DNA of 64,000 bases, from positions 1,728,001-1,792,000 of the forward strand of contig OY969554.1 in NCBI GenBank assembly GCA_963700985.1, given 5' to 3'. The translations under genes were made by a program, and so were the position numbers. The DNA comes from an uncultured Chlamydiales bacterium. GTDB taxonomy: Bacteria; Chlamydiota; Chlamydiia; Chlamydiales; Rhabdochlamydiaceae. The notes under the pieces were generated by a model. That model searched no databases, was not told where the DNA came from, and worked only from the letters and a program-made list of their open reading frames with translations. Below are positions 1 to 64,000 of this stretch, one piece after another. Every line of letters starts with the position of its first letter. The first letter of the stretch is position 1.

Positions 1-828
1 AACGTTACCGTAGAGGCTAACACCAGCTCCGAGTCCCCAAGTTGTGTTCAAACCGCCGCGTAGACCCACGCCCCAGAAGTTATTTCTTGAGTGAACGTAG
101 TCTTGATCAGCACCAGCGAGAATGCCAGCGTCTGTATATGGAGTGAAGAAGTTTCCACCTTCATATTCAAACTTCTGCTTCTGACGTAACCACATGCCTC
201 TTGCACCAATGTGCGGACGGACAGTCATCCACTTGCTGACGAAGAATTCTCTTCCGAGTTCTAAGTCAACCAGGTTGAGTCTAGCTCTCCAATATTTTCT
301 CTGAGCTTCTGTTACATAAGTAGCGTCAGCGTTTGTATAGTCTTTTGGAAAGTAGATAGGCTGGAAGATTTCGCATGAAGTGCAGCAGTCGCAATCAGCT
401 TCATGTTTTTTGTCTTTGCTTTGGAAATTCGTCCACATGAGTGTTAGATCCCAACCATCATGAGGCATGTTGTAGCCGATACCTACGCGGAAACCTGGTT
501 CCCATTTTCCACGGAAATGAACGCCGTTACCAGAATTCACGCCGTTAAGCGCAGGTGTGTTGTTCATCTGAACTGCGTAGTCCAAATTATCTTCTCTAGC
601 TCTCCAAATGAGAACTTCACCAGTAATGAAGATATCCACGCCGTCTTTTACAATTGGACGAGCTGGTGGATTGATCATTCCACCGTTTCCGCCTTTCTTT
701 TGTTCAAGAGCAGTCACGCGGTTCTCGAGGTTGCGCACTTGCGCATCATCGGCAGCATTCAGGAAGCTTGTGAAAGCAACCAGTGATAAAGCCGCTGCAG
801 GCCCCATCTTTTTGAAAATCCAATCCAT
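1..828 (-). CDS. MOMP-like/Lpg1974-family outer membrane beta-barrel porin (3' end runs off the window)
   Basis: Manual translation from ATG at 828: MDWIFKKMGPAAALSLVAFTSFLNAADDAQVRNLENRV...INPPARP...DCDCCTSC; clear paralog of the next two ORFs; purine-rich RBS upstream. Confidence 0.85.
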   Translation of the reverse strand, partial: MDWIFKKMGPAAALSLVAFTSFLNAADDAQVRNLENRVTALEQKKGGNGGMINPPARPIVKDGVDIFITGEVLIWRAREDNLDYAVQMNNTPALNGVNSGNGVHFRGKWEPGFRVGIGYNMPHDGWDLTLMWTNFQSKDKKHEADCDCCTSCEIFQPIYFPKDYTNADATYVTEAQRKYWRARLNLVDLELGREFFVSKWMTVRPHIGARGMWLRQKQKFEYEGGNFFTPYTDAGILAGADQDYVHSRNNFWGVGLRGGLNTTWGLGAGVSLYGNV

Positions 829-917
829 ATAGATCCCCCTAGGTTTTGGATCGAGTGAAAAACTTGTGGTATGCATTAGGACCACATGTCCATATGTGCT
901 TACCATTTAATAACCTC

Positions 918-947
918 ACTCTAAGTTCAAATTTTATTTCGCGTCAA
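918..947 (-). promoter_or_regulatory. Putative sigma66-type promoter of the first porin gene
   Basis: Minus strand TTGACG-N18-TAGAGT; near-identical to the element at 3474-3503. Confidence 0.5.
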
Positions 948-1010
948 CAAAAAATCCAAAAAACTTAATTTTTTTTCAATGAGTACATAGATAAATCTGA
1001 AAGAAGTGAC

Positions 1011-1046
1011 AAAAAAGAAGAGGCCTAGAATTTCATCTAGGCCTCT
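1011..1046 (-). terminator. Rho-independent terminator after the second porin gene
   Basis: 11-bp stem AGAGGCCTAGA/TCTAGGCCTCT followed by a T-rich tract on the minus strand. Confidence 0.8.
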
Positions 1047-1078
1047 ATGTAAAACAGTCGCTGTTCGTCTCTAATTTC

Positions 1079-2245
1079 TTAGAAGTCGAAGCCCATGCCG
1101 ATATTTACACCTGCAACAGAAAAATCTCCGTTGTTTTCATTCATAGAAGAGAAAGTGTCTCCGCCAAAACGGATAAACTTGCTCTGTCCCCAGAAGTAGT
1201 GGTGTTCCCAGCCGGCCCAGATTCCCAAGCCCCAGCTATCATCATTGAAAGTGGCGTCGTAGCGTAGGCCAAATGCTAAATCGGCCACAGGTCGGCAAAC
1301 TTGGAATTTGTCTGTGAAATTCGACACAACGACATTGGTGCCAGTTTCGCCTTCGCCAGTGTAGAAATCATGATTTTGTGTCAGTCTGAGCTTTCCCCAG
1401 AGAGCAGAAAGAGCAACTTTTCCATACAAGCTAACTCCAGCTCCAAGACCCCATGTAGAATCCAACCCCCCACGTAAGCCTACGCCCCAGAAGTTATTCT
1501 TCATGAAAACGAAGTCTTGATTTGCCCCTGGAAGAACTCCATCTACGTCATAAGCTACAAAGAAGTTACCGCCTTCATACTCAAACTTCTGTTTCTGATG
1601 TAGCCACATGCCACGTACACCAATGTGGGGACGTACTGTGAGCCACTTGCTGACGAAGAACTCTCTTCCCAACTCGAGATCAGCCATATTGAGTCTGGCT
1701 CTCCAATATTTTGCATTAGCCTCATCGACATAAAGGGCGGCGCCTGCGGTGCTATCCTTTGGGTAGTAAATTGGCTCGAAGATGTTCGCGTTGCATATTT
1801 GGCAGCAGTCGCAATCTGCACCGTGTTTCTTGTCTTTGCTTAAGAAGTTTGTCCAAGTGAGGTTCAGATCCCAGCCGTCGTGAGGCATGTTATAGCCGAT
1901 CCCCAGACGGATGCCAGGTCTCCATTTTCCTCTGAAGTGCACACCGTTGCCGGAATTGATGCCATTTAAGGTGGGCACTTGGTCTAGCTGCACAGCATAG
2001 TCCATGTTATCTTGCCTAGCTCTCCAAACGAGAATTTCACCGGTAAAGAAGATATCTACGCCATCGGTAACAACCGGACGTGCAGGAGGATTGATCATTC
2101 CTCCACTTCCACCTTTTTTCTCCTCGAGTGCAGTGACACGATTGTCCAGATTGCGCAAGTGCGCATCTTCTGCTGCATGCAGAAAGCCTGTGAAAGCGAC
2201 CAGAGACAGAGCCACTGGTCCCATCATTTTGAACATCCAATTCAT
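1079..2245 (-). CDS. MOMP-like/Lpg1974-family outer membrane porin
   Basis: Signal peptide, short coiled coil, amphipathic beta strands, C-terminal Phe (GFDF); DLELGREFFVSK and GWEHHYF motifs. Confidence 0.85.
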   Translation of the reverse strand: MNWMFKMMGPVALSLVAFTGFLHAAEDAHLRNLDNRVTALEEKKGGSGGMINPPARPVVTDGVDIFFTGEILVWRARQDNMDYAVQLDQVPTLNGINSGNGVHFRGKWRPGIRLGIGYNMPHDGWDLNLTWTNFLSKDKKHGADCDCCQICNANIFEPIYYPKDSTAGAALYVDEANAKYWRARLNMADLELGREFFVSKWLTVRPHIGVRGMWLHQKQKFEYEGGNFFVAYDVDGVLPGANQDFVFMKNNFWGVGLRGGLDSTWGLGAGVSLYGKVALSALWGKLRLTQNHDFYTGEGETGTNVVVSNFTDKFQVCRPVADLAFGLRYDATFNDDSWGLGIWAGWEHHYFWGQSKFIRFGGDTFSSMNENNGDFSVAGVNIGMGFDF

Positions 2246-2274
2246 AAAAATTACCTCGTTAATATTTGTTTAAA

Positions 2275-3432
2275 TTAAAAATCAAAACTCATACCCGCAT
2301 TGAAGCCTGCAAAGGAGAGATCTCCATTGAGTTGATCCATGCTAGCAAAATGGTCGCCTCCAAATTTGATGAGCTTGTTTTGGCCCCAAAAATAGTGTTG
2401 TTCCCAGCCAGCCCAAATTCCAAAACCCCAATTATCCTCGTTAAAGGTGGTGTCATAGCTTAAGCCCAGTGCCAAATCAGCCACAGGTCTGCAGACTTGG
2501 AATCGATCGTAGAAAGTATCTTGAGTCACAATATTGCCAGCTGTGGTTTCAAGCGTGTGATTATGCGTAACTTTGAATCTTCCCCAAAGAGCTGAAAGTG
2601 CGAGTTTGGCGTAGACGCTAACTCCTGCACCTACTCCCCAAACGGTATCTACGCCACCACGCAGGCCCATGCCCCAGAAGTTATTGCGCATCGACAGATA
2701 GTCTGTCTCGTAGGGAGTCCCAAAAGTAGAGATAATTGGGGAAAGGAAATTTCCGCCTTCATATTCAATACGGAATTTCTGGTGGACCCACGCACTTCTC
2801 AGGCCAGCATGAGGACGCACAGTTACCCACTTGCTGACATAAAACTCACGACCGAGTTCGAGATCGAGAATATTGAGGTTGATCCTCCAATGTTTTCCTC
2901 TAGCTTCAGTGACGTAAGGATTGTCTGTAACGGTGGTATCGATATCATCGAGATTGACATCTTTGGGGAAGAAAATAGGTTCAAAGATTTCTGGGCATAT
3001 ACAATCTGTTCGGTCGTGTTTATTATTGCTATGGAAGCGTGCCCAAGAGAGATCGAGATCCCAACCATCATGCGGAGTATTGTACCCTATGCCCAAGCGG
3101 AAACCGGCGTTCCATTTTCCTTTGAAATGTTCCGATGTTCCATGAATTGGCGCACTCGGCAGAGGAATTTGATCGAGTTGTATTGCATAGTCTAAGTTGT
3201 CTTCTCTCGCTCTCCATACAAGGACTTCTCCTGTGATGAAGATATCTACGCCATCCTTTACGACGGGCCGTGCTGGAGGATTGATCTCTGTGGAGCTTGT
3301 TCTTTCTTCGACAGCGGTAAGGCGCTTTTCAAACTCGCGCATCTGCGCATCTTCGGCAGCATTTAAGCTTGCAGTGAATGCAATAAGAGAAAAAAGAGCT
3401 GTTGACGCACTTTGTTTTAGATATCGATTCAT
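2275..3432 (-). CDS. MOMP-like/Lpg1974-family outer membrane porin
   Basis: Paralog of 1079-2245 with the same motifs; ends SFDF. Confidence 0.85.
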   Translation of the reverse strand: MNRYLKQSASTALFSLIAFTASLNAAEDAQMREFEKRLTAVEERTSSTEINPPARPVVKDGVDIFITGEVLVWRAREDNLDYAIQLDQIPLPSAPIHGTSEHFKGKWNAGFRLGIGYNTPHDGWDLDLSWARFHSNNKHDRTDCICPEIFEPIFFPKDVNLDDIDTTVTDNPYVTEARGKHWRINLNILDLELGREFYVSKWVTVRPHAGLRSAWVHQKFRIEYEGGNFLSPIISTFGTPYETDYLSMRNNFWGMGLRGGVDTVWGVGAGVSVYAKLALSALWGRFKVTHNHTLETTAGNIVTQDTFYDRFQVCRPVADLALGLSYDTTFNEDNWGFGIWAGWEQHYFWGQNKLIKFGGDHFASMDQLNGDLSFAGFNAGMSFDF

Positions 3433-3473
3433 ACGAGTCTCCCTGTTTGTTTTATGTCAAAGCGAAGCCAAAG

Positions 3474-3503
3474 ATGTTAATTTCAAATTTTGCTTCGTGT
3501 CAA
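3474..3503 (-). promoter_or_regulatory. Putative sigma66-type promoter of the porin at 2275-3432
   Basis: Minus strand TTGACA-N18-TAACAT about 40 nt upstream of the ATG. Confidence 0.55.
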
Positions 3504-3537
3504 CGAAATAAATTAGAGTTCTTTCGAAAGAAGTCTG

Positions 3538-4377
3538 TTAGGCTTTGAGAGTTTCTAAGATGCTAGTGATTTCTCGTAACCAGAGAAGAGATTGTTTAGC
3601 GAGCTGTTGCAAGATGAAATACCAGCCAGCCCACAAGAGAGCGATTCCAAGGAGTGATTTAAGCGACATGCCCAAGAAAGCAATTTGCACCTGAGGCGCT
3701 AGGCGATTGGCAATTCCGAGAAACATTTCAGCCATTAAGATTGAGATAATTGCTGGAGCGGCCATTTGGATGGAAAGCAGAGTAAACTCAGTTAGCAGAT
3801 GTGTGATGGCTTGCCAAAAAGGTAACTTCAGGTTGAAAAATGCCGCCTGGATAACTCCGTCAACTGGGATCAGTTTAAAAGATTGCATCACGCCATCGAA
3901 GAAGAAGAAGGGTCCGTTGATCTGAAAAAAAAGCACGATTAATACGTAATTATAAAGTAATCCAATCGGTGTGACTTGGGCTTGAGTTGTCGGATCGGTA
4001 ACGCCTAGAGAGGATGAACCGCGCATGAAGTCGATCAATACGCCGGCTGCTTGCGCAAAATAAAAAGGGATCGAGACCATAAACCCAAGCAGTGAGCCGA
4101 TAAAGATTTCCTTAATCAGATATCCCGTAAATGAAAGATCAAAGACCGCCGCATGATGGCTGGTGAAGATAATCTGAGGCAACATAACGGCTGTAAGCGA
4201 CAGCGCAAGGCCGATCTTTACCCCTTGAGGAAGCTTAGATCCTAAAAAAGGGGCAAGGGCAACAATGGGCGCAATGCGCATCAATCCCAGCAAGAATGAG
4301 AGCAATACCGAAACTGGTGCCACGCCAGGAATGCTAAGAATCAGTGAGAGATAATCTGAAGTCGGAGAGACGTTCAC
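3538..4377 (-). CDS. sctT: Type III secretion export apparatus protein SctT
   Basis: Polytopic membrane protein with GIANRLAPQVQI motif; follows sctS. Confidence 0.93.
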   Translation of the reverse strand: MNVSPTSDYLSLILSIPGVAPVSVLLSFLLGLMRIAPIVALAPFLGSKLPQGVKIGLALSLTAVMLPQIIFTSHHAAVFDLSFTGYLIKEIFIGSLLGFMVSIPFYFAQAAGVLIDFMRGSSSLGVTDPTTQAQVTPIGLLYNYVLIVLFFQINGPFFFFDGVMQSFKLIPVDGVIQAAFFNLKLPFWQAITHLLTEFTLLSIQMAAPAIISILMAEMFLGIANRLAPQVQIAFLGMSLKSLLGIALLWAGWYFILQQLAKQSLLWLREITSILETLKA

Positions 4378-4647
4378 TTAAGAAGACCATTTATAGAAGT
4401 TCATAAAGATGGTCGTGCTAAATTGCATAATTTGACTTCCTAGCCAGCCACCCATAAGAAGAAGCACGATCATCACGGCAAAAAGTTTGACCATGAACGA
4501 GAGTGTCTGCTCCTGAATCTGTGTTGCCGCCTGAAAAATGGCCACAAAGAGGCCGAGCAGCGTACTAATTAGGATGGGAGGTCCTGATAAGATCAGAATC
4601 AAAAGCAGGGCTTGGTAAGCGAGTTGGTAGATTTCTGCAGCGAACAC
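4378..4647 (-). CDS. sctS: Type III secretion export apparatus protein SctS
   Basis: FQAATQIQEQTLSF motif; 89 aa. Confidence 0.95.
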   Translation of the reverse strand: MFAAEIYQLAYQALLLILILSGPPILISTLLGLFVAIFQAATQIQEQTLSFMVKLFAVMIVLLLMGGWLGSQIMQFSTTIFMNFYKWSS

Positions 4648-4665
4648 GCGATCTTTCTCCTTGGT

Positions 4666-5472
4666 TTACCGGAATGAGAGGACAAGTCCTTGTATCAGGA
4701 GCGTCCAGCCATCCACCATTACGAGCAAAAGCAGTTTTAACGGTAGCGCGATGGTTAGAGGCGAGAGCATCATCATCCCCATGGCGAGCAAGATGTTAGA
4801 AGTCACAAGATCGATGACGAAAAAGGGCAGATAAATCAGCACGCCTATCTCAAATGCAGATTTTAGCTGCGACGTAATAAAAGCTGGAATGAGGACGATA
4901 AAATCATTGGGCTGAAGAGATGTGCGAAAATTATCTGGAAAGCTCTTATAGGCCAGTTGATAAAAACTGGTCATGTGCTTGCCGATCGTGTTTCTTTGCA
5001 AAAATTGCCTCAATGGCTCTTTAGCTTTGTCTACCACATTGACGACATAAGAAGCCGTGGGGGCAGAGAAAAGCTCGGTGGGAGCTTCGGATTTTATGTA
5101 ATCGCCAGCAGCAGTATACATGGCAAGGCCTGTGGGAAACATGACGTAAACGGTCATGAGTAGCGCAATGCCGTTAAGCACTTGGTTCGGAGGAGATTGC
5201 TGTACGCCCAAAGCGTTTCGCAGAAGAGAGAGCACGACTACAATTTTGACAAAAGAGGTGAGTAGCATCACGGCAAAAGGCAGGATCGAAAGGCCTGCTA
5301 AAACTGCGAGTTCAATGACCAGCGGTGGCGGCGCATTTTCATCGGGGTTTTCCATATTTGCAAATGCTGGAATGCTAGATGAGCGCAGAGTCTCATCCTG
5401 AGCTAGAAGTGGCGCTGCAAAGCAGCAGCAAAGACACAAAAAGAAAAAAGCGAGTTTCAGTTTCGAACGCAT
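4666..5472 (-). CDS. sctR: Type III secretion export apparatus protein SctR
   Basis: LRNALGVQQSPPNQ, AFEIGVLIYLPF and LAMGMMMLSP motifs. Confidence 0.95.
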   Translation of the reverse strand: MRSKLKLAFFFLCLCCCFAAPLLAQDETLRSSSIPAFANMENPDENAPPPLVIELAVLAGLSILPFAVMLLTSFVKIVVVLSLLRNALGVQQSPPNQVLNGIALLMTVYVMFPTGLAMYTAAGDYIKSEAPTELFSAPTASYVVNVVDKAKEPLRQFLQRNTIGKHMTSFYQLAYKSFPDNFRTSLQPNDFIVLIPAFITSQLKSAFEIGVLIYLPFFVIDLVTSNILLAMGMMMLSPLTIALPLKLLLLVMVDGWTLLIQGLVLSFR

Positions 5473-5620
5473 TTTAAACCTTTACAAAGCTACCACGACA
5501 CAATATCACTCCCTCGAATATGCCACAACGTATTGGCTAAAAGATCAAAAATAAGGAGGAGTTTTTATCGGGCTGCACCGCTCTCTCCCTCCCCCTCACC
5601 GGGGGCCCCTTCCGTGTTGG

Positions 5621-5717
5621 CGTTGCAGTGCCTATTTTTGAGATTTTCACACTGAAGCTGAAGACTCGCTTTAATTTAAGTTAAGCATTACTAAAGGAAA
5701 AGTCAGGCACTGCAACG
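5621..5717. repeat. MITE/REP-like element with 13-bp terminal inverted repeats
   Basis: CGTTGCAGTGCCT (5621-5633) and AGGCACTGCAACG (5705-5717) are perfect reverse complements around an AT-rich non-coding core. Confidence 0.6.
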
Positions 5718-5791
5718 AGCAGCGGGAGATGGAATCCCCGACATGTCTATGGAGGCCGTAACCAAATACATCCAACTCTCAATAAATTTGG

Positions 5792-6415
5792 TTAGCGTTT
5801 TTTGAAGCGGTCGAAGGCGGCTTCGAGGGCGCGCCATTGATTTTCGATGGTGGCATTGATGATGCCGGATTCGGTTTCGATGATGCAGCCGCCGGGGGTA
5901 ATGTCGGGGCGATCGAGGATAGAGAGGCTTTCTACTTGTTCCAGAAGGTCGCGGATTTTGGATTTGTGTGCTTCAACGATCTCACGCTCTTCTTTGCTGA
6001 CGTAAATTTTGATGCGATGGTTTTGAGTGATAGGAGCTAGTGCCTGCAAGACGATATCGACGATGGTCTCTGGGTGTGCCTCGAGCTCTTTGCTAACGAT
6101 TTTTTTAGCTGCTTTCAGAGCGAGTGGAAGCACTGCTTGCATCGCATCGTGGCGTATTTTTTTGAGTTCGGTGTCAAAAAAAAGTAGCTGATCATTGAAA
6201 CGTGCAAGTCCCTCGGCAAAGCCCTCATCTTCAGCTTGCTTGCGCAATTGGACGCACTCTTCTTGGGTGGCCTGATGCAACTGTTTGGCATCATCTTGGG
6301 CTTTTTGAACGATTTCCTTAGCCTCGAGCAGGATGCTGTATTGATCGGCAGGGATAACTTTTTCCTCGGACGCCGGATGGACCTCGCCTTGATAGATAAG
6401 AGAGAAGAATTTCAT
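5792..6415 (-). CDS. sctL: Type III secretion stator protein SctL
   Basis: Chlamydial MKFFSLI start; GGCIIETESGIINA motif of the FliH/YscL family. Confidence 0.92.
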   Translation of the reverse strand: MKFFSLIYQGEVHPASEEKVIPADQYSILLEAKEIVQKAQDDAKQLHQATQEECVQLRKQAEDEGFAEGLARFNDQLLFFDTELKKIRHDAMQAVLPLALKAAKKIVSKELEAHPETIVDIVLQALAPITQNHRIKIYVSKEEREIVEAHKSKIRDLLEQVESLSILDRPDITPGGCIIETESGIINATIENQWRALEAAFDRFKKR

Positions 6416-7287
6416 GCGTCTTTGGAGGGTTGTGGAGTTTGAATATGAGTGAGTAGCTCAGTTACTTGACTGATGAGAATTTCCTGGGCACGCACATGTT
6501 CGAGCGGAGTTGAAAGCTTTACAAGAATTTCACCTGCTTCCTTGTCGAGCTTGTGGCTAATATGCCAGAGAAGGCTTTTGCCCTGCTGATACAGAGCTTT
6601 TGCCAAGCGGTTTACACCGCGTTGACGCAGGAGGGCGCGCAAGGTGGATTTTTTGCCATCCCAAGTTTGCAGGTCCATTCTCTTAAAGGTGAGCGGCTCT
6701 TTGTGATGCATAAGAGATTTGAGGAAAGTCAGCTCGTTTGGCAAGAGGGCGGAGTAAATTTTTTTTAAGCGAGCTGTGTCGATGATCTGTTTAACTTCAA
6801 TGGCCAGGTCGTGCAAACCTAATGAATCGAGGAGATTTCCAAGAGAGGCAGGCGAGAGTTCTAAAAGGCCGTTAAGCGGAGATTCTGGCAAGCATTCGAA
6901 GGGGAGTAGTTCTTTTTCTGAGATCTTTTCCCATAAAGTCTGTGTAAAAAATGGGCTGATCGCTGGGTTAAGCTCTACTTTGTGATTTGAAAGAAGTAGG
7001 AGCTTTTTCAAGCTTTTGGCTTGCTCAGCATTAAGGGCTGAGAGAAAGAGGCGTACTTCATTTTCAGAAAAAGTTCGAAAAAGAGGCTCTAACCAGGAGT
7101 AATGGATTCTATTTAAGTTGATTTGAGCGGAGGAGAAGCCCGCAGTTGGATCGTAAGGATATGAATAGGGAATCTCTGAGATTAATTGCTGGTCATCCTC
7201 GGATAGAAAACGGAAGAGTTGATCGCGCTTTTCTTCAGGGCGCTTTTGCAGAAACGACTTGCATACGATGGCTGCAGTAGCATTCAT
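6412..7287 (-). CDS. Chlamydial T3SS-associated protein between sctJ and sctL (CT560-like, probable SctK)
   Basis: Position in the operon; IHYSW motif; helical protein. Confidence 0.7.
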   Translation of the reverse strand: MNATAAIVCKSFLQKRPEEKRDQLFRFLSEDDQQLISEIPYSYPYDPTAGFSSAQINLNRIHYSWLEPLFRTFSENEVRLFLSALNAEQAKSLKKLLLLSNHKVELNPAISPFFTQTLWEKISEKELLPFECLPESPLNGLLELSPASLGNLLDSLGLHDLAIEVKQIIDTARLKKIYSALLPNELTFLKSLMHHKEPLTFKRMDLQTWDGKKSTLRALLRQRGVNRLAKALYQQGKSLLWHISHKLDKEAGEILVKLSTPLEHVRAQEILISQVTELLTHIQTPQPSKDA

Positions 7288-7293
7288 GCAAAA

Positions 7294-8241
7294 TTAGGTT
7301 CTCTCTTCTGGTGGCGCTCTCTCTTTCTTCGGCGCACGTTTTTGCGTTTCCACCGGAATGGGATTTAGTAATTCCTTAAAGCCTCGACCACGCTTCAGCA
7401 GAGGGTAAAACTTCCAGACCATCCAGCCAATAGCAGCTCCGAGAACAAGCGTTAGGATACTGAGAATAAAAAAGAGGGTGCGAAAACGGCTAGCGGAACT
7501 CTTGCTCATCACGATAGACCAGATGCTCACATACTCTTTCGGCTTTGGGGTGAGCTCTTCCATTTGCGGCATGAGGGTGATATCAGTCAGGCGTGAACGA
7601 TCAGAAATAACTGTGACGTCATTCACATCCAGGCCACTGACGCTACCGGCCACTAAACGCTTAATTTTAGTAACAAGATGGCTATTTGGATCATCCAAAA
7701 TGCCTTGATGTTTTACATACACAGATGCCGTGACTTTTCTAAGAACTGTGGCACCCGGGATACCTGTTTCAGCCGGCGGAAAAGAGAGCTGTACGTCGGC
7801 ATCGATAACACCATCGATTTTACGAATCGTATTCGCAATTTGCTCAGCAAGGCCAGCTTGATAGCGGATTGTCTCTTCTCTTTCGGATGACATTAGGCCG
7901 GCTTTGGCGAAAAGATCGAGCAGATTAACGCCCCGTCTTCTCGGAAGGCCATTCTGGTTTAAAAGGGCCATGGCTTCAGTAGATTGTGAAGGTGGAACAG
8001 CAATACTCCAAAGAGGAATGCCACCGCCACCGCCGCCGCCAGGAGCTGTAGACGCGGCTATTTTATCTGCGGGGATATTTTTGCTGGCTAGGAAGACAAC
8101 GATTTCATTGGCTTCGCGTTCTTCAACATCATTGACAATGATCATATTCGTTTCGCAAGCTGCCAAAAGCACGAGAAGTGCACAAAGCAGCCAGCTTGCA
8201 AGCGAACGGATTCGGAGTTTAGTGAAGAATGCAGATGTCAT
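7294..8241 (-). CDS. sctJ: Type III secretion inner-ring lipoprotein SctJ
   Basis: Lipobox LAAC, EREANEI and IRKIDGVIDADV motifs, C-terminal TM helix. Confidence 0.95.
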   Translation of the reverse strand: MTSAFFTKLRIRSLASWLLCALLVLLAACETNMIIVNDVEEREANEIVVFLASKNIPADKIAASTAPGGGGGGGIPLWSIAVPPSQSTEAMALLNQNGLPRRRGVNLLDLFAKAGLMSSEREETIRYQAGLAEQIANTIRKIDGVIDADVQLSFPPAETGIPGATVLRKVTASVYVKHQGILDDPNSHLVTKIKRLVAGSVSGLDVNDVTVISDRSRLTDITLMPQMEELTPKPKEYVSIWSIVMSKSSASRFRTLFFILSILTLVLGAAIGWMVWKFYPLLKRGRGFKELLNPIPVETQKRAPKKERAPPEERT

Positions 8242-8276
8242 CGGTTCCTTGAGTCAGCGTGATTTATAAGTCCACT

Positions 8277-9281
8277 CTATCTCTTTATAACACTACGCTT
8301 ATTTATCGTCTCGAACAACCACGAAGGTCCATTCCCAAAGCGCCTTAAAAGATAGTCTTTAACGCCTTGTAAGGCGGCGCGGTATTGACGTAGCTTCTGC
8401 CGTTTCTGGGCTTTTTTTTCTTCCGGTTGGTTAAAACTCAAGCAATAGAGTTGAAAGGCTTTAAGGGCTCGCAATTTTAAAAGATGGAAGATCTCGGGCA
8501 GCAGCACCCGGACATAAACAGACACTTTATCCCCAGTGGAAAGATTTCGCTCAATCCAGAAGAGGCGATTGCGCCACCAGTAGTAGGTCGTATGGGGTTT
8601 GCCGCCTACAAAGGAAGCGGAGACTTTATGCCAGATTAAAGCTTCTGGACAGGTCATTGCTAGATATCCTTCTCGGATGGCTCTTTGGCAGAAGTCGGCT
8701 TCTTCCCAGATCAGAAAAAAGCGCGGTTCGAGCATGCCAATTTTTTCAAAGACAACTTTTTTTACTAAGAGAGCCGCTCCGCAGACGTAATCAAGAGGCA
8801 TGCTTTCGATGTTTTTTTTCACTTCTCTATGCCCAATGAAATCAAACGCGGCTTTATTTTTATTCCACATGCCGCCTAAATGATCGAGCCTGCTTGGTTC
8901 CTCAAAAAGATAGATTGTCGCGCCTAAAATGCCTGCATTAGGATAGCGCGCTAATTGTGCTGCATAAGCCGTGAGAAGTCCGGGATCGACAATGGTGTCA
9001 TTATTGAGCAGAAGCACAGCTTCAGCGCCGCTGGAAAGAGCATGTAGAATTCCGACATTATTGCCACCGGCAAAACCGAGGTTTTCGTGCGTCTCAAGCA
9101 GAGTAACCTGAGGAAACTGTGTGCGAATTGCCTCAACTGAGTCGTCGGATGATCCATTGTCAACGACAATGGTTTGAAAATTTGGATACTCGATTTTCTC
9201 GACTGAGGCCAAACAGGCCAGTGTATCTTTTTTCCCGTTCCAATTGAGAATTACAATAGAAATTTTATCGGCGCGCTGCAT
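8277..9281 (-). CDS. Glycosyltransferase family 2 (rhamnosyltransferase-like)
   Basis: ISIVILNWNG, VVDNGSSD, NLGFAGGNN, LLNND and EEADFC motifs. Confidence 0.9.
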   Translation of the reverse strand: MQRADKISIVILNWNGKKDTLACLASVEKIEYPNFQTIVVDNGSSDDSVEAIRTQFPQVTLLETHENLGFAGGNNVGILHALSSGAEAVLLLNNDTIVDPGLLTAYAAQLARYPNAGILGATIYLFEEPSRLDHLGGMWNKNKAAFDFIGHREVKKNIESMPLDYVCGAALLVKKVVFEKIGMLEPRFFLIWEEADFCQRAIREGYLAMTCPEALIWHKVSASFVGGKPHTTYYWWRNRLFWIERNLSTGDKVSVYVRVLLPEIFHLLKLRALKAFQLYCLSFNQPEEKKAQKRQKLRQYRAALQGVKDYLLRRFGNGPSWLFETINKRSVIKR

Positions 9282-10032
9282 AAGCCTTCCATGCTGTATT
9301 TTTATAATCTAGTGCTTCCTTTAAAGGGTCATTGGCGGATGTAATGCCACGGCCGACTATGATTAGATCGCTTCCGGCGCCGATGACCATTTCTGGAGTG
9401 TTGTATTGCTGACCCAAGCCATCCTTTGCTGCCCCGCGCTGCACACCAGGGGTCATATGAATAAAGCGCGGATCGTCGATCAGTTTGCGTTGGCAGATAA
9501 AACCAATGACAAAGTCATCATGCTGCTGTGCCATTTCAACTGCTCTGGTTGTATAAGCACCTTGGGCGAGGCTGCCTTTCGAACTCATCTCTGCAAGCAA
9601 CAAAAGACCCCGCTTTTTAGGCATCCCAATTTCTTTTAAGCCTTCGATGATCCCTGGGCCGGGGATAATATGCGCATTTGTGATGTCTGCCCATTGCGCG
9701 ATGCGGTAAATCCCCCCTTGATATTGGTGAAGCACAGTATTGCCAATGTCAGCGAACTTACGGTCTTCAAAAAGCAGAAACTGATGTTTTTCGGCCAGCT
9801 GCGTGAGCTTTTGAGTCACATGCGGAGAAAAATCCTCCAGAATATCGATATGGGTTTTAAGCATACAAATTTCAGGCGCGAGCTTTTCGGTGAAGTTTAA
9901 TAGATCTTCCGCGCGTGTAAAATCCGCTGATATGCAGAGGTTACTGCGCTTTTCTTCCATGAGACGAAAAAGCTTTTTTGACGTGAAATTTTGGCAGAGC
10001 TGGGCTCTTTCCCCGAAAGATAAAGTTTTCAT
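9265..10032 (-). CDS. pyrF: Orotidine-5'-phosphate decarboxylase (URA3-like type)
   Basis: LFEDRKFADIGNT signature; TPGV, LGQQY and IVGRGI motifs. Confidence 0.96.
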   Translation of the reverse strand: MKTLSFGERAQLCQNFTSKKLFRLMEEKRSNLCISADFTRAEDLLNFTEKLAPEICMLKTHIDILEDFSPHVTQKLTQLAEKHQFLLFEDRKFADIGNTVLHQYQGGIYRIAQWADITNAHIIPGPGIIEGLKEIGMPKKRGLLLLAEMSSKGSLAQGAYTTRAVEMAQQHDDFVIGFICQRKLIDDPRFIHMTPGVQRGAAKDGLGQQYNTPEMVIGAGSDLIIVGRGITSANDPLKEALDYKNTAWKAYAARR

Positions 10033-10034
10033 AT

Positions 10035-10625
10035 TTAAGTTTTTAAAACGCTCATGCTCGTTGCAAAAAGGGTGCGATCGATTTTTTCAGCATCATAAAG
10101 TAGGGTAACGAGTTCGGTGAGTGTAATTAAAGCATGCGCATGGATGCCATGGGCTTCGAGATTGGCTTTCGCTCCTTGCTGCCTGTCGACGATTACAATA
10201 GCATCTTTTACTACCAATCCTTCGTCTTTCAAAGATTGGCAGGTTTCAAGAATACTGCCGCCGCTTGTGATGACATCTTCGATGATTAAGCAGGTCTGAC
10301 CCGCTTCATAAACCCCTTCAATACGCTTTTTAGTTCCATAATCTTTAACCTCTTTTCGTCGCAAAATCATCGGCACATCATGTGCCACTGAAAGGCAGGT
10401 AGCCAGAGGCAGAGCTGTGTAGGGAACGCCACAGACTAGATCGAATGAGAGTTGAGCTGCTTTTTCCCAGAGCATTTCAGAAATTCTACTCAGAAGCGCA
10501 GGGTAAGAGATGATGAGTCTCAGATCGAGGTAAATAGGAGATATCTGACCACTTTTGAGGGTAAAAGAGCCAAATTTGACGGCTTGAATTTCAAAAAGCT
10601 CTAAGGCGAGTGTTTGACTATCCAT
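10035..10625 (-). CDS. pyrE: Orotate phosphoribosyltransferase (alternative start 10640)
   Basis: FTLKSGQISPIYLDLR; PRPP motif IIEDVITSGGS. Confidence 0.96.
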   Translation of the reverse strand: MDSQTLALELFEIQAVKFGSFTLKSGQISPIYLDLRLIISYPALLSRISEMLWEKAAQLSFDLVCGVPYTALPLATCLSVAHDVPMILRRKEVKDYGTKKRIEGVYEAGQTCLIIEDVITSGGSILETCQSLKDEGLVVKDAIVIVDRQQGAKANLEAHGIHAHALITLTELVTLLYDAEKIDRTLFATSMSVLKT

Positions 10626-11736
10626 GTGTGTTTTTCTCATGTTTCTGGTGATATCGAAGTGCCAGGAAAGGATCCCACATCATGCCGGTTGCTGTCATGG
10701 CGATATCTGCGCCAGCGTTAAAAAACTGCTCGAAGTGTTCTTCTGCCGTGATGCCACCGCAGCCGAGAATCGTCAATCCAAGCTTCTCTTTTTTATTGAT
10801 GTCGGTAGCTTGAGAGAGGAAATGCAGTGCGGCCTCGCGAATAGGTCCGCCGCAAACACCGGATGTGAGGCGGCTTTGACCTAAAGCCGGTGCGCCTTCT
10901 TTATTTACTACGCGCATACTGACGCTATTGATGCCCTCGATCGCTCTTACGCCTGAGCGTGCGGCGGCAAGAAACACAGCCTGCATTTGCGCCTTGGTAG
11001 GGAACACGCCCATTTTCAAGATGAGCGGAATGGGGTGGATGGCTTGCACGATCGCTTTGCTCATTTTGGCGACGGTATCGGGAGATAGGTAGAGAAATCC
11101 ATCTTTTTTATCCACGTTGGGACAAGAAAAATTGGCCTCAATGATCTGTGCTCCAGCTTCTTTGGCCAGAAGCGCAGCTTGGACAAAGTCAGCTGTAAAA
11201 TCCTCACCTGGACGGTTTGTGCCCACCACAGAAACGATCATCACTTGGCCGGGTTTTAATAAACCATTTGCGCGGGCGATGTCTTGCAGCAGAAAATCGG
11301 GCTCCATCGAAGGCATGCCAAAAGAGTTTGTGACGGCAAGCTGTTCGATGTCAAAAGGCAGCTTTTCAGTTATCTCAGCGCGTTTCTCTTCTTCATCTGA
11401 GGAAACAGGGCCATGCGTGTCGACATAGACCATGTTCGGCAACGGATGCGCAGGATGCTGTTTACTGCGAATCGTTTTGTAGGTAACAACGTCAAAGCCG
11501 AGTTGAGCCGCGAGCTCGATCCACTTAGAAGTGAGCAGCGGGCCGGCTGGAACTCCCAGCTTGGAGGCAACTTTCACACCCAAAAAATCGACCCATTTTT
11601 CTTGGGATGGGAAAATGCGTTTTGGGATTTGATCTTTAAAGAAAGGACCATGCAAAGCGTTATCCAAATATGTCTTTTGAATATCGTAGATGGCAGGATG
11701 ATCTGGATACCAGGTCGGAAGTTCACTTTTGCTCAT
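10618..11736 (-). CDS. pyrD: Dihydroorotate dehydrogenase, class 1-like with N-terminal extension
   Basis: EANFSCPNV catalytic-loop motif, YKT and GCGGI; lies between pyrC and pyrE; start placed at ATG 11736 overlapping the pyrC stop. Confidence 0.8.
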   Translation of the reverse strand: MSKSELPTWYPDHPAIYDIQKTYLDNALHGPFFKDQIPKRIFPSQEKWVDFLGVKVASKLGVPAGPLLTSKWIELAAQLGFDVVTYKTIRSKQHPAHPLPNMVYVDTHGPVSSDEEEKRAEITEKLPFDIEQLAVTNSFGMPSMEPDFLLQDIARANGLLKPGQVMIVSVVGTNRPGEDFTADFVQAALLAKEAGAQIIEANFSCPNVDKKDGFLYLSPDTVAKMSKAIVQAIHPIPLILKMGVFPTKAQMQAVFLAAARSGVRAIEGINSVSMRVVNKEGAPALGQSRLTSGVCGGPIREAALHFLSQATDINKKEKLGLTILGCGGITAEEHFEQFFNAGADIAMTATGMMWDPFLALRYHQKHEKNTHG

Positions 11737-12940
11737 ATACTCTTCCTTTAACAATGGTGTAAACAGGCCATCCTTTAAGCTCCCAACCAGCATAGGGAGA
11801 CCAGCCTGCGCGTGTTTTTAACTCATGATCTTCGACTTTTTTGATTTTATTCAGATCTACAAGAACGAAGTCATCATTGGATGGAATACGAAAGATTTCG
11901 AGGATACGCTCACGCATGAGGCGTACGATCTGAGAAAGTGTTATACGTCCCTGATGATGCGCATCGAGCAGCAAGGGAAAGGTCGTTTCCACACCTGGAA
12001 TGCCTGAAGGTGCTAATCCGTAAGGTTTATTTTTTTCTTCAAGCGTGTGCGGGGCATGATCAGAACCAATTGTATCGATGGCGCCGCGCTGAATTCCGCT
12101 CCAGAGCGCCTCGGCATCTTCTTGAGTGCGCAATGGTGGGTTCATCTGTACTTTTGTGCCAAACTTTTTATAGCTCTCTTCGCTTAAAAAGAGATGGTGA
12201 GGAGTTACTTCGCCAAAGACCGAGACTTTCTCTTTTTTAGCCTGAGCGATGAGCTCGACTTCTTCCTTTGTGCTGACGTGCAGAATATAAAGGCGAGTAT
12301 GATACAGCTGCGCTAGCTTGATCGCTCGGGTGGTGGCAGCAATAGCCGCCTCACGGCAGCGTAATTTTGAATGGATTTGCGGATCTGTCTGTCCGCTAAA
12401 AAGTTCTTTGCGCTGTCTGATAATCTCTTCATCTTCGGCATGCACGGCAACCACTAAATCCAGGCTCTTTGCCAGGCTAAAGATGGCATGCAGGCTGCTT
12501 TCATCATCCATTAAAAGCTCACCCGTAGATGAGCCCATAAAGACTTTGATTCCCACAATATTCGCTTTGCACTTGTAAATCTCATCAAAGTGATTTTTAT
12601 CGGCGCCTAGATAGAGTTGATAACGCAACGGGATGTCGATCTCTTTGAGCTGTGCATCGATTAGCTGTTTTTTTTCTAAAATCCGCTCTTTGGTAGTTGA
12701 AGGAGGTTGGGTGTTAGGCATATCAAACACAGTGGTAATGCCACCGCGAATTGCCGCTTGTGCACCGCTCATCCAGTTTTCTTTGTGTTCCAAGCCAGGG
12801 GTGCGGAAGTGCACATGAGGATCGATTAGACCTGGAAAAAGTGTAAGGCCGGTTGCATCGATGACACGATCCTCTGACGAGGGAAGTTGTTTGTCGATGA
12901 CTTTGCCATCTAAAGTTTGGACGTTTTTAATCTCGATCAC
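11723..12940 (-). CDS. pyrC: Dihydroorotase
   Basis: PGLIDPHVHFRTPG, DMPNT, EVTPHHL, NPPLR and GSDHAPH motifs. Confidence 0.95.
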   Translation of the reverse strand: MIEIKNVQTLDGKVIDKQLPSSEDRVIDATGLTLFPGLIDPHVHFRTPGLEHKENWMSGAQAAIRGGITTVFDMPNTQPPSTTKERILEKKQLIDAQLKEIDIPLRYQLYLGADKNHFDEIYKCKANIVGIKVFMGSSTGELLMDDESSLHAIFSLAKSLDLVVAVHAEDEEIIRQRKELFSGQTDPQIHSKLRCREAAIAATTRAIKLAQLYHTRLYILHVSTKEEVELIAQAKKEKVSVFGEVTPHHLFLSEESYKKFGTKVQMNPPLRTQEDAEALWSGIQRGAIDTIGSDHAPHTLEEKNKPYGLAPSGIPGVETTFPLLLDAHHQGRITLSQIVRLMRERILEIFRIPSNDDFVLVDLNKIKKVEDHELKTRAGWSPYAGWELKGWPVYTIVKGRVYEQK

Positions 12941-13398
12941 GTTTTGTAGTCTCTCACTTCACTTCGTTCAAAAAGCTTTTCACAGAATCCGCAGCGCAAA
13001 AAAATCTTCTGCTTAAATTCTTCGATGAAAAAGAGTGTATTTGCGGGTTCTTTGCGTGTAATGCAGCAAGGGTTAGGGCAAAGAAGAATATTTTCGATGA
13101 CATCAGGCAGGCTTGCTTTCATCTTTTTTTCTACTTTGTAGTTGCGGATGATGCTGATGGTAGCAAGCGGCGCAAATACGGCGATGTCGTGTGCTTCTTT
13201 TTCAGTTAAAAATCGACTTTCAATTTTGATCAGATCTTTGTGCCCCATCGAGCGGCTAGAGAGATTGAGACCCACAGTAGAGCAATTTTGCAGATTCGAG
13301 AGCTTTAAAAGATGGATGATAATGAGCGCAGAGCCTTGCGCGATATGATCGATCACGGTGCCATCTTTAATAGCTGAAACGGAAAGAGTCTTTTCCAT
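12937..13398 (-). CDS. pyrI: Aspartate carbamoyltransferase regulatory chain
   Basis: VSAIKDGTVIDHI, KDLIKIE; Zn ligands CPNPCC and CGFC. Confidence 0.95.
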   Translation of the reverse strand: MEKTLSVSAIKDGTVIDHIAQGSALIIIHLLKLSNLQNCSTVGLNLSSRSMGHKDLIKIESRFLTEKEAHDIAVFAPLATISIIRNYKVEKKMKASLPDVIENILLCPNPCCITRKEPANTLFFIEEFKQKIFLRCGFCEKLFERSEVRDYKT

Positions 13399-13407
13399 AA
13401 AGTTTCC

Positions 13408-14340
13408 TCAATTGATCTTTCCAAGTGTTAGAGCCAGCAGAGCCTGCCGCACAAAAAGCCCATTTTCTGCTTGCTGAAAGTAGTAAGCATGGGGAGTTTT
13501 ATCAATCGCGACTTCTATCTCATTTACGCGAGGCAGTGGGTGAAGCACTTTCAGGTGCGATTGGGCATTTTTTAGTTGGGCCTCTTTCAGAATAAAACTC
13601 TCTTTTACTTTTTCATAGGTCGCTTCATCGAAACGCTCTTTTTGAATGCGTGTTACATAGAGAACATCGACCTTGTCGATCACTTCTTCCACGCTGCGAT
13701 GAAATGAGAACTTTCCACGCAATTTACGCAGTTGATGCAAAATTGTGTCGGGTAGAGTGAGTTCTTCAGGCGAGATAAAATAAAGACGCATATCGAAGAG
13801 CGCGGCTGCATAAGCAAGCGAATGGACTGTACGTCCATATTTAAGATCGCCCACGATCGCGACTTTTAAGCCTTCTAACTTTCCTTGGCATTCTTTGATT
13901 GTGAAGAGGTCTAGAAGAGTTTGGGTGGGGTGTTGATTGGCACCATCGCCCGCATTAATTACAGGCTTATTTGTGGCCAGACTTGCCAGGCGCGCGGCAC
14001 CTTCAAGAGGGTGACGGATAACGATGAGATCGGCCAGTGAGCCAATTACTTTCATCGAGTCATGCAGGGATTCGCCTTTTTTAATTGAAGTAGAGGCGCT
14101 ATCTGAAAAACCGATCACCTGTCCGCCAAGTCTTAGCATGGCCGATTCAAAAGAGAGGCGAGTGCGCGTCGAGGGTTCAAAAAAACAGCTAGCGAGGATG
14201 TTGCCGCGCAGCAGTTCCTTGGCAGGTTTCTTTTTGAACTCAGCAGCACATTTCAGTAGATGCTCAATCTCTTCTTTTGATAGATCAGCAATTGAAATTA
14301 GGCTGCGGTTTTTAAGATTTTTTTTGCTCTGTTTAGCCAT
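13408..14340 (-). CDS. pyrB: Aspartate carbamoyltransferase catalytic chain
   Basis: FFEPSTRTRLSF, NAGDGANQHPTQ and HPLPRVNE motifs. Confidence 0.97.
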   Translation of the reverse strand: MAKQSKKNLKNRSLISIADLSKEEIEHLLKCAAEFKKKPAKELLRGNILASCFFEPSTRTRLSFESAMLRLGGQVIGFSDSASTSIKKGESLHDSMKVIGSLADLIVIRHPLEGAARLASLATNKPVINAGDGANQHPTQTLLDLFTIKECQGKLEGLKVAIVGDLKYGRTVHSLAYAAALFDMRLYFISPEELTLPDTILHQLRKLRGKFSFHRSVEEVIDKVDVLYVTRIQKERFDEATYEKVKESFILKEAQLKNAQSHLKVLHPLPRVNEIEVAIDKTPHAYYFQQAENGLFVRQALLALTLGKIN

Positions 14341-15418
14341 AGTTGCTGGGGGGATAGATGAGTTTCAATGCCGCATCGTAAACTTCCTGCGGGGAGATTT
14401 GCAAGAGGCAAAAGGGCGCTGCACATTTTTTGCGCAGGCATGGCTCGCACGTGCGTTTCTTGGATAAAACTAAGCTATTAGTAGAGAAATAGGGTCCACA
14501 TAATTTAGGGTCAGTTGGACTAAAAAGAGCGACGGTGGGCGTTTTCATCGCAAATGCCATATGCATAGGGCCTGTATCGTTGCTGATCATGACCGATAAA
14601 CGGCGCATAAGAGCTGCTAAAGATCCTAAGCTGAGCTTGCCAGCTAGCGCGCGGGCGCCCTGAATTTTTGAGGCGATGCGTTCGACCAGCTGCTGCTCTT
14701 CGGCATTGCCCGTTACGATAATCTGACAGCCTAAATGGCGCACAAGGCGATTTCCAACCTCGATGAAATGCTCTTCAGGCCAGCGTTTAAACTCATCTTT
14801 TGAACCTGGATGAAGACCCACAAGTGGAAGAATCGAAGAGATCTTCTTTTCAGCTAGAAATTGCTCGGCTAATTTCTCATCTTCCTGAGAAAGCGTAAGT
14901 TCCAAAGAATGATCGAGAATTTGAGCGCCGCATTCTTTGACGATTTTAAGCCGTCTTTCTATCTCATGAATCGCAGACGCATCTAGTGTTTTAGTGAAGA
15001 GAAAATCCAACCCTTTATTAAGGCCGCGCGTACCGATAAACTTTTCAGGGTTTAAAAGTGCACAAAAGGGAAAAATCAAACGTTGCGAGGCGTGGAAGAG
15101 AAGAATTTCACTGATTTCGCGTTTGCGCAAAGCTGAATAGAGCGAAAAAAATGAGAAGAGATGCGGTTTTTTGAATACGAAGAGTTCATCAATGGCTGGG
15201 TTGTTTTTGAGCAGCTCTTTTCCAATAGGACTCGTCAGAACGGCGATGTAGGCATTCGGAAATGATTGTCTTAGTGCGCGGATGCCTGGTGTACCCCAAA
15301 GAGTATCGCCAAGGCCAGTTGTGGTGACCACAAGGAAGCGGCGCGGAGTTTGTATGGCTTTTCTTTTGCTCTTAAAACAGCTCACAAAGGCCTTGAGAAG
15401 AGAATTTTTAAGTCGCAA
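14333..15418 (-). CDS. Glycosyltransferase family 9 (heptosyltransferase-like)
   Basis: GLGD, HPG...KRWP and SNDTGPMHMA motifs; start placed at TTG 15418 with a GGAG RBS. Confidence 0.9.
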   Translation of the reverse strand: MRLKNSLLKAFVSCFKSKRKAIQTPRRFLVVTTTGLGDTLWGTPGIRALRQSFPNAYIAVLTSPIGKELLKNNPAIDELFVFKKPHLFSFFSLYSALRKREISEILLFHASQRLIFPFCALLNPEKFIGTRGLNKGLDFLFTKTLDASAIHEIERRLKIVKECGAQILDHSLELTLSQEDEKLAEQFLAEKKISSILPLVGLHPGSKDEFKRWPEEHFIEVGNRLVRHLGCQIIVTGNAEEQQLVERIASKIQGARALAGKLSLGSLAALMRRLSVMISNDTGPMHMAFAMKTPTVALFSPTDPKLCGPYFSTNSLVLSKKRTCEPCLRKKCAAPFCLLQISPQEVYDAALKLIYPPSNYG

Positions 15419-18400
15419 GATATTCTCTCCATGATCTGATCGGGATCTTTGATACATCGAGCTCACCTAAACACTGCAAGAAGATCTGGGCGATCTGCAT
15501 GTTAGTCACAAGCGGCAGGTGGTGATCGATGGCAAGACGGCGGATTTTATATCCGTCGGTATGAGTATTGGTTCCGCTGGCGCGGGGAATGTTGATGATC
15601 ATGTCTACTTCTTTATTGGCGATAACTGTCATTACATTCGGTTCAATGCGCTCGCTGGCTTTATAAACACAAACTGATGCGATCCCATGTTTTGAGAGGA
15701 AGTCATGCGTTCCTTCCGTCGCATAGAGTTCCCAGCCAAGCTCTTCGAGAAGTTTAAGGGGTTCAAGCAGTTTAATTTTTTTATCGCCACCGATGCTGAC
15801 CAAGAGACGCTTGTTTGGAACAGACTGATCTGTCGCAAGCCATGAGCTAAAGAAAGCTTCGAGTAGATCGCCGCCCAAGCAGGCCACTTCTCCGGTCGAA
15901 GCCATTTCCACGTGTGCAACAGGATCTGCACCTTTGAGACGCTGATAGGAAAATTGTGGCGCTTTTACGCCTACATAAGAGAGCTCGAGCGTTTTGTAGG
16001 GCTTGGGTTTGTGTTTTCCCATGATCACTTGCGTGGAGATCTCGATGAAATTATGATTGGTAACTTTCGAAACAAAAGGAAAAGAGCGCGAAGCGCGGAC
16101 GTTACATTCAATCACCTGAATCGCGTTATTTTTGGCGATAAACTGCATGTTGAATGGACCGGTGATTGCGAGATGTTTGACAATTTCTTTGGTAATTTTT
16201 TTTGCGCGGCGAATGGTTTCAAGATAGAGGCGCTGTGGAGGGAGCACTACGGTGGCATCACCCGAGTGTACGCCGGCATTTTCGATGTGCTCGGTAATCG
16301 CTTCAATGATAATTTCACCTTTTTGCGCCACGCCATCAACTTCTAATTCTTTCGCATCTGTGATGAATTGTGAGATGACTACAGGATGATCGGGCGAGAT
16401 GCGTAGAGCTTCTTTTAAATAGTGTACAAGTTCCGACTCAGAGGCGACCACATTCATTGCCGAACCCGAGAGTACATAAGAAGGGCGAATGAGCAGAGGG
16501 TAACCGACTTTTTCAGCAAATTTTCTAGCATTCTCAAGACTTGTCACTTTTTCCCAGTGCGGTTGATCAATGCCGAGATTTTGAAGAAGAGAGGAGAACT
16601 TTTGGCGGTTTTCGGCAATGTCGATCGAGGCAGCCGGTGTGCCTAACAAAGGGTAGCCCGCCTCATGCAGGGGGATGACTAGGTTGTTGGCAATCTGCCC
16701 GCCAACAGAGACGATCATCCCTTTCGTGCTCTCAAAATCGGCAATGTCTTGCACTCTTTCTAGCGTGAGCTCTTCAAAATAGAGGCGATCAGATTCATCG
16801 TAATCTGTTGAGACCGTTTCGGGATTAGAATTGATGATGATCGTCTCTTCTTTTAGCTTTCGCAAAGCGCGCGCAGTATTCACAGCACACCAATCAAATT
16901 CCACCGAGGATCCGATTGCATAGGGGCCCGAGCCCAGCACGATCACAGGACGTTTTTTCGAAGATTTAAGATCGTGAAACTGTCCATGATAAGTGAGATA
17001 GAGATAGTTAGTTTGGGCTTTAAACTCACCAGCTAGAGTATCGATCTGCTTGACAAAGGGCGTAATGCCCATTTTCAAACGCTGCGCACGCACTTTGCTT
17101 TCTGGGATTTCTTTGCATTTGCCAATCGAGCGATCGGAAAACCCAGCTTTTTTAGCCACATGCAAGAGCTCTTTAGTCAGCGGCTCTTTTTTAAGCTTTT
17201 TCTCAAGTAAGCTGAGCGCAAAGATCTGATCTAAAAACCAGCGATCGATGTGGGAGAGTTTAGCTGCTTCTTCGACGCTTCCGCCGTCACTAAAGAATTT
17301 ATAAAGCGCAAAGAGACGCCGATCGGTAGCGTGGGCGATCTCTTTTTTTACATCTTCGATCGGATGCGGATAGTCAGAGATCGATGAAGCCCCGATGTTG
17401 AGCATGCGCACAGCTTTTTGGATCGCTTCCTGGAAAGAGCGGCCAATGGCCATGACTTCGCCCACGCTTTTCATTTCGGTGCCGATGGTTCGTTCAGCCG
17501 AGCGTAGCTTTTGCGTGTCCCATCTAGGAACTTTTACCACGACGTAGTCGAGCGCTGGCTCAAAGAAGGCACAGGTCTTTTTCGTGATGGTGTTTTGAAT
17601 ATCGGAAAGGCGCCAGCCCAATGCGAGCTTAGCTGCAACAAAGGCCAGAGGATAGCCCGTGGCTTTGGAAGCCAAGGCTGATGAGCGTGAAAGACGTGCA
17701 TTCATCTCGATCACGCGGTAATCGCCATTTGCAGGATTAAGCGCATATTGAATATTGCACTCACCTACAATTTTAAAGTGTCTAGCACAGCGAATCGCGA
17801 TTTCGCGCAAAAGGTGATATTCTTGATTTGTCAATGTGAGCGAAGGTGCAACGACAATACTCTCTCCAGTATGGATGCCCATCGGATCGATGTTCTCCAT
17901 ATTGCAAATAGTCACAGCATTGTCATAGGCGTCGCGTACAATCTCATACTCCAGCTCTTTCCAGCCGGTGAGATACTCTTCGATTAAGATTTGCGGGGCG
18001 CCCGAGAGCGCTTCTTTGGCGCGGCGGGTCAGCTCATCGGCATCGGCAATTTTCCCTGAACCAAGGCCGCCCAGTGAAAAGCCCGAGCGCATCATCACAG
18101 GATAGCCGATCTCTTTGGCCGCGCGCAGTGCCTCAGCTACCGTGGCTGCCGCGCGGCTCTGAGGAGTTTTTACGCCAATTTTTTCTAAATTTTGCTTAAA
18201 TAGCTCGCGATCTTCAGTCAATTGAATCGATTTGACCGAAGTTCCCATGACCTGCACGCCATACTTCTTAAAAATGCCTGCTTCTTCGAGTTTTAAGCCC
18301 AAGTTGAGAGCGGTCTGTCCACCAAATCCGAGTAGCACTCCATCTGGTCGTTCTTTTTCGAGAATGCGTGTGACTACCGGCACAGATAGCGGTTGTAGAT

Positions 18401-18587
18401 AGACCTCATCTGCCATGGAAGCGTCAGTTTGCACGGTCGCGATATTGGGGTTAACCAGAACGCAGGAGATGCCCTCTTCTTTAAGAGCTTTAATCGCTTG
18501 TGAGCCCGAATAGTCGAACTCGCCGGCTTGCCCGATGCGCAGGCCGCCTGAGCCTAGAAGTAAGATTTTTTTGATCTTTTTTTTCAT
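15408..18587 (-). CDS. carB: Carbamoyl-phosphate synthase large subunit
   Basis: IGQAGEFDYSGSQA, duplicated ATP-grasp halves, C-terminal MGS domain. Confidence 0.98.
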   Translation of the reverse strand: MKKKIKKILLLGSGGLRIGQAGEFDYSGSQAIKALKEEGISCVLVNPNIATVQTDASMADEVYLQPLSVPVVTRILEKERPDGVLLGFGGQTALNLGLKLEEAGIFKKYGVQVMGTSVKSIQLTEDRELFKQNLEKIGVKTPQSRAAATVAEALRAAKEIGYPVMMRSGFSLGGLGSGKIADADELTRRAKEALSGAPQILIEEYLTGWKELEYEIVRDAYDNAVTICNMENIDPMGIHTGESIVVAPSLTLTNQEYHLLREIAIRCARHFKIVGECNIQYALNPANGDYRVIEMNARLSRSSALASKATGYPLAFVAAKLALGWRLSDIQNTITKKTCAFFEPALDYVVVKVPRWDTQKLRSAERTIGTEMKSVGEVMAIGRSFQEAIQKAVRMLNIGASSISDYPHPIEDVKKEIAHATDRRLFALYKFFSDGGSVEEAAKLSHIDRWFLDQIFALSLLEKKLKKEPLTKELLHVAKKAGFSDRSIGKCKEIPESKVRAQRLKMGITPFVKQIDTLAGEFKAQTNYLYLTYHGQFHDLKSSKKRPVIVLGSGPYAIGSSVEFDWCAVNTARALRKLKEETIIINSNPETVSTDYDESDRLYFEELTLERVQDIADFESTKGMIVSVGGQIANNLVIPLHEAGYPLLGTPAASIDIAENRQKFSSLLQNLGIDQPHWEKVTSLENARKFAEKVGYPLLIRPSYVLSGSAMNVVASESELVHYLKEALRISPDHPVVISQFITDAKELEVDGVAQKGEIIIEAITEHIENAGVHSGDATVVLPPQRLYLETIRRAKKITKEIVKHLAITGPFNMQFIAKNNAIQVIECNVRASRSFPFVSKVTNHNFIEISTQVIMGKHKPKPYKTLELSYVGVKAPQFSYQRLKGADPVAHVEMASTGEVACLGGDLLEAFFSSWLATDQSVPNKRLLVSIGGDKKIKLLEPLKLLEELGWELYATEGTHDFLSKHGIASVCVYKASERIEPNVMTVIANKEVDMIINIPRASGTNTHTDGYKIRRLAIDHHLPLVTNMQIAQIFLQCLGELDVSKIPIRSWREYLAT

Positions 18588-19630
18588 TTAATCGAATTAT
18601 AAAACTTTTCAAACAACCAAACGGTATCAACTGGACCTGGTGCCGCCTCTGGATGGAACTGCACAGAGAAAAAAGGCTGGCTCGCATGCTCAATGCCTTC
18701 AATCGTCTGATCGTTCAGATTACGGAAGGAGACTTTCCAGTTTTTGGGGAGGCTCTTCTCATCGATTGCGTAGCCATGATTCTGAGAGGTCAGATAACAG
18801 CGGTTGTCTGGCAGATGAATGCAAGGCTGATTTTGTCCGCGATGTCCATACGGAAGCTTGTATGTACGCGCTCCGATGGCAAGAGCCATCAACTGTGCAC
18901 CTAAGCAGATTCCAAAAATAGGTTTCTTGCGCAGCATCGCTTTTTTTAAGATGGCGATCGTCTCTTTGCAGACCATTGGGTCCCCAGGACCATTGGAAAT
19001 AAAAACGCCATCCCACTCTTCATTTGTGTAGTCATAATCGAAAGGCACGCGTTTGATCGTCCATGGGAACTGACCTAGACAGCGAATGATATTTTCTTTC
19101 ATGCCGCAGTCGACAGCGATGATCTTTTTCTTGCCCTGGCCATAGTTTTGCGGGGCTTTCACGCTCACGCGGCGGACAAGGTGCGTCGTATTCGGATCTT
19201 CAAATTTGCGCGGCAATTTTTTATCGGGAGTAATGGCCCCCAAAGTCACGCCATATTCACGCAGAAGCTTGGTTAAGGCTCGCGTGTCAACACCGGTTAG
19301 AATAGGAACTTTCTGGTCGCGCAGCCAATCGAGAAAAGAGGTTTTGGCCGCATACTGGTGGAAAGTAGCAGAAGGCTCACTGATGATTACCCCATGGGCA
19401 TGAATCTTGCTCGATTCCCATTTTGAGGAATCCGGAACGCCATAATTGCCAATTAAAGGAAAAGTAAAGGTGAGAATTTGGCCGGCATAGGAAGGATCGG
19501 TGAGCGACTCTACATAGCCCATCATGCCAGTGGTGAAGACAACCTCTCCAAAAAAAGGCTTGTCTTGCCAGGCAGGGGCTAGCCCTTCGAACACCTCTCC
19601 ATCTTGAAGTACAAGACGCGCTGCTATCAT
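18584..19630 (-). CDS. carA: Carbamoyl-phosphate synthase small subunit
   Basis: GEVVFTTGM, SNGPGDP, GICLG, SQNHGY and QFHPE motifs. Confidence 0.97.
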   Translation of the reverse strand: MIAARLVLQDGEVFEGLAPAWQDKPFFGEVVFTTGMMGYVESLTDPSYAGQILTFTFPLIGNYGVPDSSKWESSKIHAHGVIISEPSATFHQYAAKTSFLDWLRDQKVPILTGVDTRALTKLLREYGVTLGAITPDKKLPRKFEDPNTTHLVRRVSVKAPQNYGQGKKKIIAVDCGMKENIIRCLGQFPWTIKRVPFDYDYTNEEWDGVFISNGPGDPMVCKETIAILKKAMLRKKPIFGICLGAQLMALAIGARTYKLPYGHRGQNQPCIHLPDNRCYLTSQNHGYAIDEKSLPKNWKVSFRNLNDQTIEGIEHASQPFFSVQFHPEAAPGPVDTVWLFEKFYNSIK

Positions 19631-19727
19631 TTTTTTCTGCTTAATTCTTCGAGATCGTAGCAGAATTGTCGTAATAGGGAAAATGCTTTTTTAAGTCTTT
19701 AAGACAGCTTCTTAGACTTGGACTATC

Positions 19728-20288
19728 CTATAAGACCTGCTCGTAGATATAGAAAGTGGGTTTCATATTGCCTGGATTGTCTTTGCGATATTGCTGAGAA
19801 AATTGCGTAACAATACGTGCAACAACAGCAGATATAGAGGAGTCTTTGCTTGGTGTTGATAGATTTTTTTTATTAAACGAGACTTTACCATTTTCAAGCT
19901 CTGGAGAAATTAAACTCTCTCTTTGGTCTTTTACTTCCCAAATTTGAGAAATGATTTTGCACTGATTCGGCTGAACAGCGACCTCTCCAAATACGCGGAT
20001 GGAGCCTTCTGCTATTTCTTGAGTTCCATTGATCGATATCAATAATGCAGGAGAAGTATCAATAGAAGGAATGGGGGTATCGTTTGTATTCACAATTTGT
20101 ACGTTGCCAAAGTCCTTTAGAGATTCGACAACATGATTGAGAAAGACCTCTCGGTTGGATTCAGCGTAGAGGGCAACTTGAAACACTTTCAATTGATTAA
20201 GGGGCCCTATTTGCTTATTTTGATTTGAGCCGCATCCCCATAAACAGACCAAACATAAAAAAATGATGACTCGATTCATTAGTATCAT
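19728..20288 (-). CDS. Hypothetical lipoprotein
   Basis: Hydrophobic N-terminus with lipobox-like LWGC; 186-aa ORF. Confidence 0.6.
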   Translation of the reverse strand: MILMNRVIIFLCLVCLWGCGSNQNKQIGPLNQLKVFQVALYAESNREVFLNHVVESLKDFGNVQIVNTNDTPIPSIDTSPALLISINGTQEIAEGSIRVFGEVAVQPNQCKIISQIWEVKDQRESLISPELENGKVSFNKKNLSTPSKDSSISAVVARIVTQFSQQYRKDNPGNMKPTFYIYEQVL

Positions 20289-20434
20289 GAGTAACCGCAG
20301 CAGCTAATATTTTATTCAGTATTTTTAACACAATTAGATTTGCTTGAGAAGCCTTGATGAAAAGAAATTTAGAAGTTCCTTAAGAAAAAAACAGGACCCT
20401 GCTTATCCTATTATTTTTTTTGGCTTTTCTAGCG

Positions 20435-21841
20435 TTAAGGTTTGACCTTATGGCCTGACATGTTGCTTAGGCCGTCATAGGCTGCATACTTATAAAGGTC
20501 ATGCAGGGTGGGGAAATTGAAGACGTGACCGATCACATCATAGAGAGTACTTTTGGTTTCTACCAGGCTCATTCCATAGTGGACCATTTCTGTGGCAATG
20601 TAGCCGATGATGTGGACTCCACGAATTACTAGGTCATCGCGGGTAAAGACAAGTTTGAGAAATCCGCTTTTGGCTCCCATGATCTTGCCTCTAGCCATGT
20701 CGGCATAACGGGCTTTGCCTGTGCCGAATGAAATTTTTTGCGCTTCGGCCTCCTCTTGTGTCATCCCGACCATAGATACTTCGGGAATCGTGTAGATTCC
20801 ATAGGGAAAGAATGAAGGTAGATGTTGTAAATCTTCGGTTTGGAAGATGTGCGCTACGGCTACGCGGCCTTGATCCATGCTGGTACTAGCCAGGGCGGGG
20901 AAGCCGATCACGTCGCCGACTGCATAGATGTGGGGAATATTGGTGCGATACGCCTCATCGACAAGAATAGTTTCGCGTTTTCCTTGTTTTAGTCCAATTT
21001 TCTCACAGTTTAGTGCTTTTGTGTTCCCGCTTCTACCGGCGGCGAAAAGAAACATGTCCACATGTAAAAGTTCGCCCGACTTGAGTTTGATTTCTATCAG
21101 TTCTTCATCAGAAGTGGGCACTTTGATGGATTCGATGGAAGTATTAAATAAGATTTCTACCTCGTTTTCTTGCATCTGTTTTACCAGATCGTTGGCCACC
21201 TCTTGGTCGATAAAAGGCAGAATCTGCTCTTTATCGTTAACCAGGTATACATGCGCACCTATCGTAGAGAAGATAGTCGCATATTCACAGCCGATCACGC
21301 CTGCACCAAGAACGCATAGAGAACGAGGAAAGCGTTTGAGTTGTAAAATCGTGTCAGAATCATGCACGCGCAGGCCATCGAATGGAATCGTTTCGGGATG
21401 GAAGGGGTAGGAGCCCGTGGCAATAATGATATTTTCTCCCCAGAGACGCTCGATGTTTTGCGCTGCTACCAATACAGTATGGGCATCTTCAAAAGAAGCC
21501 AGCCCGTGATAGATGTGTACGCCATGCCTCAGTAGATTTTCGTAAATTTCTTGGTTGGCCGATTCGGTAACTTGATTTTTACGAAACATAAAGTCTTCAA
21601 TTGAAGCCTCATGCGTTAAATCGCGCTCGACGCCATAAAGACCTTTTTCATATTTTCCTGAGAAATATAAAGCGGTCTCTTTCAACGTTTTGGAGGGCAA
21701 TGTTCCAGTGACAACTTCCGCTCCGCCAAAGAGTGTTTCTTTTTCGACAATGGCCACTTTATATCCAAAGTAAGCCGCTTTGACCGCTGCTTTTTCACCA
21801 GCAGGGCCTGTACCAATCACGATTAGATCATATTTTTTCAT
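20435..21841 (-). CDS. sthA: Soluble Si-specific NAD(P)+ transhydrogenase
   Basis: GTGPAGEKAA, GTLPSKTLKE, GAGVIGCEYA and FNFPTL motifs; no redox CxxxxC pair. Confidence 0.88.
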   Translation of the reverse strand: MKKYDLIVIGTGPAGEKAAVKAAYFGYKVAIVEKETLFGGAEVVTGTLPSKTLKETALYFSGKYEKGLYGVERDLTHEASIEDFMFRKNQVTESANQEIYENLLRHGVHIYHGLASFEDAHTVLVAAQNIERLWGENIIIATGSYPFHPETIPFDGLRVHDSDTILQLKRFPRSLCVLGAGVIGCEYATIFSTIGAHVYLVNDKEQILPFIDQEVANDLVKQMQENEVEILFNTSIESIKVPTSDEELIEIKLKSGELLHVDMFLFAAGRSGNTKALNCEKIGLKQGKRETILVDEAYRTNIPHIYAVGDVIGFPALASTSMDQGRVAVAHIFQTEDLQHLPSFFPYGIYTIPEVSMVGMTQEEAEAQKISFGTGKARYADMARGKIMGAKSGFLKLVFTRDDLVIRGVHIIGYIATEMVHYGMSLVETKSTLYDVIGHVFNFPTLHDLYKYAAYDGLSNMSGHKVKP

Positions 21842-21929
21842 TACCCCCAGTCATAGTGAAAGTGTGGATTTTAGTAGTAGAAAAATCTTTAATTCTCACA
21901 ATGGAGAAAAATAGCCCAACGGAGAAACT

Positions 21930-24515
21930 GTGGATCTTCAGCTCGATTATCAAGCCGACATGCTTGTCAGTAAGATTAAACACTACCTTATCACCACCAT
22001 GGGAGTGACGATCGACGAGGCGAGCAATGAAGAGTTCTATCGAGCATTTGCGCTCACTTTTCGTGAAGAGATCATGATGAACTGGACGGCCACCACGCAT
22101 ACTTTTCGAAAAAAGCAAACGCGTATGCTGTTTTATCTCTGCATGGAGTATATGCCCGGTCGGATGATGGGCAATAACATTACCAATATTCACGCTACCG
22201 ATCTCGTGAAGCTGGTGATGAAAAAGGTGAACCGCAAATTGAACGATGAGTTGCGACTTGAGCCCGATCCGGGATTAGGAAACGGAGGATTGGGTAGACT
22301 TGCTTCATGCCTGCTTGACTCGCTGGCAAGTTTGCAATATCCCGCCATGGCCTATGGCCTACGCTACCAATATGGAATTTTCGATCAAGAAATTTGGGAT
22401 GGCGTTCAGGTAGAGCGTCCCGACACTTGGCTACTTCATGAAAATCCCTGGGAATTTAGACGAGATGATCATTCCGTCTCCGTGAATTATGGAGGACAAA
22501 TGCTCTCTTCTCTCAATAAAAAGGGTGTGGAGGTGTTCAACCTGAGCGATTATGACGAGGTTCGTGCGCTCTCTTACGACATGCCTATTATCGGGAACAA
22601 AGAGACGTCCGATTTCATGGTGCTCACTTTAAGGCTATGGACCACTAAAGAGTCGCCGCGCAACTTTCTTTTGCAGCGCTTCAACGCTGGTCAGCTCGAT
22701 CAGGCTTCTGAAAATTCTATGTTAACCGACGTACTCTACCCCAATGATAATAATGAAGTCGGTAAACGTATCCGGCTGAAACAGGAGTTTCTGCTCGCTT
22801 CAGCCTCCATTCACGATATCATCCGGCATCACCTCAAGTACTTTCCAGATTTATCAGAATTTGGAGACAAAGTGCGCATTCAGATTAACGATACGCATCC
22901 TGCCCTGGTAATTGCTGAACTCATGCGCCTTCTCACCAAAGAGCATGACTTTGGCTGGGGCGAGGCTTGGGAAGTTGTTAAAGCGTGCTGTAGCTATACG
23001 AACCATACTGTTCTACGCGAATCTTTGGAGGAGTGGAACCAGGGACGGCTCAACTACCTCTTGCCGCGCCAATATCAGATCATCGAAAGGCTCAATTTAG
23101 AATGCTGTAATGATGTTCGAAAAAAATATCCAGGCGACGAAGAGCGCGTGCGGCGCATGTCGGTGATTGAAGCAGGACAGGTGCGCATGGCGAATCTGGC
23201 CATCTTTGGATCGCATCGCGTGAACGGAGTTGCAGCCTTGCATACTGAGATCTTGAAACATGTCATCTTTAAAGATTTTTTCGAGATGTATCCAGATAGA
23301 TTTGTGAACGTAACCAACGGTGTAACTCATAGACGTTGGCTCGTACATGCCAATCCAGATCTGGCTGAATTTATCTCCAAGCGCATTGGGAAAGGGTGGA
23401 TTATAGACTTCTTGCAGATTCGTGAACTGGCAAAGTTTGCCAGTGATCCAGCGAGCCAAAAAGAGTTCTTAGAGATCAAGCGGCTGAATAAAAAAGCTCT
23501 AAATCAGTTCCTTTTAGAAGGAAATCCTATTCGCGATTTTCGTGGAAAACCAACGGGTTTCTTTTCGGTGCTCGGTGAAGATGCGCTTTTCGATGTGCAG
23601 ATCAAACGCTTTCATGAATATAAACGGCAGCTCATGAATATGCTGCATGTGCTCATGGTTTATCACGAGTTAAAAGCTAATCCCTCAGCACGAAAAGTCA
23701 AGAGAATGGTTATATTTGGAGGAAAAGCTGCGCCTGGATATGTCATCGCAAAAAATATCATTCACTTGATCTATTGCGCCGCGCGCAAAATCAATGCCGA
23801 TACCACGACTAATTCGATGCTCAAGATGGCGTTTGTAGAGGACTATAATGTTTCGCATGCCGAAATTATTATTCCTGCAGCAGATCTTTCCGAACAGATC
23901 TCAACGGCGGGGATGGAAGCGTCAGGCACAGGCAACATGAAACTCGCTATGAATGGGGCTTTAACTATTGGTACCGAAGATGGCGCGAACATTGAGATGC
24001 ACACAGAAGTCACAGATAAGTGGTGGCCGTTTTCATTCGGAAACAGCGCTCAGCAAAATGCGGAGATGCGCGATAAGAAAAGTTACAATGCATGGGATGT
24101 CTACATGCACAATGCAGCTATTCGCCAAGCATTAGATGCCCTTCGCGATCGCTCGCTTGTTGAAAATGAATCTGAGCATGAGGCACTTTCATCGATCTAT
24201 CACTCTCTCTTAGACCATCAAAATTCCGATCCAGCCGATCGCTATTTTGTGCTTGCGGATCTTCAACCTTATTATGACACGCAGAAAAAGGTGGAAGAGC
24301 TCTATGCGCAACCGGAAAAATGGGCGGAATATGCCATCCATAATATCGCATCCATGGGCAAATTCTCCAGCGATGAGACCGTCGGTAATTATTCAAAATT
24401 GGTTTGGAACCTAGAGAAATGTCCGATTGATGCTCAAGAGCTCGCGAAGGTGCGTGCGGATTATAGCGAGCATGATAAGTGTCGTATCTTCAATCCTATG
24501 CCGATTGCAAAATAA
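21930..24515 (+). CDS. glgP: Glycogen/alpha-glucan phosphorylase
   Basis: GLGNGGLGRLA; PLP motif EASGTGNMKL. Confidence 0.97.
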   Translation: MDLQLDYQADMLVSKIKHYLITTMGVTIDEASNEEFYRAFALTFREEIMMNWTATTHTFRKKQTRMLFYLCMEYMPGRMMGNNITNIHATDLVKLVMKKVNRKLNDELRLEPDPGLGNGGLGRLASCLLDSLASLQYPAMAYGLRYQYGIFDQEIWDGVQVERPDTWLLHENPWEFRRDDHSVSVNYGGQMLSSLNKKGVEVFNLSDYDEVRALSYDMPIIGNKETSDFMVLTLRLWTTKESPRNFLLQRFNAGQLDQASENSMLTDVLYPNDNNEVGKRIRLKQEFLLASASIHDIIRHHLKYFPDLSEFGDKVRIQINDTHPALVIAELMRLLTKEHDFGWGEAWEVVKACCSYTNHTVLRESLEEWNQGRLNYLLPRQYQIIERLNLECCNDVRKKYPGDEERVRRMSVIEAGQVRMANLAIFGSHRVNGVAALHTEILKHVIFKDFFEMYPDRFVNVTNGVTHRRWLVHANPDLAEFISKRIGKGWIIDFLQIRELAKFASDPASQKEFLEIKRLNKKALNQFLLEGNPIRDFRGKPTGFFSVLGEDALFDVQIKRFHEYKRQLMNMLHVLMVYHELKANPSARKVKRMVIFGGKAAPGYVIAKNIIHLIYCAARKINADTTTNSMLKMAFVEDYNVSHAEIIIPAADLSEQISTAGMEASGTGNMKLAMNGALTIGTEDGANIEMHTEVTDKWWPFSFGNSAQQNAEMRDKKSYNAWDVYMHNAAIRQALDALRDRSLVENESEHEALSSIYHSLLDHQNSDPADRYFVLADLQPYYDTQKKVEELYAQPEKWAEYAIHNIASMGKFSSDETVGNYSKLVWNLEKCPIDAQELAKVRADYSEHDKCRIFNPMPIAK

Positions 24516-24533
24516 GCCGTTGCTAAGCAGCGG

Positions 24534-25298
24534 TTATTTGTCTTGAATAACCGGGAGGGCCCACTTGCGTGAGAGCTCAGCGTATTTTCCGTTTTTCTTA
24601 AGTTTGTCAATCGCCGTATTAAACGCTTCGATTAACTGCGGGGCATGATCATGCAAAGTGATCATACGCAAGCCTTGATCGGTAAGAGGTGCTCCAACAA
24701 CCTTGAGCTGGCGCTGGTAGAGATCTTGACAGTATGCATAAGCTGGCAAGTTATCGACAACGGCACCATCGACATGGCCGGCGATCATCGCATTAAAGGC
24801 GTCGGGGATAGACTCATAATTACGGATGATAATTCCAGGGACTTTTTCAACTAGCAGTGCATCAGATGAGCCTGTAATGACCGCGACTTCTTTTCCAGAG
24901 AGCTTTTCGAGATTAGTAGCTGGCGAATCAACGCGAACTACCAGCACGGGTCCGGTTAATAGAAAAGGATGTGAAAAATCATACTGCTTTTCGTAGAAAA
25001 CATAGGGTTGCATAGAAGAGAGGATCGCATCATATTTCTCTTTTTGTAGATTCGGGATTAGATTATCCCAGTTATCTTGCACCCGTATAACTTTTATCTT
25101 TTGCATGGCGCCCATCTCTTGCAAAAGCTCGGTGGTAAACCCTAAGACCTGCTTGTCTCTTCCCATCAAATTCATTGGGTACCAGCTAGGATCGAGCGCA
25201 ATACTCCATTCTTTTCCTGGCATGCCGCTTCCGCTACATGCGTAGAAGAGCATGAGTGAAAAAAGAAAGAGCAAGAAGGAAAAGCGTGTTCGTCGCAT
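24534..25298 (-). CDS. Amino-acid ABC transporter substrate-binding lipoprotein (FliY-like)
   Basis: Lipobox FYAC; SBP family-3 pattern (YDFSHPFL, KNGKYAELSRKW). Confidence 0.85.
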   Translation of the reverse strand: MRRTRFSFLLFLFSLMLFYACSGSGMPGKEWSIALDPSWYPMNLMGRDKQVLGFTTELLQEMGAMQKIKVIRVQDNWDNLIPNLQKEKYDAILSSMQPYVFYEKQYDFSHPFLLTGPVLVVRVDSPATNLEKLSGKEVAVITGSSDALLVEKVPGIIIRNYESIPDAFNAMIAGHVDGAVVDNLPAYAYCQDLYQRQLKVVGAPLTDQGLRMITLHDHAPQLIEAFNTAIDKLKKNGKYAELSRKWALPVIQDK

Positions 25299-25334
25299 AA
25301 TTATAATCTAACAGAATGGGAGTGAAATAGTCAC

Positions 25335-26306
25335 GTGCAACGAAATCTCTTAATTGTAAACTTCGGTGGACCGCGCTCATTAGATGAAGTTGAGCAGTTT
25401 TTAATTGCTCTTCTCACTGATGAAGATGTCATTCGAACCAAGCTACCATCTTTTTTGCAACGTCAGCTGTTTAAACGCGTGGCTAAAAAACGCTCCGTGA
25501 AGATCAGAGAAGACTATCATCACATTGGCGGAAAATCTCCCATCTATGAAGATACGGAAGCGGTAGCCAAAGAAGCTAGTCGATTAACTGCAAGTTCGCT
25601 GGTTACATTTCATCGTTACCTTCCTGAAACGCACAAAAATTTTCTAAAAGAGATCGAAAAGTTTTCGCAAGATGAAATTACCGTTTTTCCTCTTTTCCCT
25701 CAATTTAGCTATGCTACCACGGGAAGTATCGCGCGTTTTTTTGAGCGCAACATGCACGCACACGTCGCTCGGCGATTGCGTTGGATAAAATCTTATGCGG
25801 CTCACCCAGCTTTTGTAAACGCGATGCAGAATTGCATTCGAGATTTTTTAAGAGAGAAAGAAATTCCTGAAGAGGATGCGATTCTGTTCTTTTCCGCACA
25901 CGGGCTGCCACAAGATTATGTCGATGCCGGAGATATTTATGAGAGCGAGTGTCGTCTCTCATTTCATGCTATCGCACAAGGCTTCCCAAAGGCGCTTTGC
26001 AAATTGGCCTACCAATCAAAGTTTGGCCGCGGCGAATGGCTGCGCCCTTATACAGATGAGACCTGTCAATCCATCCTTACGTGGCATGAAGGTCGAAAAC
26101 ATGTCGTGCTCGTGCCCATATCTTTCACATCAGATCACATTGAGACGCTTTTTGAGATGGAAGAGCTCTATCTGCCTATCATCCGTGAAAATGGACTCTT
26201 AGCTTACCGCTGCCCTGCGCTTAATCGTCGCACGGACTGGCTCGACGCCGTCGCGCAGATCTTGCAGGAGACGAACTTCTGCACCAATCAGATGCTCATC
26301 CGCTAA
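25335..26306 (+). CDS. hemH: Ferrochelatase
   Basis: NFGGP, GGKSP, FSAHGLP, YQSKFG and SDHIETL motifs. Confidence 0.95.
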   Translation: MQRNLLIVNFGGPRSLDEVEQFLIALLTDEDVIRTKLPSFLQRQLFKRVAKKRSVKIREDYHHIGGKSPIYEDTEAVAKEASRLTASSLVTFHRYLPETHKNFLKEIEKFSQDEITVFPLFPQFSYATTGSIARFFERNMHAHVARRLRWIKSYAAHPAFVNAMQNCIRDFLREKEIPEEDAILFFSAHGLPQDYVDAGDIYESECRLSFHAIAQGFPKALCKLAYQSKFGRGEWLRPYTDETCQSILTWHEGRKHVVLVPISFTSDHIETLFEMEELYLPIIRENGLLAYRCPALNRRTDWLDAVAQILQETNFCTNQMLIR

Positions 26307-26321
26307 AATTCTTCTCTCAGT

Positions 26322-27044
26322 TTATCCAAGTAAAAATACGTGGATCATCAGATCAGTCACAAAATGGGCGAGCATCGCTGCCCACAACCCTCTAGACCAG
26401 TAAAGATAGCCAAAAACAAGGCCGGGAATACCGTTGAGAATCAGCACGCGAGAAATCTCAAAAGAGTTGGGAGTTGCGAGCTTAAAAAGCGCGGGCAAGT
26501 GTCCAAGCCCGAAGATTAGAGCGACAATTATGTTCGTGATCCAGAGAAAATATAAGCGGCTGCCAGAGGCGAATTTGCAGATTTTTCTGAAGAGGAAATA
26601 GATTAAAGTGAACAAGAATAGTCTTAGCAAGACCTCTTCATTAATTCCCCCATAAAGAGAAGCTAAAGCGCCCGCCCAGAAAGGGGGGTGCATAGGCGAA
26701 ACAAGGGAATTTTGAAAAACTGTTCGATCGAGAATGTAGATGATCAAACCCGCCAGCACACCTGCTAGCACGCCAGGATAGATGATCTGCTTTTGGACAT
26801 TTTTGATGACAAAAGGGTGAAGGTCAGTTTTTGGCACAAGCTTATAACTCAGCCAGCAGACAAGTCCAAAAACCAGAACGGCTTGAACTGTTCCTAAAAG
26901 GATAACTTTAAATACAGAGACTGTAGGAGGAAGAATCTGTAAGTGTTGAACATAGGGAAGCACAGACCAGTAGCCGATTAGGCAAAGAACCCAGAGAAAT
27001 AAAAATAGCTTTTTGCGCTCTGTTTTACTCTGATTATCTTGCAT
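26322..27044 (-). CDS. CPBP (CAAX/Abi) family intramembrane metalloprotease
   Basis: EEVLLR, FGLGH and AMLAH motifs in a multi-TM protein. Confidence 0.88.
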   Translation of the reverse strand: MQDNQSKTERKKLFLFLWVLCLIGYWSVLPYVQHLQILPPTVSVFKVILLGTVQAVLVFGLVCWLSYKLVPKTDLHPFVIKNVQKQIIYPGVLAGVLAGLIIYILDRTVFQNSLVSPMHPPFWAGALASLYGGINEEVLLRLFLFTLIYFLFRKICKFASGSRLYFLWITNIIVALIFGLGHLPALFKLATPNSFEISRVLILNGIPGLVFGYLYWSRGLWAAMLAHFVTDLMIHVFLLG

Positions 27045-27095
27045 AAGTCCTACCTCTTAAAGGATTAAAGAACTTCTAAATTGCCACAAACAAAG

Positions 27096-27746
27096 TTATT
27101 TCTCCAACCCTACCGCTTCAAGTTTGTCGATATCTAAATGGCAGATAAGACTAAGGTGCCGATTGATTTTATCGATATCCCAATCCCACCAGGCAATTTG
27201 AAGAAGACGCGCGATGGTCGCATCATCGAAACGCATTTTAACAATCTTCGCAGGATTTCCGGCCACGATCGCATAGGGAGGCACATCTTTAGCCACCAGT
27301 GCACCTGCGGCGATAATTGCACCGTGTCCAATCTTAACACCATTCATGATCATACAGTTGTAGCCAAACCAAACATCATTTCCAACCACGATATCTCCTT
27401 TTACTGGCAGATCATGCACGTCGAAAACGCTTTCCCAGCCTTGCTGAAATATCGGAAAGGGATAGGTGCTAATCGCATCGAGTTTGTGATCGCCAGTCAT
27501 GATAAAACGCGTTTCGGCGGCGATGGCGCAAAACTTACCGATAACCAGCTTAACTTTTGTAAATTCATAGTTATAGAGCACGTTATACTCTTCGAATTTT
27601 TCGACGCCTTTTACATGGTCGGCGAAATAGGTGTAATCACCGACAAAGATATTAGGCGATTTTACGAAGTTCTTTAAAAAAACAAGCTTATCGTAATCTT
27701 TCATGGGGTAGATAGCTTCTGGATCTGGGCCAATTCTATTTTGCAT
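27096..27746 (-). CDS. CatB/Vat-related hexapeptide-repeat O-acetyltransferase
   Basis: GPDP..IYP, VGDYTY, IGKFCAIA, STYPF, VGNDVW and AWWDW motifs. Confidence 0.9.
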   Translation of the reverse strand: MQNRIGPDPEAIYPMKDYDKLVFLKNFVKSPNIFVGDYTYFADHVKGVEKFEEYNVLYNYEFTKVKLVIGKFCAIAAETRFIMTGDHKLDAISTYPFPIFQQGWESVFDVHDLPVKGDIVVGNDVWFGYNCMIMNGVKIGHGAIIAAGALVAKDVPPYAIVAGNPAKIVKMRFDDATIARLLQIAWWDWDIDKINRHLSLICHLDIDKLEAVGLEK

Positions 27747-27802
27747 ATTGGTATTCCGGGTGTTTCAGTTGTTTTTTTTGAGTGTCGAAACAAAAAAACT
27801 TC

Positions 27803-29227
27803 TTAGAGAAAGATAGCTTTGAGGATGAAGTAGCAGAGGATACACATGATGGCGCTGGCGGGGATGGTCACGATCCAAGAGAGGATGATTTCGCGCACAG
27901 TGCTTAAGTTGAGTGCGCGGAAACCGCGCGCCATGCCGACGCCGAGCACAGCACCGACGAGACAGTGAGTAGTTGAGATAGGAAGGCCTAGCTTCGAAGC
28001 GATCAGAATAGTGGTAGCGGCGCCAAATTCAGCGCAGAAGCCGCGCGTTGGAGTAAGCTCGGTAATTTTTTTGCCGATGGTTTCCATCACGCGCCAGCCA
28101 AAAGTAGCAAGACCAATCACAATTCCAACACCGCCCAGGGCCAATAGCCAGGTTGGCACCGGAGAGACGTCGGTGATAACTCCATGCTTAATCGTATCTA
28201 ATACTGCTGCCACGGGGCCGATGGCGTTAGCCACATCGTTGGCACCGTGGGCAAAAGCTACAAAGCAAGCGCTTAGAATCTGCAAATAGCCGAACAGCCT
28301 CTCCACCACATGATATTCAGAAGATTTCTCGGCAAAACAAGTGTCTTTGCGTATTTGTTGTGAAAGGGATTTAACTTCGCTGAGCAAAAGCCCAACTTTA
28401 TCGTGTGTATCATTGGAAGAGGAGACATGCACGCGCTGCAAGTGTTTCACGGCTTTTTCCAAGCTGATTACATGCTGAGGCAGGTGTCTTGAAACGCCCG
28501 TATCTGCCATGAGCGGGAGCGCGAGCCGTTTAAGCAGGAAGTAACAGATCGTGCTTGCAAGTAGACCCACGAGCAGAGCCACTCCAATTGCCTGAGGCAT
28601 CGAGAAGGCTAAATTAAGGTTTTGAAGTCCATTGAACAGCAAGCTTAATGTAAAAACGCCAAAGACGATAAAAATAAGCGCGGGCATCAGCCTAAGCGTG
28701 GCTTGAGTAGGATTCATCGCAAAGAGAATCTTTCTCTGTAAAACATAGAAGATTAGATAGGACAAAAGTCCACTCAAAATGGGTGAGATGACCCAGCTGG
28801 CTGCGATCGATGCAACCATCCCTCCTTGAATTGCATCTACACCACCGATAAGCGCGCCGAAACCTAAAATGGCTCCAACGATCGCATGTGTGGTGGAGAC
28901 CGGCCAGCCGAATATCGAAGCGATCTGCAGCCAGATACTCGTTCCAAGAAGAGCAGCGCACATGCCGAGAATTAAAACGAGAGGTTGCGAAAGAAAGAGA
29001 TCGGTGTCGATCAGACCTCTTTGCATCGTCTCCGTAACCGGAGCGCCAACAAAGAACGCACCGCAAAATTCGAGGATACCGGCTAAAATAACGGCACGCC
29101 GAAAGGTGAGAGCTCCAGACCCCACCGATGTTCCCATTGCATTGGAGACATCGTTGGCTCCGATATTCCACGCCATATAAAATCCGATGGCGAGAACAAG
29201 AATTCTAAGGATTGATTCGGCTTCCAT
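27803..29227 (-). CDS. Inorganic phosphate transporter, PiT family
   Basis: Two GANDVxN signatures; PVSTTH and PISTTH motifs. Confidence 0.95.
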   Translation of the reverse strand: MEAESILRILVLAIGFYMAWNIGANDVSNAMGTSVGSGALTFRRAVILAGILEFCGAFFVGAPVTETMQRGLIDTDLFLSQPLVLILGMCAALLGTSIWLQIASIFGWPVSTTHAIVGAILGFGALIGGVDAIQGGMVASIAASWVISPILSGLLSYLIFYVLQRKILFAMNPTQATLRLMPALIFIVFGVFTLSLLFNGLQNLNLAFSMPQAIGVALLVGLLASTICYFLLKRLALPLMADTGVSRHLPQHVISLEKAVKHLQRVHVSSSNDTHDKVGLLLSEVKSLSQQIRKDTCFAEKSSEYHVVERLFGYLQILSACFVAFAHGANDVANAIGPVAAVLDTIKHGVITDVSPVPTWLLALGGVGIVIGLATFGWRVMETIGKKITELTPTRGFCAEFGAATTILIASKLGLPISTTHCLVGAVLGVGMARGFRALNLSTVREIILSWIVTIPASAIMCILCYFILKAIFL

Positions 29228-29242
29228 TCCTCTACTTTAACT

Positions 29243-29917
29243 TTACTTAAGTTCTAGTACCATGCGGATGCGGTTTGCGAGTTTCTCCGACAGATTGGAG
29301 ATGCTCGCAATCTCTTCAATGAGCTTATGCCACAAATAAAAATCAGGAGCAGAAAGTGAGTCGCCTTCAGCGAAGAGTTGCTTCATTAAGCTTCTCTGTG
29401 TCAGGTCGACTTCATGTTCTTTATATGCTGTTTGTTCAACCATCTCTTTTACTTTTTCGGCTTCAAGTCCTCCAAAGGAGGCTTCCAATAGCTCATCGAT
29501 CTCTTCAATGATGTGTTTAGCATCCCAGAAGACGAGAGAGCTTTTTTGAAAAAGAGCCTGCAGCTCTTCTTTGAAATTTTTAAAAGGTGCTAGAGGGCGT
29601 AGGGTGAGAAGAATGCCCACATCTTCTGCTTTATCGGCAATGCTGTCTTGAATCGCTAGGATTTCAAGAAATTGCGGCCGATCGATGGGGAGAAAGAGGC
29701 TTCTTGGAAGATGGTTGCGAATGTCATTTTTAGTCAGATCGGCTTCATGTTCGAGAGTGCAAAGTTCGGTAACGAATTTTTCGATCTGCTCTCTATTCGC
29801 GCTAGGCAAAGAGGCCACAACAGCGGCTAATTTTTCAATGCAGTTAGCCACCTTGTTCATATGGCTTTGGAGCGGAGCAAAAGGAGACTTGCCAAAGAGC
29901 TTTGCGATTGTGAGCAT
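29243..29917 (-). CDS. TIGR00153/DUF47 phosphate transport regulator
   Basis: LFGKSPFAPLQSH, EHEAD and QDSIAD motifs; directly upstream of PiT. Confidence 0.92.
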   Translation of the reverse strand: MLTIAKLFGKSPFAPLQSHMNKVANCIEKLAAVVASLPSANREQIEKFVTELCTLEHEADLTKNDIRNHLPRSLFLPIDRPQFLEILAIQDSIADKAEDVGILLTLRPLAPFKNFKEELQALFQKSSLVFWDAKHIIEEIDELLEASFGGLEAEKVKEMVEQTAYKEHEVDLTQRSLMKQLFAEGDSLSAPDFYLWHKLIEEIASISNLSEKLANRIRMVLELK

Positions 29918-30001
29918 TTCTAAAACCTATCTAAAGAGACAGGTTTATATAGCTCAAGGGCATGCATAAACGCAATAAAGAACCCATTAGAGTATATTTT
30001 T

Positions 30002-30724
30002 CTAAGAAGTTTTCTTGGAAAGATCAAAGATCGCTTCTTTTTCTTTGGAGGTGAGAGCACGCCAGCTTCCGAGAGGGAGTTTGCCAAGCGACAAGCCACC
30101 AATGCGGATGCGTTCTAGTGAAATGATTTCAAGGCCGGCATTTTGGACAAGTAGACGTACTTCTCTTTTTTTGCCTTCCATCACCACAATTTTTAGAGTC
30201 CCGCGTCGCACTTTGGTAACACGCAGAGGTTTAATCCAGCAGTCTTCTACTTCTGTGCCGCGTGAGATGTTAACTAGTTGATCGTGCTTAATTTCGTCAT
30301 GCACTTTAACCAGATACTCTTTCTGAATATTCGCAGATGGATGGATAACTTTTTGGGAGAAATGGCCATCGTTGGTCACGATGATCAGGCCGGTTGTATC
30401 TCTATCGAGACGGCCGATGGTAAACAGTCTGTGGGTAAGTGGTTCAAACAGATCTGTGACGATTTTTTTTGTGCCGACGCGTTTGTTCGAGCAGATGTAA
30501 CCTGTAGGTTTATTAAGGATGTAATAAACTTTGGGTTCTTCATTAGGGAGCATCTTACCATGCACTTGAATGGTATCTTCTTCCCAAGAGACGAGGGTCT
30601 GCGGTACAACGACGACTTTGCCGTTTACTTTCACTTTTCCGTTAAAAATGAGCTCTTCGCATGCGCGCCTTGAGGCAACGCCTGCGGCGGCAAGAGCTTT
30701 ACTGAGACGCTTTTTAGTTTCCAT
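30002..30724 (-). CDS. rRNA pseudouridine synthase (RsuA/RluB family)
   Basis: S4 domain (RLSKALAAAGVASRR); GRLD catalytic motif. Confidence 0.93.
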   Translation of the reverse strand: METKKRLSKALAAAGVASRRACEELIFNGKVKVNGKVVVVPQTLVSWEEDTIQVHGKMLPNEEPKVYYILNKPTGYICSNKRVGTKKIVTDLFEPLTHRLFTIGRLDRDTTGLIIVTNDGHFSQKVIHPSANIQKEYLVKVHDEIKHDQLVNISRGTEVEDCWIKPLRVTKVRRGTLKIVVMEGKKREVRLLVQNAGLEIISLERIRIGGLSLGKLPLGSWRALTSKEKEAIFDLSKKTS

Positions 30725-30850
30725 AGGGCACAATCATATAGGGAAAAAGCAAAAAAATACAAATAAAAAATCATTGATTATTAAAAACTATTTTAATTTA
30801 ACTATTGTAATTAGTTTGTTATGATAATGCCCCTCTAATAAGGGGGTTTT

Positions 30851-31198
30851 ATGGTTGGTGAAATTCATCAATATATCGAACAGGTTAAGCAAGAACAGGT
30901 CTATTCTATTCCTTACGACACACGTCCGATGGAAGGGCCCCTTCGTCCTGGCGAAAGGATTGTATTACATGGTGGCATTACGATTGGGAATCAGACAAAT
31001 GAAGAGATCTTTATTCATGAAGATTTTTTTTTAAATAAAGGTGGCTATCACATCACCGTTATTCACCCAGCTTCTGGCGCTGTGTTAATTTCTTCCCAGC
31101 AAGCTCCGATGCAGTCAGCCTACTTATTTGTCATATTAGATGGAGTGCCTGTGCTTGAGCGGCTTGAACGCAATCTGATTGCAGAAGCTTCAGAGTAA
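30851..31198 (+). CDS. Hypothetical protein
   Basis: 115-aa ORF with an AAGGGG RBS; no recognised motif. Confidence 0.55.
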   Translation: MVGEIHQYIEQVKQEQVYSIPYDTRPMEGPLRPGERIVLHGGITIGNQTNEEIFIHEDFFLNKGGYHITVIHPASGAVLISSQQAPMQSAYLFVILDGVPVLERLERNLIAEASE

Positions 31199-31252
31199 TC
31201 TCCCTGGCTGTTATCATTAATTTTTTGGAGCTTTAAGAGGGATTTTTTCAGA

Positions 31253-31951
31253 ATGGCACATTCAAAATCAAAATTGGTCATGCTCAGGCATGGACAATCA
31301 GAGTGGAATAAGCTCAATTTATTTACTGGCTGGGTGGATATTCCACTCAGTCCTGAAGGCGTTCAAGAGTCTTTGGAAGCAGGTAGACGCATTGCACATA
31401 TCCCATTTGATGTAATCTTTGTCTCTTCCCTTATTCGAGCGCAGATGACGGCCATGCTGGCTATGAGTGTGCACGGATCAAAAAAAGTTCCGACTATACT
31501 TCATCCTCATCAGGGTAAGCTCGAAGATTGGGCCAAAATTTACAGTCCAGAAACAGAAAAACAGTGCATCCCGGTTATTGCCGCTTGGCAGCTCAATGAA
31601 AGAATGTATGGACGCCTACAAGGCATGAATAAACGTGAGATGATGGATAAGTTTGGCCAAGAACAAGTTCAGATCTGGCGACGTAGTTTTGATGTTCCTC
31701 CTCCAGAAGGTGAGAGTCTAGAGATGACGGCCGAACGCGCGCTTCCCTATTTTAACGAAGAGATAATTCCTTACTTGAATCAGGGAAAAAATGTTCTGAT
31801 CTGCGCGCATGGCAACTCGATGCGTGCTATCATGATGCAACTCGACAAACTCAATAAGCAGCAGGTAGTCGAACTGGAGATTCCAACCGGATTGCCCATT
31901 GTTTACAACTTTCACGACCATCATTGGGAAAAAGAGCCATCCTCGAAATGA
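31253..31951 (+). CDS. gpmA: 2,3-bisphosphoglycerate-dependent phosphoglycerate mutase
   Basis: LRHGQSEWN, LNERMYG and AHGNS motifs. Confidence 0.95.
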   Translation: MAHSKSKLVMLRHGQSEWNKLNLFTGWVDIPLSPEGVQESLEAGRRIAHIPFDVIFVSSLIRAQMTAMLAMSVHGSKKVPTILHPHQGKLEDWAKIYSPETEKQCIPVIAAWQLNERMYGRLQGMNKREMMDKFGQEQVQIWRRSFDVPPPEGESLEMTAERALPYFNEEIIPYLNQGKNVLICAHGNSMRAIMMQLDKLNKQQVVELEIPTGLPIVYNFHDHHWEKEPSSK

Positions 31952-33069
31952 AAAGTGTGTATTTAGATAATCAGACGCTCACGCGTCCTTTTTCACGTGT
32001 GTTAGAGCAGATGCTCGCTTTTCAGCATGAGCTCTGGGATGCGCATGCCATACCCCATGCAGCGGCGCAGCTTCAGAATCTAACGGTGAATAGAGCTAAA
32101 GCGAAAATGGCTGATCATTTCGGCATGGGTGACAACGATCATTTTATCTTTGCACATAGCGCCGATGAGGCGATCCATAAACTTTTTCTTGCCACCTACA
32201 TCGACCTAGTCAGAGAAACGGGACGTTCTCATTTTCTCACAGCACCTGGAGAGATTAGTTCGATTCTCTCCGCTACCGCGCGCATGGAGAAGTTAGGGTG
32301 TGCCGTTAAAACACTACCTCTCAATGCGTATGGACAGATTACAAGAGCAGTTTTAGAAGAGAACTTACGCGCACGCACGGCGCTTGTCTCTCTTTCGTGG
32401 GCAGATCCTTTTACCGGTGTGATTCAGCCCATCGCAGACCTCGGCGAACTATGTAAAGAAAAAGGCGTGCTTCTGCATGTAGATGCTACCGCTGCACTTG
32501 GTAAATTCTTCTTCCGCTTTCAAGATCTAAATGTCGATTTTTTGACCTTCGATGGTAAATCTGTGCACGCGCCCGAAGGCACGGCGGGGTTAATCGTCAA
32601 AGCCGGGTGTCTGCTCAGTACACTAAAAGATGGCGCTCAAAAACCTGCAGCCGCCATGCATGCGCTTGCACTTGCTTTCGATGATCTACATCAGTCTCTC
32701 GATCACGTATGTATTGAAACAGCCAGGCTGAGAAATAAATTAGAAGAGGGATTGCAGGCCCAACTATCCGATGTTTCTCCCCTTTTTGCAGAAAGCGAAA
32801 GAGCACCGCATATTAGCGCTATCGCCTTTCATGGGGTTAATGCGGAAGCGCTTCTTTTCCACCTTCACCGGCAAGGGATCTATGCCCAATTGGGTGGTGA
32901 GGCTTTTACATCACTTCTTGCGGCTTGTGGCAAAGATAGCGCGCTTGCGCACTGCACTTTGAGCTTTGCACTTTGCTATGAAACCAGCGAAGCCGATATT
33001 GACTACGTCCTGGAAAAAATCATCTCTGCAGTAAAAAAACTGCGCCAAGGGAGCCAATGTCTGATTTAA
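31948..33069 (+). CDS. NifS/IscS-like class V aminotransferase-fold protein with degenerate catalytic motifs
   Basis: VYLDN, TGVIQPI and LHVDA motifs; upstream of a nifU-like gene; start placed at ATG 31948. Confidence 0.85.
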   Translation: MKSVYLDNQTLTRPFSRVLEQMLAFQHELWDAHAIPHAAAQLQNLTVNRAKAKMADHFGMGDNDHFIFAHSADEAIHKLFLATYIDLVRETGRSHFLTAPGEISSILSATARMEKLGCAVKTLPLNAYGQITRAVLEENLRARTALVSLSWADPFTGVIQPIADLGELCKEKGVLLHVDATAALGKFFFRFQDLNVDFLTFDGKSVHAPEGTAGLIVKAGCLLSTLKDGAQKPAAAMHALALAFDDLHQSLDHVCIETARLRNKLEEGLQAQLSDVSPLFAESERAPHISAIAFHGVNAEALLFHLHRQGIYAQLGGEAFTSLLAACGKDSALAHCTLSFALCYETSEADIDYVLEKIISAVKKLRQGSQCLI

Positions 33070-33809
33070 ACTGGCTAAATTTTAGCAATAAGTTACTGGC
33101 GCGCATCGAAAATCCCATCAGCATGGGTTATTTTACGCCTCAGAATGCCGATGCCCGAATGATGCGCCTTGCCGTTGGCAAAGAAGGAGATCTCGCCAAG
33201 GGAGATCTCGTGCAGCTCTACTTTTTAGTCGATTTGAGTGACGGTGTAATTGCCGATGCAAAATTCCAAGTTTTTGGCCCGCCCGCCCTTATCGGTGCAG
33301 CTGAGAGCGCCTGCGAACTAGTTTTGCGCAAGAACTACGAGCAAGCAAGGCGGCTTACCACTGAGCTGATCGAAAAGCAGATGCGCGATCGAGATGGAGA
33401 ATGCGCCTTTCCTAAAGAGGCAGATTGGGCGCTTAATTTTGTGCTCGATGCCATCGATAAGGCGGCTGAGCAGTGTATGGACATTCCCATCGCCGATGCC
33501 TATCTTGCGCCTCCCATCTCACCCAATGAGATTGGCGAGCAGCGTGAATATCCCGGCTGGAAAGAACTTACCTCAGGCCAAAAGATTGCTGTACTGGAAG
33601 AAGTCATTGCACAAGATATCCGCGCTTATATTGAGCTCGATGCCGGCGGCGTACAAGTGATCGATTTCATTGGAGAGAGTGAAGTAATTATTTCTTACCA
33701 AGGCGCCTGCACATCTTGTCATTCGGCCACGGGTGCCACCTTAAATTCAATTCAAGAGATTCTGCGCGCCAAAGTTTCTCCGGATCTCATGATCACTCCT
33801 CGTCTCTAA
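33057..33809 (+). CDS. NifU-like Fe-S scaffold/carrier (IscU-like N-domain plus Nfu C-domain)
   Basis: IADAKFQVFG in the N-domain; DAGGV...YQGACTSC in the C-domain. Confidence 0.9.
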   Translation: MSDLNWLNFSNKLLARIENPISMGYFTPQNADARMMRLAVGKEGDLAKGDLVQLYFLVDLSDGVIADAKFQVFGPPALIGAAESACELVLRKNYEQARRLTTELIEKQMRDRDGECAFPKEADWALNFVLDAIDKAAEQCMDIPIADAYLAPPISPNEIGEQREYPGWKELTSGQKIAVLEEVIAQDIRAYIELDAGGVQVIDFIGESEVIISYQGACTSCHSATGATLNSIQEILRAKVSPDLMITPRL

Positions 33810-33867
33810 TTGTCATCTGGACTATAATTTCCTCTCGATTAATCACTTTTAATGACGGGAGTTGTTT

Positions 33868-35154
33868 ATGGCCATCGATCCTTCTGTGCAATCGAAACCA
33901 GCCCTTCTCTATCAGCAGTTAACTTCCGAACTTAGCGACATCGAATGTAAGCAGATGGACGACAATCGCTGGTTTGAGCTGCAAGAAGATCATCTTGTGC
34001 TGGCTGAGCGACCTCTTGATTGTTTGGCGCTCATCTGGAAATTTTTAGTGCGTCTTTTTACAAATGAGCTTCCCAGGCTTGAACAGAAATTCACCCAGAT
34101 TACAGATCTTGTAGAAGCGTATTTAGGTGTTGAGAACGATGCTGAGAAATTGAGTGAATTTTTAGGGCGTTACTCAGTTGCTCTAAATGAACTCTATCGT
34201 TCTGCTGCCAAAATGCAAAGAGCTCAGCGAATTTCTGAACAAACAATTGCGCATATGAGGCAAAAGCCGGCGATAGAAGCATTTATTCTAGCTGACAAGT
34301 ATGTGAATTTTTTCAAGATGGGATCTTCTCTCAAAAATGCTGATGTGCAATTTAAGTTTGAAGAGAGAGACGCCAATTATGCGAATTTTCTATCCACGCA
34401 AAAATTTGTAGAGAGCCATATTGCTTGCTCTTTCGCAATAGATGTCACCAAACCCAACCGCATTTGGGCAGAGATAAGACATAACTTTCCTCTTAGAATG
34501 ATTGGTCAAGCTGCCTATCAGCTATCTATCGATTCAAAGGGCGTTCTTACTTCTAGTCGGCTGCCGGCAGATGCATCAAAAGGCCTTTTGCGTTTTCTAA
34601 ACCAGAGTGGCAAAGAGATGCGAGTTAACATTGCCTCGCAGGCGAGGGAGGTAGCCCAACTACCTGCAATTGAGATAGAGCAATTCGTCATGCACGACGG
34701 TGCATCAAAAGAGTTTATTGTACCTCAAGAGTTTCGAAATGTGGCTCTCAATGTGACAGCTCTATTTGAAACTGCTCGAAAGGATTTTAGGCTTTGCAAA
34801 TTGGCCTCGCACACATTTGTCATAGATAAAGATGCTGTTTTTCAATGGCATACGAGCCCTGGCTATGTGTGTAAAGAAGGAAAACAAAATTCTTTAAAGC
34901 TTGAAAAAGGGGAAGGGCTTACCTTGTCTGCGGTAAAAGATGCCTCCCCAGAACAATTAGTCGTCTTAGACGTAGAAGGAGCGTTTGAGATGCGCTTTGT
35001 GATAGATCGCAGTCAAGCGTTTGAGGCAGCTAGATATGACGATACATTAGCACACCTTTCACGCCACTTCGCGGGTCAGACAGAGCGCATAGCGAAAATC
35101 GCGCGCGAGGGAATCCAGGTGATCGCGCGTATTGATCAAGTGAAATGGCTATGA
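33868..35154 (+). CDS. Hypothetical protein, paralog of 35213-36541 (candidate effector)
   Basis: Long ORF sharing DNRWFEL...RPLDCLALIW...NELYxSAAKMQ with the next gene. Confidence 0.75.
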   Translation: MAIDPSVQSKPALLYQQLTSELSDIECKQMDDNRWFELQEDHLVLAERPLDCLALIWKFLVRLFTNELPRLEQKFTQITDLVEAYLGVENDAEKLSEFLGRYSVALNELYRSAAKMQRAQRISEQTIAHMRQKPAIEAFILADKYVNFFKMGSSLKNADVQFKFEERDANYANFLSTQKFVESHIACSFAIDVTKPNRIWAEIRHNFPLRMIGQAAYQLSIDSKGVLTSSRLPADASKGLLRFLNQSGKEMRVNIASQAREVAQLPAIEIEQFVMHDGASKEFIVPQEFRNVALNVTALFETARKDFRLCKLASHTFVIDKDAVFQWHTSPGYVCKEGKQNSLKLEKGEGLTLSAVKDASPEQLVVLDVEGAFEMRFVIDRSQAFEAARYDDTLAHLSRHFAGQTERIAKIAREGIQVIARIDQVKWL

Positions 35155-35212
35155 TTAATAATTTTGTAATGTTTATAATTTTACCCACAAAATTACTTTA
35201 AATAGGTAACTT

Positions 35213-36541
35213 ATGGCTGCCGCAGGAAGAGTGGGTGCAAACCTCCAAAATCCCCAGATTCTTCTTCAACAACTTGAAGGTGAGTTTCAAGATATTTTAA
35301 CCAAAGAGGTGGGGGATAACCGCTGGTTTGAACTCAATGCTGATAATCATCTCGTGTTGCGCGACAGACCGCTAGATTGCCTCGCTCTTATTTGGGAATT
35401 TTTGATTCGGCTATTCACCAGCAAATTATCACGCATCGAACATAAGTTTGTAGCCATCACTGAGCGAGTTTCAGAATATCTAAAAGTTGAAGATGACATC
35501 TTGCGCTTGGGAGACTTCTTAAGTCGGCATACGCTTGTTATAAATGAACTTTATCAAAGCGCTGCGAAGATGCAATATGTCGGTCATATAACTCTGCGGG
35601 CACTGCAGAATATGAAACAAAAACAGGAGATTGCCGATCTGATTCTCACCGAATTAGATGAAAGACCTATAGCTCAAGGGCTGCGTCCTGCCTATGTATT
35701 TAGAGGGATTGCAACAATTGAAAATCAATATCCCCAAGATTCAAAAAACCTAGTGCGTTTTTGTTTTCAAAACGAAGAAGAGCCTTTAGAGGCAACTTTA
35801 TCAGGCCCTGAACTTGCTCCTCATCAATTTTTTTCTCAATCTTTTGAAAATTCTGGTAGATCAAATTCCGTTCAAGCAGATGTCACGCATTCTGCTCAAT
35901 TAGCCCAAGCGCGCATTGCTCTATCGGAAGTGAGCATTATGCAAAATGGCGAGATTCAGCTTAAACTGCTTACAACTCAAGGTGTTCCGCCGAATCACCT
36001 GCATTTTAAAAACGAAAGCAATATTGAGATGCTTGTAACGCTCCGTCCCGCAAGAGCTCCGTTTAATGCGTTTTCTTCTTTTCGACTTAATCCTGAAGAG
36101 AGCCTTACTTATTCTTTGACAGGTATATTAAATAATCAAGATTTAGGAATTCAGACAACATTCAGGACTCCTCCAAAGAATTTTACGCCCTCTTGTAAAT
36201 TAGCAAAATATCGAATAGAGGTCTGCGATAATGGAGCCCTTCAGATAGGCATTCTGCCGCAAAGAGTGGGAGAAACAGTTAGGCGTGTATTAAAAGAAGG
36301 CGATGCATTCACAATGGAGAGTTCAAATCCTGTTGGATGCGAACTCGTTACATTCCAGATAGAAGGAATGCGGCCTCAAAGAGCTTTAATTGAGGGAAAC
36401 ATCAAATGGAAAACCACATTTGCTGAGCAATTTTCCAAACTTTCGAGGGCATTTGGTCACGACCCTGAAAGATTAGCCCAAATACGAAGGGATGGAATCC
36501 AAATTGAAACCAAGCGAGAGCTGGTTGCCAAGGCTCTTTAA
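35213..36541 (+). CDS. Hypothetical protein, paralog of 33868-35154 (candidate effector)
   Basis: Long ORF sharing N- and C-terminal blocks with the previous gene. Confidence 0.75.
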   Translation: MAAAGRVGANLQNPQILLQQLEGEFQDILTKEVGDNRWFELNADNHLVLRDRPLDCLALIWEFLIRLFTSKLSRIEHKFVAITERVSEYLKVEDDILRLGDFLSRHTLVINELYQSAAKMQYVGHITLRALQNMKQKQEIADLILTELDERPIAQGLRPAYVFRGIATIENQYPQDSKNLVRFCFQNEEEPLEATLSGPELAPHQFFSQSFENSGRSNSVQADVTHSAQLAQARIALSEVSIMQNGEIQLKLLTTQGVPPNHLHFKNESNIEMLVTLRPARAPFNAFSSFRLNPEESLTYSLTGILNNQDLGIQTTFRTPPKNFTPSCKLAKYRIEVCDNGALQIGILPQRVGETVRRVLKEGDAFTMESSNPVGCELVTFQIEGMRPQRALIEGNIKWKTTFAEQFSKLSRAFGHDPERLAQIRRDGIQIETKRELVAKAL

Positions 36542-37275
36542 CAGACTTCGCCCGCCGCAATGGTTGCAATTTTACCATCGGGCAAAAGTAAGTTGAGCCT
36601 GCCATCTGGATTGATCGATTGACAAATGCCGCGGAGCGTCTCATTCCCATTCGAACAAGTGATAGATTCGCCACAAAAGGCTAAGCGCGCTTGATAAGCG
36701 GCTTGAAAAGGAGCGAAACCCTCTTTCTCTAAGCGATCGAGATCGGTGAGGAATTGCTGGAGCAGTGGCTCGAGGATCTGTTCGAGGGCCCAGGTGTGTC
36801 CGCTAAGTTGCGCAAGAGAGGTAGCTGGTTGATCGATTGTGGCTAAAAGCTCTGCAGACATGTTGACGTTGATGCCAATGCCTAAAATGATTCCCAGATG
36901 ATCTTCAAGAGTGGTCGTCTCACATAAAATTCCTGATACTTTCTTTCCTGAAATCAGGAGATCGTTGGGCCATTTTATTTTTGGCGCAAACCCCTTTTTT
37001 TCTAAAATGGTGGCACAAGAAAGTGAGAGGATCTGCCCCAAGTTAGAAACAATCTTGCTTTCTTTGGACAGTGTGAAAAAAAGCGTGGCGATGATGTTTT
37101 GTCCACGACCCGACACCCAACGACGTTTGAACCTACCACGACCGGCCGTTTGTTCGAGGGCGGTGATGCAGGTTAAATTCTCTGGGTCGAGTGTTTCTGC
37201 ATTTTTCTTGGCCCAAGTGTTCGTCGAGTCAATCGTATCGAAATGCAGGTAATGAATTTTTTTATTTTTTGTCAT
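36538..37275 (-). CDS. birA: Biotin-protein ligase (no HTH domain)
   Basis: DSTN, QTAGRGR, KWPND and KVSGILCE motifs. Confidence 0.95.
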   Translation of the reverse strand: MTKNKKIHYLHFDTIDSTNTWAKKNAETLDPENLTCITALEQTAGRGRFKRRWVSGRGQNIIATLFFTLSKESKIVSNLGQILSLSCATILEKKGFAPKIKWPNDLLISGKKVSGILCETTTLEDHLGIILGIGINVNMSAELLATIDQPATSLAQLSGHTWALEQILEPLLQQFLTDLDRLEKEGFAPFQAAYQARLAFCGESITCSNGNETLRGICQSINPDGRLNLLLPDGKIATIAAGEVC

Positions 37276-37356
37276 AAGTCTCAAATGAGAGAGTGAGTAT
37301 ACTCCAAATTACCTTAAAAGACGCAAGCCACTCTAGCTATCCTAGGACCTTTTTGT

Positions 37357-38472
37357 ATGTGGGATCATAGATTCCTAAGCCGCATCGATTTCCGTGTCCT
37401 TCCAATTCTCTTTGGGCTGATGATTATCAGCTTACTTGTGATCTCTGCCACTACAGGTGAAGAAGGTTTTTTAACACCCACTACCAAAAGTCAGCTTCAG
37501 TGGTTTGTACTAGGCTGGGCGGTTTTTCTTTTTTTTGCGGCCTTCGATTACCGCAAGTTTCGCGAATGGGCCGGAGTTTTCTACATAATAATGATCCTGC
37601 TTCTGATGGGGCTTTTCTTTGCCCCAACGATTCAAAACGTACAACGCTGGTATCGTTTGCCTGGGCTGGGGATTGCAGTGCAGCCTTCCGAATATGCCAA
37701 GCTTATCGTAGTTATCGCCCTGAGCTGGTTTCTGGAAAGCCGTGCGCAAGAGATCCGTCAAAATAGAGCCACTTGGCGGGCGATTTTAATTGTGTTAATT
37801 CCGTTTCTTTTGATTCTCAAACAGCCCGATCTCGGCACCGCGCTCGTGCTCTACCCCATAGCGCTAGTGATGTTCTATTTTGGAGGGATCAAGAAAAAAG
37901 TTATCGTGATTATGTCCTGTATGGGAATCGCCGGCTTCGTGTTTGTCAGTCTGATGTTTTTAGGAATTCTTCCACACGAGGAGATGCGCCCCTACGTCAC
38001 TAAAGTGATTAAGGAATACCAATACGAGCGTCTCAACCCGAATACTTATCACCAGAGGGCCTCACAGACAGCAATTGCACTAGGAGGCATCACAGGCAGC
38101 GGATGGCATAAGAGTGAGTTTACCGGCCGTCAATGGCTTCCTGCGGCCCATACAGATTCAGTCTTTGCTGCCTATGCAGAAGAGTTTGGTTTAGCCGGTG
38201 TCTTTTTGCTGCTAGTCTTCTTTTTTGGTTTAATCTATTTTAGTTTTCAGGTAACAGCAGTAGCTAAGGACAGCTTTGGGCGCCTTCTCTCGGCGGGCAT
38301 TACCGTCTATTTGGCAATGCATATGATTGTCAATATGGGGATGATGTGTGGATTTCTACCCATCACCGGTGTTCCGTTAGTATTAGTCACCTATGGGGGC
38401 TCTTCGATTTTATCGACGATGACTGCGCTGGGAATCTTACAAAGTATTTATAGCAGAAGGTTTATGTTCTAA
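37357..38472 (+). CDS. rodA: SEDS-family rod-shape-determining protein RodA
   Basis: QPSEYAK, QPDLGT, HTDSVF and PITGVPL motifs; next to birA as in chlamydiae. Confidence 0.9.
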   Translation: MWDHRFLSRIDFRVLPILFGLMIISLLVISATTGEEGFLTPTTKSQLQWFVLGWAVFLFFAAFDYRKFREWAGVFYIIMILLLMGLFFAPTIQNVQRWYRLPGLGIAVQPSEYAKLIVVIALSWFLESRAQEIRQNRATWRAILIVLIPFLLILKQPDLGTALVLYPIALVMFYFGGIKKKVIVIMSCMGIAGFVFVSLMFLGILPHEEMRPYVTKVIKEYQYERLNPNTYHQRASQTAIALGGITGSGWHKSEFTGRQWLPAAHTDSVFAAYAEEFGLAGVFLLLVFFFGLIYFSFQVTAVAKDSFGRLLSAGITVYLAMHMIVNMGMMCGFLPITGVPLVLVTYGGSSILSTMTALGILQSIYSRRFMF

Positions 38473-39002
38473 TGTCAAAGCATGCATTCATTCTGGCACC
38501 TAGTTCTTGGCTTGGCGAAGGCAAAATTCAGCTAAATATGGTTGAAGAGGAGCTGGGCTTTGTCACACGTTGGAGCATCTCAGATCGCGATCCTACGGGC
38601 AAAATCGAGTGTGTTCAAGAGATCCAAGTCAAAGGGCTCTCAGATGTCATGCATAATCAATTTTCTTTTTACGACATCACCCAAAGCAATTTCGCAGTCG
38701 ATCTCGAGAATCCAGCACTTGGTCGAGTTGTGGGCACAGGCATTATCAGCGAAAAAGTCATTGGCTGGGAATTTCGAGTGGAAGATCTTGGATTCGAAGG
38801 TTTTGAGTTTTATGAACTGCAAGAAGATGGCAGTTACCTCATGCGTGCAGAATATGCGACTTCAGATCAATTTCGCACGGTTATTCGAGGCAAAGTCTGG
38901 GCTCAAGCTGCAAAAGATCAGACCAAGATTCAAGAGCCTGAGATGAACCGAGATTCCGAGCTAGATCCGGACGGCGAACAAGACAGCGAGGAAAATTCAT
39001 GA
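38472..39002 (+). CDS. Conserved hypothetical protein (probably beta-rich, acidic tail)
   Basis: Translationally coupled to rodA; 176 aa. Confidence 0.7.
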   Translation: MSKHAFILAPSSWLGEGKIQLNMVEEELGFVTRWSISDRDPTGKIECVQEIQVKGLSDVMHNQFSFYDITQSNFAVDLENPALGRVVGTGIISEKVIGWEFRVEDLGFEGFEFYELQEDGSYLMRAEYATSDQFRTVIRGKVWAQAAKDQTKIQEPEMNRDSELDPDGEQDSEENS

Positions 39003-39361
39003 AAGCCTTTTTTTCTTTGTTCATGCTGGTTTTACTCGCTTCATGCTTCACACGTTCAGCCATGATGACCCAAGAAACTTTTGGCACAATTACTCTCGGC
39101 ACACCCATCTCTGAAGTCATTGCAGAGGTTGGTGATCCTTACGCGATTCACTCCAAAGGCGGCGGCATACAAGAGTATGAATATGTTGAGCGCGTTGGGT
39201 CTGAAAATAGTCTTATCTATGAAAATCACTACTTCTTAAAAGTCTCGCAAGGCCAAGTTGTTTCTAAGCGCATGACGCGCGAGAAACTGCCAGCCTACGA
39301 CTTGATTTACCAAGAAGATCCAAACTACCCTTATCTCCAAAGCGCTCCTCGTACGCCTTAA
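38999..39361 (+). CDS. Small lipoprotein, SmpA/BamE-like
   Basis: Lipobox LASC; ITLGTPISEVIAEVGDP pattern. Confidence 0.65.
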   Translation: MKAFFSLFMLVLLASCFTRSAMMTQETFGTITLGTPISEVIAEVGDPYAIHSKGGGIQEYEYVERVGSENSLIYENHYFLKVSQGQVVSKRMTREKLPAYDLIYQEDPNYPYLQSAPRTP

Positions 39362-39444
39362 GAGAGTCAGTAATCTTTGCCTGAGCGTAAGCGCGAATGC
39401 TTTCGTGCCCACGTGCGTGCCCTTGCCTTAAAATTCTGGGGATA

Positions 39445-39511
39445 ACAGGATATGAAGGATGGGATAAAAATATCCTGCGTATCTTGCCGCTTGCGATCCT
39501 GCATATCCTGT
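39445..39511. repeat. REP-like long hairpin
   Basis: ACAGGATATGAAGGAT ... ATCCTGCATATCCTGT, a 15/16 inverted repeat. Confidence 0.55.
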
Positions 39512-39605
39512 AAATGATTTACTAAAAAAACTTGTAGAGCTACACGAATTTCAGCATAGCATGGTATTCGCTATGTATATTCAAATTTAGAAGAGGGATA
39601 AGCTT

Positions 39606-39628
39606 TGGAGTCCTTAAAAAGGACTCCA
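39606..39628 (-). terminator. Hairpin downstream of rpsJ (probable terminator)
   Basis: TGGAGTCCTT-AAA-AAGGACTCCA immediately after the rpsJ stop; weak U-tract. Confidence 0.55.
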
Positions 39629-39632
39629 TGAG

Positions 39633-39953
39633 CTATTGAGCTTTGATTTTGATGTCTACGCCGGCAGCAACTGGCAAAACTTTAAGTTTGTCAATCGTGT
39701 CAGGTGTTGGGTTCAGAATGTCAAGCATGCGGATATGTGTGCGCATCTCAAACTGCTCGCGTGATTTTTTGTCGACGTGAGGTGAGCGCAGCACAGTGAA
39801 GATCTCGCGCTTTGTTGGGAGAGGAATTGGACCCGCGATACGCGCACCAGTGCGCTTCGCTGTCTCAACGATATCTGCTGTTGAGCGGTCGAGGACACGT
39901 TGATCGTAACCCTTCAACCGTATTCTTATCTTTTTTTTGGTCTGCTTTGCCAT
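39633..39953 (-). CDS. rpsJ: 30S ribosomal protein S10
   Basis: [16 protein letters not shown] and [14 protein letters not shown] motifs. Confidence 0.98.
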
Positions 39954-39961
39954 AATTCTCT

Positions 39962-42052
39962 TTATTTTTTCACAATCTCTTCTTGGATCTTAGTTGGAAC
40001 ACGCTCGAAGTGGCTTGGTTCCATGGTGTATGTCGCACGGCCTGAGCTGATAGAGCGCAGCTGTGTCGAATAACCAAACATCTCACTGAGGGGCACTTCA
40101 GATTCTACTTCTACGAGGCCTTTGAGAGATTGCTGGTTTAAAATCTTCCCGCGGCGTCTGTTTAAGTCGCCAATGACGTCGCCCATGAACTGATCAGGCG
40201 TAGTCACTACCACTTTCATGATTGGTTCAAGAAGAACTGGCTTACACTTACGAGAAGCTTCTTTTACAGCCATCGAGGCGCAAATCTTAAACGCCATCTC
40301 ACTAGAGTCAACTTCGTGGTAAGAACCGTAAGTGATCGCCACTTTGACGTCGACCAGCGGATAGCCTGCCAACACGCCTGTAGTGAGTCCCTCTTCAATA
40401 CCTTTGATACAAGGATTGATGTATTCTTTTGGAATAACACCGCCAACAATCTTGCTGACGATCTCATTGCCTTTACCTTTCTCATTTGGCTCGATTTCCA
40501 AGCAGACGTGCGCGTATTGACCGCGGCCACCAGATTGCTTGACGTACTTGGTTTCAGTTGAGCCTGGGATGCTAATTGTTTCTTTGTAGGCAACTTCAGG
40601 CTTACCTACGTTCGCTTCCACGTGGAATTCGCGGAACATACGGTCTCTTAAAATCTCGAGGTGAAGTTCACCCATACCTGCAATGATGGTCTGGCCTGTC
40701 TCTTCGTTGGTCTGAACGCGGAAAGTAGGATCTTCTTCAGAGAGCGAGCTCAATGCTAAAGAGAGTTTCTCGCGATCTCCCTTAGACTTAGGCTCGATTG
40801 CCATAGAGATAACTGGTTCTGGGAACTCCATCTTCTCTAAGAGCAGAGGGCTGTCTTCAGAGCAGAGGGTATCGCCAGTACTTGTATATTTTAAGCCGAT
40901 GCACGCAGCGATGTCGCCGGTGAAAAAGTCGTCGCGGTCTTTACGCTGGTTAGCATGCATCTCAAGCAAGCGAGACACGCGTTCTCTTTTATCTTTGGTC
41001 GTATTGATTAGGCTGGTGCCTTTTGAGAGCGTACCACAGTAGACGCGCACGAAAGTTAATCTGCCTACATACGGATCGGACATGATTTTAAACGCAAGAG
41101 CAGCCAAAGGAGCGCTGTCATCAGGATTTAACTCCATCGGCTCATCTGTGTCGATGTTGATGCCTTTAATTGTGCCGCGATCGAGCGGAGAAGGCATCCA
41201 GTTTACAACGGCATCCAGAAGAGGTTGAATCCCTTTGTTCTTGAAGGCTGTGCCGCAAAGAACAGGATTGAGTTTGTTTGTGACCACGCCTTTACGAATA
41301 GCAGCATGGATCTCTTCTTGAGTAAGTGAATCTGGGTTCTCAAGCACCTTCGTCATGAAGGACTCATTCGATTCATCGATTGTAGCTAACTCTTCGAGGA
41401 GTTCTGAACGCATTTTTTTGCAGAGTTCGAGAAGGTCGGCTGGGATTTCTGCAACTGTATATTTTGCGCCAAGAGTTTCGTCGAGGAAGAGGTAAGCTTG
41501 CATTGTCACTAGATCGACCATGCCTTTAAATTCACCTTCTGAACCGATTGGGCACTGGACAGGAATCGCATTCGCGCCGAGTTTTTCTCTCATAGACTTG
41601 ACTGACATGAAATAGTCTGCGCCTACGCGGTCCATCTTGTTGATGAAGGCGATACGCGGAACTTTATAACGTTCAGCTTGTCTCCAAACAGTTTCAGATT
41701 GAGGTTGCACGCCAGCGACGGCATCAAAGACAGCAACGGCGCCATCGAGAACGCGCAGAGAGCGCTCCACTTCAATCGTGAAGTCTACGTGGCCAGGAGT
41801 ATCGATAATGTTGATTTTAGAGTCATTCCAATAGACAGTAGTAGAAGCTGAGGTGATCGTGATTCCACGTTCACGCTCTTGTTCCATAAAGTCCATCGTG
41901 GCAGCGCCTTCATGCACCTCTCCGAGGCGATGAACTCGACCAGAGTAATAAAGAATACGCTCGGTACAAGTGGTCTTTCCGGCGTCAATGTGCGCCATGA
42001 TCCCAATGTTACGTACTCTTTCTAACTTATCTGTTTCTGCTCGCTTGCCCAT
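39962..42052 (-). CDS. fusA: Elongation factor G
   Basis: [23 protein letters not shown] and GMGELHLE motifs. Confidence 0.99.
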
Positions 42053-42069
42053 ACTCTATTTCTAGCTCC

Positions 42070-42543
42070 TTACCACTTGTAGTGAGCAAAAGCTCTGTTA
42101 GCTTCTGCCATTCGATGTGTGTCGTCTTTTTTCTTAATTGTCGTGCCTTGATTCTGGTAGCAGTCTGCTAATTCTGCAGCGAGGTTCTCTTCCATAGAGC
42201 GGCCTGCTTTAGATTGAGCATGTGCAATGATCCAGTTAGACGCCATGGAGGTACGTCTATCAGGGGAGATTTCGACAGGTACTTGGTATGTTGCACCGCC
42301 AATTCTGCGCGACTTTACTTCAAGCGCAGGCTTTGCGTTTTCGAGAGCTTGCTCGAAAGCGGCCAAAGCATCTTCGGCTTTAACACGTTTAGCGAATTTC
42401 TCAAGCGCACCGTAAAAAATACGACGAGCTGTTGTTTTTTTGCCGTCTTTCATCACTTTGTTGATGAATTTAGAGACCATGAGACTTCCGTAAATTGGAT
42501 CAGGCTCGGATTCTCTTTTTACTGCGCGACGTCTACGTGACAT
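42070..42543 (-). CDS. rpsG: 30S ribosomal protein S7
   Basis: RRIGGATYQVP and MAEANRAFAHY motifs. Confidence 0.99.
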   Translation of the reverse strand: MSRRRRAVKRESEPDPIYGSLMVSKFINKVMKDGKKTTARRIFYGALEKFAKRVKAEDALAAFEQALENAKPALEVKSRRIGGATYQVPVEISPDRRTSMASNWIIAHAQSKAGRSMEENLAAELADCYQNQGTTIKKKDDTHRMAEANRAFAHYKW

Positions 42544-42577
42544 CTGCTATCCTCACTTTGCAAATTGGAAAAATTAG

Positions 42578-42949
42578 TTACTTAGGACGTTTTGCCCCAT
42601 ATTTGGATCGGCTCTTCTTGCGGTCTTTTACTGCTGCACAATCCAAGCTGCCTCGTACAATGTGGTAGCGTACGCCAGGAAGATCCTTTACACGACCGCC
42701 TCTTACTAGAACGATACTGTGCTCTTGGAGGTTGTGGCCTTCGCCGCCGATGTATGCAATCACCTCTTGACCATTAGAAAGACGCACCCAAGCTACTTTA
42801 CGTAGGGCTGAGTTAGGCTTTTTAGGGGTTTTGGTTTTTACTTGCAGACAAACGCCTCGTTTTTGAGGGCATTTTTGTAGTGCAGGGGATTTTTTGCGCT
42901 TTTTTCTGACTGCGCGACCGTCGCGAATTAGCTGGTTAATGGTGGGCAT
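42578..42949 (-). CDS. rpsL: 30S ribosomal protein S12
   Basis: [10 protein letters not shown] and [11 protein letters not shown] motifs. Confidence 0.99.
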
Positions 42950-43126
42950 TTTGTCGCCTCTCTCCTCATAGAAACATAAGATAAGCGGGGAATATATCTT
43001 GATACTGATTTATTTGCAAAACCTATCCTCGCTGGGCTGTTAAACCCTCCCCATTAGCGAGAAAATAAGATATAAAAAATAATTTTAAATCCGGTAAATA
43101 GAGAATAGCACAACATTAGGAGTGTA

Positions 43127-45070
43127 ATGCGCCGCCATTTTCTCGCAATTCTGCTTTTTCTGCTCTGCTTTGCAGTTAAGAGCCAAGGGATAGAGAAGCC
43201 TCTTTCTAACGAGGATATCCGCCCCATGATGCAGGAGATGCTTAGTTACCATGTGGAGTTTAAGGAATTTTCCTCTTTAATTGCCAAGCGTTCTTTTAAA
43301 CTTTACCTAGAACAGTTCGATGTTGAGAAAAATTACCTCCTGCAGGACGAGGCCAATAAATTTTTTGACCTCTCTGAAAAAAATGCCGAGGCCGTAGTCG
43401 AAGGCTACTATAATGATGATTTTTCACAGTATAAGGGTCTAAATGCCCTGATCGTTAAGGCTATTACGCGTAACCGCCTGATGCGCGAAGAGATCGAAAG
43501 AGAGCTGATTTTGAACTTTGATGAGCCCAAAGCTGCTTATGGTGAGTCCTATTTTCAACATGCCACCTCTCAAGATCAGCTTAAAGAACGTATGCGCAAA
43601 AAGCTCATCCGCTTTCTCTATACCGAGAAAAAAGAGGGCAAGGGCAGATCGTGGACGGCTGAACGTCGTGCCAAGATCTTCGCATTCCTAGAAAGACGGG
43701 TTCGACGCTACGAAGAGGCGTATTTGCCTGGCGGGCGAGAAGCACATCGTTTTTCGATGCACGTGCTTAAATCTTTTGCTAAAAGCTTAGATGCACACAC
43801 CTCATTTTTCACCCCCGAAGAAGCTTTTGACATGCGTACCAGCCTAGAAAAGCAGTTCGAGGGCGTTGGAGTGGTTCTTAAAGAAGAAGTTGAAGGAGTG
43901 ATGATCATCGACCTGATTAAGGGTGGACCGGCAGAAAGAAATGGTCAAATCTCACCTGGTGACATGCTGGTTGAAATTGATGGCAAATCTGTGGTCGGAG
44001 ATCTTTATGAGACCGTGCTCGACAAAATGAAAGGCGCCGGCAGTAAAGATATAGTGCTTGGCGTAAGGCGTTTTGAAGAAAATGGAAATGAGCGCCTCTT
44101 GCGCGTGGGGCTTAAGCGCGAGAAGATTATCATGCAAAATGAACGTTTAAGCGCCGTGGCCGAGCCCTTTGGAGATGGCCTCATCGCTAAACTCACCCTT
44201 CCTTCCTTTTATGACAGTGACGAGGGAACCAGCTGCGAAAAAGATATGCGCGAGGCGCTAAAAAACTTCAAAGCAAGTGGAAAGATCCGTGGTGTGGTCT
44301 TAGATATGCGTGAAAATTTGGGCGGATTCCTCAATCAAGCGGTAAAAGTTGCCGGCCTCTTCATTAGCAGTGGTGTGATCGTCATCTCAAAATATGCCCA
44401 CGGCGAGCTTCAATATTTACGAGACATCGATGGCAGAGTTTTCTATACCGGCCCCTTGATCGTGCTGACCTCAAAGGCCTCGGCGTCGGCAGCTGAGATC
44501 GTTGCCCAGGCCCTGCAAGATTATGGCGCGGCAATAGTCGTAGGTGATGAAAGGACATACGGCAAAGGCAGCATTCAGTATCAAAACGTCACTGAACGAG
44601 GTGCCACAGCCTTTTTTAAAGTGACCGTCGGGAAATATTATACGGTTTCTGGAAGATCGACACAGATTGAAGGGGTAAAAGCCGATATCGTCGTTCCCAC
44701 AGAATATTCTGTATATAACATTGGCGAGCGCTTTCTCGAGTATCCCTTGAAAAATGACAGGCTTCCTTCCGCTTACGTCGAGCCTATCTCTGAGGCTGAT
44801 AAGAAAAAAGAGCACTGGTGGCAGCGGCGAGCGCTTCCCCACATGCAGAAAAAATCTTTTTGGGACCAACTCTGTCCCCTACTCAAGCTCAATAGCAGCT
44901 ATAGACTGGAGCGCAATAAAGACTTTCAACTTTTCTTGAAAAGCTTGAAGCCAGGTGCTGGGCAAGACTTGAAGAAAGGCGAAAATTGGGGGTTCGAAGA
45001 CCTGCAGATGCATGAGGCGGTCAATATCCTTAAAGATATGATTCTTCAGCAGGCTCCCGTACAAAATTAG
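43127..45070 (+). CDS. tsp: Tail-specific protease (S41 family, PDZ domain)
   Basis: LDAHT, DMRENLGG, SASAAE and TYGKG motifs; signal peptide. Confidence 0.92.
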   Translation: MRRHFLAILLFLLCFAVKSQGIEKPLSNEDIRPMMQEMLSYHVEFKEFSSLIAKRSFKLYLEQFDVEKNYLLQDEANKFFDLSEKNAEAVVEGYYNDDFSQYKGLNALIVKAITRNRLMREEIERELILNFDEPKAAYGESYFQHATSQDQLKERMRKKLIRFLYTEKKEGKGRSWTAERRAKIFAFLERRVRRYEEAYLPGGREAHRFSMHVLKSFAKSLDAHTSFFTPEEAFDMRTSLEKQFEGVGVVLKEEVEGVMIIDLIKGGPAERNGQISPGDMLVEIDGKSVVGDLYETVLDKMKGAGSKDIVLGVRRFEENGNERLLRVGLKREKIIMQNERLSAVAEPFGDGLIAKLTLPSFYDSDEGTSCEKDMREALKNFKASGKIRGVVLDMRENLGGFLNQAVKVAGLFISSGVIVISKYAHGELQYLRDIDGRVFYTGPLIVLTSKASASAAEIVAQALQDYGAAIVVGDERTYGKGSIQYQNVTERGATAFFKVTVGKYYTVSGRSTQIEGVKADIVVPTEYSVYNIGERFLEYPLKNDRLPSAYVEPISEADKKKEHWWQRRALPHMQKKSFWDQLCPLLKLNSSYRLERNKDFQLFLKSLKPGAGQDLKKGENWGFEDLQMHEAVNILKDMILQQAPVQN

Positions 45071-45158
45071 ACCTGCCGCCAAAGAAGTCTATTGCGAAAA
45101 ATCTTTTCCCTTTCTATCGTGTTCTTCGTCTTCTAAGATAGACCACGTCTTCTATTAA

Positions 45159-45223
<65 letters not shown>

Positions 45224-45231
<8 letters not shown>

Positions 45232-45276
45232 TATTTTTTTCCCAAAAAAAATTTGGACAAAAGCAAGCCAACAGTT
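45224..45276 (+). repeat. 53-bp direct repeat, copy 1 (attL-like)
   Basis: Identical to 52526-52578; starts within the tRNA-Phe 3' acceptor strand. Confidence 0.92.
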
Positions 45277-45316
45277 AGGGCGGTCTATCCGGGTTCTAAT
45301 TAATGATCAAACGAGA

Positions 45317-45617
45317 TCAGCTATACGCGTGGATCAGCTTTGCAAGAGTTTTAACCGTAGGTAATGCCACCCTTTTTTTGAACTGAATACACTGTAGAGC
45401 GCGCAATAAAAGCTTCTTTAGCGAGATGCGATTTACTTGCTGCCTCGAGAAAGGTTGCAATCACTTCCATTACGCCATCTGAGTCACCTTCTTTGAGACA
45501 TTCCCATATGGCACGACCAATGAAATCTTCATTGAGAAGTTCCTCAGTTGGGTTAATTTCTCTGACGCGAGCGTTTTCTTTAAGCATCATAATACCTCTA
45601 TCTCTCGAACGAGACAT
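45317..45617 (-). pseudogene. Addiction-module antidote-like HTH protein with one frameshift
   Basis: ...LAKEAFIARSTVY then, after a 1-nt shift near 45362, PTVKTLAKLIHAYS*, completing an HTH. Confidence 0.65.
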
Positions 45618-45711
45618 TTTCCTGGTTCCTCTTGGTCTGCCAAGAGGGTTCCCGAATGCCCTTTTCGTAAACTTCCCCTGTTTTTTCTTGTTTTATCAGG
45701 CATATCTATGT

Positions 45712-47084
45712 CTATGGGATTTCATGGTACATATCATGATGTTGGGCGTAGCCGGTTCCAGGAGGCGACATGGGGCGAGCGCCTTTGGAACGTAAGAGAT
45801 CGGAAATTGATTTGTTCTTTTCAGAAATAGCAACCTGGTAGGGTGTTAATCCACTTTTATCTGCAGAGTGGATATCAGCCCCTAGGTTAACCATGCGTTT
45901 GACTAGTTCAAGCTTTTTACGTGGTTCTAAGAGGGCTTTGATTAATAATTGCAAGGGGCGATGTCCATTCCAAGAAACGTCATTAACATTAGCGTCCGGC
46001 GTTTAAGATTTTCGTCACGGATTGAACTAATTCATCTCCTTTTCTCTTGATTAAAGCTTCTCCTAAAGAAGGTAATGGTGTTATGAGATTGATACGATGC
46101 TCTAGATTGGACAAAATGTCAGAATATCATCAAAACTGACGGGTTCAGTAAGATACATATCCCGCATCAACTGGTAATCACGTCGCAATTCAGGCAGTCT
46201 TTCAGCTCTAGGAACAAGGCGAAAGGTTCCAGGTTTGGCTTGGGTGTAGTTTGCCGACGAATTACCAAAGAATAGATTTTTCCATGAAACGACTCTGTCT
46301 CGAAGATCATGGTGATCAATAGCTTTGATTGCTTCTGGATGATTTGCAAGTACCGCAGTATCAGCATAATGACGGGAAAATCTATCTCGCATTGGTTTAT
46401 CAAGTGGTCGATGATATTCTGCATGTAGAATCGTAGCTTTTTCCCAGAAAGTTCGCTCGATCTCTAGAGCTATGACTTCACATTGCCAATCAGGAAATGC
46501 TGTGGGGAAAACCTCAGCAATCCAAGGTCGTATTGGATGACGTCCAGTGGGTTGCTGATCAGTTAGAGAGCCGAACTCAAGTTTTACAGAACGTTTGATA
46601 TAGGCAAATCCTGTTGGTAGCGATGATGGATAATGAAAAAGAATTACTGGTGAATTGGTTTGAGGGTCTTTTAAAAACTCGAATCTTGCCTGCTCATTTT
46701 TTCCTAATACGTCCAATGTCAATGCTTCTAACGCCGGCATAATCTGAGTTTGAACAGCAATTTCACATACCTCTTCAGCTTTTTTCCACCATTTATCAGC
46801 TTGACTGCGATTTGCAGCGGTTTCAGGAAGTCCAAGAAAAGAGGGGACAGCGAAAGATCAATATCTTCAGAAAACCGATTGATCGCGCCAAATACCTTTG
46901 ATAGCGAGGTGCCTCCTTTGAATACGAGGCTATCAGCAAATTCTGACTCGAACAGAATACCGAGTAACCAGCATACCCAAAAATCTTTTTCCATGATTAC
47001 AGGGGATATATTTCTCTGAATGGCAGCTTGTTCAATGTACAGGCGTCGTTCGTCAGAAGATAATTTTAAAAAGTTAAGTTTCAC
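45712..47084 (-). pseudogene. AbiEii-family nucleotidyltransferase toxin with C-terminal ankyrin repeats, split by three single-base indels
   Basis: EKDFWV, FKGGTSLSK, RFSEDID, RTFWEK and SRHYAD motifs; the frame-corrected C-terminus runs into GANVND...GHRPL and GADIHSADKSGLTP ankyrin repeats. Confidence 0.75.
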
Positions 47085-47085
47085 T

Positions 47086-47708
47086 TCAAGCCTCCTCGGC
47101 TAATTCCCTGAAAATAGAATGCATCCATTCTGGCGCAAGTCGAATATCTTTGAGTAGTTCTTGTCGTTTATTCAGTGGAATAATCCGCTTTAAATGTTCA
47201 AGCCGTTCTGCGGTGACATTTTCTTTGCCTAATTCACGGAGAGCTTGAACCAGAAGTCCACTGAGTCGACCTGCCATCGCCATATTTTTGGGGGTTGTTC
47301 GCCGAAGCTGAATGGTTGTTGCGCCGATTTTTACCGTTCGGCTTGGCCCATCTGTCAGAAATACAACTTTAGCTGGAACCTGTTCGGATAGTCCTAGGAT
47401 ATTTGCTGCATAAGCCCCGTTGGTTGAATACGTGTGCAATCGCGGCCAACTAATGCTTCTGCTATTTTTTCTGGAGACGGTTGAAGTTTTCCAAGCTTAG
47501 GGTGTTCTTTAGGAAAATCATATATTCCTCTTGCAAGGCGGCGAATAGTTCCTTTTCGAACGAGTCGATGAAGAACAATATCGACAGCTTGTCGACTACC
47601 AAGATTTAAGAAATCCGTTGGAACAAATACAGCACCATATCCACGGGCATTTATAGCCTTAAGTATTTGATAATCAATGCTTTTTGGTTTTTTTTGATTA
47701 TTCTTCAT
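47086..47708 (-). pseudogene. AbiEi-family (DUF6088-like) antitoxin with one frameshift
   Basis: wHTH RLVRKGTIRRLARGIY; after a shift in a G run near 47416, GAYAANILGLSEQVP; corrected length 207 aa. Confidence 0.8.
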
Positions 47709-47841
47709 GTAAGAAATGTTAACATGTTTTTCTTACAAATGCAAGGATTTTTCGGTTTTTTTTGCTAACCATATGCAATACACTCATAATCAATAAGTTG
47801 ATTGTTTGTAATGTTAGAAAAATTGCTACGTTTTTCTTACA
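47708..47841 (-). promoter_or_regulatory. AbiE promoter with two inverted-repeat operators
   Basis: TGTAAGAAA-N12-TTTCTTACA (47708-47737) and TGTTAGAAA-N12-TTTCTTACA (47812-47841); minus-strand TTGCAT-N17-TAACAT-N7-ATG. Confidence 0.7.
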
Positions 47842-47996
47842 AAACGAAAAAAATAGGCAGAAAAGTACTCATCAGAGGATCGGCGAAGCTAGACCTTTAG
47901 ATTTTTATAAAGTATTTATTTTTATCCAAGCCTAGAAATCAACCTGGAAAAACCCAGAACCCCAGTTTTTCTAGGTTCATTAGTCTTAAAAATATT

Positions 47997-48371
47997 CTAA
48001 TAAGACTTGCCTAGCTCCTCTTGCTCCAGCAATGCAAGTTCTTCATCAGTCAGAGCCGTTTCTACCAACTCAATAGGCACGCCTTGCTCTTCAATCATGG
48101 CAACGCGGTATCCTTTTAATGGGCTATAAGGACCAAAAAGAATTTTACATCCTTTGATCTCAGCATCTAAATCATCAACTTGAAAGGCGATATGAGGGAC
48201 TTGGGTTACCAATTCTGGGAGGCCGTGTCCTTCTGGAAAACGGTGCCATTGAATATGCCATTTATTTCCTTCGAAAGGGGTAGAGTAAAACTTAAAGCCA
48301 CCTACTTCAACGAGACTTTCGTCTTGTCGCTTTTCGGTAGTCGGAATTCCATAGTGATGGTATTTGCGCAT
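47997..48371 (-). CDS. VOC/glyoxalase-family protein
   Basis: YHHYGIPT, PHIAFQVDDLD and PIELVE motifs. Confidence 0.8.
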   Translation of the reverse strand: MRKYHHYGIPTTEKRQDESLVEVGGFKFYSTPFEGNKWHIQWHRFPEGHGLPELVTQVPHIAFQVDDLDAEIKGCKILFGPYSPLKGYRVAMIEEQGVPIELVETALTDEELALLEQEELGKSY

Positions 48372-48406
48372 TTAAACCTGCTCTTTTGAATTAATGGATT
48401 TATTGT

Positions 48407-51400
48407 TTATTTATCCAATTTTTTAACCCAGGCCATGTGGTCGTCAAAAGCTTGTTCTTGTGAGCGGATATGCTCTTCGGGAATAACGCCGTCTACCGCA
48501 GCGTCGGCAATCGTCTTCTTATACTTAATCCGCTCATATCGCATTTGGCACCAAGAACGCCTTTCTCCCTGAGATTCTATGAATGTAATGGGGATAACAA
48601 TTTCAACTTGTTTTTTTGTTTGCCCTTGTCGATATACGCGACCGTACAATTGCTCAAATTCAGCTCCCGTCCAGGGAAGAGATGCGATAATTACACGGGA
48701 ACATACTTTTTGGAGACCATCAACTCCTGTGCTGATACATCTTGAAGCTATTAAAACATCAATATTTCCGTTGATAAAATTGTCCAAAGATTCTTTTTCC
48801 TGACCTGAGAATACTGCAACAGTATAACCTGCTTCTATAGCGGCTCTTCTGATCATTTCAACTATAGAATCGACATAGTGACAGTAAATCAGAGTTTTCT
48901 TCGTAATCTCTTTTAATATTATAGGAAGCTTGACTTTCATAAGGCTTGTTTCAAGACTCAAAATGTCCCTTTTACCTATTTGCTTTATTTCCGAAATGAG
49001 CTGCGAACAATCCAGCTCAACGCAGCGAATAGCTAAGCTGGCTGTATATTTGGGTTTAATTCTCACTCCGTAGCGAGTTAGCATTTGATAGAGCGCCATG
49101 CAATTTTGCATTGTATTCTTGGTCTCTATCCCATCGAATGATTGTCCTGTAATGAGTTCAAGTAGGGTTTTCCCTTCATAAATGTTGTTGATAACTGGAG
49201 TCGCTGACATTCCCAAGACATGTAGAGCAGGATTGATTTCTCCTAATTTCTGTAAGAACCAAAAAACATTATTCTTTCTAATGGACATCTTGTTCTTTTC
49301 GCGTTGCTTTGTGAAGTGAACTTCATCCAAGATGCAAAAGTCTATCTGATGATTATTAATCAAGTTTTGCAGCTCATGCCTGCTAAAAGGTTGTTGGAAG
49401 TACTCATAATTTAAAACTAGGTAGACTGGTGTTCCAAAATCAACGCTAGATGTTCGCAATGAGTCTTTGATGACCACTTTAGCATGAGGAAATGCGCGAG
49501 GAATGGTCTTTTCCCATTCTGGAATGACATTATTAGGGCAGATGATTACTGTTACCTTTGCCCCAATTAGTTTCGACGCAATTACAGCGGAGAGAGTTTT
49601 CCCTGCACCGGTTCCAGACCAATTACCAAGTCTTTTCTCTTTGAGCATTTTAAAGCAAATAAGTCGTTGCATGAGATTTGGAGTGATGCTTTGATCTGCA
49701 ATACTAGGGAGTATTAAGCTGCTTGCGCCTTCGTATTCCTCTAAAAATGCAGATTTAACTTCTTCGGAGTATACATCTCCCTGAAAGTTCTTAATTTGTT
49801 GCACAGCCACGTGCTCATCAATAGCGGCATGCTGCCAACTTTTTAGTTTGGCAGAAGCTATAAAGAACTGCACAGCATCCTCATCTGTCACTATGGAAGC
49901 GGCTCTGTCCAAAGCTTCTAAAGCGGCCTGTGCTTGTATATTTGGAAGAATATTGAGAGGATCTGTCTCATCAGGCTGAGTATTTTCAAGAGCGGTTGAT
50001 ATACTTTGCTGCTTCTCTTGTTCCTGATCAGCGTTAATTAATTCCTGTGACAAGAAATCATCGACTTTTGAAGGCGCTCCTTCTGAGAATGCTATCAATT
50101 CATCCTTCGTGAGTTTTTTACTTTGGATAGCTTTTGCAATAGCCTTCGCTTGCCCATTGCTACTTAACGCACCACTTCTTTCAAAAAGCACAAATAATTC
50201 GGCGGGGGTTAAATTTGGGATATGATTGGCTAATGATTTTACAAAGAGTCGCATGCGATCAATAGTCCATCTTGAACAAAAAGGGCAGCCTCTTTTTTCT
50301 AGCTCCCGTTCGAGAATAAATGTGAGCTTCCCACTCGTGGTTACAGTCTTTTGAACACAACCAGAAAGCTTTCTTATCGCTTCCAGGTGAAACATCGAAG
50401 GGAGTTAAAGAACCATTCTTTGTAGGATGCCATTCAGTTAGCTATTTGAGGATAAACAGTTGCAAGGGAGTTACTATTTTGAACTTTTCGATTTATGCAA
50501 AAAGGGCATCCAGAACCTTTGTCTCTATATGTGCCCGCTCTATCACATACTATGGCATCCCAGCGATGGGAAGAGTTGCTCGTGCATATCCAAAATAGCT
50601 TTAGATTTAGAGGTAAAAGTTATTTGGTCTGGGAATAGTCCATGTTGAGCATTCCTTTCATAGTCCCATTCTTTTGTCAAAGACAGGATGAGTTTTTAGT
50701 AAGCAATTTGCATCTGTTGCTTTTCGATTCAAACAAATAGGGCACTCGCTTCCTCTCGTCACATTTCTCTTTAAAGCTATCACGCGACTTTTGACTGTTT
50801 GTTCCCATTCATGAGAAGAATTTTTTTCACAAACCCAGACGGCTTTGAAATTAGAGCCGGATAGAAACAGTTTCTGCTTTTTGTGGGAGATTTTTTGTCT
50901 TATGCCATTGACCTGCTAATGAGGAGTATAATGCTTTTAATCCATTACATTCGGGGCAGAGATTTTTATTACCCTTCGTTAAATTGTTTACACCTTGTAA
51001 ACGAGAGGCTTCGTAAGAATGTGACTGAGCGCAAAGCCACCATATAGGTTTGCGATGGTTAGGAGATACTTGTGTTAGGTCGAGGTTAAAGTTTTTTTTC
51101 TTGATCTATCTGACTTACAAGCTCAGGGTATTTAGAGAGGAGGCTGTCTTCAAACGTTACTTTGTGGCCTGAGCAAAACGGGCAGCCATTTCCTGCGGTT
51201 TTTGCACCAATCACCGCTTCCCACTCATGCCCTACCCCCTCAGCGCAAATCCACCAGGCTTTTTTGCTGCTAAATGGACTTACGTCAAATGGAGTGATGG
51301 TTTTATTTTTTGTAGGATGCCAGTGCCTTGCTACGTCAGGTTTTAAGATCCCCAAGCTGTTGTTCTTAGTAACACGCCTGCCAGAACAGAAAGGGCATCC

Positions 51401-51590
51401 TCTGCCTCTGATTGACTCTGTCACAGACGGTTGCTTCCCATACATGATCTTCGCCTTTAGGGCATTTCCACCAAATCTTACGACTACTTCCCAAGGTAAT
51501 CGTTTCTTTTGAAAGGCTTTGGTTTTTTTCAGGGTGCCACTCCTCGATAAGTTGAGGAAATTTGCTAAGAGGAAACTCATTCGTTTTCAT
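48407..51590 (-). pseudogene. Six zinc-ribbon repeats fused to an SF2 (DExH) helicase; seven +1 frameshifts in the 5' third
   Basis: Six EWHPxKN...WxC...HxW...CPxC repeats; helicase motifs GTGAGKT, DEVH, SAT and QLYGRVYRQGQ in ORF 48407-50395. Confidence 0.8.
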
Positions 51591-51691
51591 TAGCAGCGTC
51601 TCATTTTTCTTGCATTAAAGGTAATTTATGATACAGTTATCTGCAAAAAAATCAATGGAATTTTCAAAACTGATATAAGAAGGAGTTCGGA

Positions 51692-52151
51692 ATGAAACCT
51701 ATAACTTTCCATCGTGCAATTAAATTTCTCCTAACAGAGCGAACAGTAAGAAGCTACGAAGAGCTAGTTAACAAAAAACTTCAAATTTTAGATGCTATAG
51801 CCGGGCAGCAGGGATGGTGTGACTTTGAAGAGGAGTATTGTATGGGGACAGTGTAGAACGTCAGACAAAATGATGAAGAAGCGAAGTATCTATTTCAAAA
51901 TCTATTCAAGATAAATGATGTAAAAGAATTTGAGGATAAGTATGGAGTGCAGGTTAGTTGCGAACTCTGTTCCGCTTTCACAAGGTGGGGACTGGCGGGA
52001 ATATTCAGTAGATACAAGGGGTAAGCTCCAATTTCGAATAGAAGAGAAATTGAAAAAATCTTACCCGTATCAACAGAACTCATATACTGCAAAAGGCGTT
52101 TTGATTGTTGAGTTACTCGACCTTGCATTCGCGGGTTTAAAAACGATGTAG
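51692..52151 (+). pseudogene. Fragmented hypothetical gene
   Basis: AGGAG RBS plus ATG at 51692 (MKPITFHRAIKFLLTE...); coding-like sequence continues across frames to the stop at 52151. Confidence 0.4.
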
Positions 52152-52525
52152 AGATTTCCCGATCTTATTTAGGCAGCTCGCGGTTGATATCGATCCGCTT
52201 TTTCAACAGAGTAGTTTTGACTCTATTTTACTGGTTGATGCAATGAACCTATTTGCTAAAGATGCTGAAAATTCAACGTACAAACTAAAGTGATCTTTAT
52301 AGCTAAAAGTATGAATGCGCTGACAGCGCTAGTCATTGGGGAGTCATTGGTTCTATTATGTAATAGGGAGTGATTGAGCAAGGGCTTTCTTTATCAAGAA
52401 GCCCTTTTCGATGTCAAACCGCTCTTTTCCCACTGATTTGTGAGGTAGGGCTTCACTTTGATAAGGGGTTCTAGCTCATAGAGAAGCTTCATTCCCTCGA
52501 TGAATTGGTTCGAGAACGCTCCGGC

Positions 52526-52578
52526 TCTGGCCATATTTTTTTCCCAAAAAAAATTTGGACAAAAGCAAGCCAACAGTT
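52526..52578 (+). repeat. 53-bp direct repeat, copy 2 (attR-like) with degenerate tRNA T-arm remnant
   Basis: Identical to 45224-45276; preceded by TGGTTCGA-gaacgc-TCCGGC, resembling the tRNA T-arm. Confidence 0.92.
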
Positions 52579-52743
52579 TGGCTTGCGTCTGGCTGCGGAT
52601 ACACGAAGAAGGCCCGGTGGGCGTTTGCAGTGCGGAGCAGGTGAGCGGGTAGCGAACCGGCTTTCAGGACGACGACGCACGAAGTGCGCATCGCCTGAAA
52701 GAATTCCAGTTCTGATCAAAATTTTCGAAGAAAATTAACGTGC

Positions 52744-53814
52744 TCAGTCCACTTCAGAATATGTTTTTGCTATAACAGGATAGACGGCGATATGCGTGTC
52801 TGCAGCCCGGTATTGAGCTACGACTTCTGATTCGTCATAGCGTCCATCTTTGGTTTTGGGGTGAGGAGGAGCATCACCGACGAGCAGAACCGCACGTTTC
52901 GCTTTTGGATCCCAGGACAGGTCGTTTTTAGCCGCAAGAAGAGCATCGAGAACTGCTTCAGGCAGATCGCCACCGCCATAAACGGTAAGGCTCTGCACGG
53001 CTTTTTCGACTTGCTTTAAGTCTTTGGTAAAGGGGGTATTCACCCTATTTAAGAAATCGTTACTGTCACGGTATTCCAGAATAGCAACCCGAATATTTTT
53101 CCTTTCCTGCAGCTGCTCTAAAAATTTAACCAAATTATCCTTTACCTGTTTGATATAAGCTCCCATGCTTGCGGTAGTATCAAGCACAAAAACTAGATCA
53201 AGCGGTTCGTTTTCGTCAGAATCTTTCAGGATTTGCACGAAAGCCTTCTCGATTGCAGGTATGAAGTCATCAGGAGAAGGAGAAAGGATATCGAGGCCCC
53301 CCGTCTCAATGGCTAAGCGTTGAAAGGCCTCTGCTACAGTATTGCCTGAAGAGCTAGCCACTAAAGTGCCGTTAAGATTTTTTGGCGAGATCGCAGCCCC
53401 AGGAGTATATCTAATGCTTGATTGCTTAAGAGGAAGACCCTCAAACATAGTTTCACAACGAGCTGTTAATTCACATTCTCCTTCCTTAGGCAAATAGGTC
53501 ACGCTCGGTGGATTGCATCTTAACTTATAGGATCCGTCTGGGATCTTACACACAGGAGGTTCGTCGCATGGTGTACTCGCATAAGCACCGGGCAGCGAAA
53601 GAGTGGGCAATTTAGAGTAAACATAGGATGCTACGCGACCGGGCAGGCTCGTAATCCAATCTTCGATCCATCCACCAACTTGTGCGGCCGCATCAACGCA
53701 TGCCACTTCGTGTTGCATCTGATCAAAGTAGTCTAATCGGCCTGAGTTTGGAGAGAGAGAAAAATCTGAATAGATACTTGAAGAGTTAGAAGGATCAGGT
53801 CTTAATTCGATCAT
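52744..53814 (-). CDS. vWA-domain protein with an upstream Cys-rich CVNH-like segment
   Basis: DLVFVLDTTASM MIDAS motif, GGGDLPE and VGDAPPH. Confidence 0.85.
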   Translation of the reverse strand: MIELRPDPSNSSSIYSDFSLSPNSGRLDYFDQMQHEVACVDAAAQVGGWIEDWITSLPGRVASYVYSKLPTLSLPGAYASTPCDEPPVCKIPDGSYKLRCNPPSVTYLPKEGECELTARCETMFEGLPLKQSSIRYTPGAAISPKNLNGTLVASSSGNTVAEAFQRLAIETGGLDILSPSPDDFIPAIEKAFVQILKDSDENEPLDLVFVLDTTASMGAYIKQVKDNLVKFLEQLQERKNIRVAILEYRDSNDFLNRVNTPFTKDLKQVEKAVQSLTVYGGGDLPEAVLDALLAAKNDLSWDPKAKRAVLLVGDAPPHPKTKDGRYDESEVVAQYRAADTHIAVYPVIAKTYSEVD

Positions 53815-54046
53815 AGTCCGTTACTCCGGCTGTGGTTGTGACAAGGATTGGACTCGGCAAGAAACAATTCGAATCATTTCTTTTCTTCCGCATCCAAATT
53901 CGGTTAAATGAAGCAGCAGCAGTCTACCAAGAGTTCTCAAATAAGATCAAGGGATTGAAAGCGTTGGTAATGCCAAAATGCTTACAAAACAATGATCTAA
54001 GAAGCGATGAGGATAGTCGGCATTTATACCGAAACAACAAAGCCTT

Positions 54047-54363
54047 ACGAAACTCTCTCTTAGAGGTAATTAACGCAGTTTATGCTCTTTACTGAGAGGA
54101 GATTTCCGCTGGCGGCACATTAGAAGGAATAAATTCTGCGGCCTTGGTTCTTTTGCCATTTTTTATAGAGACTATGGTCACGGGCTTGATGGGAACGCGG
54201 CTGCCGTTGAGATAACTGATTTCTCTGGTAACTCCCAAAAAGCCTTTTGTTTCACTGAGCGCCTTGAAGACATCGCCATCTAGGGCACGTTTTTGCGCAT
54301 CGAGTAGAAAATTGCCTGTATCAAAGCCAAGTGCAGCGAAAGCGTTTTCTGGGGGAACTCCAT
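54047..54363. repeat. 317-bp direct repeat; displaced 3' fragment of the ABC substrate-binding gene
   Basis: Aligns without gaps to 55381-55697 at roughly 90% identity (by eye); encodes GVPPENAFAALGFD...PPAEISSQ*. Confidence 0.9.
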
Positions 54364-54374
54364 GTGCAAACAGT

Positions 54375-54414
54375 TTGACAACGGGTTAGAATGTGGTATA
54401 TACCTAGTATATAC
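54375..54414 (+). promoter_or_regulatory. Promoter with tandem palindromic operators
   Basis: TTGACA-N16-TATATA overlapped by GTATATAC-cta-GTATATAC. Confidence 0.6.
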
Positions 54415-54432
54415 TGATTAAGGACGAAAAAC

Positions 54433-54903
54433 ATGTTTATCCACGACGTCTGTTCAGCCTTGGATAAGGCTAAAGTGCCCTATGCTATAGTTGGGGGATA
54501 TGCAGTGGCACTCCATGGGGCAATGAGAGGAACTGTCGATGTTGATGTCGCTATCCAGTGGTCTCTTAAAAATCTCCAAAATGCAGAAAAGGCATTGAAA
54601 CAATTAAGACTTATTTCACTGATTCCGGTGACCGCAGAAACTGTCTTTCATTTTAGAGAGGAATATATTCAAAATCGCAACTTAATCGCCTGGAATTTCT
54701 ATGACCCATCTAATCCGCTTAATCAGGTCGATATTATCATCAACTATAACCTCAAAAGCCTTCGTGAGACGAAGAAAGTCGAAACGGCTTTTGGGTCTAT
54801 CCGAATTTTATCATTGAGCGAACTGATAAAAATGAAAAAAGCCTCGGGACGGCCTCAGGATTTGGAAGATGTAAAAGCTTTAAGTAACCTATACGATGAA
54901 TAA
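54433..54903 (+). CDS. Pol-beta-like nucleotidyltransferase (DUF6036-like), putative toxin
   Basis: YAIVGGYAVALHG, RGTVDVD and KKASGRPQDLED motifs. Confidence 0.82.
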   Translation: MFIHDVCSALDKAKVPYAIVGGYAVALHGAMRGTVDVDVAIQWSLKNLQNAEKALKQLRLISLIPVTAETVFHFREEYIQNRNLIAWNFYDPSNPLNQVDIIINYNLKSLRETKKVETAFGSIRILSLSELIKMKKASGRPQDLEDVKALSNLYDE

Positions 54904-55138
54904 AACGATCCAGTTCTTCACAAAAGAATACCTCGAAAGTTGCAAAGGGATGACCCCAGATCAAATTATTGAATTTCTTGAAAATTACCGAATGCTCTTC
55001 TCGAAGACTCGAGAAAAAAGCCAATTGATTAGTCTAAAAATTGAGCCGGCTCTTCTTAAAGCTTTCAAGCAGAGAGCGCAATTGGCAGGCATTCCTTATC
55101 AAACGCAGATTAAAAAACTTATGAAGGAATGGCTCTAG
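54896..55138 (+). CDS. CopG/BrnA-like ribbon-helix-helix protein, putative antitoxin
   Basis: ISLKIEPALLKAFK...GIPYQTQIKKLM; overlaps the NTase stop. Confidence 0.8.
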   Translation: MNKTIQFFTKEYLESCKGMTPDQIIEFLENYRMLFSKTREKSQLISLKIEPALLKAFKQRAQLAGIPYQTQIKKLMKEWL

Positions 55139-55212
55139 TACCCCAATTTAAAAGTTTTTGATGAACTCGTTTTGAGGTATAGAAGCCATTCACTTTTCGA
55201 CCTCATTCGTTT

Positions 55213-55380
55213 TTACTGATCAACGGCAAACTCCTTCCAGGCAAGCTTGATCTTTTCAGCTCTGGCTCGCAGCTCGTGATCAGAATGGACCATCTGGAGA
55301 GTATTAATCGCGCACCATGAAATAGACTTCTCTAACAGTGTTTTCAGTTGGTTTTTGTCTGAAAATTGAGTTGAGACCGA
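55213..55380 (-). pseudogene. Start-less 3' gene remnant
   Basis: Open frame SVSTQFSDKNQLKTLLEK...KLAWKEFAVDQ* cut at the repeat boundary. Confidence 0.35.
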
Positions 55381-55697
55381 ACGAAACTCTCGCTTAGAGA
55401 TGATTAACGCAGTTTATGCTATTTACTCAGAGGAGATTTCCGCTGGCGGCACATTAGCAGGAATAAATTCTGCGGCCTTTGTTCTTTGGCCATTTTTTAT
55501 AGAGACAATGGTCACGGGCTTGATGGGAACGCGGCTGCCGTTGAGATAACTGATTTCTCCGGTAACTCCCTGAAAGCTTTTCGTTTCAATGAGCGCTTTG
55601 AAGACATCGCCATCTTGGGCACGTTTTTGCGCATCGAGTAGAAGATTGCCTGCATCAAAGCCAAGTGCAGCGAAAGCATTTTCTGGGGGAACTCCAT
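55381..55697. repeat. 317-bp direct repeat, copy 2
   Basis: Matches 54047-54363. Confidence 0.9.
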
Positions 55698-56529
55698 ATT
55701 TTTCTTTATATCGATTCCAAAAAGCAGTCACTCGGGGATCAAGCGGATCTAAAAATACGTGTGTGGTGAAATAGACATCGGAAAAAGCCGTGCTTGTGAA
55801 TAAGGGAGTATCGAAACTATCTCCACCAAAAATAGGCAGCTGTATTCCTTTTTCTCGAAGACCTGAGATCATCTCTTGCATGCGCTCGGGTCCGGCTGCT
55901 AGGAAAAGCATCTGAGGCGATCCATCGCTTATATTTTGAAAGAGGGGCGTAAAATCATCGGTCTTACTGTTAAAGATCTGTTCGGAAACAATGGAGCCCC
56001 CAATTTTATTAAAGCTCACTTTAAAGTAAGCTGCAAGCATGTGGGCATATTCCATCTCTCCATCGTACAAGATGGCAGCTGTTTTTAAGCCCAATTGATT
56101 AGATGCATACTGCGCAATCGCAGCAGCTTGAGCGTTATCGCCAAATGCGACTAAAAATAAATAATCATCGCGCAAAGGAAGAAGCGGGGATGTAGCTCCG
56201 GGTGTGATGAAGATTTTCTTTTTGAGCGCCGCTTGTTTTCCTGCAATGTCTGCCATGTCGTCATCGCTAAATCCGATCATTGCTAAAAGATCTTTTTCTG
56301 CGAGTTCTTTGGCTTGTTTAAAAATGCGGCTAAAATCTGTTTCCCCATCTTTTACAATTATCTTGGCAGAGCCATCTAGAGCAAGTTTTGTGCCATTGCA
56401 AGAAGGTTCATCCAAAGAAGATTGCGCGCCCTTGAGATTAAACATTAATCCCACAGTTGGTTTCTTCTTCGATGAACACGCAGTGCACATCAACAGCAGC
56501 ACAAGCAAAATTCCCAATTTTCTCATCAC
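55423..56529 (-). CDS. ABC transporter substrate-binding lipoprotein (branched-chain amino acid/LivJ-like)
   Basis: Lipobox CTAC; ITPGATSP, GGDSFD and FQGVTGEI patterns. Confidence 0.88.
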   Translation of the reverse strand: MMRKLGILLVLLLMCTACSSKKKPTVGLMFNLKGAQSSLDEPSCNGTKLALDGSAKIIVKDGETDFSRIFKQAKELAEKDLLAMIGFSDDDMADIAGKQAALKKKIFITPGATSPLLPLRDDYLFLVAFGDNAQAAAIAQYASNQLGLKTAAILYDGEMEYAHMLAAYFKVSFNKIGGSIVSEQIFNSKTDDFTPLFQNISDGSPQMLFLAAGPERMQEMISGLREKGIQLPIFGGDSFDTPLFTSTAFSDVYFTTHVFLDPLDPRVTAFWNRYKEKYGVPPENAFAALGFDAGNLLLDAQKRAQDGDVFKALIETKSFQGVTGEISYLNGSRVPIKPVTIVSIKNGQRTKAAEFIPANVPPAEISSE

Positions 56530-56716
56530 ATGGCCTTTTTCTTCGAATTTATCAGCGCGTTCTCATTCTTTAAAATAGATACTTTAGGGGGCATTCCAAT
56601 TGCTAGTGAGTACATGCTCTCATTGTGCGTATTGCGTAACCTCAAAACTCATTTCTTCTTTGGGCTTGGTTACGCAAATGCCAGAAAGAATGTTTTGCGA
56701 AGAGCACAAACCGGCG

Positions 56717-59218
56717 TTAAGGAGGACAAGGGATGGCGCCAGGACAAGATTGAACGTTAGTGATTGTTCCTGAGGTATTGATGGTGCCGACGTTAACGGA
56801 GTCTACATCGCATGGGCTTAGATTGAAGACGCCATCGCCCGGACTGGTCAACTGATAATCGGTGCTGCTGTTGTTGCCAGTAAGTGTTAGGCAGGCTGTA
56901 GGGCCTGTTAGGCTTGATCCAACAAGTACGGCTAAGCCTGTATTGTCTGATAGTGTATTGTTAGTAACAGAGGCCGCAAGGCTTGTATATTGCTCAATAT
57001 CAAGACCCGAGGCCGCATTTGAGGAGAGGTTTTGACAATTGCTGATCGTGTTGTCTGAAACATTCAATGCCAAAGAATCGATACCATCGGGGGAAAAGCT
57101 GAGGATTCCTGTCCCTTCGCAACTGTCTATTTTATTATTCAATATGGTTAGGTTAAGCGTTGAGAAATCTTGATTTACGGCAATGCCATTAGATGCGTTT
57201 CCGATATCTGTAATGGTATTGTTGTTGATTGTGATGTTACCGGTTGAGGTAGATCCCGAGCTGATTACCGCGATTGCATTGTCGTAGCATTCCGTAATTC
57301 TGTTGTTTGTTGCAAGCAGCGTCAAATCATCGACTGGAGTTGCAAGGACTGCGGCAGAGCCTCCATTATTTGACATGATGTTTTTAGATGCCGTGACTTC
57401 AAGAGTGGTAAATGCGCCCGAAGTATGCATGTAAAGAGAGTTCGATGTGTTACCGGAGAACGTATTGTCTCTTAAAGCGATTGCGCAGTTGTTGACGGTT
57501 CCACTCGAAATAACAGTTACGCTCGATCCCAAGCTTGCCTGAGATCCTGTTCCGTTATTTGTAATCGCATTGTTTAATATGCGGATATCGGCATCGACGA
57601 CGTTATTGAGGTCAAATCGGATGCTCCCGGTTGTATTGTCGTTAAAGACGTTATTCTCAATATGAGCGCCAAAGACATTGCTATTTGCCGCTATTTCCAA
57701 AGGAACACTAGAGATAGAAGTTTGGCCAGTAAATGTATTATCTGAACAATCAACTTCGGATGTTGCATTAAGAGTCAAAAAAATTCCGTTGACGTTGTCT
57801 ACAAATTGATTGTTCGTGATGGATATTGAGGCATTGTCAGGGAAGGAAGCCTCGATCGTATACGTAGTGGTGTTTTCGAATATGCAAGAAGATACTTCCA
57901 AGTTTTGAGGATTAATTCCAAAGATGGCGTCATTCATTGCAGATGTAATAGTAAAACCGCTTATGGCGTTATTGGTCGCGAGGGTAATCGCATTGCCCGC
58001 TGTATTGATATTTGTATTTGTAATCGTAGGCGAGGAGCTGCTTTGCGCTGGGATGGAGATTGTTCCTGCAGTCGTTTGTATCAACTGGTTGACACCAGAG
58101 CCCCAAAATTTCTGATTGGCTTGCAAAGCAATTCCTGAATCCATTCCAGTTGTAGTTCCATCGCCAGGAAATACATAAATGACGTCGTTAGGTCCTGAAT
58201 TGGTTTGAGCTAAGCCAAGCGTCGGGTAGGGGCTTTCATAAGTGCCGCTGGAATGGCTTGTGTTATCTACAAATACAAAGAAATAGGGTTGGCCAGTTGC
58301 AGGATCGATCGCTGTTGCGTTTTTCTTTCCTTTCCCCACGACTATGATTTCCTCTCTTCCTACGGGCTGGACCATTCGAGAGACGATTACATCAGCCATC
58401 CTGCAAGAATTGCAGGCACCTGTTTTTTTCACACGCGACCTGCCTCCAAAAGGTAGTGTAAAGGTAAGCTGCCCCTGAAATTTGTTGTGAAACATGCGGT
58501 CGTAAGAATCGCTTATTTCAAGCGTGATATACTCTTTGAATTTACCACTTATCCGTGCCTTGCCACCCCAGATATTATGGCCGATCTCACCGATGTAGTA
58601 ATAGGGTCCTGCTGCAGCATAGAAATCAAATAAACGCGATTTGGCAAAGTGAAAGCCGAGTTCAGCATCTGCGCCTTTCATGGCGAACTGATATTTTTGA
58701 GATAGGATTAGGTTATGACCAGAAAAATGGTCGAACTTCGAGTTGTAAGGAGAGGTAATTTTTTTACCGAAAGGCAGATAGCCATTAATCCGGAAGTCCC
58801 AAAGCGTACCAAGCGTTTCTAATCCAACACCTACTTGGTTATAGTTACGCTTTTTTGTATTTCTGTAATCGTAGTAGGCATTAATTCCATAAGTTCTGCA
58901 GCCCCAAATCCCTCGCATTCCGGTGCCTGCATTGGCTGCCCATCTGCCATTATCGAAGACGTGACCGCGTACGTCCATGAAAGGCATGACTGGACATTGG
59001 TTAGGATCTGGAGCTAGAAATGTTTCAAGGGTCGTGTAACCACGATTGTAACCAATGCCGCCGCCTTCGATATGTCGGGCCGCAACGCGATAGTGTTTTT
59101 CCCCATCCTGACAGATTTCTGAAGATGCTTGTTCTTTTTCATTGCTAAACACGGCACTTGCAGTAGAGCAGGCGAGAAAAAGAGCAAGCGAATAGGAGGG
59201 CATCTGGGGCATAGGCAT
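56717..59218 (-). CDS. Inverse-autotransporter beta-domain protein with beta-helix passenger
   Basis: GINAYYDYR and DFRINGYLP barrel motifs; Asn/Thr/Ser-rich NNxI repeats. Confidence 0.85.
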   Translation of the reverse strand: MPMPQMPSYSLALFLACSTASAVFSNEKEQASSEICQDGEKHYRVAARHIEGGGIGYNRGYTTLETFLAPDPNQCPVMPFMDVRGHVFDNGRWAANAGTGMRGIWGCRTYGINAYYDYRNTKKRNYNQVGVGLETLGTLWDFRINGYLPFGKKITSPYNSKFDHFSGHNLILSQKYQFAMKGADAELGFHFAKSRLFDFYAAAGPYYYIGEIGHNIWGGKARISGKFKEYITLEISDSYDRMFHNKFQGQLTFTLPFGGRSRVKKTGACNSCRMADVIVSRMVQPVGREEIIVVGKGKKNATAIDPATGQPYFFVFVDNTSHSSGTYESPYPTLGLAQTNSGPNDVIYVFPGDGTTTGMDSGIALQANQKFWGSGVNQLIQTTAGTISIPAQSSSSPTITNTNINTAGNAITLATNNAISGFTITSAMNDAIFGINPQNLEVSSCIFENTTTYTIEASFPDNASISITNNQFVDNVNGIFLTLNATSEVDCSDNTFTGQTSISSVPLEIAANSNVFGAHIENNVFNDNTTGSIRFDLNNVVDADIRILNNAITNNGTGSQASLGSSVTVISSGTVNNCAIALRDNTFSGNTSNSLYMHTSGAFTTLEVTASKNIMSNNGGSAAVLATPVDDLTLLATNNRITECYDNAIAVISSGSTSTGNITINNNTITDIGNASNGIAVNQDFSTLNLTILNNKIDSCEGTGILSFSPDGIDSLALNVSDNTISNCQNLSSNAASGLDIEQYTSLAASVTNNTLSDNTGLAVLVGSSLTGPTACLTLTGNNSSTDYQLTSPGDGVFNLSPCDVDSVNVGTINTSGTITNVQSCPGAIPCPP

Positions 59219-59427
59219 CTTTGTTTTTATCTACGTATGCTTAAAAGATTTTTTAGGATCAATTTTTTAATTGTTCAAAAGACTTTGTGGAGTGGACAAA
59301 AACGATAAGATTTCATACAGCTTTTCCCAGCCAAAATTTCATGAAGTAACCAGTAACCGGATTTGATAAAAAGAAAGTCAAAGAGAGGCTCGATGTCTGA
59401 CTTCGAATTTAACTGAACATCAAAATC

Positions 59428-61890
59428 TTAGGGGCTACATGTTCCTGGAGTCGGTGCTGTTCCCGTAGTTTGCGTAGGCGTCGGAACGTTACTTCCGCTT
59501 GAGGTGTCTAGAGTAAAGGTTCCACCTTGATTATTGAGTATGATGGGGGCAGTAGCTGCGTTGTTAGTTAGGGTAAGGCAGGTGACATCGAAGTTTTCCA
59601 CGTCAATGCCAGAACCTGATTCATCAGCAGAGATCGCATTTGCAGAAATGAGGGCATTCAATGGGCCGGTGTCGGTTTCCAAGTAGATGCCGGTTGGGCT
59701 TGTGCCTTGGGCAGAGATTGAGTTGTTCAAGATGCTTAAAGAAGAACCGCTTTCGGAAAAGGCGGCAATGCCATATGGGCCAGATCCGGTTACAGAAACA
59801 GGATTATTAGAGATGATTCCGGTTGTTACGCCACTCATAGAAATGCCAATCGCAGTGGAGCTGGAATTTGAGATAGAGATGGCGTTACCGGTTACTGTAG
59901 CAGAAAGTGGGGAGTTAACAGAGATGCCTGAGCTGCTATTTGGAGCATTTATCGCATTTCCTGTAATGATGGTCGTATCATTTGGAGCACTTGAGGTGAC
60001 AAAGATTCCATTCTGTGAAGAGTCAGGTACATAAATTGTGTTGCCACTTATTTGAGATGTAAGAATGCCTGTTGATGATGTAGTTTGTGCATAGATACCA
60101 GAGCTGTTGCTAAACGCGCTGATGTTATTATTCAATATGCTCGCATTCACGATGTTGCCGGCACCCGCTTGTGCCAGGATGGCTCCATGACCATCTCCTC
60201 CAGATGCGGAGACTGTGTTGTCTGAAATAGTGGCATTGATTAAAGCGGACTCTCCAAGGATCCAAATCGCTCCAGAAAATCCGTCGCTTGTAGCAGAGAT
60301 GTTATTATCGGTAATTGATGCATTAATAGATGAGGTCAGCAGACCATCCAATCCATTGCGTATGAAGATGGTATTGGCAGTGCTAGTGGCGGTATTTCCT
60401 GAAATGGTGGTGTCCAAGGTGTCTGTTAAAATGGTCTGAAGAGCAATAGAGGGTCCTTCAGATGTGATTTGATTATTGGCCATGAGTGTAGTGCCTCTCG
60501 CAATTAACGAAATTCCCGTCGCACCGCTTCCGCTAGCTACGTTAATGCTATTATGTCGAATGGTGCCTCCCTCGGTAGAGAAAGTGCCGGCATTCACATC
60601 ACCACTTGCAATCGCATAATTGACGCTGCCAAAGAGATTGAAGCCTGCAACTTCACAATTGTTGCCTAGTAGAACGATTTGTGAAGCGCCAGCTGTATTT
60701 GTGAGGGAAGGAGAGCTCTTTGATTGTGGATGAACGGTCACATTGCCCACAGTGGTGAGAAAGGAGTTAGAAATTCCAGATCCCAACAACCTCTGATTGT
60801 CTTGAAGCGTAATCCCTTGATTAAGTCCGGTGGTAGTGCCATCTCCAGGATATACATAAATGATGTCATAAGGCTTCGAATTTGTTTCACCTAAAGCAAG
60901 TGTCGGATAGGGGCTTTCAAAGGTGCCATCAGAATGGCTTGTGTTGTCGACAAACACAAAGTAAAGAGGCAGGCCAGTAAGCGCATTTATGGCTAGGAGC
61001 TCTTTCTTTTTATGCCCAACAACGATGATCTCTTGTCTTCCTACGGGCTGAACCATTCTGGAAGTAAGCGCATCGGCCAATTCGCAAGAGCTACGACATC
61101 CTTTTTTCTTAACGTGAGATTTTCCGCCGAAAGGAAGTGTGAGGGTAAGCTGTCCCTGAAATTTGTTATGGAACATGCGATCGTATGAATCGCTTATTTC
61201 AAGCGTCACATACTCTTTGAACTTAGCGTTGAGCCTGGCCTTGCCACCCCAGATGTTACGTCCGATCTCACCGATGTAATAATAAGGGCCTGCTGCCGCA
61301 TAAAAGTCGAATGATCGAGATTTGGCAAAGTGAAAGCCGAGTTCTGCATCTGCACCTTTCATGGCAAATTGATACTTTTGAGAGATGACCATGTGATGGC
61401 CAGAAAACTCATAAAATTTCGTGTTGTAGGGCGATGTGATCTTTTTACCAACAGGTAGATAACCATTAATGCGGAAATCCCAGAGCGTACCGAGAGTTTC
61501 TAATCCCACACCTACTTGGTTGTAGTCGCGCTTTTTCGTGTTTCTATAATCATAATAGGCATTCACTCCATAGGTTCTGCATCCCCAGATTCCGCGTAGC
61601 CCTGTGCCGGCATTAGCTGCCCACTTCCCATTATCGAAGATATGGCCGCGTACATCCAAAAAGGGCATTACAGGCCAAAGGGTGGGATCTGGAGCTAGGA
61701 ATGTTTCAAGGGTTGTATAACCACGATTGTAGCCTATGCCGCCGCCTTCGATATGTCGGGCCGCAACGCGATAGTGTTTTTCACCACTCGGACATGCATC
61801 CGATGAAGACTCAGCAGAGCTATCTGCAAAAGCCACAGAAGTAAAACAGATTAAAGATCCGGCGATTGCTTTTGCTAAGAAGCGTGTCAT
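59428..61890 (-). CDS. Inverse-autotransporter beta-domain protein with beta-helix passenger
   Basis: Paralog of 56717-59218; signal peptide; SGNTI/NNxI repeats. Confidence 0.85.
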   Translation of the reverse strand: MTRFLAKAIAGSLICFTSVAFADSSAESSSDACPSGEKHYRVAARHIEGGGIGYNRGYTTLETFLAPDPTLWPVMPFLDVRGHIFDNGKWAANAGTGLRGIWGCRTYGVNAYYDYRNTKKRDYNQVGVGLETLGTLWDFRINGYLPVGKKITSPYNTKFYEFSGHHMVISQKYQFAMKGADAELGFHFAKSRSFDFYAAAGPYYYIGEIGRNIWGGKARLNAKFKEYVTLEISDSYDRMFHNKFQGQLTLTLPFGGKSHVKKKGCRSSCELADALTSRMVQPVGRQEIIVVGHKKKELLAINALTGLPLYFVFVDNTSHSDGTFESPYPTLALGETNSKPYDIIYVYPGDGTTTGLNQGITLQDNQRLLGSGISNSFLTTVGNVTVHPQSKSSPSLTNTAGASQIVLLGNNCEVAGFNLFGSVNYAIASGDVNAGTFSTEGGTIRHNSINVASGSGATGISLIARGTTLMANNQITSEGPSIALQTILTDTLDTTISGNTATSTANTIFIRNGLDGLLTSSINASITDNNISATSDGFSGAIWILGESALINATISDNTVSASGGDGHGAILAQAGAGNIVNASILNNNISAFSNSSGIYAQTTSSTGILTSQISGNTIYVPDSSQNGIFVTSSAPNDTTIITGNAINAPNSSSGISVNSPLSATVTGNAISISNSSSTAIGISMSGVTTGIISNNPVSVTGSGPYGIAAFSESGSSLSILNNSISAQGTSPTGIYLETDTGPLNALISANAISADESGSGIDVENFDVTCLTLTNNAATAPIILNNQGGTFTLDTSSGSNVPTPTQTTGTAPTPGTCSP

Positions 61891-61987
61891 ATTTACCTTA
61901 AAGTTTTTGTGCGAGTGCGTATTCTTTTTTTGCTTTTTAACAACTTATTCAATTTAGGTCTGTCAAAAAAAACTATTCCGTCGGCAG

Positions 61988-63607
61988 TCAAGTAGGAAAT
62001 TTTTGGCCGAACATGGGAAGACCGCTTTTGGACGATTCACGTGCAGCTTCGTCTTGGATTACATCCCAATGTTCGGTGAGCACGCCGTCAGCTATGCGCA
62101 CAATATCTACGATGATCCAGTTTGCTTTTTGCTCTAGCCCTGAGTAGCGCCCATGGACCATCACGAGATCTCCTTCAGCCACGATCATTCCTGGCTCATA
62201 TTTAAGCGTAGGCGGGCTGTTTTTGATTAGATTGAATAAGCCTTCACGTCCGGGGGCGATGTGAGCGCTATGCTGAATGTAATTAGGCGACCAGAAGCAC
62301 TCGGCGGCTTTGTAGTCACGCTTGTTGAATAGTGTGTCGAATGCTTCGAGCACAAGCGCTTTGTTTTTCTGTTCAGAATGTGAGCCACTGGCAGCACACG
62401 CTTGGGCGGCACAGCGGCAGCTATCGAAATAAAAAGGAGAATCTTGAAGTTGAGGGCAGAATGGATCGGATAATAAACCTTCGCGTTGCTGCTCATAGAA
62501 AGGATAGTCGGTATAGCCTTGGAAATCGAAGGTATAAAAAGTTTTGCGGTCGTAAGCGGTAAGTGGCAATCCTAATTTTATGCGTTTGGGCAAATCGGGA
62601 TTTGAGATGAAATGGCGGCCGAATGCAACTAAATCCGCATCGCCTTTTTCGATAATTTCTTTAGCAGTCTCTGGTTCGAATCCACCTGCAGCAATAATTT
62701 TTCCTTTGAAAATTTTACGCAAACGCGCCGCTGCAACTGGGGCCTGACCCTCTGCGATAAGTACGTTGCCTTTGACACGCGGTTCAACGATGTGCAGGTA
62801 GGCCAGCTCGAATTGATTTAGGTGTTCTGCAATATAATCGAAGTGCTCAGCTGGATTGCTATCAGACATTGAATTCCACGTTCCGCTAGGTCCGATTCGC
62901 ACGCCTACGTGACCTGCTCCCCACACAGAGGTCAAAGCTTCCACGATTTCAAGCAGAAAGCGCGCTCGATTCTCGATCGATCCTCCATACTTATCTGTGC
63001 GTTTATTACTGCCATCTTGAAGGAATTCATCGACGAGATAGCCGTTGGCAGCATGGATCTCGACGCCATCAAAACCAGCAATTTTTGCGCGTTCGGCGGC
63101 TTTGCGGTAGTCTTCGACGATGGCCGAAATCTCGGCAGTCTCAAGCGCCCGATGTGGCGAGGGCTTATCCCAACCCGTGGGTGTAGAGATGCTTGGAGTC
63201 GCCTTCTCCCAGTAATCTGGGACAACTGAGGGAGCCACAGGTTTTGCGCCGTTGGTCATAGAAATATGTGAAGAACGTCCTACATGCCATAGCTGCGAGA
63301 ACATAAGGCCGCCTTTTGCATGCACGGCATTCGTGATATTTTTCCAACCAGCGACCTGCTCGTCGGTATATAGGCCAGGAGCTCCGAACCATCCACGACC
63401 TGATATTGAAATCGAAGTGGCTTCTGAGATGATGAGCCCTCCTTCAGAAACGCGCTGCGTGTAATATTCTTGCATCAGTTTTCCTGGGACATTGCCAGGT
63501 TGTTCTGAGCGAGAACGGGTGAGGGGTGCCATTACGACACGATGTCCCAGTTTCGTAGGTCCGATTTGTACCGGTGTAAATAGCTTTGGAGTTGAAGGTG
63601 TAACCAT
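61988..63607 (-). CDS. Old yellow enzyme (NemA-like alkene reductase) in frame with a SnoaL/NTF2-like domain
   Basis: MAPLTR, QLWHVGR, EIHAANGYL and GYTDYP motifs; then YIQHS, AEGDLV and EHWDVIQ. Confidence 0.85.
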   Translation of the reverse strand: MVTPSTPKLFTPVQIGPTKLGHRVVMAPLTRSRSEQPGNVPGKLMQEYYTQRVSEGGLIISEATSISISGRGWFGAPGLYTDEQVAGWKNITNAVHAKGGLMFSQLWHVGRSSHISMTNGAKPVAPSVVPDYWEKATPSISTPTGWDKPSPHRALETAEISAIVEDYRKAAERAKIAGFDGVEIHAANGYLVDEFLQDGSNKRTDKYGGSIENRARFLLEIVEALTSVWGAGHVGVRIGPSGTWNSMSDSNPAEHFDYIAEHLNQFELAYLHIVEPRVKGNVLIAEGQAPVAAARLRKIFKGKIIAAGGFEPETAKEIIEKGDADLVAFGRHFISNPDLPKRIKLGLPLTAYDRKTFYTFDFQGYTDYPFYEQQREGLLSDPFCPQLQDSPFYFDSCRCAAQACAASGSHSEQKNKALVLEAFDTLFNKRDYKAAECFWSPNYIQHSAHIAPGREGLFNLIKNSPPTLKYEPGMIVAEGDLVMVHGRYSGLEQKANWIIVDIVRIADGVLTEHWDVIQDEAARESSKSGLPMFGQKFPT

Positions 63608-63752
63608 AGCGATCTCCTTTTGGTTTTTTGTGCGCTATGCATGAATTTCTTGCAATAGCTTAAGAGTGCATGGCAGATCGATTTGCCTTTCCAAAAAAAG
63701 CTTCGGATCTTTAAAAGCGGATAAACAACAACTTATCAGAGGGATTTTTTCG

Positions 63753-64000
63753 ATGAGAAAAAACATTTTGCAGAAAATCACACTGAGTTTAGGAACGCTA
63801 GTGGCTCTAGCTGCAAACGGCGAAATAGAGGCAGCTCCTCGAAATTTTAACTGGCTTGCGAATCCCGGCTCTAGTGACTTAAATACTGCTGCAAATTGGA
63901 GTCCAGCTGGTCCTCCAGGAGGGATATCGAGTGATATCGCCCACTTTTCAACCTCGTCAATCTCGTCACCAACTTTAAGTGCAGATATGTCGCTCGGTGC
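63753..64000 (+). CDS. N-terminus of a probable autotransporter/secreted beta-helix protein (truncated by the window)
   Basis: MRKNILQKITLSLGTLVALAANGEIEAA signal peptide, then W...SSDLNTAANWSPAGPP. Confidence 0.65.
   Translation, partial: MRKNILQKITLSLGTLVALAANGEIEAAPRNFNWLANPGSSDLNTAANWSPAGPPGGISSDIAHFSTSSISSPTLSADMSLG

Follow-up and report, generated by a model that had tools for sequence, protein, structure and literature searches.

AbiE is a type IV toxin-antitoxin and abortive infection system, known from Streptococcus agalactiae and Lactococcus and reportedly described by Dy et al. 2014, and promoter inverted repeats reportedly serve in the autoregulation exerted by its antitoxin AbiEi, a point attributed to Hampton et al. 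2018. Legionella AnkX is said to be an effector combining Fic and ankyrin, and the Bartonella VbhT/VbhA pair reportedly gave rise to the Bep effectors, with VbhT keeping its cognate antitoxin. Mobile mystery proteins A and B (TIGR02612/TIGR02613) constitute a gene pair of an HTH protein and a Fic protein. The AbiE (AbiEi/AbiEii) system is summarised in passages of PMC7450476, which also present MenT3/TglT (Rv1045) and MenT4 of Mycobacterium tuberculosis as DUF1814 tRNA nucleotidyltransferase toxins and cover the role of the N-terminal motif I. The C-terminal motifs III and IV contain a lysine and an aspartate needed for toxicity, K189 and D211 in MenT3.

The locus analysed here lies in a window of 64,000 nucleotides, the whole stretch of chlamydial DNA under study. 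It resembles AbiE in its two-gene operon, with an upstream gene for a winged helix-turn-helix (wHTH) antitoxin of the AbiEi family and a downstream gene for a DUF1814 nucleotidyltransferase (NTase) toxin, and an inverted repeat over the promoter fits autoregulation. It departs from AbiE in that the chlamydial toxin carries about 125 additional C-terminal residues of linker and ankyrin beyond residue 335 or so, where canonical members stop, and in that the chlamydial antitoxin is of the short DUF6088 type, its window copy being a pseudogene. The toxin shares a Pfam family with MenT3 and MenT4, which provide its best non-ankyrin structural matches (TM about 0.5), and its motif I aligns with that of the MenT4 entry 6y56; identity in the structural alignments is, however, about 12-14%, and MenT proteins are without an ankyrin domain. 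In Chlamydiota, mobile mystery protein B bears a related ankyrin module, 37-48% identical and with the same PPGxGY..YY..Y cap, but on a Fic fold rather than an NTase, a parallel instance of the fusion that is distinct from the window's gene. AnkX and VbhT likewise join a toxin-type enzyme to a protein-binding or delivery domain, although their sequence relationship to the chlamydial proteins is generic ankyrin or Fic similarity only. The reading we prefer, with a probability of about 0.55, is that the window holds the dead remnant of a chlamydial AbiE operon whose toxin carried a portable adaptor.

The toxin gene, an AbiEii-family nucleotidyltransferase with a C-terminal ankyrin module, occupies positions 45712 to 47084 on the minus strand, as delimited by open reading frames (ORFs), Pfam AbiEii matches and alignment, and is broken into four pieces. 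Piece 1 (46728 to 47084, 118 aa) encodes the toxin's N-terminal region, which includes the pol-beta-type motif FKGGTSLSK..RFSEDIDL, and piece 2 (46102 to 46740, 212 aa) the NTase core as far as SFDDILT. Piece 3 (45989 to 46114, 41 aa), the counterpart of residues 325-365 in intact homologues, contains the final toxin helix (SNLEHRIN), the linker (LITPLPSLGE) and the ankyrin N-cap helices. Piece 4 (45712 to 45991) has an ORF at 45954 to 45712 (80 aa), in a frame open from near 45991, and encodes the ankyrin repeats opening with NGHRPLQLLIKA and SGLTPYQVAISE and the C-cap tail SPPGTGYAQHHDMYHEIP, followed by a stop. DNA alignment with five intact homologous genes (85-88% DNA identity) reveals exactly three internal indels: one base is missing near 46842 and another near 46119, where the frames of pieces 1 and 2 are lost, and one extra base at 45995 ends the frame of piece 3. 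The initial annotation had placed these lesions near 46838 (-1), 46115 (-1) and 45994 (+1), and the alignment returns the same signs; its single 457-aa ORF is borne out by a read-through of 457 codons, and the peptide stretches it quoted are all found in the minus-strand ORF pieces. The stop at 45712-45714 cuts the toxin frame two codons short of the end in four of the five homologues.

Against Pfam AbiEii (PF08843, cut-off 22.5 bits), piece 1 scores 54.3 bits over profile positions 5-43 and piece 2 scores 72.0 bits over positions 58-236, and the two jointly span positions 5-236 of the 238. Piece 4 shares 87.5-94% amino-acid identity with the short-linker intact genes and 75-76% with those of loci L020 and L026, and its matches to Pfam ankyrin are sub-threshold only (Ank_4 20.8 bits, cut-off 22.7). 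Judged from its sequence, the window toxin gene is very probably a pseudogene of a real fused family.

That family is well represented among relatives. The architecture proposed earlier, AbiEii followed by C-terminal ankyrin repeats, is real and conserved, since uninterrupted genes occur in 9 of 29 related loci (457-478 aa, open frames 457-485 aa) and the fusion is found in 28 database clusters (449-488 aa, 72-95% identical to the reference P0001). Unfused relatives (335-338 aa) end 3-6 residues past LE.RIN and the PADLOC AbiEii profile match stops at residue 334, so the window gene does continue beyond the usual toxin end, as had been claimed. No stop follows LEHRIN in its corrected frame, and full-length fused homologues exist. 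The linker between toxin and ankyrin part varies in length, at about 16-45 residues, and shows little conservation. Where sources name the fused proteins, the labels are 'AbiEii/AbiGii toxin family protein', 'ankyrin repeat protein' or 'hypothetical protein', since the scores of the ankyrin part do not reach the Pfam thresholds.

Across the 9 intact genes (36 pairs, dS about 0.87), the NTase has a median dN/dS of 0.10, the ankyrin part one of 0.15 and the tail one of 0.11, and the ankyrin part is under purifying selection. A chance or neutral fusion is ruled out by the values of 0.15 and 0.11 together with the recurrence of the module on other toxins. Members of the close AbiEii clade have repeatedly truncated or lost the module but kept an open NTase: linker remnants persist in 6 of the 18 loci without the ankyrin part and in many database proteins, and at least 5 changes of ankyrin presence or absence are forced on the tree. 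The module thus appears dispensable for the basic toxin-antitoxin pair.

The identity of the toxin domain is supported by profile and structural evidence. An intact homologue scores 121 bits against Pfam AbiEii and matches PADLOC AbiEii at 3e-93 over residues 2-334. The pol-beta-type motif I follows the pattern hG[GS]..Dh[DE]h; here it takes the form FKGGTSLSKVFGAINRFSEDIDL, which piece 1 encodes and 29 fused proteins share unchanged; in the intact homologue it aligns with motif I of PDB 6y56. K216 (FWEK) and D242 (RHYADT) are also invariant in the fused proteins and are candidate counterparts of the MenT3 residues, in a region where the model is weak. Foldseek on the model of the fusion retrieves MenT3/TglT Rv1045 at TM 0.5, a modest fold match because AlphaFold models the NTase part with no more than moderate confidence (pLDDT 36-60 over residues 200-290). 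By analogy with these enzymes, it is somewhat more probable that the NTase acts on tRNA than that it does not.

The C-terminal part is recognised as ankyrin by several routes. A profile of the 29 fused proteins matches ankyrin and DARPin chains over residues 352-447, with per-stretch E values down to 2.4e-5, and AlphaFold predicts paired helices in a homologue with pLDDT 88-94 over residues 340-440. Foldseek matches to DARPins and V-1 show rmsd 2.2-3.2 over 80-100 residues, that to V-1 being 3.2 over 100 residues. The reference P0001 remains below the Ank_2 cut-off (20.3 bits, cut-off 27.3), and some relatives exceed theirs (P0276, Ank_4 29.8 bits; P0286, Ank_2 31.2 bits). In the predicted model of the module, a pair of N-cap helices precedes two full repeats, and the conserved PPGxGY..Y..Y tail folds into a capping helix at the C-terminus; the two ankyrin repeats initially annotated are both present as full repeats, and the count omitted the two caps. 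A short linear motif or secretion tag was considered for the conserved tail and rejected, as the profile alignments and the model place there the start of a third repeat and the capping helix, and the tail is accordingly modelled as structural. A search of the ESM Atlas returned generic ankyrin clusters only. The module region also weakly matches the PADLOC candidate PDC-M72A (4.5e-7) and the N-terminus of MzaA, which offer a precedent for ankyrin in defence genes.

The ankyrin module is present on other toxin families as well, an observation that goes beyond the initial annotation: what needs explaining is then a portable module and no longer a single odd fusion. It occurs on further AbiEii types (P0276, P0283, P0288-92/P0297 and L046); a distant NTase group (P0275/78/80/81/84) has it too, as does Fic "mobile mystery protein B". 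Fic proteins account for 13 of 18 further module-bearing loci, and the representatives L053 and L047 score 148.8 and 137.2 bits against TIGR02613. An HTH gene lies directly upstream in all 8 Fic-module loci examined, and every module fusion, Fic or non-Fic, whose upstream gene was examined has an antitoxin-like or HTH partner. The module is present in 48 of 300 genomes of the phylum and in 36 of 165 genera, and the module-bearing protein clusters that carry a taxon name are all chlamydial.

A broader proposal, possible but one we would lean against, is that the ankyrin and C-cap module is a chlamydia-specific plug-in adaptor, repeatedly joined to toxin-antitoxin (TA) toxins whose folds are unrelated, Fic as well as several AbiEii lineages, and redirecting them to a single protein partner shared by all. 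This would be either a host protein, with the antitoxin as immunity, or a shared phage or stress trigger, with the module as a sensor and the toxins as exchangeable effectors. If true, this would be the first described system of a constant targeting domain with a swappable toxin head drawn from TA modules in an intracellular bacterium.

The antitoxin gene (AbiEi family, DUF6088/AbiEi_4 wHTH) is located on the minus strand at 47086 to 47708, its stop one base ahead of the toxin start, and is a pseudogene as well. It is split into ORFs 47708 to 47394 and 47439 to 47086 with one base missing near 47416, a lesion absent from the initial annotation. Its intact 207-aa homologue matches PADLOC AbiEi (PDLC02226) with E 7e-71, the AbiEi gene adjoins the toxin gene in 29 of 29 related loci, and its conservation is alike in loci with and without the ankyrin part. 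With both the toxin and the antitoxin gene frameshifted, the operon is a relic in the window's genome.

An inverted repeat, TGTAAGAAA-N12-TTTCTTACA, spans positions 47708 to 47737 over a promoter-like region and the antitoxin start codon, and a further repeat arm lies about 100 nt upstream. The proximal arm, TGTAAGAA, is kept in 26 of 26 related loci, most of which have a second copy 78-147 nt upstream. The repeat is a putative AbiEi operator, a function that its position and conservation make probable. TA-type control is kept in the AbiE-ankyrin loci, to judge by the conserved repeat and the adjacent antitoxin gene. A scan for consensus promoters and terminators gave no excess over shuffled expectation.

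According to the preferred reading, the window would preserve a special chlamydial kind of two-gene AbiE (type IV toxin-antitoxin and abortive infection) operon, inactivated by three single-base frameshifts in the toxin gene and a fourth in the antitoxin gene. In working form it would comprise the conserved inverted repeat over the promoter, a 207-aa AbiEi antitoxin-repressor and a toxin of about 459 aa. The first 335 or so residues of the toxin would form a complete AbiEii/DUF1814 nucleotidyltransferase, which, by homology with MenT3, probably stops translation through nucleotide addition at tRNA 3' ends. Beyond it, the variable linker of 16-45 residues would lead to a compact ankyrin domain acting as a portable protein-binding module. 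The module would tie the toxin to a protein partner inside the bacterium and so would set the timing or the target of toxin action; the partner would be a phage protein, a stress protein or a similar trigger, or else part of the translation machinery. Antitoxin control would be independent of the module, since AbiEi is equally conserved with or without ankyrin and the Fic fusions pair with an HTH protein unrelated to AbiEi.

This role as an intrabacterial adaptor or sensor is tentatively favoured over host targeting, its main rival, in which TA-derived enzymes (NTases and Fic) would be secreted and then guided by the module to a protein or compartment of the eukaryotic host, with the antitoxin as immunity in the producer. 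Such an arrangement would resemble AnkX of Legionella and the path from Bartonella VbhT/VbhA to the Bep effectors. Ankyrin proteins of bacteria inside eukaryotic cells are usually host-directed, and the spread of the module across a phylum of intracellular bacteria, with all named clusters chlamydial, suits such a role, as does the placement of one constant C-terminal domain on several enzymatic heads, a layout typical of modular effectors or polymorphic toxins. The best NCBIfam matches to the module, weak and of generic ankyrin similarity only, are the Legionella Dot/Icm effectors AnkH and AnkY. Yet the fused proteins have no extra leader, their N-termini being collinear with those of ordinary unfused mob_myst_B and AbiEii proteins, the genes remain in tight, probably autoregulated TA-type operons, and, unlike VbhT/Bep, the chlamydial module has no link to a conjugative F-type type IV secretion system (T4SS). 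TraU (PF06834) is found in 4 of 48 module-bearing genomes versus 23 of 252 others and is absent from the window's genome, and delivery by a conjugative T4SS was rejected for this lack of association. We consider the host-directed role unlikely. Less probable still is an internal regulator that binds its own catalytic domain or the antitoxin and either autoinhibits the toxin or makes a non-interacting type IV pair interact. Ankyrin domains can serve as autoinhibitory or scaffold elements, and the module is always on the toxin and never on the antitoxin; but it sits on unrelated folds (NTase, Fic) with unrelated partners (AbiEi wHTH, XRE HTH), which makes a shared intramolecular or antitoxin contact unlikely, and neither the variable, poorly conserved linker nor the unchanged AbiEi of loci that lost the module agrees with such a contact.

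The possibility that both genes are intact in the organism, with the four indels arising as sequencing or consensus errors, concerns the pseudogene itself rather than its function and is highly improbable. The genome is a single 2.07-Mb contig, possibly assembled from long reads, and single-base indels are the type of all four lesions, both of which are compatible with an artefact. However, none of the three toxin-gene indels falls inside a homopolymer run of at least 4 bases, genome completeness is 99%, and broken or truncated copies are also common in other genomes. A search of indexed sequencing runs for this stretch listed 22, each with at most 11% of the sampled words and none of them an RNA run. 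Moreover, four indels are concentrated in 2 kb, yet the long genes next to the cassette (647 and 662 aa) have open frames, and a second AbiEi/AbiEii-ankyrin locus of another subfamily is intact elsewhere on the same chromosome.

The chlamydial AbiEii toxin with a small ankyrin domain is real and apparently undescribed. The initial annotation knew of no account of this architecture, and no description of an AbiEii-ankyrin fusion was found by full-text searches of the literature or in passages of PMC9742256, PMC6364476, PMC10880633, 10.64898/2026.03.27.714854, PMC11077975 and PMC9118660. AbiE and MenT toxins have been studied as plain single-domain enzymes, and the present clade as a whole bears a protein-binding domain that is under selection. 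The same domain on Fic toxins points to a partner deciding when or where toxins act. Obligate intracellular bacteria have hardly been studied for their toxin-antitoxin biology, and the identity of the partner could show phage or stress sensing, or TA toxins turning into host effectors.

The genomic setting is that of a variable insertion site. A tRNA-Phe (GAA) gene at 45159 to 45231 on the plus strand marks the border between core genes (fusA, rpsG, rpsL and a tail-specific protease) on its other side and the variable stretch that holds the cassette. A tRNA gene lies within 1.5 kb in 15 of the 29 related loci, and in 6 of the 29 it is tRNA-Phe. At this tRNA-Phe hotspot, which holds other cassettes in related genomes, the window's locus survives as a dead relic, and a genome of the same genus carries a different AbiE-ankyrin cassette at this site.

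The fusion of an AbiEii toxin with ankyrin repeats, as described in the initial annotation, is intact in relatives. When 301 genomes of the phylum (300 scored) were searched with toxin piece 2 of the window gene, 64 of the 300 scored genomes gave an AbiEii match, and 29 loci outside the window's genome, from many families of the same order, showed 74-91% amino-acid identity. Nine of these 29 loci (L003, L005, L008, L009, L011, L014, L015, L020, and L026) carry an uninterrupted fusion running from toxin start through linker and ankyrin repeats to the tail, the gene lengths being 457-478 aa and the open-frame lengths 457-485 aa. In a large protein collection, 28 protein clusters of 449-488 aa align end to end with the protein of the intact locus L014 at 72-95% identity. 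Two more loci (L022 and L030) have the ankyrin part in broken genes, six (L004, L013, L016, L017, L018, and L027) have only a linker or N-cap stump, and the remaining loci stop directly after LEHRIN. The gene does continue past the usual toxin end, as had been proposed: in unfused relatives (335-338 aa), 3-6 residues follow LE.RIN before the stop, and the PADLOC AbiEii profile has 334 as its last residue. Pairwise comparison of the nine intact genes (36 pairs, dS about 0.87) gives median dN/dS values of 0.10 in the nucleotidyltransferase (NTase), 0.15 in the ankyrin repeats, and 0.11 in the tail, indicating that the C-terminal extension is a coding region under selection. Databases name the proteins 'AbiEii/AbiGii toxin family protein', 'ankyrin repeat protein', or 'hypothetical protein'. 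No ankyrin domain is present in canonical AbiEii or MenT toxins; in the papers covered by full-text search, the fusion was not found and the two domains appear only as separate genes.

The window locus belongs to the AbiE/DUF1814 family by profile, motif I, and operon layout, but its toxin gene is not intact. Six minus-strand ORF pieces lie between 47708 and 45712. The two halves of an AbiEi-type antitoxin gene, 47708..47394 and 47439..47086, match positions 1-86 and 84-170 of the 172 in the DUF6088 profile, and the AbiEi_4 winged helix is also matched. Toxin piece 1 (47084..46728) matches AbiEii PF08843 at profile positions 5-43 of 238 (54.3 bits) and piece 2 (46740..46102) at positions 58-236 (72.0 bits), piece 3 (46114..45989) is part of the same gene, and piece 4 (45954..45712) gives sub-threshold ankyrin matches. 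DNA alignment with five intact homologous genes (85-88% identity) reveals exactly three internal frame differences: single-base deletions near 46842 and 46119 and a single-base insertion at 45995. Recovery of these three frame breaks in the alignment confirms the indels proposed earlier to within four bases. None of the three lies at a homopolymer of four or more bases, and the toxin frame ends two codons earlier than in four of the five homologues. A single base is also lacking from the antitoxin gene near 47416. The adjoining genes for a 647-aa protease and a 662-aa helicase both have open frames. As read from the assembly, the entire operon, toxin and antitoxin genes alike, is inactivated in the window, and this copy is a relic.

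The toxin starts one base after the antitoxin stop. The antitoxin gene is preceded by an inverted repeat, TGTAAGAAA-N12-TTTCTTACA (47708-47737), that coincides in part with a promoter-like sequence and with the antitoxin start codon. All 26 of the related loci inspected keep its proximal arm, most of them with a second copy 78-147 nt further upstream, and the repeat fits a putative AbiEi operator. AbiEi conservation is equal in loci with and without an ankyrin part on the adjoining toxin.

Single fused sequences give ankyrin scores slightly below the Pfam cut-offs; a profile of 29 fused proteins matches PDB ankyrin and DARPin chains over residues 352-447. The AlphaFold2 model from the 29-protein alignment displays paired helices at residues 340-440 with pLDDT 88-94 (overall mean 72), and Foldseek matches include DARPins and V-1 with rmsd 2.2-3.2 over 80-100 residues. 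In the alignments, the conserved tail SPPGTGYAQHYDMYHEIPLP takes the position of the third repeat's hairpin and first helix, indicating a predicted domain of N-cap, two repeats, and C-cap. The two repeats originally recognized are thus present, with an N-cap and a C-cap belonging to the domain as well. A role for the tail as a linear motif was set aside because it occupies the structural place of the third repeat's start. The best non-ankyrin structural match of the NTase part is the mycobacterial MenT3/TglT (Rv1045), at a TM of about 0.5 in Foldseek, where the model is weak (pLDDT 36-60 at residues 200-290).

A FastTree phylogeny of NTase cores comprised 116 proteins, six of 122 being left out for having no end motif or fewer than 300 aa. 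The 30 fused proteins are interspersed with 60 plain, 11 remnant-bearing, and 15 other-tailed ones, and one clade, with 28 members, consists of plain proteins throughout. The fused state requires 18 parsimony changes, at least five of them forced by well-supported branches, in a tree that is poorly resolved and open to recombination. The simplest reading of this tree and of the linker stumps is one or few gains of the ankyrin module followed by many truncations, which would make the module accessory to the basic toxin-antitoxin pair. At L018 (genome G196), the frame jumps from the linker start to the tail's last residues, an apparent in-frame deletion of the whole ankyrin domain.

Queried with the last 124 residues alone, the linker-ankyrin-cap module is also found joined to N-terminal domains outside the window's AbiEii family. 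Four mutually distant AbiEii groups carry it: P0276 (411 aa) with the fragment P0135 (module identity 77% and 68%), P0283 (402 aa, 71%), P0288-92 with P0297 (412-424 aa, 44-47%), and P0184 (318 aa, 53%), assigned by Pfam scan except that, in the third group, P0288 was scanned and the others have precomputed PF08843 annotation. P0275, P0278, P0280, P0281, and P0284 (373-376 aa, 71-77%) have a sub-threshold AbiEii-like NTase at the N-terminus, and P0286 and P0287 (45-49%) are Fic proteins. A phylum-wide genome search at E 1e-8 or better places the module in 48 of 300 genomes and 36 of 165 genera, and finds it absent from one family (n=29 genomes). Fic proteins of 317-330 aa make up 13 of 18 further loci classified (one truncated at a contig end); L053 and L047, scanned as representatives, cover the whole TIGR02613 'mobile mystery protein B' profile (148.8 and 137.2 bits, cut-off 124.4) and then continue into the module. 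Directly upstream of the Fic fusion in 8/8 loci examined is an XRE-type HTH gene of 153-189 aa, whose product resembles mobile mystery protein A. The combination of Fic 'mobile mystery protein B' with a related ankyrin/cap module (L047-L051, L053-L059, L061, L062) appears to constitute a separate, undescribed fusion. L046 (453 aa) and L052 (424 aa, type D) are further AbiEii types with the module, and L045 and L060 are fragments.

Elsewhere in the window's own genome, at contig positions 1012437-1015739, lies a second locus, L032, with intact minus-strand genes for a 400-aa AbiEii-ankyrin protein (L032:1438-2640) and a 204-aa AbiEi-like protein (2631-3245) that overlap by 10 bases and belong to a different subfamily from the window pair. 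When one genome per species was scanned across all prokaryotes with two peptide patterns specific for the type A module (the window's kind), 24 loci emerged, all from metagenome-assembled genomes. By record titles as submitted, 15 have a chlamydial name, six a Verrucomicrobia-type label, and one each Acidobacteria, 'uncultured bacterium', and Candidatus Acheromyda. The nine bins with non-chlamydial or unspecific names (among L063-L086) reflect either mislabelling or a module reaching past Chlamydiota. This portable-module pattern, rather than the window copy, is the part deserving follow-up.

By extension from the family, as described in PMC7450476, the NTase would probably stop translation via tRNA 3' end extension, and AbiEi would repress the operon and counteract the toxin. 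The anatomy of the ankyrin domain suggests that it binds a protein. The linker reads as flexible and varies in length among fused proteins. Because the module sits on different folds, with unrelated partners, behind a flexible linker of variable length, a shared contact with the catalytic domain or antitoxin is unlikely; a common external partner is the more probable option. We give an intrabacterial partner (a trigger or a part of the translation machinery) a probability of about 0.4; this reading is favoured because tight, putatively autoregulated toxin-antitoxin operons are kept and no N-terminal leader is added. The main rival, in which the partner is a host protein and the toxins are secreted effectors, is judged less likely. 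Effector delivery by a conjugative F-type T4SS is unsupported, with TraU present in 4/48 module-bearing versus 23/252 other genomes and not found in the window's genome.

The cassette sits a short way past tRNA-Phe (45159-45231), which closes a core block comprising fusA, rpsG, rpsL, and the gene for a tail-specific protease. Of the 29 related loci, 15 have a tRNA gene no more than 1.5 kb away, tRNA-Phe in six cases. Genome G031, of the same genus, conserves this core block as well as the genes beyond the variable stretch but has the type D cassette L052 beside tRNA-Phe instead, making the site a hotspot at which AbiE-ankyrin cassettes are exchanged. Piece 2 did not retrieve the window's type A cassette from either of the two same-genus genomes sampled. 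Between cassette and tRNA-Phe, an 88-aa ORF (45351-45703, minus strand) has a weak HigA-like 'addiction module antidote' match (PF21716, E 5.6e-4, below cut-off) and is preceded by a 38-aa ORF, which in L005 is also a neighbour of the cassette; the two ORFs may represent a second toxin-antitoxin pair in decay.

The stretch past tRNA-Phe (45232-52400) is variable relative to a same-genus genome and contains the decayed cassette, a 124-aa ORF of unassigned family, an SNF2/ResIII-like helicase (48407-50395), and a DUF4379 zinc-finger protein (51086-51580). Positions 50400-55400 have low coding density and scattered ORFs, with a VWA-domain protein at 52744-53814 and a DUF6036 nucleotidyltransferase at 54433-54903, and may hold further decayed mobile or defence genes. 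Two adjoining large minus-strand genes at 56717-61890 encode products of 833 and 820 aa that look like adhesins because of their inverse-autotransporter beta-domain and, in one, a right-handed beta-helix.
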